Below, one piece after another: positions 1-64,000 of a stretch of DNA of 64,000 bases. Below the pieces are notes generated by a model. It had not been told where the DNA came from. It worked only from the letters and a program-made list of their open reading frames with translations, and searched no databases. Origin of the DNA: Escherichia coli 042 (GTDB taxonomy: Bacteria > Pseudomonadota > Gammaproteobacteria > Enterobacterales > Enterobacteriaceae). Positions within the stretch are counted from its first letter, which is position 1. Each line of letters opens with the position of its first letter. The translations under genes were made by a program, and so were the position numbers. The stretch is taken from assembly GCF_000027125.1 (NCBI RefSeq), contig NC_017626.1; one strand, written 5' to 3'.

Positions 1-1616
1 GCTGTGCCGGTGGTTGCTCACTGGCAGGACGGGATGGTGTTTGCGGTTTATTGGTGAGTGGGCTGGCTGCCAGACGGAACGCGGAAACCGCTTGCGTTAA
101 ACGACTCGCCTGTTCTTCCAGCGCAGCTGCGGCGGCAGCTGATTCCTGCACCAGCGATGCGTTCTGTTGCGTGACGCGATCCATTTCCGAAACCGCCAAT
201 GCGACTTGATCGATGCCACGGCTCTGTTCATCCGATGCCGATGCAATCTCGCCCATAATGTCAGTCACGCGAGTGACAGCATTGACGATATTGTTCATTG
301 TTTCCCCGGCGCTTTCGACCAGCACCGAACCGGTATCAACGCGCGAGACGGAGTCTTCAATGAGGGCTTTGATCTCTTTTGCCGCCTGGGCGCTGCGACT
401 GGCAAGATTACGCACTTCGCCCGCCACCACGGCAAAACCACGGCCTTGTTCACCCGCTCGTGCGGCTTCAACAGCGGCATTCAGCGCGAGGATATTAGTC
501 TGGAAGGCAATACCATCGATAACGCTGATAATGTCGGCAATTTTCTTCGAACTATCGGCGATCTCATGCATCGTTTTCACTACGCCATCCACCACTTTGC
601 CGCCGTGCTGGGCGGTGTCGGAGGCACTTTGCGCCAGTTGCGAGGCCTGGCGGGCGTTATCGGCGTTTTGCTTCACTGTCGCGGTGAGCTGCTCCATGCT
701 GGCGGCAGTTTCTTCCAGCGCGGATGCCTGCTGTTCAGTACGGGAGGAAAGATCGGTGTTGCCCGCCGCAATTTCACGGGTACCGGCATAGATGGCATCT
801 GAACCTTCACGCACATGAGTGACGGTGTCAGTCAATGAGCGTTGCATATGTGAAACGCTCTGCGCCAGGTCGCCCATTTCACTGCGCCCGTCAATGGTCA
901 GGGTATTCGCCAGGTTACCACCGGCGATTTCGCGAATGTGAGCAATAATTTTTGCCAGCGGCGTAAGCAACATACGGCGAATGCCGTACCACGCCACCAG
1001 CAGAATCAATACCACCACCAGCGCAATAACCGCCAGTTGCCACTGGGCAAATCGGTAATCATCTGCGTTGTCAGTGACGATATCGCGATACAGTTTTTCA
1101 CTGCTGAGGGCGTACTGAGCAAACGCTTCGCCCATTGCATTTTGCATTCCCTGGGTTGGCTGAGCGAAATAAGCTCCAGTATTGCCATAATCAAGATAAT
1201 CAATCAGTTCAGTTAACGCTGTGTGATAGTTTTTATATTTTTCATCAATATTACGACTGGTAGCGACCATTTCAGGTAACGGTGCCATGCTTTTGAATTT
1301 TTTATAATGAGTCGCTGCCTGGGCCAATGTTTTCCTGGCGCTATCGAGCAATTCAACTTTGGCGTTACTTTGTTGATTTGAGGAATCCATCATCATCCGT
1401 ACCGCTGAACGACTCAGGTTAATGCGCGTTTGCAGCATTAAATCCCAGGTTGACGTCAGCTCGCCCTGCTGTTCCCGTAATTGATTGGAAACCACAAAGC
1501 TCTTCTGGCTATGGTGAAGGGAAGAAAAAAACAGACTGCCGGAAATAAGCTGTAACAGTGCGAATACCCCCAGCACCATTACCAACAGCGTGACTACGCG
1601 GATACGGTTAATCATA
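1..1616 (-). CDS. tar: methyl-accepting chemotaxis protein II (Tar), 3' end truncated by window edge
   Basis: Reverse-strand reading from ATG near 1616 gives [22 protein letters not shown]... with the conserved MCP signalling domain; the + strand ORFs 167..802 and 213..791 are its antisense shadow; no stop before position 1. Confidence 0.9.
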
Positions 1617-1646
1617 AGGCACCTTCCTGAAAACAAGTTGATCTCG

Positions 1647-1673
1647 TTATCGGCAAGGAGGGGGGAAACTTTA
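1647..1673 (-). promoter_or_regulatory. sigma-28 (FliA) class 3 promoter upstream of tar
   Basis: Reverse strand reads TAAAGTTT-N11-GCCGATAA, an exact match to the sigma-28 consensus, about 30 nt upstream of the tar start; coordinates approximate. Confidence 0.7.
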
Positions 1674-1699
1674 TTGCTGATGCCACCCGCCGCGAAACT

Positions 1700-1735
1700 G
1701 AAATAAAAAACCCGATGCGCAGGTCATCGGGTTCA
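1700..1735 (-). terminator. Rho-independent terminator downstream of cheW
   Basis: Reverse strand forms hairpin AACCCGATGACCTGCGCATCGGGTT followed by a T-run, directly after the cheW stop. Confidence 0.55.
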
Positions 1736-1759
1736 TTGCAATTGAGGAAATCAGGAGAA

Positions 1760-2263
1760 TTACGCCACTTCTGACGCCGCGCTATCTAACAGCGCCATCT
1801 CTTCGCTGTTCAGCAGTTTTTCGATGTTCACCAGAATCAACATGCGGTCACCCAGTGCGCCCAGTCCAGTGAGATATTCTGTTGAAAGCGTCACGGCAAA
1901 TTCCGGTGCCGGACGAATTTGCTCCGCCGTCAATGACAGCACATCTGAGACGCCGTCAACCACGATGCCGACCACCCGCTGTCCGAGATTCAGGACGATA
2001 ACTACCGTGTTGTCGTTATAGTCCACATCCACCTGGCTGAACTTAATTCGTAAGTCAACAATCGGCACAATAACACCGCGCAGATTCGTGACGCCTTTGA
2101 TAAACGCTGGCGTGTTCGCAATCCGTGTTACCTGATCATAGCCACGGATCTCCTGCACTTTCAGAATATCAATACCGTACTCTTCATCACCAAGGGTAAA
2201 TACCAGAAATTCCTGGCCTGACGGCTCGCTGGCCAGCTTTGTTACATTCGTCATACCGGTCAT
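1760..2263 (-). CDS. cheW: chemotaxis coupling protein CheW
   Basis: 167-aa ORF recognised as CheW ([42 protein letters not shown]...). Confidence 0.97.
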
Positions 2264-2283
2264 ATTGTTACCTTTTTACTCAT

Positions 2284-5175
<2,892 letters not shown>

Positions 5176-5179
<4 letters not shown>

Positions 5180-6063
5180 GCTTCCTCGGTTGTCGTCTGT
5201 TGTTGCGGATTTTTCACCGCACGCACATGCTCTTCCAGTTCAATAAACGATGGACGTTCGCTGGAATAGAGCGTTTTGCGACCAAACTCAACGGCGATAG
5301 GCGGTGCGTAACCGTTCAGATTAGAAAGCAGTGTGACTTTGACGCACTGCATCATTTTGCTGGTTTCGGCGCTTTTCTGACGTAAAACACTCGCTAATGG
5401 GGAAATAAATCCGTAAGCCAATAAAATACCGAGGAAAGTCCCCACCATCGCATGTGCGATAAGCGCCCCCAGCTCGGCGGCAGGACGATCGGCTGAACCT
5501 AACGCGTGAACGACCCCCATCACAGCCGCGACAATACCAAACGCCGGAAGTGAGTCCCCGACCAGCGCCAGACTGTTCGCCGGGACTTCTGCCTCGCTTT
5601 CGTGCGTCTCAATCTCTTCATCCATCAGGGCTTCGATTTCGAAGGTGTTCATGTGACCGCTGATAATCAGACGCAGATAATCGACGATAAAATCAAGCAT
5701 GACGCTATCCGCAAGGATGCGTGGGTAGCTGGCGAAGATCTCGCTCTCACGGGGATTTTCAATATCACGTTCCAGCGAAAACATCCCCATCTGCCGCGAT
5801 TTCGCCATCAACCGATAAAGCAGAGCCAGCAGATCCATATACATTGCTTTGGTATATTTGGAGCGACGAAACAGCAACGGCAGCGCCTTCAGCGTACCTT
5901 TAATCGCTTTGCCATTATTGCCGACGATAAACGACCCAATCCCTGCACCGGCAATAATCACCAGTTCAGCGGGTTGATAGAGTGCTCCAAGGCTTCCACC
6001 GGTCATCAAATAACCGCCGAAAACTGTACCGAGAACAACCAGGTAACCTAATAAGATAAGCAC
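5176..6063 (-). CDS. motA: flagellar motor stator protein MotA
   Basis: 295-aa [26 protein letters not shown]... recognised as MotA. Confidence 0.97.
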
Positions 6064-6130
6064 GACATCATCCTTCCACTGTTGACCATGACAGGATGTT
6101 CAGCCGTCAGACGTTAACGCGCGATTGGGG

Positions 6131-6163
6131 CAAAAAAAGCAGCGGTACGTCGTTACCGCTGCT
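6131..6163 (-). terminator. Rho-independent terminator downstream of flhC
   Basis: Reverse strand hairpin AGCAGCGGTAACGACGTACCGCTGCT followed by TTTTTTT, between the flhC stop and motA. Confidence 0.55.
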
Positions 6164-6188
6164 GGAATGTTTCGCCACACCGTATCAG

Positions 6189-6767
6189 TTAAACAGCCTG
6201 TACTCTCTGTTCATCCAGCAGTTGTGGGATAATATCGGCAGGATTCTGGGAAAGTTTACGTCTTTTTACTGCCCGGGATGGCGGCTGACATAAGCTGCAG
6301 GCAAAGCTGCCAACAGGCTGGTGAGCGTGGGTAATAAAATTGCCGCCGCAGCAGTTGCAGCTGGAAAGTTGCAGTAATCCACTTTCAACAAACCGCACCA
6401 ATGTCCAGGCACGGGTTAATGCCAGCAGCGGTCCGTCTTCTGGTTGCGGGCACTGTTCAAGGTATAAACGGTAGGCTTTGATCACCGCATCGACGCCATT
6501 ACACAAACCGGTTTTCAGTAAAAACTGCCATGCGTTACAGAACATCGAAGCATGAACGTTTTGTTCCCAGGTCATAAACCAGTCGGTTGAGAATGGCAGC
6601 ATGCCTTTCGGCGGTGGGCTTCCGCGCAGTTCTTTATAGAGTTTTATCAGGCGTCCGCGGCTTAACTGTGTTTCGCTTTCCAGCATCTGCAAACGAGCGC
6701 CCAGGGTGATCAATTCCATTGCCAGCTGAATATCCCGCGCTTTCTGAACAATGCTTTTTTCACTCAT
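6189..6767 (-). CDS. flhC: flagellar master regulator subunit FlhC
   Basis: 192-aa [30 protein letters not shown]... with the C-terminal Cys cluster, recognised as FlhC. Confidence 0.97.
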
Positions 6768-6769
6768 GA

Positions 6770-7120
6770 TCAGGCCCTTTTCTTGCGCAGCGCTTCTTCA
6801 GGCTGATTAACATCATTCAGCAAGCGTGTTGAGAGCATGATGCCGGTATGAATTTGCTGGAGATCGTCAACGCGGGAATCTTGCGTCAACTGAGTAATCG
6901 TCTGGTGGCTGTCAAAACGAAAGTGACAAACCAGTTGATTGGTTTCTGCCAGCTTAACCATTTGCGGAAGAGTCAGTGCCGCTAACGTTGTCGCCATTTC
7001 TTCATTTATGCCGAGACGAAACATTGCGGACGCTTTGTCCTGAACAATCAGACGCTGTGCAAGTAGTAAATATGACAAGTTGATGTCATAAATGTGTTTC
7101 AGCAACTCGGAGGTATGCAT
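6770..7120 (-). CDS. flhD: flagellar master regulator subunit FlhD
   Basis: ORF-track frame [27 protein letters not shown]...; start trimmed to MHTSELL (116 aa). Confidence 0.93.
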
Positions 7121-7900
7121 TATTCCCACCCAGAATAACCAACTTTATTTTTATGCGGTCTCACCGCACCCCGTGATGTCGCCGGGAAGCCCCGGTAAAA
7201 AATAATTAGCATTAGAATAGTTGCGATAAGCTGCAACAGGCAGAGCCCCTTTTTTGGATTTAATAAGTCCTCACAAATAGAAGGGGCTCTTTACACTTAT
7301 CTAAGATTTTTCCTAAATCGACGCAACTGTACTCGTCACTACACGCACATACAACGGAGGGGGGCTGCGATTTTCAATAATGTGTGATGCAGATCACACA
7401 AAACACTCAATTACTTAACATAAATGTATAAGTCATACTTTTGTTTTGGGTGTATTTCAATCTGTTAAAAAGTTTTTCGCAACGCTAGCAAGCAAAAATG
7501 AAACAGGAATAATCGAAATGGGATGTTGCGCACAGTTAAAATAACTCACCGTAAATAATCATCTGCTATAAATAATCACTTTCATGCAATACCAGATAAG
7601 CTATTTTTAAACAGACACTTACCGCACAACAAACTAATTAAATACAAAGAAAGGCAACAATCAACTTAATGTTAATAAAATGTTTTACATATATTAACCA
7701 CTTGTTTAATATGGAGAATCAGTACATTATTTTCTTATAATTACAGTTGAAATCATATGATCACCGAGAGTGATTGATTAATTGTCTTTACTAATAATCA
7801 GACTAATATTTACCTGTTTGACTGAGTTGGGATTGCGTCGTTTCTCCATTAGGAGTAAAGCTTTAATGTCACCTGAAGTTCACAGAATAAGGAACAGGTT
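7121..7900. promoter_or_regulatory. long AT-rich divergent control region: flhDC class 1 promoter and 5' UTR on the reverse strand, uspC promoter on the forward strand
   Basis: About 780 bp non-coding AT-rich spacer between the divergent flhD and uspC starts; no ORF of 60 aa or more. Confidence 0.6.
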
Positions 7901-8329
7901 ATGAGCTATAGCAATATTCTTGTCGCCGTTGCGGTTACACCGGAAAGTCAGCAACTGCTGGCAAAAGCGGTATCTATCGCCAGGCCAGTAAAGGGACACA
8001 TCAGTTTAATTACTCTCGCGTCCGACCCGGAAATGTACAATCAATTAGCTGCGCCGATGCTTGAAGATTTACGCAGCGTGATGCAGGAAGAAACGCAAAG
8101 CTTTCTTGATAAGTTAATTCAGGATGCGGGGTATCCCGTTGACAAGACGTTTATTGCCTACGGTGAGTTAAGCGAACATATTCTGGAAGTTTGTCGCAAA
8201 TATCATTTCGATTTGGTGATTTGCGGTAATCACAATCACAGTTTCTTTTCGCGAGCATCCTGCTCGGCGAAAAGAGTGATTGCCTCAAGTGAGGTCGATG
8301 TGCTGTTAGTTCCACTTACGGGAGATTAA
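7901..8329 (+). CDS. uspC: universal stress protein C
   Basis: 142-aa ORF MSYSNILVAVAVTPESQQLLAKAVSIARP... recognised as UspC. Confidence 0.93.
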   Translation: MSYSNILVAVAVTPESQQLLAKAVSIARPVKGHISLITLASDPEMYNQLAAPMLEDLRSVMQEETQSFLDKLIQDAGYPVDKTFIAYGELSEHILEVCRKYHFDLVICGNHNHSFFSRASCSAKRVIASSEVDVLLVPLTGD

Positions 8330-8335
8330 CCGCAC

Positions 8336-11688
<3,353 letters not shown>

Positions 11689-11702
11689 CATACTCTCCTT
11701 AC

Positions 11703-13217
11703 TCAGGCAACTGCCTGGCTGACTTTAGGCATCGCAAGGCTTAATGCCTGACGCTCATCTGCCTGCTCGTGTAACAATTCACCGGCGATTTCGCCTTCGC
11801 GCATCACCACAATCCGGTCGGCAACGCCGAGGACTTCAGGTAAGTCGCTGGAGGCAAACAGCACCGCCACGCCCTGCGCTGCCAGCGCATAAATTACGTT
11901 GTAAATTTCATGCTTAGCACCAACATCAATGCCGCGCGTAGGTTCATCCAGCAAAATGACCTTCATCTCTTCCGATAACCAGCGGCCCAGAATGGCTTTT
12001 TGCTGATTTCCACCTGAGAGATTCATAATCAGTTGCTCAGCGCCCGGCGTTTTGATATTGAGCGAACGAATGTGGTGATCGGCATTGTTTTCTTCCCAAC
12101 CGTTGTTGATTACACAACCGCCGAGCACATGTTTGCGTCTGGCACTGATGTTGATATTGTCGCGAACGGAGTGCACAGGAATAATGCCTTCGGCTTTGCG
12201 ATCTTCCGGGCAGAGCATCATGCCTGCGGCAATGGCGTGGCTCGGTTTACGAATATCGATCGGCTGTTGGTCGATATAAACCTGACCGGCGGTGATTTGC
12301 GTACCGCCAAACATGCCTTTCATTAATTCGCTACGCCCTGCCCCGACCAGACCAAACAGACCGACAATTTCTCCACTGCGAACCGCCAGACTTATTGGCG
12401 TACGCACGCCTGGTGCTTTCACAGCATCAAGACGCAGGCGCTCCTCGCCATAACTACGCGGTTGCCAGCCGTAGATATCGCCAATGTCGCGCCCGACCAT
12501 CGCCTGCACCAGCGCGTCGTGATCAACCTGCTGCATATCGGTAAAGGTTTTGACATAACGTCCATCTTTAAAGACAGTGATGGCATCGCTGAGGGCAAAT
12601 ATTTCTTCCATACGGTGAGAAACGTATAAGATCACCCGCCCCTCTTTTCGCAGTTCACGAATAACGCGGAAAAGATTGTCGATTTCGCGGGCAGAAAGGG
12701 AGCTGGTTGGCTCATCAAAGGCGATAATTTTAGCGTTACGCGCCAGCGCCTTGGCGATTTCAACCATCTGCCACTGACCAATGGAGAGATATTTCAGCGG
12801 CGTGTCCGGGTCAATATCCATACCAAGATGTTTAAGTTGTAAACCCGCCTCATAATTCAGCAATGAGCGATTCACAATGCCGCCTTTATGCGGCAGCTGG
12901 CCGAGATAGATGTTTTCCGCGACGGTCATTTCCGGCACGAGATGCAGTTCCTGGTAAATAATCGCCACACCCGCGTTAAGTGCTGCGGTTGTGTCGGAAA
13001 AGGACATTTCCTGCCCATTAATCACTACAGAACCCGTGGTTGGCGCATAGTTGCCGCTGAGGATTTTTAAGAGAGTTGATTTTCCTGCGCCATTTTCACC
13101 CATCAACGCATGAACCTGACCGGCATAGCAGTCAAAACTAATATCCGTCAGCGCCTTAACGCCGGGAAACGTTTTACCGATGCCGCGAAATGAGAGATAC
13201 GGGGTAGACTGTTGCAT
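11703..13217 (-). CDS. araG: L-arabinose ABC transporter ATP-binding protein (duplicated ABC domains)
   Basis: ORF contains [23 protein letters not shown]... with Walker A motif GENGAGKST; start trimmed to MQQSTPY (504 aa). Confidence 0.93.
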
Positions 13218-13286
13218 AACGTCTCCGTGAATCACTGGTCGTTCACACCCCCTCTGCATCATGCAGAGGGGAATTTTTTCGGCAGA

Positions 13287-14276
13287 TTACTTACCGCCTA
13301 ACCCTTTTTTCTCCAGTTCTTCTTTAAAGTTGTCACGCGTGATCAGCACCACGTCGGTAACTTCGGTGAATTTGGTCGGTTCAACACCTTTTGCGACCCA
13401 GTTGTAAAGCATTTCGCTGGACTTATAACCATGTACGTCCGGGCTTGGCAGCAGTGATCCGTAGAAGCCGGTTGCCTGTGCCTTAGACAGTTCGCTCACC
13501 GCATCCACACCGTTAATACCAATACCGATGATATCGGCTGCTTTAAAGCCTTGACCTTCCGTCGCGCGTACGCCGCCCAGCACGGTGCTGTCGTTCATAC
13601 CGACGATCAGCCAATGTTTAACTTCCGGATGTTGAACCAGCATTGAGTTGGCAGCGTCAAATGCCCCCGGGATGTCGTTAGATTTGGTAGGTACCTGATA
13701 AATTTGTTTTTCCGGGAATCCTGCAGCTTTCAGCGCATCCATAGAACCCGTAGTACGGCGACGAGCCGTATCCAGTTCGTTGGAGGTAATCGCCATCACC
13801 GCGCTTTCTTTGACATCCCAACCACGTTTCTGCATCTCTTTATACAGTTCCTGGCCCTGACGTTCGCCAATTTTGGTCGCTGCCATCATCACCAGCGGAA
13901 CGGTATCCATTGGCTTGCCTTTGGCGTTAACAAACTGGTCATCCACGGCAATGACTTTCATATCGTAGCCACGCGCTTTCGCCACGATGGCAGAGCCGAG
14001 TTTCGGGTCCGGAGTACAAATAACGAAACCTTTCGCGCCACTGGCAGCCAGGCTGTCGATAGCGTTCAATGTTTTTTCGCCATCCGGCACGGCAATCTTA
14101 ATAACTTCAAACCCTAAATCCTTCCCGGCTTTATCGGCAAACTTCCATTCGGTCTGGAACCACGGCTCTTCCGGTTGCTTCACCAGGAAACCGAGCTTCA
14201 GGTTCTCCGCCATAGCGGATTGTGACATAACGGCTGCCAGACCAATGGCTGCCAGGGCTTTAGTAAATTTGTGCAT
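13287..14276 (-). CDS. araF: L-arabinose periplasmic binding protein
   Basis: 329-aa ORF with signal peptide MHKFTKALAAIGLAAVMSQSAMA, recognised as AraF. Confidence 0.96.
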   Translation of the reverse strand: MHKFTKALAAIGLAAVMSQSAMAENLKLGFLVKQPEEPWFQTEWKFADKAGKDLGFEVIKIAVPDGEKTLNAIDSLAASGAKGFVICTPDPKLGSAIVAKARGYDMKVIAVDDQFVNAKGKPMDTVPLVMMAATKIGERQGQELYKEMQKRGWDVKESAVMAITSNELDTARRRTTGSMDALKAAGFPEKQIYQVPTKSNDIPGAFDAANSMLVQHPEVKHWLIVGMNDSTVLGGVRATEGQGFKAADIIGIGINGVDAVSELSKAQATGFYGSLLPSPDVHGYKSSEMLYNWVAKGVEPTKFTEVTDVVLITRDNFKEELEKKGLGGK

Positions 14277-15072
14277 GGTTCTCTCCAGCTTTAGTGTCGT
14301 TTTGTGTAGGGCAAAAACGAATGACTTTCGTTAAATTAATCGGAAAACAAAGCATTACCTTTTAACTAAAAGATAAGTGACCGTGTTGACATAGTTTTAG
14401 CGAGAAATTAATTCTCCATAGGAGAGCAATATCACATCGCAGAATTACAGTGAGAACGTGCATAAATTTAGCGGGAAAAGACATAAGGAAAAGCTCATTT
14501 GTCAGACAAATCACCGAGCGCGCAGCAGATTAATCCATAAGATTAGCCTGGAAATCCTTGTTGTCTTTGGTACCCATGCGGGATGTCTTCTTTTTAACCA
14601 GTCAATAGGCTGCATTACCTGGCGTTGAGTTTTTGAAATGGTGTAATAACCGCAACTCAAAGATGTGGAAAATGCGCGTCATTCATTTCGTCATTAATTA
14701 TCACCGTGCTCATTAATTAACAGAACACGTATACTGAGAGCCATATCGCAAAAATGAAAAAACGTTTTAAAAAATCATTGCCTCATCATGAATTCAAATC
14801 CCCCTATTAATATCAACAAGATACAAAAAGCATCATCATTAAAATTCATTGCAGTTACATTGATTTCATCAATGAAATGTAAAAATATATAAACTTGATG
14901 ATTTAAGCATTTTCTTATACCCGTTCAGACGTTATTCTTATTTCAGATCATCGTCAGAATTGACTCCACGATCACATTTCGGACCGGCAGAAAGGAATTA
15001 TTCTGCAAACAGTAATTATGGTGTTTTGATTTATCTTGCACCTCTCCACTTCTGGATATAAGGATATTAGGT

Positions 15073-15576
15073 ATGGCAACCGCTGGAATGCTTCTCAAAC
15101 TCAACTCTCAAATGAACCGCGAGTTTTACGCATCCAATCTCTACCTTCACCTGAGTAACTGGTGTTCTGAACAGAGTCTGAACGGCACCGCCACTTTCCT
15201 TCGCGCCCAGGCACAAAGTAATGTGACCCAAATGATGCGCATGTTTAACTTTATGAAGAGTGTCGGCGCTACCCCAATCGTTAAAGCCATTGATGTTCCC
15301 GGTGAAAAACTGAACTCTCTGGAAGAACTGTTCCAAAAAACGATGGAAGAATACGAGCAACGTTCAAGCACGCTGGCGCAGTTAGCCGATGAAGCGAAAG
15401 AACTGAATGATGATTCAACCGTCAATTTCCTGCGCGATCTGGAAAAAGAACAGCAGCATGATGGCCTGTTGCTGCAAACCATTCTTGATGAAGTGCGCAG
15501 TGCGAAACTTGCGGGTATGTGCCCTGTGCAGACCGACCAACATGTTCTGAATGTCGTGTCACACCAGCTGCATTGA
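15073..15576 (+). CDS. ftnB: ferritin-like protein FtnB
   Basis: 167-aa [34 protein letters not shown]..., paralogous to ftnA 1.3 kb downstream. Confidence 0.92.
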
Positions 15577-15588
15577 TCATACATCGGC

Positions 15589-15625
15589 GCTAATGCATTG
15601 CGCCGATGAAGTTTTTGAGAAACCG
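15589..15625 (+). terminator. Rho-independent terminator downstream of ftnB
   Basis: Hairpin CATCGGCGCTAATGCATTGCGCCGATG followed by AAGTTTTT just after the ftnB stop. Confidence 0.5.
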
Positions 15626-15655
15626 CTGCCTCATCTTTTTGAAGCAGCGGTTTTT

Positions 15656-15907
15656 TTAATGGGATTCGCCCTGTGGGGTAAACTTGAGTTCAATCAGCGC
15701 GATGGCTTTTTGGATTGCCCGCATGGTGACCGGGTCTGCGGCGGCGGGATGGTGAGTAAAGTCGATATTCTTCAGCTGGCTGGACATTTTTTCACGAACT
15801 TCAACGGGCGCGATTACATCGAGAACATCCAGAATTTGTTTGATAACCAACTGGCAAGCAACCACATCAGAAACCAGTTCCTGATCGGCATTCAGCGGCT
15901 GGGACAT
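15656..15907 (-). CDS. yecJ: DUF2766 family small protein YecJ
   Basis: 83-aa [27 protein letters not shown]... recognised as YecJ. Confidence 0.85.
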
Positions 15908-16021
15908 CGTAAACTCCTGATAGCATTTTGAAAGCCGTTATAGTAGCGGCTTCACATCTTCAGCGATAGTCACATCCACCGTCATCAGGACACAAAAAAA
16001 CCTGCCGGAGCAGGTTTTTTG

Positions 16022-16108
16022 TTATCGGAACATATTGCCTGGCGGTACGTCTTTGAACGTCTTGCAATAGTTATTGAACATACTTTTCAGGATCTTGCGC
16101 AGTTTCAT
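16022..16108 (-). CDS. azuC: small protein AzuC (28 aa), within the IsrB sRNA locus
   Basis: Reverse strand reads ATG AAA CTG CGC AAG ATC CTG AAA AGT ATG TTC AAT AAC TAT TGC AAG ACG TTC AAA GAC GTA CCG CCA GGC AAT ATG TTC CGA TAA = MKLRKILKSMFNNYCKTFKDVPPGNMFR; below the ORF-track size cut-off. Confidence 0.8.
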   Translation of the reverse strand: MKLRKILKSMFNNYCKTFKDVPPGNMFR

Positions 16109-16369
16109 CGCGGCACTCCGACTATTTGTTATGCAGGTGTTATTGTCTTTGCGCTTATAATATGACAACCATCACAAAAATCAATCTTTATGTGATGTAA
16201 ATCACACAAATACCTCTTTAATGTTATAAAAATGATAATCAAAAAGCAGCCCCCCCTTTCTGACACATACAGATGGCAAGAAATAGCGCCTGCCAGGCGT
16301 CTTTTCCGGCCATTGTCGCAGCGCTGTAGCGCGTAAAATACTGCTTTCTTTTACTCTTCTGGCTGGACC

Positions 16370-16693
16370 ATGAGACTTCTGATTCTGACTCTTTCATTAA
16401 TAACGCTGGCGGGGTGCACAGTTACTCGCCAGGCTCATGTGGGCGAAGTTGACGCGGCAACAGGTATTGTTCGGTTGGTTTATGATCAGGCTTTTTTGCA
16501 GCATGCCCGTACCGATCGTTATGTCAGTCGCGGAATCGCCGATCGCGCATGCCAGCAGGAAGGCTATACCCACGCTATCCCCTTTGGTCAGCCAGTAGGC
16601 AACTGTAGCCTCTTTGCGGGTTCCTTATGTTTGAATACGGAATTCACTTTGTCATATCAGTGCCATCATTCCGCCTTCCCTGTTTTTCTCTAA
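16370..16693 (+). CDS. yecR: lipoprotein YecR
   Basis: 107-aa ORF with lipoprotein signal MRLLILTLSLITLAGC, recognised as YecR. Confidence 0.88.
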   Translation: MRLLILTLSLITLAGCTVTRQAHVGEVDAATGIVRLVYDQAFLQHARTDRYVSRGIADRACQQEGYTHAIPFGQPVGNCSLFAGSLCLNTEFTLSYQCHHSAFPVFL

Positions 16694-16864
16694 ATGTTTT
16701 AATCAGCGAGGGGGATCTTCGCTGATTAAATAAATAGCGGTAATGCGTTTTATTCCCATTCGTATTTTTAATAAATGAAGTTTATATTTTACCTTTTGCA
16801 AATAATAAAATAACAAATTATAGTGACGCCACAGCAACAAATATAACCTTTGTGGAGCACTATC

Positions 16865-17362
16865 ATGCTGAAACCAGAAATGATTGAAAAACTTAATGAG
16901 CAGATGAACCTGGAACTGTACTCTTCACTGCTTTATCAGCAAATGAGCGCCTGGTGCAGCTATCATACCTTCGAAGGTGCTGCCGCGTTCCTGCGCCGTC
17001 ACGCCCAGGAAGAGATGACGCATATGCAGCGTCTGTTTGATTATCTGACTGATACCGGCAACTTACCGCGTATTAATACCGTTGAATCTCCGTTTGCTGA
17101 ATATTCCTCACTTGATGAATTATTCCAGGAAACCTATAAACACGAACAATTAATCACCCAGAAAATTAACGAACTGGCTCATGCTGCAATGACCAATCAG
17201 GACTACCCAACATTTAATTTCCTGCAATGGTATGTTTCTGAGCAGCATGAAGAAGAGAAACTGTTCAAATCGATTATTGATAAATTAAGCCTGGCAGGCA
17301 AAAGCGGCGAAGGTTTGTATTTTATCGACAAAGAACTCTCCACCCTCGACACACAAAACTAA
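16865..17362 (+). CDS. ftnA: ferritin FtnA (non-haem iron storage)
   Basis: ORF contains [31 protein letters not shown]... with ferroxidase E-x-x-H motif (QEEMTHMQ); start trimmed to MLKPEM (165 aa). Confidence 0.95.
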
Positions 17363-17368
17363 TGTTCT

Positions 17369-17395
17369 CCGGCGGCAGGTTTACTGCCGCCGTTT
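17369..17395. terminator. probable bidirectional terminator between ftnA and yecH
   Basis: Hairpin CGGCGGCAGGTTTACTGCCGCCG flanked by T/A runs between convergent genes. Confidence 0.45.
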
Positions 17396-17399
17396 CAAA

Positions 17400-17639
17400 T
17401 CAGTGACGGCAAATCTTACTCTGATCGGTCGAAAAACCTTCTTCCGAAGGTATAAATTTGCCTTTTGCTGCCAGAAACGCTACCAGCTCTCCCGCTGTCA
17501 TCCCTTCTGCCGAGCAAGTGTGAAAACGTGCCTGTTCACCAAAACGCGCTTTAATCGCAGCTTCCAGACTGGCATGCGTATATTGCTCACCTGATTCAAT
17601 CATCATATTTAACACTTCATGACCGTGAATAGAGTCCAT
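17400..17639 (-). CDS. yecH: DUF2492 family protein YecH
   Basis: 79-aa ORF MDSIHGHEVLNMMIESGEQYTHASLEAAIKARFG... recognised as YecH. Confidence 0.88.
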   Translation of the reverse strand: MDSIHGHEVLNMMIESGEQYTHASLEAAIKARFGEQARFHTCSAEGMTAGELVAFLAAKGKFIPSEEGFSTDQSKICRH

Positions 17640-17829
17640 CGTTCCTCCTCAAAAAAAAGCTAGCGTAGCGATTGCCGCTTACCAAGACTTTGCGCCAGCG
17701 CAGGACTGAATGCATTTTATTGTACATTTATATTTACACCATATGTAACGCCGGTTTGACGAAGCAGCCGTTATGCCTTAACCTGCGCCGCAGATATCAC
17801 TCATAAAGATCGTCAGGACAGAAGAAAGC

Positions 17830-19041
17830 GTGAAAAACAGAACTCTGGGAAGTGTTTTTATCGTGGCGGGAACCACAATTGGCGCAGGCATGCTGGCAAT
17901 GCCGCTGGCTGCGGCAGGTGTTGGTTTTAGCGTCACGTTAATCTTGTTGATTGGGCTTTGGGGGTTGATGTGCTACACGGCGCTATTACTACTGGAGGTG
18001 TACCAGCATGTCCCGGCAGATACCGGTCTGGGCACGCTGGCAAAACGCTATCTGGGACGCTACGGTCAGTGGCTGACGGGCTTCAGTATGATGTTCTTAA
18101 TGTATGCTCTGACTGCGGCATACATCAGCGGTGCTGGTGAATTGTTGGCCTCCAGCATCAGCGACTGGACAGGTATTTCAATGTCGGCAACCGCTGGCGT
18201 GCTGTTGTTCACTTTTGTTGCCGGTGGCGTGGTTTGTGTCGGAACTTCGCTGGTCGATTTATTTAACCGTTTTCTGTTCAGCGCCAAAATTATTTTTCTG
18301 GTGGTGATGCTGGTACTGCTACTTCCGCATATTCATAAGGTGAATCTTTTAACCCTGCCGTTGCAACAGGGGCTGGCACTGTCTGCAATCCCGGTGATTT
18401 TTACGTCGTTTGGTTTTCACGGTAGCGTGCCGAGCATTGTCAGTTATATGGATGGCAATATTCGTAAGCTACGCTGGGTGTTTATAACCGGTAGTGCGAT
18501 CCCTCTGGTGGCATATATTTTCTGGCAGCTGGCGACGCTTGGCAGCATTGATTCAACAACCTTTATGGGATTGCTGGCTAATCATGCCGGATTAAACGGG
18601 CTGTTACAGGCGTTACGCGAAATGGTGGCCTCTCCGCATGTTGAGCTGGCGGTGCATTTATTTGCTGATTTAGCCCTCGCCACGTCATTTCTCGGCGTTG
18701 CGTTAGGTTTATTTGATTATCTGGCAGATTTGTTTCAGCGTTCAAATACCGTTGGTGGACGATTGCAAACTGGTGCAATTACCTTTCTGCCGCCGTTAGC
18801 GTTTGCACTGTTTTATCCACGAGGATTTGTGATGGCGCTGGGTTACGCCGGTGTGGCGCTGGCGATACTGGCATTGATTATCCCTTCGCTGTTGACCTGG
18901 CAAAGCAGAAAGCACAATCCTCAGGCGGGTTACCGGGTGAAAGGTGGTCGTCCGGCGCTGGTGGTGGTGTTTCTCTGTGGTATTGCTGTGATTGGCGTGC
19001 AATTTTTGATTGCGGCAGGCTTGTTACCAGAAGTGGGATGA
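17830..19041 (+). CDS. tyrP: tyrosine-specific transport protein
   Basis: 403-aa polytopic ORF from a GTG start, [33 protein letters not shown]..., recognised as TyrP. Confidence 0.95.
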
Positions 19042-19090
19042 TTAGATCTTATTGGGTGCCAGAATTAACGCTGACACCCAATTTGACCTC

Positions 19091-19756
19091 TTAATGCAGG
19101 CAGCACTGCTTAAATTTCTTACCACTGCCGCACGGACAAGGATCGTTACGACCCGGTTTCTCTTCTGCTTTGATCGGTTGCTGAACAGCTTTTTCCTGCG
19201 GATGCGCCATCCAGTATGCATGTAAATCAAGCGCCGCCAGTCGAATGGCATCTACGCTCTCTTCAAACGCTTCTGGCGACATCTTCTCTACCCGCTCGAA
19301 GTTTTCCTCAGTACCGTGCAGCGCAATCGCCTCCAGCGCCGGTTTTAACGAATCGGGCAACGTTGACCAGTCAGAAAGTGCCACGCCCCGCATATAGCCA
19401 AAGCACCATTCCTCAACAATCGTCAGCTCGCTGCCATCGACTTCTCGCAAACCGAATAACGGCTCAAACTGCTCCGGGAATTCGTTCAGACGCTCTGCGG
19501 TATCGGCCATATGTTGAAAGGCCAGGTTCATAAAGCGCGTCATCTCTTTCTCTGATGCCCAGCGCGGCACATAGTCAGCCCCACCCCACACGGCAACCAG
19601 CCACTGTGCCGGTTCAATCTCTTGCGGAGAACTCAACACCGCCGTCAATAAACCGTCCAGCTCCGCCACATCAAGAATGGCGTGGTCAGTGTTGTATTTG
19701 GTCAGAATATCGTCCAGCCATTCCAACTCACTTTCGTTTAACGGTCCCGTTTTCAT
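19091..19756 (-). CDS. yecA: UPF0149 family protein YecA with C-terminal SEC-C metal-binding motif
   Basis: 221-aa ORF ending ...[19 protein letters not shown] (SecA-like zinc motif). Confidence 0.92.
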
Positions 19757-19883
19757 ACGCTTTTCCTTGTGGATCTCAACTCGCCAGCACCTATCTTACA
19801 TGTCGGTCCGTAACAGAGATACTTTTTGAGTGGCTTTGCCGGTGATTAAAAATTAAGGAGGGTGTAACGACAAGTTGCAGGCA

Positions 19884-19912
19884 CAAAAAAACCACCCGAA
19901 GGTGGTTTCACG
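19884..19912 (-). terminator. Rho-independent terminator of the leuZ-cysT-glyW tRNA operon
   Basis: Reverse strand hairpin AAACCACCTTCGGGTGGTTT followed by TTTTTTG, downstream of leuZ. Confidence 0.6.
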
Positions 19913-19951
19913 ACACTGCTTATTGCTTTGATTTTATTCTTATCTTTCCCA

Positions 19952-20038
19952 TGGTACCCGGAGCGGGACTTGAACCCGCACAGCGCGAACGCCGAGGGAT
20001 TTTAAATCCCTTGTGTCTACCGATTCCACCATCCGGGC
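19952..20038 (-). tRNA. leuZ: tRNA-Leu
   Basis: Reverse complement reads GCCCGGATGGTGGAATCGGTAGACACAAGGGATTTAAAATCCC...GGGTTCAAGTCCCGCTCCGGGTACCA (87 nt, long variable arm, CCA end); coordinates approximate. Confidence 0.9.
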
Positions 20039-20050
20039 TCGGGAAGAAAG

Positions 20051-20124
20051 TGGAGGCGCGTTCCGGAGTCGAACCGGACTAGACGGATTTGCAATCCGCT
20101 ACATAACCGCTTTGTTAACGCGCC
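20051..20124 (-). tRNA. cysT: tRNA-Cys (GCA)
   Basis: Reverse complement reads GGCGCGTTAACAAAGCGGTTATGTAGCGGATTGCAAATCCGTCTAGTCCGGTTCGACTCCGGAACGCGCCTCCA. Confidence 0.9.
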
Positions 20125-20178
20125 AAATTCTTCAGGCCTTTCAGCCAGACATCCGCTTGACGCCGATGTCTTTTAAAC

Positions 20179-20254
<76 letters not shown>

Positions 20255-20405
20255 ATTCATCAAGCAATCAGTTAATCACTTGATTTTATTATCGTCTGGC
20301 AATCAGTGCCGCCGTTCGATGCGTTGCATTCTACTTACCTGGCGCGATGAGTCAACGATATTTTTCACCACTTTTGATCGTTTGCTGAAAATTGCGCCGA
20401 AACGA

Positions 20406-20954
20406 TCACTGATCAAGCAAATCTGCACGCGCAGCGCTCAAATATTGCAACATTGACCACAGAGTCAGTACCGCAGCCACAAAGAAAAGTGCAATACCGG
20501 CGTACTCAACCCAAATGTTCGGACGCCACAGCAGCCAGGCCAACGCCACCATCTGGGCAGTGGTTTTCACTTTCCCAATCCAGGAGACAGCCACGCTACT
20601 GCGTTTACCCAACTCCGCCATCCATTCACGTAGCGCAGAAATAATAATTTCACGGGCGATCATCGTTGCTGCCGGTAAGGTCACCCACCAGCTGTGATAA
20701 TGCTCGGTTACCAGCACCATGGCGATAGCCACGAGAACTTTATCTGCCACAGGGTCAAGGAAAGCACCAAACCGGGTACTCTGGTTCCAGCGGCGTGCCA
20801 GAAAACCATCGAACCAGTCAGTCACCGCCGCGACGCAGAAAATGAGCGCGGCGGCAAACGGCGACCAGGTGACAGGCAGATAAAAGACCAATACAAAGAA
20901 TGGGATAAGGATGACACGGAACAGTGTAAGCAACGTAGGGATATTAAATTGCAT
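20406..20954 (-). CDS. pgsA: CDP-diacylglycerol--glycerol-3-phosphate 3-phosphatidyltransferase
   Basis: 182-aa [30 protein letters not shown]... with CDP-alcohol phosphatidyltransferase motif. Confidence 0.96.
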
Positions 20955-21010
20955 AATGACGGGTAACTATCTGTTGTCAGTAAGATTACCCCTATGTTGC
21001 TACAGAGACA

Positions 21011-22843
21011 TCAATGTTTCAACGACCAGAAGATCTTTTCTGCCAGACCTTGCGAAATACCCGGCACTTTTGCAATTTCCTCAACGCTGGCGTTACGTAA
21101 ACCTTGCAAACCGCCCATATATTTCAACAACATTTGCCGACGTTTTGGCCCGACGCCTTCAATGGTTTCCAGGGAACTGGTATTTTTGACCTTCGCCCGT
21201 TTCTTACGGTGCCCGCCAATCGCGTGATCGTGTGATTCATCGCGAATATGCTGGATAACATGCAGCGCGGGAGAATCTGGCGGCAAACTAAATCCCTCAC
21301 CTTCCGGCTCAAAGAACAGCGTTTCCAGCCCAGCCTTACGATCTGCTCCTTTGGCAACGCCAAGAAGCAGCGGATGATTTTTATCCCATGAGACATCCAG
21401 TTCGGCGAAGACATTTTTCGCCTGCGCAAGCTGGCCTTTGCCGCCGTCAATAAGGATCACATCCGGGATCTTACTGTCGTCGATGGCTTTACCATAACGC
21501 CGACGCAGCACCTGATTCATCGCCGCATAATCATCGCCCGGCGTGATGCCAGTAATGTTATAGCGCCGATACTCCGCACGCAGCGGGCCGTTAGCATCAA
21601 ACACCACACAGGAAGCGACGGTTTGTTCACCCATGGTATGGCTGATGTCAAAGCACTCCATCCGCTTCACTTCCGGCAATTTCAACACGCTGGCAAGCGC
21701 GGTCAGTCGCTGGTGAACGGTAGATTGCTGCGAAAGTTTGCTGGTTAAGGCCGTCGCCGCATTGGTGCGCGCGAGTTTCAGATAACGCGCCCGATCGCCG
21801 CGAGGTTTGGTTTGAACATTAATCTTGCGTCCCGCCAGTTCTGAAAGGGAATCGGCGAGCAGCGTTTTATCGCTAAGATTAAAATCGAGCAGGATCTCAC
21901 CCGGTAAGGTGCGCATCTGGCTGCCTTGTAAATAGAACTGACCTACGAAGGTTTCTACCACCTCGCTCAGTTCCGTACCGCCAGGCACTTTCGGGAAATA
22001 GCTGCGGCTGCCGAGCACTTTGCCCTGACGAATGAACAATACATGGACACAAGCCATTCCCGCATCGAACGCCACACCAATAACGTCGAGGTCGTCGCCG
22101 GTATTGGACACAAACTGTTTTTCGGTGACGCGTCGCACCGCCTGAATTTGGTCGCGAATACGTGCCGCTTCTTCAAACTCCAGATTCTGGCTGGCAGTTT
22201 CCATACGGCTAATGAGTTGCGTAAGCACCTGATCATCTTTGCCAGACAAAAACAGGCGCACATACTCGACCTGCTGAGCGTATTCTTCTTCACTCACCAG
22301 TCCTTCAACGCACGGTCCCAGACAGCGCCCTATCTGATATTGCAGACACGGACGCGAGCGATTGCGATAAACACTATTTTCGCACTGGCGAATGGGGAAT
22401 ATCTTTTGCAGTAGCGCCAGTGTTTCACGTACGGCATAGCCATTCGGGAACGGGCCGAAATATTCACCTTTAGCATGCTTCGCACCACGATGCATCGCCA
22501 GACGCGGATGGGTATCGCCACTCAGGAAGATAAAGGGATAAGATTTATCATCGCGTAGCAAAACGTTGTAACGCGGCTGATAGAGTTTGATGTAGTTGTG
22601 TTCCAGCAACAGCGCTTCGGTTTCTGTATGAGTAACCGTTACATCAATTTGCTGGATCTGGGCGACCAGCGCTTCGGTTTTGCGCGAAGCGAGGTTGCTA
22701 CGGAAATAGCTGGAAAGCCGTTTTTTCAGGTCTTTCGCTTTGCCGACATAGATAACCGTACCACCAGCATCGTACATGCGATAAACGCCTGGCTGGCTGG
22801 TTACGGTTTTTAAAAACGCTTTTGCGTCAAACTGATCACTCAC
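21011..22843 (-). CDS. uvrC: excinuclease ABC subunit C
   Basis: 610-aa ORF with N-terminal GIY-YIG ([24 protein letters not shown]) and C-terminal HhH domain. Confidence 0.97.
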
Positions 22844-23496
22844 TGACTTGATAATGTCTCCGCATTACACAGACCATGGCGAATTGCCAGGTGAGTCAGC
22901 TCAACATCGCCATGAATGTTTAGTTTACTGAACATACGATAGCGGTAGCTGTTCACCGTTTTCGGACTGAGATTGAGCTGTTCTGAGATCTCATTGACCT
23001 TCTGGCCCTTGGTGATCATCAGCATAATCTGCAATTCACGTTCAGACAAACTGGCAAATGGGCTTTCTGTTTTTTCTGGTTCGATCTGGCTTAACGCCAT
23101 TTGTTGAGCGATGTCAGAAGCAATGTAACGCTGCCCTGAATAGACAGAACGGATCGCACTCACGACTTCCTGCGGAGCCGCGCCTTTGCTGAGGTAGCCA
23201 GCAGCACCGGCCTGCATGACTTTCGCTGGTAAAGGGTTTTCTGTATGGACGGTAAGCATGATGATTTTGACATCAGCTGTGGAACGCGCGATTTTACGCG
23301 TCGCCTCAAGACCGCCAATGCCCGGCATACTCATGTCCATTAGCACCACGTCAACGGCATTTGCCCGGCACCACTTAACGGCGTCTTCACCGCACGATGC
23401 CTCTCCGACGACTTTTATACCCTTTATATCTTCCAGAATGCGTCGTATCCCTGCGCGCACCAGTTCGTGGTCATCAACAAGTAGAACGTTGATCAA
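22840..23496 (-). CDS. uvrY: response regulator UvrY (BarA/UvrY two-component system)
   Basis: 218-aa [32 protein letters not shown]... with LuxR-type HTH; 4-nt overlap with the uvrC start. Confidence 0.96.
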
Positions 23497-23954
23497 AGGA
23501 ATATCTCCAGAAATAGGGATAACGCTACTGATAGTTAGTCATTCGTATATTAGCGGTTTTTATTGCAACTTTGAAACGTTAAAAATGGTGGGTATTCGAT
23601 TTTTCTCTCGTTTTTGTAAATTCGATTGTCCACAGTTATGGTCACGCCCGTCACCAACGGCTTCCGGGATCGTTTCACTGTAAGCCCTGCGATGAAATGT
23701 GACAAAAATTGACTTTATTCAGCAAAAATGAAAATCAGCCCGCTGAATATGTAACATTAATTAACCCGAACAATACGGGCAAAAAACATTCATGATAAAA
23801 ATATTTATTGGTCATTATATTAACGTATTTTATAGCACTGCCGATATCACGCTCAAAAAACAACCACTGCTATTTTTAGCAAAGCTTATGGTATACTCCG
23901 CCGCCTTAACATTTTTCACCGCAAATTTTCATTGCAACATGACGAGGAAAATAA

Positions 23955-24179
23955 ATGAGTACGCCTGATTTTTCTACTGCCGAGAATAATCAAGAACTGG
24001 CAAATGAAGTCTCCTGCCTGAAAGCGATGCTGACGCTGATGCTGCAGGCGATGGGACAAGCTGACGCGGGCCGCGTGATGTTAAAGATGGAAAAACAGCT
24101 TGCGCTGATCGAAGACGAAACCCAGGCTGCAGTATTTTCCAAAACGGTTAAGCAAATTAAACAAGCCTACCGTCAGTAA
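23955..24179 (+). CDS. yecF: DUF2594 family protein YecF
   Basis: 74-aa [29 protein letters not shown]..., followed by a hairpin plus T-run terminator near 24185..24220. Confidence 0.88.
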
Positions 24180-24245
24180 TATAAAACCGGCTGAGAGCGT
24201 GCCTTTCAGCCGGTTTTTGCATCTGGCACGCAGAAAGAAAAGCGA

Positions 24246-24968
24246 TCAAATTAAGCCAGTAGCGGCCGCGTAACAGGCCACCTGGGTCTTATTTGGTGCA
24301 TTGATTTTTTTCTGCATGTTTTTCTGATGGAAATTGACCGTATTCTCAGAGATTGACAAAATCATCGCTATCTCTGCTGATGTCTTCCCTTCCGCCGTCC
24401 ATTTCAGAATTTCTTTTTCGCGCTTGCTGAAATTCATCTCTGGCGTCATCACTATTTCATCATTTAAACGCATCAGAGCCATCAGACTTTCGCGCACCAG
24501 TAACTGCATTTTTAATTGCAGTTCATCACTAAGAATGGGTATTTCGCGCGTGCTGCAACGGGAAAAGGACAAAAAGCCCAGCGCCCGATTTGGCAGCATT
24601 AAATACTGAGTGACACCGCGGCGTAAACCATGCGCGCGCGCGGCTTCCCATAACGGCTGAGCTTCGCTGAATAAGTCATCATTCCACATTAAATGGCCCT
24701 GACTAAAGTTTTCAGGGTTCAGCACAGGATCAATTGCGAGAAAATTTTTTGCCTGATAATAACTAACCCAAGCCTCAGGGTAATTGGTGTAGAAAGCCAC
24801 TTTAGGTCGCGTGAATGGTACCGGGTGGCGAACACATAACGAATAGTAATCGTACTCCAGCTGCTGAGCCTGAAGCTCTATTTCATGGTAGACCTCTTCT
24901 GCGGCCTCCATCCTCTGAAAACGCAACAGCATCGTGCGACGCCAGCTGAAAAAATCCGTATCCTGCAT
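24246..24968 (-). CDS. sdiA: LuxR-family quorum-sensing regulator SdiA
   Basis: ORF contains MQDTDFFSWRRTMLLRFQRMEAAEEVYHEIELQA... (autoinducer-binding plus LuxR HTH); start trimmed to MQDTDFF (240 aa). Confidence 0.95.
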   Translation of the reverse strand: MQDTDFFSWRRTMLLRFQRMEAAEEVYHEIELQAQQLEYDYYSLCVRHPVPFTRPKVAFYTNYPEAWVSYYQAKNFLAIDPVLNPENFSQGHLMWNDDLFSEAQPLWEAARAHGLRRGVTQYLMLPNRALGFLSFSRCSTREIPILSDELQLKMQLLVRESLMALMRLNDEIVMTPEMNFSKREKEILKWTAEGKTSAEIAMILSISENTVNFHQKNMQKKINAPNKTQVACYAAATGLI

Positions 24969-25197
24969 AGTAAACCGCAACGCCCCTGAGAGTGAGTATC
25001 ATTTATAATGATAATTCAAACTATCACATAAATAAGATTTATATATAATTTATATTATTCAGGCAATGAATTACTTTTGCAAGCCATCGCATTCTCTTAT
25101 GTTATTAATGAGTTATGCTGATTTGTTAAGCACTTTTATTACGCTTGAAATGGCGTCCCGCCCCGACAAGTGAATCGTCGGGGCTGATTTTTTCTTA

Positions 25198-25950
25198 TTA
25201 TTGCAGCAGAAACTTCTCGAGGAACTGGCGGGTGCGAGGCTGCTGAGGATCGGCAAATAACGCTTTTGCGGCCCCCTGCTCGACTATCCGCCCCTGGTCC
25301 ATAAAGATCGCCCGGTCCGCAACATCCCGGGCAAAGCTCATTTCGTGCGTCACAATCACCATTGTGCGCTTTTCCTGCGCCAGCTGACGGATGGTGTTCA
25401 GGACTTCGCCCACCAGCTCTGGATCCAGCGCCGACGTTGGCTCGTCAAACAAAATCACCTCAGGACGCATAGCCAGCGCTCGCGCAATCGCGACACGCTG
25501 CTGTTGACCGCCAGACAAACGACGTGGATAGCTGGTTTCTTTACCTTCCAGCCCAACTTTCGCCAGCAGCTCGCGAGCGCGCGCCGTGGCCTCTTCTTTC
25601 GGTTCGCCTTTGACGATCACCGGCCCTTCAATAATGTTTTCCAGCACCGTACGATGCGGAAACAAATTAAAGTTCTGGAAGACAAACCCGACGTGCTGAC
25701 GCAACTGGCGAATCAGCGATTTTTGCTGACTTAATGAACGTGCAGTATCAATGGTGATATCGCCAACGGTGATGGTTCCCGCTTCCGGTTGTTCCAGCAG
25801 ATTTATGCTGCGTAGCAACGTGGTTTTGCCGGAACCACTTGGACCGATAATTGCCACTACTTCGCCAGGCTTCACCTCAAGGTCGATACCGTGCAGCACC
25901 GTCTGACCATGGAATTTTTTCACCAGGTTCTTAACTTCAATGGCACTCAT
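25198..25950 (-). CDS. tcyN: L-cystine ABC transporter ATP-binding protein
   Basis: 250-aa ORF with Walker A GPSGSGKTT and ABC signature LSGGQQQR. Confidence 0.95.
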   Translation of the reverse strand: MSAIEVKNLVKKFHGQTVLHGIDLEVKPGEVVAIIGPSGSGKTTLLRSINLLEQPEAGTITVGDITIDTARSLSQQKSLIRQLRQHVGFVFQNFNLFPHRTVLENIIEGPVIVKGEPKEEATARARELLAKVGLEGKETSYPRRLSGGQQQRVAIARALAMRPEVILFDEPTSALDPELVGEVLNTIRQLAQEKRTMVIVTHEMSFARDVADRAIFMDQGRIVEQGAAKALFADPQQPRTRQFLEKFLLQ

Positions 25951-26615
25951 TTTGGTTCTCTCTCCTGGCGATTAAGTTGATTCTCAAAATGGTTCTGCAA
26001 CGTCGATAACACTGTCGCCATGATCCAGTAGATGAGCGAAGCCGCCAGATACATGGTGAACACCTCCAGCGTACGCGAGGTAATCAACTGCGCCTGACGG
26101 AAAAGCTCCGGCACCTGGATTGTCGCGGCCAGCGACGTATCTTTTACCAGGCTGATAAAGCTGTTCGACAGCGGCGGCAACGCCACCCGCGCCGCCTGTG
26201 GCAAAATCGCGCGACGCATGGTCTGCCACGGCGTCATACCAATACTGGCAGCAGCTTCCCACTGACCTTTATCAATAGAAGAAATGGCGGCGCGCAGCGT
26301 TTCGGCAGCATAGGCGGCAGTGTTTAGCGACAGACCAATCATTGCTGACGGAATGGGATCTAGTTCGATGCCAAACTGCGGCAAGCCGTAATAGATCATA
26401 AACAGTTGGGCGATGAGCGGCGTACCACGAAAAATAGAGATATAAAAACGCGCCAGCCAGCGCACGGGCCAGATTGGCGAAAGGCGCATCAGCGCGAGAA
26501 TAAACCCTAGCAGTAAGCCAAAAAACATGCCGCCGATACTGAGTTGCAGCGTATACCCAGCCCCTTTCAGCAGGAACGGCAAGGAATCAATAACCAGTTG
26601 TATACTTTCTTGCAT
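25947..26615 (-). CDS. tcyL: L-cystine ABC transporter permease
   Basis: 222-aa polar amino-acid ABC permease ORF; 4-nt overlap with tcyN. Confidence 0.95.
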   Translation of the reverse strand: MQESIQLVIDSLPFLLKGAGYTLQLSIGGMFFGLLLGFILALMRLSPIWPVRWLARFYISIFRGTPLIAQLFMIYYGLPQFGIELDPIPSAMIGLSLNTAAYAAETLRAAISSIDKGQWEAAASIGMTPWQTMRRAILPQAARVALPPLSNSFISLVKDTSLAATIQVPELFRQAQLITSRTLEVFTMYLAASLIYWIMATVLSTLQNHFENQLNRQEREPK

Positions 26616-26629
26616 GAGCGTTTCCGGAG

Positions 26630-28521
<1,892 letters not shown>

Positions 28522-28608
28522 ATTCACCCCGAATGTTGTTATGTCTGTTTGCAGTGTAGAGCCATTGTTTGTAAACACAAAAACAACTCCGCTACATCTT
28601 ATTCTTAT

Positions 28609-29160
28609 TTAATATATATCAGAAGCAGGCAGGCTGGAGGATTTCTGCACAAGTCCGGTACACGTTTGACGCTGATAGTGTTGATACTTCCGTAACGCAA
28701 TGCGGTAATTGTTGGTGCTGGTGGTGGGCAGCCACGGGGCGAGGATTTCATCAAGGAAACCGTCCTGCAGCTGATCGAGGGAAATATTTTGCTCGTGTAG
28801 ATGATTACCCAAACGGCGCAGACGAACGACATATTCACGCACCGTACCTGGGCTCATTTCAGTTTGCTCAAAAAGAAATTGCTTAAAGCCGATAATATCG
28901 AAAAAATCACTTTGCGTTTTGCAATGTAAATCACCGCAGAATCGGCACAATGCCGCCCATGATTTTTGTTCCACTTGCCAGCCATTTTCATCAAGCAGCA
29001 TGTCCAGGCGGGAAATCTCGATTTTATTCACTATTTTGCCGTCGCGAACGAGGGTAATGCGGTCGAGTAATTTACGGCAATGCGCGCAATGAGTCTGGCT
29101 GTGTTTAAAGTCTTTAAGATAGCGGCTTAATGGCCGTCTTTTCAGGTGCTGCACCATCAT
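28609..29160 (-). CDS. fliZ: flagellar regulatory protein FliZ
   Basis: ORF contains MMVQHLKRRPLSRYLKDFKHSQTHCAHCRKLLDRITLVRDGK...; start trimmed to MMVQHL (183 aa). Confidence 0.92.
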   Translation of the reverse strand: MMVQHLKRRPLSRYLKDFKHSQTHCAHCRKLLDRITLVRDGKIVNKIEISRLDMLLDENGWQVEQKSWAALCRFCGDLHCKTQSDFFDIIGFKQFLFEQTEMSPGTVREYVVRLRRLGNHLHEQNISLDQLQDGFLDEILAPWLPTTSTNNYRIALRKYQHYQRQTCTGLVQKSSSLPASDIY

Positions 29161-29205
29161 TAAGAACTCCTGGTAGTCAAAATTAAAGTGCGGCATTTAC
29201 TGACG

Positions 29206-29925
29206 TTATAACTTACCCAGTTTAGTGCGTAACCGTTTAATGGCCTGGCTGTGTAACTGACTGACCCGCGATTCCCCGACCTCCAGCACCGCGCCAATCT
29301 CTTTGAGATTCAGCTCTTCCTGGTAATAGAGGGTTAATACCAGTTTTTCGCGCTCCGGCAACGTTTCGATAGCTTCCATCACCCGCTGGCGCAGATTACT
29401 GTCCAGCAGCTGTTGTAGCGGGTTTTCTCGCTGATGATCATCAGTAACCAGTTCAATGCTATCGCCGTGCTCTTCGCGCCACTCATCGTAGGAGAAGAGC
29501 TGGCTGTTATTGGTGTCGAGCAACATTTGGCGATAATCGGCAATATCGATCCCTAAACGTTCCGCTACCTCAGTTTCCGTGGCGTTACGGCCAAGTTCCT
29601 GCTCCAGTTGCCCTATTGCCTGTGCCACTTCACGCGCGTTGCGTCGCACGCTGCGCGGCACCCAGTCACGGCTGCGAAGTTCATCCAGCATAGCGCCACG
29701 GATACGCTGCACTGCGTAAGTTGTAAATGCCGTTCCTTGTAGGGCGTCATAGCGTTCGACGGCATTAAGTAACCCAATGCCGCCCGCCTGTAGCAGATCG
29801 TCAAGTTCCACGCTCGCGGGCAGTCGAACCTGCAGGCGCAATGCTTCGTGACGCACCAGCGGGACATAACGCTGCCACAGCGAGTGTTTATCCATTACAC
29901 CTTCAGCGGTATAGAGTGAATTCAC
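29206..29925 (-). CDS. fliA: flagellar sigma factor sigma-28 (FliA)
   Basis: 239-aa ORF MNSLYTAEGVMDKHSLWQRYVPLVRHEALRLQVRLP... with sigma-70 regions 2-4. Confidence 0.97.
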   Translation of the reverse strand: MNSLYTAEGVMDKHSLWQRYVPLVRHEALRLQVRLPASVELDDLLQAGGIGLLNAVERYDALQGTAFTTYAVQRIRGAMLDELRSRDWVPRSVRRNAREVAQAIGQLEQELGRNATETEVAERLGIDIADYRQMLLDTNNSQLFSYDEWREEHGDSIELVTDDHQRENPLQQLLDSNLRQRVMEAIETLPEREKLVLTLYYQEELNLKEIGAVLEVGESRVSQLHSQAIKRLRTKLGKL

Positions 29926-29944
29926 GATAAACAGCCCTGCGTTA

Positions 29945-29975
29945 TATGAGTTATCGGCATGATTATCCGTTTCTG
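29945..29975 (-). promoter_or_regulatory. putative sigma-28 promoter -10 element upstream of fliA
   Basis: Reverse strand carries an exact GCCGATAA about 25 nt upstream of the fliA start; -35 match is weak. Confidence 0.4.
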
Positions 29976-30046
29976 CAGGGTTTTTAATCGGACGATTAGT
30001 GGGTGAAATGAGGGGTTATTTGGGGGTTACCAGTAAATTGCGGACA

Positions 30047-30072
30047 GAAAAAACCCCGCCGGTGGCGGGGAA
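30047..30072 (-). terminator. Rho-independent terminator of fliC
   Basis: Reverse strand hairpin CCCCGCCACCGGCGGGG followed by TTTTTTCT, downstream of fliC after the REP elements. Confidence 0.55.
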
Positions 30073-30102
30073 GTACGTTGCTGACAAATTACGCTTCATG
30101 TT

Positions 30103-30136
30103 GCCGGATGCGGCGTAAACGTCTTTTCCGGCCTAC
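30103..30136. repeat. REP (repetitive extragenic palindrome) element
   Basis: GCCGGATGCGGCGTAAACGTCTTTTCCGGCCTAC matches the enterobacterial REP consensus. Confidence 0.75.
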
Positions 30137-30172
30137 AAAAATTAGCAAATTCAATAAATTGTAATTCACCTT

Positions 30173-30201
30173 GTAGGCCTGATAAGCGCAGCGCATCAGG
30201 C
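30173..30201. repeat. REP element, inverted relative to the first (BIME-like pair)
   Basis: GTAGGCCTGATAAGCGCAGCGCATCAGGC matches the REP consensus in opposite orientation. Confidence 0.75.
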
Positions 30202-30244
30202 AATTTGGCGTTGCCGTCAGTCTCAGTTAATCAGGTTAGGACGA

Positions 30245-64000: not shown

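Follow-up and report, generated by a model that had tools for sequence, protein, structure and literature searches.

The promoter of flhDC is controlled by CRP, OmpR, LrhA, H-NS, RcsAB and a number of other regulators, and transcription starts about 198 nt upstream of flhD (PMC9600491, PMC5493358, PMC3946378). In Salmonella, an RcsB site has been placed 11 bp downstream of P1 (PMC3946378). A paper from 2022 introduced an antisense RNA, AsflhD, which is transcribed from the strand opposite flhD and begins 22 nt into the gene; its promoter has an extended -10, RNase III processes the transcript, and flhD is repressed by it (PMC9600491). Much of the interest in the region stems from the insertion sequence (IS) elements found there. 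When IS1, IS5 or other elements are inserted upstream of the promoter, both the expression of flhDC and motility increase, and a thyA cassette placed at the same positions has the same effect (PMC4183435), showing that the effect of an IS is largely independent of the sequence inserted. For instance, an IS5 copy 516 bp upstream of the flhD ATG renders BW25113 hypermotile and acid-sensitive (PMC11237407). The sites used by IS5 coincide with zones that are destabilised by supercoiling and are also bound by many repressors (PMC5493358), and a wastewater clade of E. coli carries IS30 in the spacer between flhDC and uspC (PMC5007776). The literature already covers the locus and its regulators, as well as the antisense RNA and the status of the region as an IS hotspot; the only points at which the stretch described here goes beyond the textbook are a rare leader allele, and a spacer whose length and AT content, but not sequence, are kept across genera.

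The 64,000-nt stretch of E. coli DNA that was analysed (hereafter the window) contains, at positions 7121-7900, a spacer of 780 bp that runs from the start codon of flhD to the start codon of uspC. The left border is the flhD coding sequence on the minus strand (6770..7120, with the ATG at 7120), which encodes a protein of 116 aa, beginning MHTSELLKH, that is 100% identical to K-12 FlhD. The right border is the uspC coding sequence on the plus strand (7901..8329, with the ATG at 7901), the product of which is 97.9% identical to K-12 UspC. Both open reading frames (ORFs) are annotated as such in a strain that is 100% identical over the 780 bp, E. coli O158:H23 CFIAFB20140388, the chromosome of which has the same genes and a flhD-uspC gap that is devoid of annotation. 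The spacer therefore sits between divergently oriented genes, in the order motB-motA-flhC-flhD <-> uspC-otsA-otsB-araH, and the ORF list holds none longer than 40 aa inside 7121-7900. The GC content of the spacer is 0.353, as opposed to 0.499 for the whole window, and falls to 0.282 in 7400-7800; only 1.4% of all 780-bp windows have a GC content as low as that of the spacer. The lowest value for any 780-bp stretch, 0.319, is found not here but at ~61731-62510, which also holds one perfect CRP palindrome.

Taken together, we regard 7121-7900 as the wild-type, insertion-free control region of flhDC (minus strand) and uspC (plus strand), working as it does in K-12 and Salmonella, and assign this reading a probability of about 95%, as none of the results speaks against it. 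The original prediction, which had named the interval as an AT-rich flhDC control region of 780 bp, proves to be right on the basis of the gene borders, exact to the base, the flanking genes and the GC content. Two further statements in it, that the spacer is an integration point for many flagellar regulators and that it is a known hotspot for IS insertion, agree with the regulator list in PMC5493358 and with the insertions reported in PMC11237407, PMC5493358, PMC4183435 and PMC5007776, respectively. One point that it did not contain is that the spacer serves the divergent uspC as well. A candidate uspC promoter (TGGAGA-18-TATAAT, 7712..7741, plus strand) was picked out by consensus match; its position is plausible, but with three promoter-like sites found against 4.7 expected the match is not significant. 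Promoter-like sites in general were at or below the number expected by chance, and a terminator scan returned none.

The state of the spacer with respect to IS elements is most readily seen by comparison with K-12 MG1655, in which flhD and uspC are separated by 1,555 bp that include an annotated IS1H of 768 bp. Removal of IS1H and of one of the two copies of the 8-bp duplicated sequence CATAAATG leaves 779 bp, and the window aligns end to end with this IS-stripped sequence, from which it differs by 20 substitutions and three indels of 1-2 bp; nine of the 20 substitutions and all three indels fall in the leader. The site that is occupied by IS1H in MG1655 is empty in the window, where CATAAATG is present as a single copy (7419..7426) rather than as duplicated flanks. 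Consistent with this, a search that allowed up to 3 mismatches found no IS1 terminal repeat anywhere in the window and no IS5 terminal repeat in 7121-7900, the two IS5 matches far outside the interval being at chance level, and none of the five ORFs of at least 30 aa has a Pfam match to a transposase. Thus, the marks of an IS-activated flhDC allele (terminal repeats, transposase and target-site duplication) are absent and the 780 bp equal the IS-free length, whereas colinearity and high identity with other E. coli, with no extra DNA, are what is found for a wild-type, IS-free region. Potential targets are present: 16 YTAR tetranucleotides, the target of IS5, lie in 7320-7900, and one of them, CTAA at 7634, corresponds to the reported IS5 site 516 bp upstream of the flhD ATG.

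How common the uninterrupted state is was asked of 5,426 complete E. coli genomes, of which 5,421 match the 780-bp spacer and 5,271 do so with at least 80% coverage in one place. The full-length query is unreliable for interrupted genomes, since the search joins pieces across a gap the size of IS1. For this reason a 481-bp core (7320-7800), in which any IS splits the match, was used instead. The core is found with at least 80% coverage in one place in 5,283 of the 5,426 genomes, and is split into two places in up to 171 of the 5,419 genomes with a match (~3%), which among the matches listed include the laboratory K-12 derivatives MG1655 and NEB10-beta. An IS-free spacer is therefore present in ~97% of complete genomes and, as the same holds in other genera, the uninterrupted state is the rule and not a peculiarity of one strain. 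The original prediction had seen no IS element in the spacer, and the K-12 alignment, the genome matches, the search for IS1 and IS5 ends and the Pfam results, with no transposase fragment, all bear this out; its added remark that the strain carries the uninterrupted arrangement is correct as to the absence of an IS, but it distinguishes no strain, given that ~97% of genomes are alike. A few genomes match the spacer only in part, among them an EV36 mutant (positions 291-780), strain E05 (560-780) and ECONIH5 (the first 76 bp of the core only), a pattern that points to deletion or extensive rearrangement rather than to the simple insertion of an IS.

Three other readings of the spacer have to be weighed, two of which concern its origin. 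Insertions of IS1, IS5, IS30 and ISEc33 are on record for this hotspot, and some imperfect inverted repeats are seen in its AT-rich DNA, so that an earlier insertion might have left a hidden remnant in it, whether an IS scar, a solo terminal repeat or a target duplication that stayed behind. Such a remnant is difficult to reconcile with a base-for-base alignment to IS-free alleles in which the indels are only 1-2 bp, with the single copy of the K-12 IS1 target, with the absence of IS1 and IS5 ends (up to 3 mismatches) and of a Pfam transposase from the interval, and with a spacer that is as long as in other genera; at the level of sequence this reading is already refuted, and the chance that it is correct is vanishingly small. 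A second reading, in which the AT-rich block is horizontally acquired foreign DNA and not native regulatory DNA, has in its favour a GC content of 28-35% compared to 50% in the flanks. However, 5,421 of 5,426 E. coli genomes have the block at this very position, and the same two flanking genes, the same length and the same low GC content recur in 74 loci from other genera of the Enterobacteriaceae, such that an origin by acquisition is already refuted by synteny and can be given next to no credence.

The third reading concerns coding capacity, namely that the spacer encodes, besides AsflhD, a further small protein or small RNA that has so far gone undescribed, for instance a 38-codon upstream ORF (uORF). 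The interval contains four ORFs of 30-40 codons and is overlapped by another at 7092-7205 (plus strand); moreover, the stop codon of the leader uORF (7123-7236, minus strand) overlaps the flhD start as TAATG, an arrangement typical of translational coupling, and the ORF at 7782-7904 (plus strand) is open in three other Escherichia sequences. Conservation argues against each of them. In E. albertii and in a second E. coli the leader uORF has an in-frame stop and lacks a start codon; from genus to genus its frame changes, and most genera have AAA or CAA in place of its stop. It was rejected as coding on the grounds that neither frame, start nor stop is conserved. The ORFs at 7446-7544 (plus strand) and 7457-7549 (minus strand) are broken in close Escherichia relatives, and the ORF at 7782-7904 has no start in E. 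albertii, while in E. whittamii its frame is not kept; all three were likewise rejected, being unconserved and without a Pfam match. Pfam and Rfam gave no match in the interval, and the Rfam search of 6000-9000 (E <= 10) returned three eukaryotic families at chance level, the best with E = 2.4, all outside 7121-7900. We thus consider an additional product of this kind improbable, and return to the insertion-free control region of flhDC and uspC as the reading that the remaining features are to be fitted to.

AsflhD itself maps to 7099..7319 on the plus strand, spanning the flhD start and the whole of the leader (K-12 ncRNA b4839). Its extended -10 promoter lies inside flhD and is identical in sequence to that of K-12, as are the start and the 79 nt upstream of it, and the antisense RNA is therefore presumably expressed in the window strain too. 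The original prediction had warned of unannotated small RNAs or peptides in so long a leader; an antisense RNA does map here, but it is one that has been published and annotated in K-12, and the candidate peptides lack conservation even among Escherichia sequences. Outside the spacer, the sigma-28-dependent small RNA MotR (b4828) is expected at ~6131-6225 on the minus strand from the K-12 coordinate offset; in K-12 it overlaps the 3' end of flhC and the motA leader.

The elements that would drive flhDC transcription can be positioned from the K-12 start at 1,978,395, which equals the annotated 3' limit of AsflhD and corresponds, through the colinear alignment, to 7319 on the minus strand of the window. 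Read relative to this start, the P1 core promoter (7326..7354, minus strand) consists of a -10 hexamer TACAGT (7331-7326) and a -35 hexamer TTGTAT (7354-7349) separated by 17 nt. This stretch is identical to that of K-12, and the -35 block and the block of the -10 and start are kept across genera. Scans for CRP and RcsAB motifs, which the original prediction had proposed, recovered both sites. The CRP site TGTGATGCAGATCACA (7383..7398) is a perfect TGTGA-N6-TCACA palindrome centred 71.5 bp upstream of the start, and is one of three perfect matches in the window, where 0.07 are expected, the other two being at 16191-16206 and 61754-61769. The RcsAB box TAAGATTTTTCCTA (7302..7315) lies just downstream of the start, has 2 mismatches to the RcsAB consensus, and falls in the most conserved block of the spacer, with 95% conservation across genera. 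Thus, the sequences of P1, of a CRP site at -71.5 and of an RcsAB box downstream of the start are present and conserved, and binding of the two regulators is expected from the literature.

Both CRP half-sites are at least 90% conserved across genera, and the T at 7383, which makes the half-site TGTGA, is found in 12 of 13 E. coli alleles and is likewise at least 90% conserved across genera. The sole exception among these alleles is K-12, with CGTGA, which implies that the weaker and derived CRP site is that of the reference strain K-12 MG1655, and that the window strain keeps the ancestral consensus site that K-12 no longer has.

From 7319 the predicted transcript would begin with a 5' untranslated leader of 199 nt (7121..7319, minus strand), which is 198 nt in K-12. 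The leader contains a hairpin (7242..7290, minus strand) with a perfect 10-bp stem formed by AGAGCCCCUU and AAGGGGCUCU and a loop of 29 nt that includes a GGA. The hairpin was detected as an inverted repeat and is present in both the minimum-free-energy and the centroid folds; the remainder of a repeat search of the spacer gave only short matches of the kind typical of AT-rich DNA. Among 13 E. coli alleles the stem is perfect in the window allele only. In the other alleles one or two of its positions are mismatched or form wobbles, the changes being in part compensatory, and the GGA loop is retained; the closest relatives of the window (GN25 and MSB1_7A) have an A/C mismatch at a position where the window has a G-C pair. 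The GGA of the hairpin loop is presumably the second of the two CsrA sites reportedly described in Yakhnin 2013, the other presumably being the 5'-proximal GGA of the RNA. The 5'-proximal GGA belongs to the same conserved stretch as the RcsAB box.

Together with 7761-7800, the hairpin is also where E. coli alleles vary most densely within the spacer; in all, 64 of 780 sites vary among the window and 12 alleles from complete E. coli genomes. The window allele belongs to a rare or minor lineage of E. coli, as only 19 of 5,421 genomes are at least 99% identical to it over the 780 bp and only two, O158:H23 CFIAFB20140388 and NY1601, are 100% identical, while 5,388 genomes fall at 95-99%. That the leader allele is rare and its hairpin more stable is thus of some value in annotating the strain. 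With 20 substitutions and three indels relative to K-12, many of them in the leader, the quantitative behaviour of the region could differ from that of K-12, and the hairpin allele and the difference in the CRP site are plausible, if small, modulators of expression. A consensus RNA structure computed from 81 leaders contained just 6 pairs with essentially no covariation, an outcome attributable to conserved stems that are invariant and a variable middle that cannot be aligned.

A broader view of what is maintained comes from 80 flhD loci fetched from GTDB species representatives, 74 of which have uspC divergently upstream. In these 74 loci from other Enterobacteriaceae, the spacer has a median length of 792 bp (IQR 786-795), with 67 of the 74 within 770-815 bp, and a GC content of 34-43%, compared to 44-55% for the loci as wholes. 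The exceptions in length are one spacer of 525 bp (L066), one of 1001 bp (L006), and the Cedecea-like loci L069, L071, L073 and L077, at 937-938 bp, in which ~140 extra nt lie within the leader. The proximal leader (7121-7200, 80 nt) is 82-90% identical to the window across the 74 loci, and the block at 7301-7340, which contains the RcsAB box, the start and the -10, is 81-95% conserved; the remaining peaks of conservation are the -35 and the two CRP half-sites. The distal 480 bp, on the other hand, are 74-87% identical within Escherichia, but in Salmonella, Enterobacter, Leclercia, Kosakonia and others their similarity is no higher than that of shuffled sequence. The conserved footprints coincide with the regulator sites of the literature, and outside them it is the length and composition of the spacer, not the sequence, that are maintained.

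One possible explanation is that the distal half (~7400-7800) is selected for length and AT-richness rather than for sequence. We hold this to be doubtful, as the constancy of spacer length may be equal to what a low indel rate would give. If correct, selection of this kind would fit a physical role, for example as a scaffold for H-NS-type silencing, or as a supercoiling-sensitive and easily melted zone held at a fixed distance between the divergent promoters. A physical role would, in turn, explain why flhDC is activated by any insertion in the distal half, whatever its sequence. That length is kept across genera and sequence is not is a small observation, but one that is testable by researchers studying flhDC silencing.

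How the region would function in the window strain, with regard to binding, transcript ends and motility, can be predicted from the literature. A sigma-70 promoter starting at 7319 would be activated by CRP bound at 7383-7398, and would be repressed through the RcsAB box at 7302-7315 together with proteins bound to the AT-rich DNA further upstream. The AT-rich distal spacer (7400..7800, GC 28%) corresponds to the zone described in the literature as that of IS insertion and as the binding ground of repressors (PMC5493358). The 199-nt leader would be targeted by CsrA, by several Hfq-dependent small RNAs, and by the antisense AsflhD. As the promoter and the repressing DNA upstream of it are not separated by an IS, native repression of flhDC should be complete, and the strain would accordingly be expected to show lower motility on soft agar than laboratory strains that carry an IS.

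The locus can be set against three described systems. The first comprises the IS-activated alleles, namely those with IS1 or IS5 in laboratory K-12 and the uspC-IS30-flhDC arrangement of wastewater E. coli, which share the locus and the target tetranucleotides with the window but carry an insertion where the window has none. Another is the flhDC region of Salmonella enterica (promoters P1-P6; Mouslim & Hughes 2014, PMC3946378), which also lies in a divergent uspC-flhD spacer, of ~786 bp. As in the window, its P1 promoter is accompanied by a CRP site and, immediately past the start, by an RcsB site, and the proximal leader is conserved. The distal 480 bp of Salmonella, in contrast, are no closer to the window than shuffled sequence, and its additional promoters (P5, which is controlled by HilD) are not to be assumed in the window. 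The third is the K-12 MG1655 region (NC_000913.3, 1,978,198-1,979,752), which shares with the window the flanking genes, the core promoter sequence, the RcsAB box, the AsflhD promoter and the layout of the leader, and is 97% identical across the spacer once the IS is removed. It differs in the presence of IS1H, with an 8-bp duplication, where the window has an empty site (7419-7426), in having CGTGA for TGTGA in one CRP half-site, and in having a mismatch in the leader hairpin where the window allele pairs perfectly. For annotation, the value of the comparison is that flagellar control here should be native and fully repressible, unlike that of the reference K-12 MG1655 sequence.

Follow-up and report, generated by a model that had tools for sequence, protein, structure and literature searches.

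The araF-ftnB gap of Escherichia coli is probably a composite of two known control regions and the leftover of a lost DJ-1/PfpI gene

The 796 bp between araF and ftnB in Escherichia coli 042 are probably a composite, in which the araFGH control region lies on one side, the ftnB promoter and leader lie on the other, and DNA left over from a gene loss fills the space between them, with no hidden gene. We base this reading on the pattern of conservation, on synteny, on the positions of motifs, and on a missing coding or RNA signal. In the window, by which we mean the whole 64,000-nucleotide stretch that was analysed, araF occupies positions 13287-14276 on the minus strand and ftnB occupies 15073-15576 on the plus strand, leaving a gap at 14277-15072. 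The G+C content of the gap is 35.9%, as against 49.9% for the window as a whole, with values of 24-33% over 14682-14945 and the minimum of 24% at 14806-14945. The longest open reading frame touching the gap is 56 aa, and the original prediction was accurate in describing a long AT-rich gap that has no annotated product and no ORF of 60 aa or more. MG1655 carries a counterpart of the same 796-bp length at 1986129-1986924 (an MG1655 position minus 1,971,852 gives the position in the window), and its curated annotation places no feature inside the gap, though the nearby 28-aa AzuC and the sRNA azuR/AzuR are included. Among 5,426 complete E. coli genomes, 5,417 matched the gap sequence, and in the 30 matches listed there was no annotated feature under the match. 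The length and composition of the gap are real and not an artefact, and their explanation is ordinary.

The part of the gap next to araF, 14277-14562 on the minus strand, is the araFGH control region, holding the promoter, an inferred 5′ leader, and operators for CRP and AraC. This promoter/operator, with AraC and CRP, was reportedly described by Hendrickson et al. in 1990. The block is conserved in at least six genera, with long invariant runs in alignment A2, and by blastn it is 73-78% identical to the DNA upstream of araF in Citrobacter, Leclercia, Lelliottia, Silvania, and an Enterobacter genome. We compared 32 loci from outside Escherichia, which were collected via FtnB, and in nearly every one of them the homology on the araF side ends at 14561/14562.

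Motif scans resolved the organization of this block. A CRP-like site, GGAGAGCAATATCACA, at 14421-14436 matches the TGTGA-N6-TCACA consensus at 8 of 10 positions, and its right half, TCACA, is invariant across genera together with the flanking bases. A conserved candidate -10 element, TAAAAC, adjoins this site at about 14394-14399 on the minus strand, and we infer an araF transcription start that would fit this -10 and would place the CRP site at -41.5. Scanning with the AraC half-site consensus TAGC-N7-TCCATA gave four half-sites, all in the same orientation and arranged as two pairs on the plus strand. The proximal pair spans 14448-14485, with half-sites at 14448-14464 and 14469-14485 that are direct repeats 21 bp apart, have 3 and 2 mismatches, and carry AGC...ACATA and CAGT...CATA cores that are invariant across genera. 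The distal pair spans 14523-14560 (half-sites at 14523-14539 and 14544-14560, again 21 bp apart, with 1 and 2 mismatches) and resembles araI1-I2 (…TCCATAAGATTAGC…); every genus with araF keeps it, and homology between genera stops just past it. Alignment A2 shows no variation across genera in the core of any of the five sites. The CRP-like site lies between the AraC pairs and araF, and is therefore downstream of both pairs relative to araF.

This order agrees with the published description of araFGH, where the CRP site is over the -35 region and AraC is bound upstream, the reverse of araBAD (PMC2893085). The araFGH promoter/operator is attributed to Johnson & Schleif 2000 in that same citing paper, and arabinose- and cAMP-dependent binding and activation at araFGH are likewise known from the literature. 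Compared with the known promoter/operator we find no difference, with a CRP-like site next to the candidate core promoter and two AraC dimer sites made of 21-bp direct repeats upstream. By this arrangement, CRP would sit next to RNA polymerase with the two AraC dimer sites upstream, each composed of two direct-repeat half-sites, and arabinose-bound AraC and cAMP-CRP would jointly activate leftward transcription of araFGH. The reporter used in PMC2893085 carried a truncated araFGH fragment "including all known regulatory elements", and the distal primer for this fragment maps to 14635-14652. The gap does exceed what the araFGH promoter needs, as originally proposed, since the cross-genus block ends at 14562 and the published reporter fragment at 14652. 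With the control region set at 14277-14562, 286 bp of the gap are accounted for, and this element covers only that portion of the 796 bp. We also considered a rightward, AraC-driven promoter acting from the distal I1-I2-like site. This candidate was rejected because inspection by eye found no usable -10 at the right spacing, and because the site has the same orientation in genera where the terminator of a DJ-1/PfpI gene, described below, directly follows it.

The opposite end of the gap belongs to ftnB, with a promoter region at 14806-14945 and a 127-nt 5′ leader at 14946-15072, both on the plus strand. By blastn, homology to other genera on this side starts between 14857 and 14877 and ends between 15013 and 15068, with Citrobacter and Salmonella matching from the 14857-14877 boundary onward. 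With an nhmmer profile built from the other genera, the confident part of the alignment begins at about 14806, and the alignment extends back to 14727 at low posterior probability. The promoter region, which is conserved in Citrobacter and Salmonella, contains a conserved ATTAATATCAACAAGATAC at 14806-14824, a CpxR-type box, GTAAAAATATATAAA, at 14879-14893, a conserved TTTTCTTAT at 14910-14918, and a conserved -10 element, TATTCT, at 14933-14938. The CpxR-type box matches GTAAA-N5-GTAAA at 9 of 10 positions, a score that 77 of 1000 shuffles equal on composition alone. The GTAA(A/G)-N5-(G/A)TAA(A/G) repeat is also found in Lelliottia, Silvania, and Leclercia, and alignment A1 shows conservation of the tandem GTAA(A/G) repeat, TTTTCTTA, and the -10 that reaches from Escherichia to Silvania and Leclercia. 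ftnB is a published member of the CpxR regulon, and its expression goes up 2-3 fold on Cpx activation and down 2.2 fold in a cpxR mutant, while one ChIP-exo study did not list ftnB among the direct CpxR targets. Conservation of the box and the -10 from Escherichia to Leclercia supports direct Cpx control, despite the one ChIP-exo non-detection.

Prior work gave the ftnB 5′ UTR a length of 127 nt and identified four GGA motifs in it, three of which were footprinted by CsrA (Pourciau et al. 2019, PMC6686035). The published length therefore puts the ftnB transcription start near 14946. The GGA motifs fall at 14981, 14994, 15054, and 15062. The one at 14994 is in the loop of a perfect 6-bp hairpin, GCAGAA-AGGAAUUA-UUCUGC, at 14987-15006, and the one at 15062 is within the Shine-Dalgarno sequence TAAGGAT, 8 nt before the ATG. 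The strongest CsrA footprint on the leader, BS3, overlaps the Shine-Dalgarno sequence (PMC6686035). Among 11 E. coli strains the leader has no segregating sites, and it is 93-99% identical across Escherichia. That the leader is invariant in the sampled E. coli and nearly so throughout the genus supports the importance of post-transcriptional control.

We find no difference between this region and the published ftnB (yecI) promoter and leader, which have the same start near 14946, four GGA motifs including one in the Shine-Dalgarno sequence, and a CpxR-type GTAAA-N5-GTAAA box about 60 bp upstream. What is added here is the cross-genus conservation of the box and the -10, along with a leader that lacks polymorphism. 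We envisage that CpxR, at a tandem box whose centre is some 60 bp before the start, would aid a weak sigma-70 promoter with the -10 TATTCT, and that transcription would begin near 14946. CsrA then binds GGA motifs of the leader, among them the one in the Shine-Dalgarno sequence, and blocks translation during exponential growth. The original prediction had raised extended ftnB regulation as one explanation for the distal half of the gap. The stretch 14806-15072 is conserved across genera, and together with the CpxR-type box, the -10, and the published CsrA-bound leader this makes extended ftnB regulation correct for about 270 bp.

This leaves 14563-14805, which is best understood by comparing gene content at the same site in other genera. 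We found araF next to ftnB in 36 loci. Eight of these are from Escherichia (including E. coli, E. albertii, E. whittamii, and other Escherichia lineages), and their gaps measure 789-800 bp. In the loci of other genera in which the extra gene is intact, the gap is 1101-1435 bp and contains a 185-aa ORF on the same strand as araF. This ORF encodes a DJ-1/PfpI protein (PF01965, E 2.6e-29); the nearest NCBIfam model is DJ-1 family glyoxalase III, with a score below the model cutoff. Citrobacter, Salmonella, Leclercia, Lelliottia, Silvania, and an Enterobacter genome still carry the gene between araF and ftnB, and it likewise precedes ftnB in the arizonae and diarizonae subspecies of Salmonella enterica. 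Altogether, we count 26 loci, drawn from about seven genera, with a PF01965 gene at the site; araF is present in 24 of these, and all eight Escherichia loci lack the gene. Intermediate stages of decay are visible elsewhere, as the gene is truncated or degraded in three Citrobacter loci and frameshifted in one Leclercia locus.

Given that the gene is absent from all eight Escherichia loci, the middle stretch is best read as a deletion scar. The gene has the same position and orientation in the Citrobacter/Salmonella group and in the Leclercia/Lelliottia/Silvania group, which makes its loss in the ancestor of Escherichia the parsimonious inference; that the other lineages gained it would be less parsimonious. 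Searches of the Escherichia gaps for a remnant of the gene with tblastn (E up to 100) or nhmmer (--max) returned none, so the scar reading rests on synteny and on a short positional match. What follows the distal AraC site in other genera is a G+C-rich hairpin and, after it, TTACCA(G), the reverse complement of the DJ-1/PfpI Trp-stop. In the window, a degenerate hairpin, CCCATGCGGG, and TTAACCA are found at the same distance from the distal AraC site. We designate 14573-14601 on the minus strand, with this hairpin and TTAACCAG, as a probable relic of the 3′ end of DJ-1/PfpI on the grounds of position, and the short match is suggestive of the stop codon and terminator of the lost gene; nhmmer gives no confirmation of the match. 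In several respects the region is like other enterobacterial scars of gene loss, where a gene at a fixed syntenic position in sister genera is missing, the gap is oversized and near-neutral, and intermediate decay occurs elsewhere. It is unlike such scars in having no recognisable coding remnant, only the short stop-codon/terminator match. The loss of DJ-1/PfpI, which the original prediction did not foresee, is probably the chief cause of the extra length of the gap.

The evolutionary behaviour of the middle segment fits this reading. No blastn match to 14563-14805 was found in the 32 non-Escherichia loci, and on the basis of this and its divergence we describe 14602-14805 as an Escherichia-specific, fast-evolving, AT-rich spacer and a probable scar of gene loss. 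Compared with other Escherichia species, identity is 32-40% over 14563-14681 and 53-67% over 14682-14805, while 4-fold sites of araF and ftnB are 63-73% identical. Between Escherichia species, then, 14563-14805 drifts at about the neutral rate. Across 11 E. coli strains, 4-fold sites have a nucleotide diversity of 0.093, compared with 0.023 for the araF region and 0.022 for the ftnB promoter, and the leader has none (0.000). The two halves of the middle segment reach 0.040 and 0.062, which are the highest values in the gap but still below the 4-fold sites. The identities within Escherichia rank these regions in the same order as the E. coli diversity. We hypothesize that the leftover 14563-14805 probably serves only as an AT-rich spacer, and that coating by H-NS is plausible given the G+C content of 24-33% over 14682-14945.

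Two islands in the middle segment are better conserved within the genus than their near-neutral flanks would suggest. The first, ATGTCTTCTTTTTAA at 14583-14597, is largely kept across Escherichia and least so in E. albertii. The second, at 14692-14719, is a tandem CATTAATTA … CATTAATTA, the second copy of which is identical in four of five divergent Escherichia loci, and it overlaps the best Fur 7-1-7 match, at 14689-14703, which is at chance level. These islands, together with diversity lower than that of 4-fold sites, mean that some weak function is possible. One form this could take is a young, lineage-specific regulatory site at the tandem CATTAATTA or at ATGTCTTCTTTTTAA, or else a young small gene at the 18-codon MKKRFKK… frame beginning at 14754, which is restricted to E. 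coli, and we regard this as a slim prospect. Should it be true, the site or gene may have emerged on what is left of the promoter of the lost gene and may connect a new signal with the uptake of arabinose or the expression of ferritin B.

A broader alternative is that the whole distal half, including 14563-14805, is H-NS-silenced, AT-rich upstream DNA of ftnB with distant sites at which FNR, Fur, or other regulators would activate or relieve silencing, in the manner of ftnA. The low G+C of 14682-14945 is as expected of a tract bound by H-NS, and in Salmonella H-NS has been reported to bind ftnB, with Fur acting positively and probably via H-NS. FNR is known from the literature to bind ftnB in vivo, at a site described as farther upstream than usual, and the reduced diversity and conserved islands discussed above would also fit such a role. 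The precedent is the Fur/H-NS anti-silencing region upstream of ftnA (Nandal et al. 2010), and the two genes are alike in belonging to the ferritin family, in having an extended AT-rich upstream region, and in the implication of H-NS, for ftnB in Salmonella. They are unlike in that the ftnB gap has no Fur box above chance, Fur had no effect on a published E. coli ftnB′-′lacZ fusion, and the extended region is not conserved across genera. Indeed, outside Escherichia nothing is conserved upstream of about 14806, although ftnB and its core promoter are.

Consensus scans for Fur, FNR, CRP, IHF, ArcA, and NsrR bear on the same question. The best Fur boxes in 14563-14945 match at 12 of 19 and 10 of 14 positions, scores equalled by 702 and 495 of 1000 local shuffles, respectively, and so the Fur-box search suggested in the original prediction yielded no match above chance. 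The best FNR match in this interval was equalled by 975 of 1000 shuffles, and no FNR consensus above chance was found there. The published distant FNR site was not located, and as a consequence functional ftnB upstream DNA may extend beyond 14806. In one natural E. coli strain, an IS1 deletion leaves only 14870-15072 upstream of an intact ftnB, which shows that loss of the remainder is tolerated and not that the remainder is functionless. Taking both sides together, we consider it unlikely that the distal half as a whole is ftnB regulatory DNA, and favor the composite of two control regions and a scar. Separately, a TTGAT-TTC-ATCAA palindrome at 14860-14872 was rejected as an FNR site, as its spacing is 3 nt instead of 4 nt and it is specific to E. 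coli.

Another reading, already suggested, has the distal half of this long, unannotated gap encode an sRNA that would be transcribed from its AT-rich DNA. Hairpins that might end such a transcript are present, one a weak terminator-like hairpin at 14662-14680 on the plus strand and another a short hairpin followed by a T-run at 14573-14597. The terminator-like matches are weak only, with a 6-bp stem and three G-C pairs, and no sigma-70-like promoter was found at 14200-15150, where 2.9 were expected from shuffles. Folding of 14563-14870 on both strands gave z scores of +0.56 and +0.88, and so the region is no more stable than shuffled sequence. Rfam gave no match inside the gap at E up to 1, the two sub-threshold matches both being outside it, and one RIL-seq-derived sRNA dataset has no node for araF-ftnB. 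Add to this that the segment is near neutral within the genus and not conserved beyond Escherichia, and that the MG1655 annotation records azuR close by but nothing in the gap, and an sRNA here is very unlikely.

A small protein fares no better. Three plus-strand ATG frames could be proposed, at 14672-14716 (14 aa), 14754-14810 (18 aa, MKKRFKK…), and 14788-14892 (34 aa), and the first of these is the 14-codon frame near 14673 that had been pointed out, MRVIHFVINYHRAH. The frames do exist, and among 11 E. coli strains the 18-aa frame is intact in 10 and the 34-aa frame in nine. We compared the three frames and two minus-strand frames in the eight Escherichia loci, and the three plus-strand frames also in the 11 E. 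coli strains. None was conserved among the Escherichia loci, and each plus-strand frame was broken in at least one E. coli strain. For the 14-aa frame, AAG replaces ATG in two of 11 E. coli strains, the other Escherichia species lack the ATG (one has TTG), and the frame is shifted in two. In an O157:H7 strain an internal stop interrupts the 18-aa frame, which has lost its ATG in every other Escherichia species and whose substitutions mostly change the amino acid, as do most changes in the short ATG frames overall. Stops or a frameshift interrupt the 34-aa frame in two of 11 E. coli strains and in all other Escherichia species, and the part of it that is conserved, the 3′ half, is where the CpxR box and the ftnB promoter lie. 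None of the three is annotated in MG1655, where even the 28-aa AzuC is recorded. With starts lost or stops and frameshifts gained in other Escherichia for all three frames, we find it extremely unlikely that any of them encodes a protein.

A hidden sRNA or small protein in the gap is thus unsupported. Those elements of the gap that can be assigned are known from earlier work, and as an evolutionary remnant the probable scar is nothing unusual. The significance extends little beyond tidying the map, in that a conspicuous and unannotated 800 bp needs no new gene. Two characterised control regions make up about 550 bp of it, and loss of DJ-1/PfpI in the Escherichia lineage is the best explanation for the remainder.

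Other origins of the middle segment were considered. Within 14601-14681, short strings shared with other Escherichia (GCTGC…ATTAC and AATGGTG…AAT) can be seen by eye, which suggests indel-ridden homology and not replacement by foreign DNA, and we therefore call this stretch not reliably alignable instead of foreign. An inversion or replacement of 14601-14681 was rejected, as blastn-short gave no inverted match. The middle segment is single copy in 5,416 E. coli genomes, which led us to reject an origin from a repeat or mobile element. Its apparent "plasmid" matches are to large records that resemble chromosomal sequence filed under plasmids; three of these records measure 4.8-4.9 Mb.

The 5′ leader of ftnB (14946-15072) contained no segregating sites among 11 diverse E. 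coli strains, and across the genus its nucleotide identity of 93-99% exceeded the 87-90% of the ftnB coding sequence. In the leaders of Silvania and Leclercia, the stem of the hairpin at 14987-15006 is apparently maintained by paired changes (ACAGAA/TTCTGT), and the GGA in the hairpin loop is substituted. Further upstream, just 5′ of the CpxR box (14879-14893), lies a palindrome around TTGAT-TTC-ATCAA (CATTGATTTCATCAATG) at 14860-14872, within approximately 14853-14880. Its half-sites are FNR-like but are separated by 3 nt as opposed to 4 nt, and conservation of the left half does not extend to other Escherichia species.

An observation from our comparison of loci is that E. coli Ecol_542 (NZ_CP018970.1) retains an intact ftnB in a locus without araFGH, where the only DNA from the araF-ftnB gap is the last 203 bp, equivalent to 14870-15072 and beginning just before the CpxR box. 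This arrangement lies at positions 2036-3201 of that locus, and an IS1 element there adjoins a truncated trehalose-6-phosphate synthase gene. E. coli Ecol_542 is a naturally occurring "minimal promoter" strain for ftnB. In E. coli TB354 (NZ_AP038814.1), the match to 14596-14810 is limited to the first 48 bases of the query (genome positions 2801710-2801757), and this partial alignment suggests a further rearrangement or insertion within the gap.

E. coli 042 is mosaic across 13287-15576. Over the gap, most of the 5,417 E. coli genomes share approximately 96.6% identity with strain 042 and only 2 reach 99% or more, and identity between 042 and MG1655 at 4-fold sites is 0.86 in araF and 0.95 in ftnB. 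Together this suggests recombination breakpoints around the gap.

A simple sigma-70 scan of 14200-15150 returned 0 promoter-like sites despite the AT-richness of the region, compared with a mean of 2.9 in shuffled sequences; this deficit could be due to chance, or spurious promoters could be avoided here. Outside the gap, between yecJ and the azuC/azuR region, 15962-16026 on the plus strand gave a sub-threshold Rfam match to STnc370, an sRNA family from Salmonella; the match scored 33.4 bits (E 0.074), whereas the gathering score is 54.

The DJ-1/PfpI gene, which occupies the araF-ftnB interval in sister genera, is degraded in three Citrobacter loci (L008, L039 and L015), where the gaps are approximately 1000-1130 bp and fragments alone match, and in Leclercia adecarboxylata NCTC13032 a frameshift splits it into two ORFs, one of 119 aa and one of 77 aa. 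Degradation or frameshift is independent in several non-Escherichia lineages, and the gene appears to be lost frequently. In Salmonella enterica subsp. diarizonae, no match to AraF was found at the compared locus, which carries, within locus positions 2047-2827, both a 141-aa ORF that is an apparent araH 3′ fragment and retained homology to the araF promoter. The homology corresponds to 14277-14340 and 14391-14509, and this remnant adjoins an intact DJ-1/PfpI gene. Here the AraC-regulated promoter seems to have survived, in part, the loss of its own operon.

Follow-up and report, generated by a model that had tools for sequence, protein, structure and literature searches.

The genes ftnB and ftnA are a well-known ferritin gene pair of Escherichia coli, and both the missing ferroxidase center of FtnB and its proposed role in Fe-S repair have already been published. 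The iron sites of E. coli FtnA have been assigned to individual residues. Site A is formed by Glu17, His53 and the bridging Glu50 (PMC7762939, a 2020 JBC review), site B by Glu50, Glu94 and Glu130, and site C by Glu130, Glu49, Glu126 and Glu129, with Tyr24 hydrogen-bonded to Glu94 (PMC7762939). The orientation of Glu130 has been attributed to His46 (PMC3663513). A review states that all ferritin types but FtnB show rapid ferroxidase activity (PMC6315955). For Salmonella, the summary of Velayudhan 2007 in PMC4450229 describes FtnB as important for the repair of the oxidatively damaged Fe-S cluster of aconitase and for virulence. In E. coli, ftnB is under the control of CsrA (PMC6686035, Pourciau et al. 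2019); the same paper cites work in which ftnB is controlled by sigma-E and Cpx and ftnA is activated by Fur/iron, and calls the Fe-S donor role of FtnB “yet to be confirmed in E. coli”.

Two further systems resemble FtnB in part. The vertebrate L-chain ferritin also has its ferroxidase ligands replaced, has kept the fold and occurs beside an active paralogue (PMC6315955). However, the losses in the L chain and in FtnB arose independently, and the carboxylate cluster on the cavity face of the L chain has no counterpart on helix B of FtnB. The cyanobacterial SynFtn resembles FtnB in being an additional ferritin, linked to stress and modified in its iron site, that coexists with an FtnA homologue, but SynFtn lacks site C only and its A/B ferroxidase center works, whereas FtnB has lost the A/B center itself (PMC7762939).

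The window analyzed here is a 64,000-nucleotide stretch of DNA from E. coli 042 (contig NC_017626.1), in which positions 15073–17362 run from the start codon of ftnB to the stop codon of ftnA (Table 1). A megablast of 14700–17700 found a match in 5,421 of 5,426 complete E. coli genomes, and the DNA of the window was about 1% diverged from nearly all of them. The gene order, taken from the annotation of the best megablast match, was araF-ftnB-yecJ-azuC-yecR-ftnA-yecH-tyrP. The two ferritin genes are on the same strand and 1,288 bp apart, with yecJ and azuC (both on the minus strand) and yecR (plus strand) in the gap. The start of ftnA was placed at the ATG at 16865, as in the RefSeq annotation and the sequence of PDB 1EUM; a TTG at 16850 is an upstream extension made by the open reading frame lister. 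There was no difference of substance between the FtnB of the window and the FtnB (formerly YecI; NF011597) of E. coli and Salmonella: the protein is identical to WP_000179469.1, matches the equivalog model over its full length, is encoded at the same locus, and its gene is preceded by the same GGA (CsrA) motifs.

Table 1. Coordinates of the features of the ftnB-ftnA locus in the window.
Feature	Position	Strand	Remarks
ftnB leader, 127 nt 5' of the ATG	14946-15072	+	5' UTR length from Pourciau et al. 2019
ftnB CDS	15073-15576	+	167 aa, 167 codons; identical to the RefSeq ftnB product WP_000179469.1
FtnB residues 47-55, AQSNVTQMM, remodelled helix B segment	15211-15237	+	S49/N50/Q53 replace E49/E50/H53
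Two stem-loops directly 3' of the ftnB stop	15582-15656 (15582-15608, 15617-15656)	+	second followed by a T-run
yecJ (DUF2766)	15656-15907	-	Pfam and annotation; convergent with ftnB
azuC, 28-aa small protein gene between the ferritin genes	16022-16108	-	WP_010723106.1
yecR, lipoprotein gene directly 5' of ftnA	16370-16693	+	Pfam and annotation
ftnA CDS	16865-17362	+	165 aa, 165 codons; canonical non-heme ferritin
FtnA residues 47-55, AQEEMTHMQ	17003-17029	+	E49 site C, E50 A/B bridge, H53 site A (roles: PMC7762939)
Stem-loop after the ftnA stop, common to convergent yecH	17370-17392	+	-20.2 kcal/mol, z = -4.8

BLASTP aligned FtnB and FtnA without gaps (53 identities in 148 residues, 36%; E = 7e-32), and the segments AQSNVTQMM and AQEEMTHMQ are therefore truly aligned. 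The preliminary description had reported that FtnB is without the ferroxidase motif at helix B, where E49, E50 and H53 are replaced, and the gapless alignment confirmed this. The ligand loss proved to be wider than the helix B trio. FtnA carried the complete set of ferroxidase ligands, with the A/B/C iron site intact, whereas the residues of FtnB at the site positions were E17, Y24, Q46, S49, N50, Q53, Y94, E126, Q127, H129 and D130. Six of ten site residues were thus substituted (E49S, E50N and H53Q, and also E94Y, E129H and E130D), with Glu17, Tyr24, Glu126 and Gln127 retained. Among the five A/B ligands (E17, E50, H53, E94, E130), Glu17 alone was unchanged and Glu130 was shortened to Asp, so the di-iron ligand set is not present in FtnB. 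The site C carboxylates were also incomplete, with S49, E126, H129 and D130 in FtnB at the positions of E49, E126, E129 and E130. Further differences were Q46 for H46 and G131 for E131, and helix B had no acidic residue in FtnB compared with five in FtnA. Because the bridging Glu50, the site A histidine and the site B Glu94 have become Asn, Gln and Tyr, the canonical di-iron ferroxidase site cannot form in FtnB. Based on the residues that remain (E17, Y24, E126, Q127 and D130), and on the retention of H53 in 25 of 80 orthologues, a weak or mononuclear metal site may still be present.

Both proteins belong to the ferritin family as defined by Pfam (PF00210, gathering score 24.5), with scores of 94.9 bits (5.5e-27) for FtnB and 127.4 bits (5.2e-37) for FtnA. 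The NCBIfam models separated them. FtnB scored 355.3 bits on NF011597, “non-heme ferritin-like protein” (cut-off 154), over residues 1–167 of 167, and 102.4 bits, below the cut-off of 178, on NF007638, “non-heme ferritin”. FtnA showed the reverse pattern on the two equivalog models, with 379.1 bits on NF007638, and had the same residue as PDB 1EUM at every position of the aligned stretch (5–148).

Our literature search found no in vitro characterization of FtnB, and no entry for it was found in the PDB. An AlphaFold2 monomer model of FtnB was built on 51 sequences (mean pLDDT 90.9). The modelled helices (4–33, 37–63, 83–110, 114–146 and 151–166) lay at the same positions as those of FtnA and formed a four-helix bundle with a long B-C loop and a short fifth helix E. 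Foldseek superposed the model on E. coli FtnA (4ZTT, 4XGS, 1EUM and 4REU) and on the Vibrio cholerae ferritin 3QZ3 with TM scores of 0.87–0.90 and an rmsd of 1.6 Å, over 160–164 columns (160–162 for 1EUM, 4ZTT and 4XGS) with 33–34% identity and in the register of the sequence alignment. Ligands conserved at shifted positions were looked for in this structure-based alignment of FtnA and FtnB and were not found; since the confident model superposes on the FtnA crystal structures, the FtnB ligands are predicted not to be shifted. Three glutamates of FtnB (E92, E93 and E95) flank Y94 and were considered as shifted ligands, but on the model they would be at i+/-1 or i-2 on a helix of unchanged register, directed away from the site, and were rejected. 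Near position 50 there was no acidic residue (Q48, S49, N50, V51). Compared with E. coli FtnA (NF007638), its paralogue 1.3 kb downstream, FtnB has in common the fold, the length, the helix positions and E17, Y24, E126 and Q127, and differs in S49, N50, Q53, Y94, H129 and D130 and, in helix E, in C150, Q153, T154, H157 and H167.

A search of 5.8 billion proteins identified 263 relatives at E <= 1e-10, and those that were named came mostly from Enterobacteriaceae (Escherichia, Shigella, Salmonella, Citrobacter, Enterobacter, Lelliottia, Leclercia and Intestinirhabdus). In the orthologue set, which comprised 80 full-length sequences, each from a member of the Enterobacteriaceae, Glu was never found at position 49, 50 or 94. 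Position 50 was Asn in 73 sequences (91%) and Ser in seven, position 94 was Tyr, His, Phe or Leu, and position 53 was Gln in 52, His in 25 and Leu in three. Glu17 was invariant, as were A47, Q48, T52, M54 and M55, and Gln127 (98%) and Asp130 (93%) were nearly so. Helix B followed the near-invariant pattern R44-x-Q-A-Q-[SG]-N-[VI]-T-[QH]-M-M-R. As this segment is almost invariant, the pocket of FtnB is constrained and not drifting. The sequence, the family models, the conservation among orthologues and the structure-based comparison agree with the earlier proposal that FtnB would be unlikely to oxidize iron in the usual way, in that each points to the absence of the usual iron oxidation center.

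Alternatively, ftnB could be what is left of a duplicated ferritin gene, in decay and without a function of its own. In favor of this, dN was roughly three times as high for FtnB as for FtnA (0.132 vs 0.046), and some of the E. coli and Shigella entries are truncated or frameshifted. However, dN/dS (Nei-Gojobori) was 0.083 between E. coli and Salmonella and 0.097 between E. coli and Enterobacter, values that are rough as dS is saturated, and purifying selection of this strength (about 0.08–0.10) indicates that ftnB was remodelled rather than decaying. In addition, 51 FtnB sequences had 26 invariant and approximately 48 nearly invariant columns, the remodelled pocket included, many genera carry an intact gene of 167 aa, and mutant phenotypes have been published. 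The selection and conservation data rule out a pseudogene and effectively refute this reading, to which we assign a negligible probability.

Comparison of the 80 FtnB sequences with 63 ligand-complete ferritins identified positions that are both highly conserved in FtnB and specific to it. These were N50, R97, D130 and G131 (position 131 is Glu in 94% of ordinary ferritins) and a helix E/C-terminal cluster of C150, Q153, T154, H157, L159, Q165 and an invariant terminal H167. The former ferroxidase pocket (E17, Q46, N50, Q/H53, Y94, Q127, D130 and G131) was conserved in the family as much as the rest of the protein. In ferritin cages, helix E surrounds the four-fold pore, and for this reason we speculate from the alignments that the Cys/His motif of helix E is a candidate family-specific site for a metal or a partner. 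A more far-reaching possibility, which we regard as doubtful, is that the pocket has been re-purposed and, with the Cys/His/Asp motif (C150, Q153, T154, D155, H157 and H167), forms a non-oxidizing Fe2+ site, or serves in docking or gating for the hand-over of iron to Fe-S repair or Suf proteins.

An exhaustive HMMER search, run against 1.84 billion cluster representatives, gave only one full-length close cluster and a few divergent ones, followed by ordinary ferritins; 63 of the 88 near-full-length neighbor clusters carried E17/E50/H53/E94/Q127/E130. Ten ligand-less clusters were looked up, and the two that contained named organisms were both enterobacterial (Mangrovibacter and Tenebrionicola). 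The search of the whole library for a wider ferroxidase-less ferritin clade gave enterobacterial clusters only. Mangrovibacter and Tenebrionicola have divergent ferroxidase-less copies at the ftnB position, between otsBA or araFGH and yecJ. The Tenebrionicola copy was only 28% identical to E. coli FtnB, and the same organism has, after yecR, an FtnA with all of the ligands and 84% identity to that of E. coli; in Mangrovibacter, ftnA does not adjoin yecR. The Salmonella locus had exactly the gene order of E. coli, while in that of Enterobacter insertions separate ftnB from yecJ and azuC from yecR. Overall, ftnB was near yecJ in all five related loci examined (in Enterobacter with the insertions), Pfam AzuC matches were found in related loci, and the chromosomal position (otsBA/araF - ftnB - yecJ ... 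yecR) was conserved in the window, Salmonella, Enterobacter, Mangrovibacter and Tenebrionicola. The ligand-bearing relatives closest to FtnB were gammaproteobacterial FtnA proteins. We infer that a local duplication in the ancestry of the Enterobacteriaceae probably gave rise to the pair, after which the FtnB copy would have diverged fast and with strong asymmetry before it came under constraint.

The preliminary description had the two genes tandemly linked. They are indeed neighbors and share a strand, but are separated by three genes and by two strong terminator hairpins of ftnB. The hairpins directly 3' of ftnB had a folding energy of -40.3 kcal/mol (z = -6.8), and none of 200 shuffled sequences was as stable; they are likely a terminator shared with the convergent yecJ. 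Together, the convergent genes and the strong hairpins rule out co-transcription, and ftnB and ftnA are neighbors that are neither adjacent nor co-transcribed. A consensus scan for promoters and terminators gave counts not above those of shuffled sequences, and missed the ftnB hairpins owing to their loop size. A sigma-70-like site at 16796–16824, 5' of ftnA, was observed as a consensus match only.

The leader of ftnB contained four GGA motifs (14981, 14994, 15054 and 15062), the last in the Shine-Dalgarno region. They match the CsrA sites described for the ftnB leader, where four potential sites were reported, three of them footprinted and one over the Shine-Dalgarno sequence (PMC6686035). 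There was no stable structure beyond chance in the ftnB 5' UTR (z = -0.18), and an Rfam scan of 14277–17900 identified no family at gathering score. A CpxR-like box, GTAAAAATATATAAA, was found with one mismatch at 14879–14893 and was rejected, as six such matches in the window compared with 3.5 expected is not significant.

These data bear on whether FtnB could be a bacterial analogue of the L chain that co-assembles with FtnA into mixed 24-mers and tunes the release of iron. An inactive paralogue beside an active one, subunits of equal length with five shared helices and a gapless alignment, and the linkage of ftnB and ftnA kept in E. coli, Salmonella and Tenebrionicola are all consistent with such an arrangement. 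Against it, the two genes are separate transcription units with strong terminators, and in Mangrovibacter ftnA is not beside yecR. Their published regulation is also opposite, ftnA being induced by Fur and iron and ftnB being controlled by CsrA, Cpx and sigma-E and, as the Salmonella work is summarized, repressed by Fur in that organism. In addition, the part of FtnB most specific to its family is helix E with the C-terminus, where the four-fold contacts are made, and our literature search found neither evidence for co-assembly of FtnB with FtnA nor a report of a heteropolymer. We consider mixed 24-mers very improbable.

In a csrA mutant, overexpression of ftnB raises total cell iron and deletion of ftnB restores it, and derepressed ftnB leads to higher cell iron and impaired growth in low iron (PMC6686035). 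The rise in cell iron means that FtnB does sequester iron, and could mean that it is an ordinary, slower storage ferritin which, like an L-chain homopolymer, oxidizes and mineralizes iron via the cavity surface or other sites and has no special role in Fe-S metabolism. The ferritin fold and helix E retained in the model are in keeping with slow storage, and L-only ferritin still slowly oxidizes Fe2+ (PMC6315955). However, helix B of FtnB is without an acidic residue where FtnA has five, which suggests poor nucleation on that face, and the regulation of ftnB is unlike that of ftnA. Moreover, in the Salmonella work as summarized, the ftnB mutant had Fe-S repair and virulence phenotypes that were absent from ftnA or bfr mutants. 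Based on these points, we consider slow storage unlikely, while giving it some weight.

A role of FtnB as an iron donor for Fe-S repair, also suggested in the preliminary description, has been published for Salmonella (Velayudhan 2007, as summarized in PMC4450229), and has only indirect support in E. coli (PMC6686035, PMC10536872, PMC13252143). FtnB, Bfr and Dps have been proposed as iron sources for Suf (PMC10536872), and E. coli FTNB enhances an Fe-S enzyme in yeast (PMC13252143, a 2026 preprint). We consider it highly probable that the two proteins are enterobacterial paralogues of which FtnA is the storage ferritin and FtnB a ferroxidase-less donor of labile iron. In FtnA, Fe2+ binds at the intrasubunit di-iron center (E17, E50, H53, E94 and E130, with E49, E126 and E129 at site C) and is oxidized and mineralized within the 24-mer cage, as in standard iron storage. 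FtnB keeps the ferritin subunit fold without being able to build the canonical di-iron site, and from its sequence and the published genetics we infer that it most likely holds easily mobilized iron. Under envelope, oxidative or stationary-phase stress, this iron would be passed to Fe-S cluster repair or Suf-dependent assembly. Expression of ftnB is independent of ftnA, from a separate transcription unit that CsrA, Cpx and sigma-E control. In this account the ligand loss, the fold, the conservation, the selection and the synteny come from our analysis, and the physiology from the literature.

Our analysis adds little beyond published work. Publications from the late 1990s and 2007 onwards already describe the missing ferroxidase center of FtnB and connect the protein with Fe-S repair and with the virulence of Salmonella, and in E. 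coli the gene is annotated and covered by a dedicated NCBIfam model. The additions made here are modest: as judged from the alignments, the remodelled pocket and the Cys/His-rich motif of helix E are conserved signatures of the FtnB family. The conserved pocket and the helix E motif offer concrete residues of FtnB to mutate.

FtnB carried a conserved, family-specific motif on helix E and at its C-terminus, of which the C-terminal residue, H167, was invariant. FtnA-type ferritins lack this motif, with the exception of D155. Altered versions of FtnB were present in some of the database entries found in the protein search (P0024, P0026 and P0012). These alterations included two internally frameshifted stretches in a Shigella flexneri version and an internal deletion of 25 residues in one E. 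coli version, and entries that were partial at the N-terminus were also present. The altered entries suggest either that FtnB has occasionally been inactivated in some lineages, or that there were errors in assembly.

Features of the ftnB-ftnA region and of the Tenebrionicola-like contig (L007)
Feature	Sequence	Coordinates	Strand	Description
FtnB helix E/C-terminal motif	window	15511-15573		residues 147-167; C150, Q153, T154, D155, H157, H167
yecJ	window	15656-15907	-	DUF2766; convergent with ftnB
azuC	window	16022-16108	-	28-aa small protein MKLRKILKSMFNNYCKTFKDVPPGNMFR; between both ferritin genes
yecH	window	17400-17639	-	DUF2492; NCBIfam "YecH family metal-binding protein"; convergent with ftnA
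FtnB-position gene	L007	8001-8489		
FtnA gene	L007	11491-11979		

The most stable neighbor of ftnB is yecJ. In the window and in every related locus examined (the Salmonella locus L002, the related loci L005 and L006, and the Tenebrionicola-like contig L007), yecJ was convergent with, and immediately 3' of, the ftnB-type gene, and this placement held even in loci with genes inserted elsewhere. The ORF lister lengthened azuC to a 48-aa ORF starting at TTG, and the RNA around azuC gave no Rfam match above threshold. On the ftnA side, yecH and ftnA have a terminator hairpin in common, and the arrangement of these two genes in Salmonella was the same as in the window. A functional link of YecH to iron is possible.

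The intergenic region between the divergent araF and ftnB genes (window 14277-15072) was AT-rich and unusually long, at about 800 bp. A pair of CpxR-like half-sites within it (14879-14893) was statistically indistinguishable from chance.

Of the 5,421 complete E. coli genomes that matched across 3 kb of the ferritin region (window 14700-17700), only one had an identity of at least 99% (best, 99.1%), and all the others were 95-99% identical. The lineage of the window is therefore sparsely represented among complete E. coli genomes, and it may belong to Shigella or to a divergent clade of Escherichia. The proteins encoded in this 3 kb were nevertheless standard.

The FtnB-position gene in the Tenebrionicola-like contig encoded a very divergent copy, with only 28% identity to E. 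coli FtnB, in which the helix E motif was lost. By contrast, the product of the FtnA gene 3 kb away had 84% identity to E. coli FtnA. These identities amount to an extreme asymmetry in rate between the paralogues.
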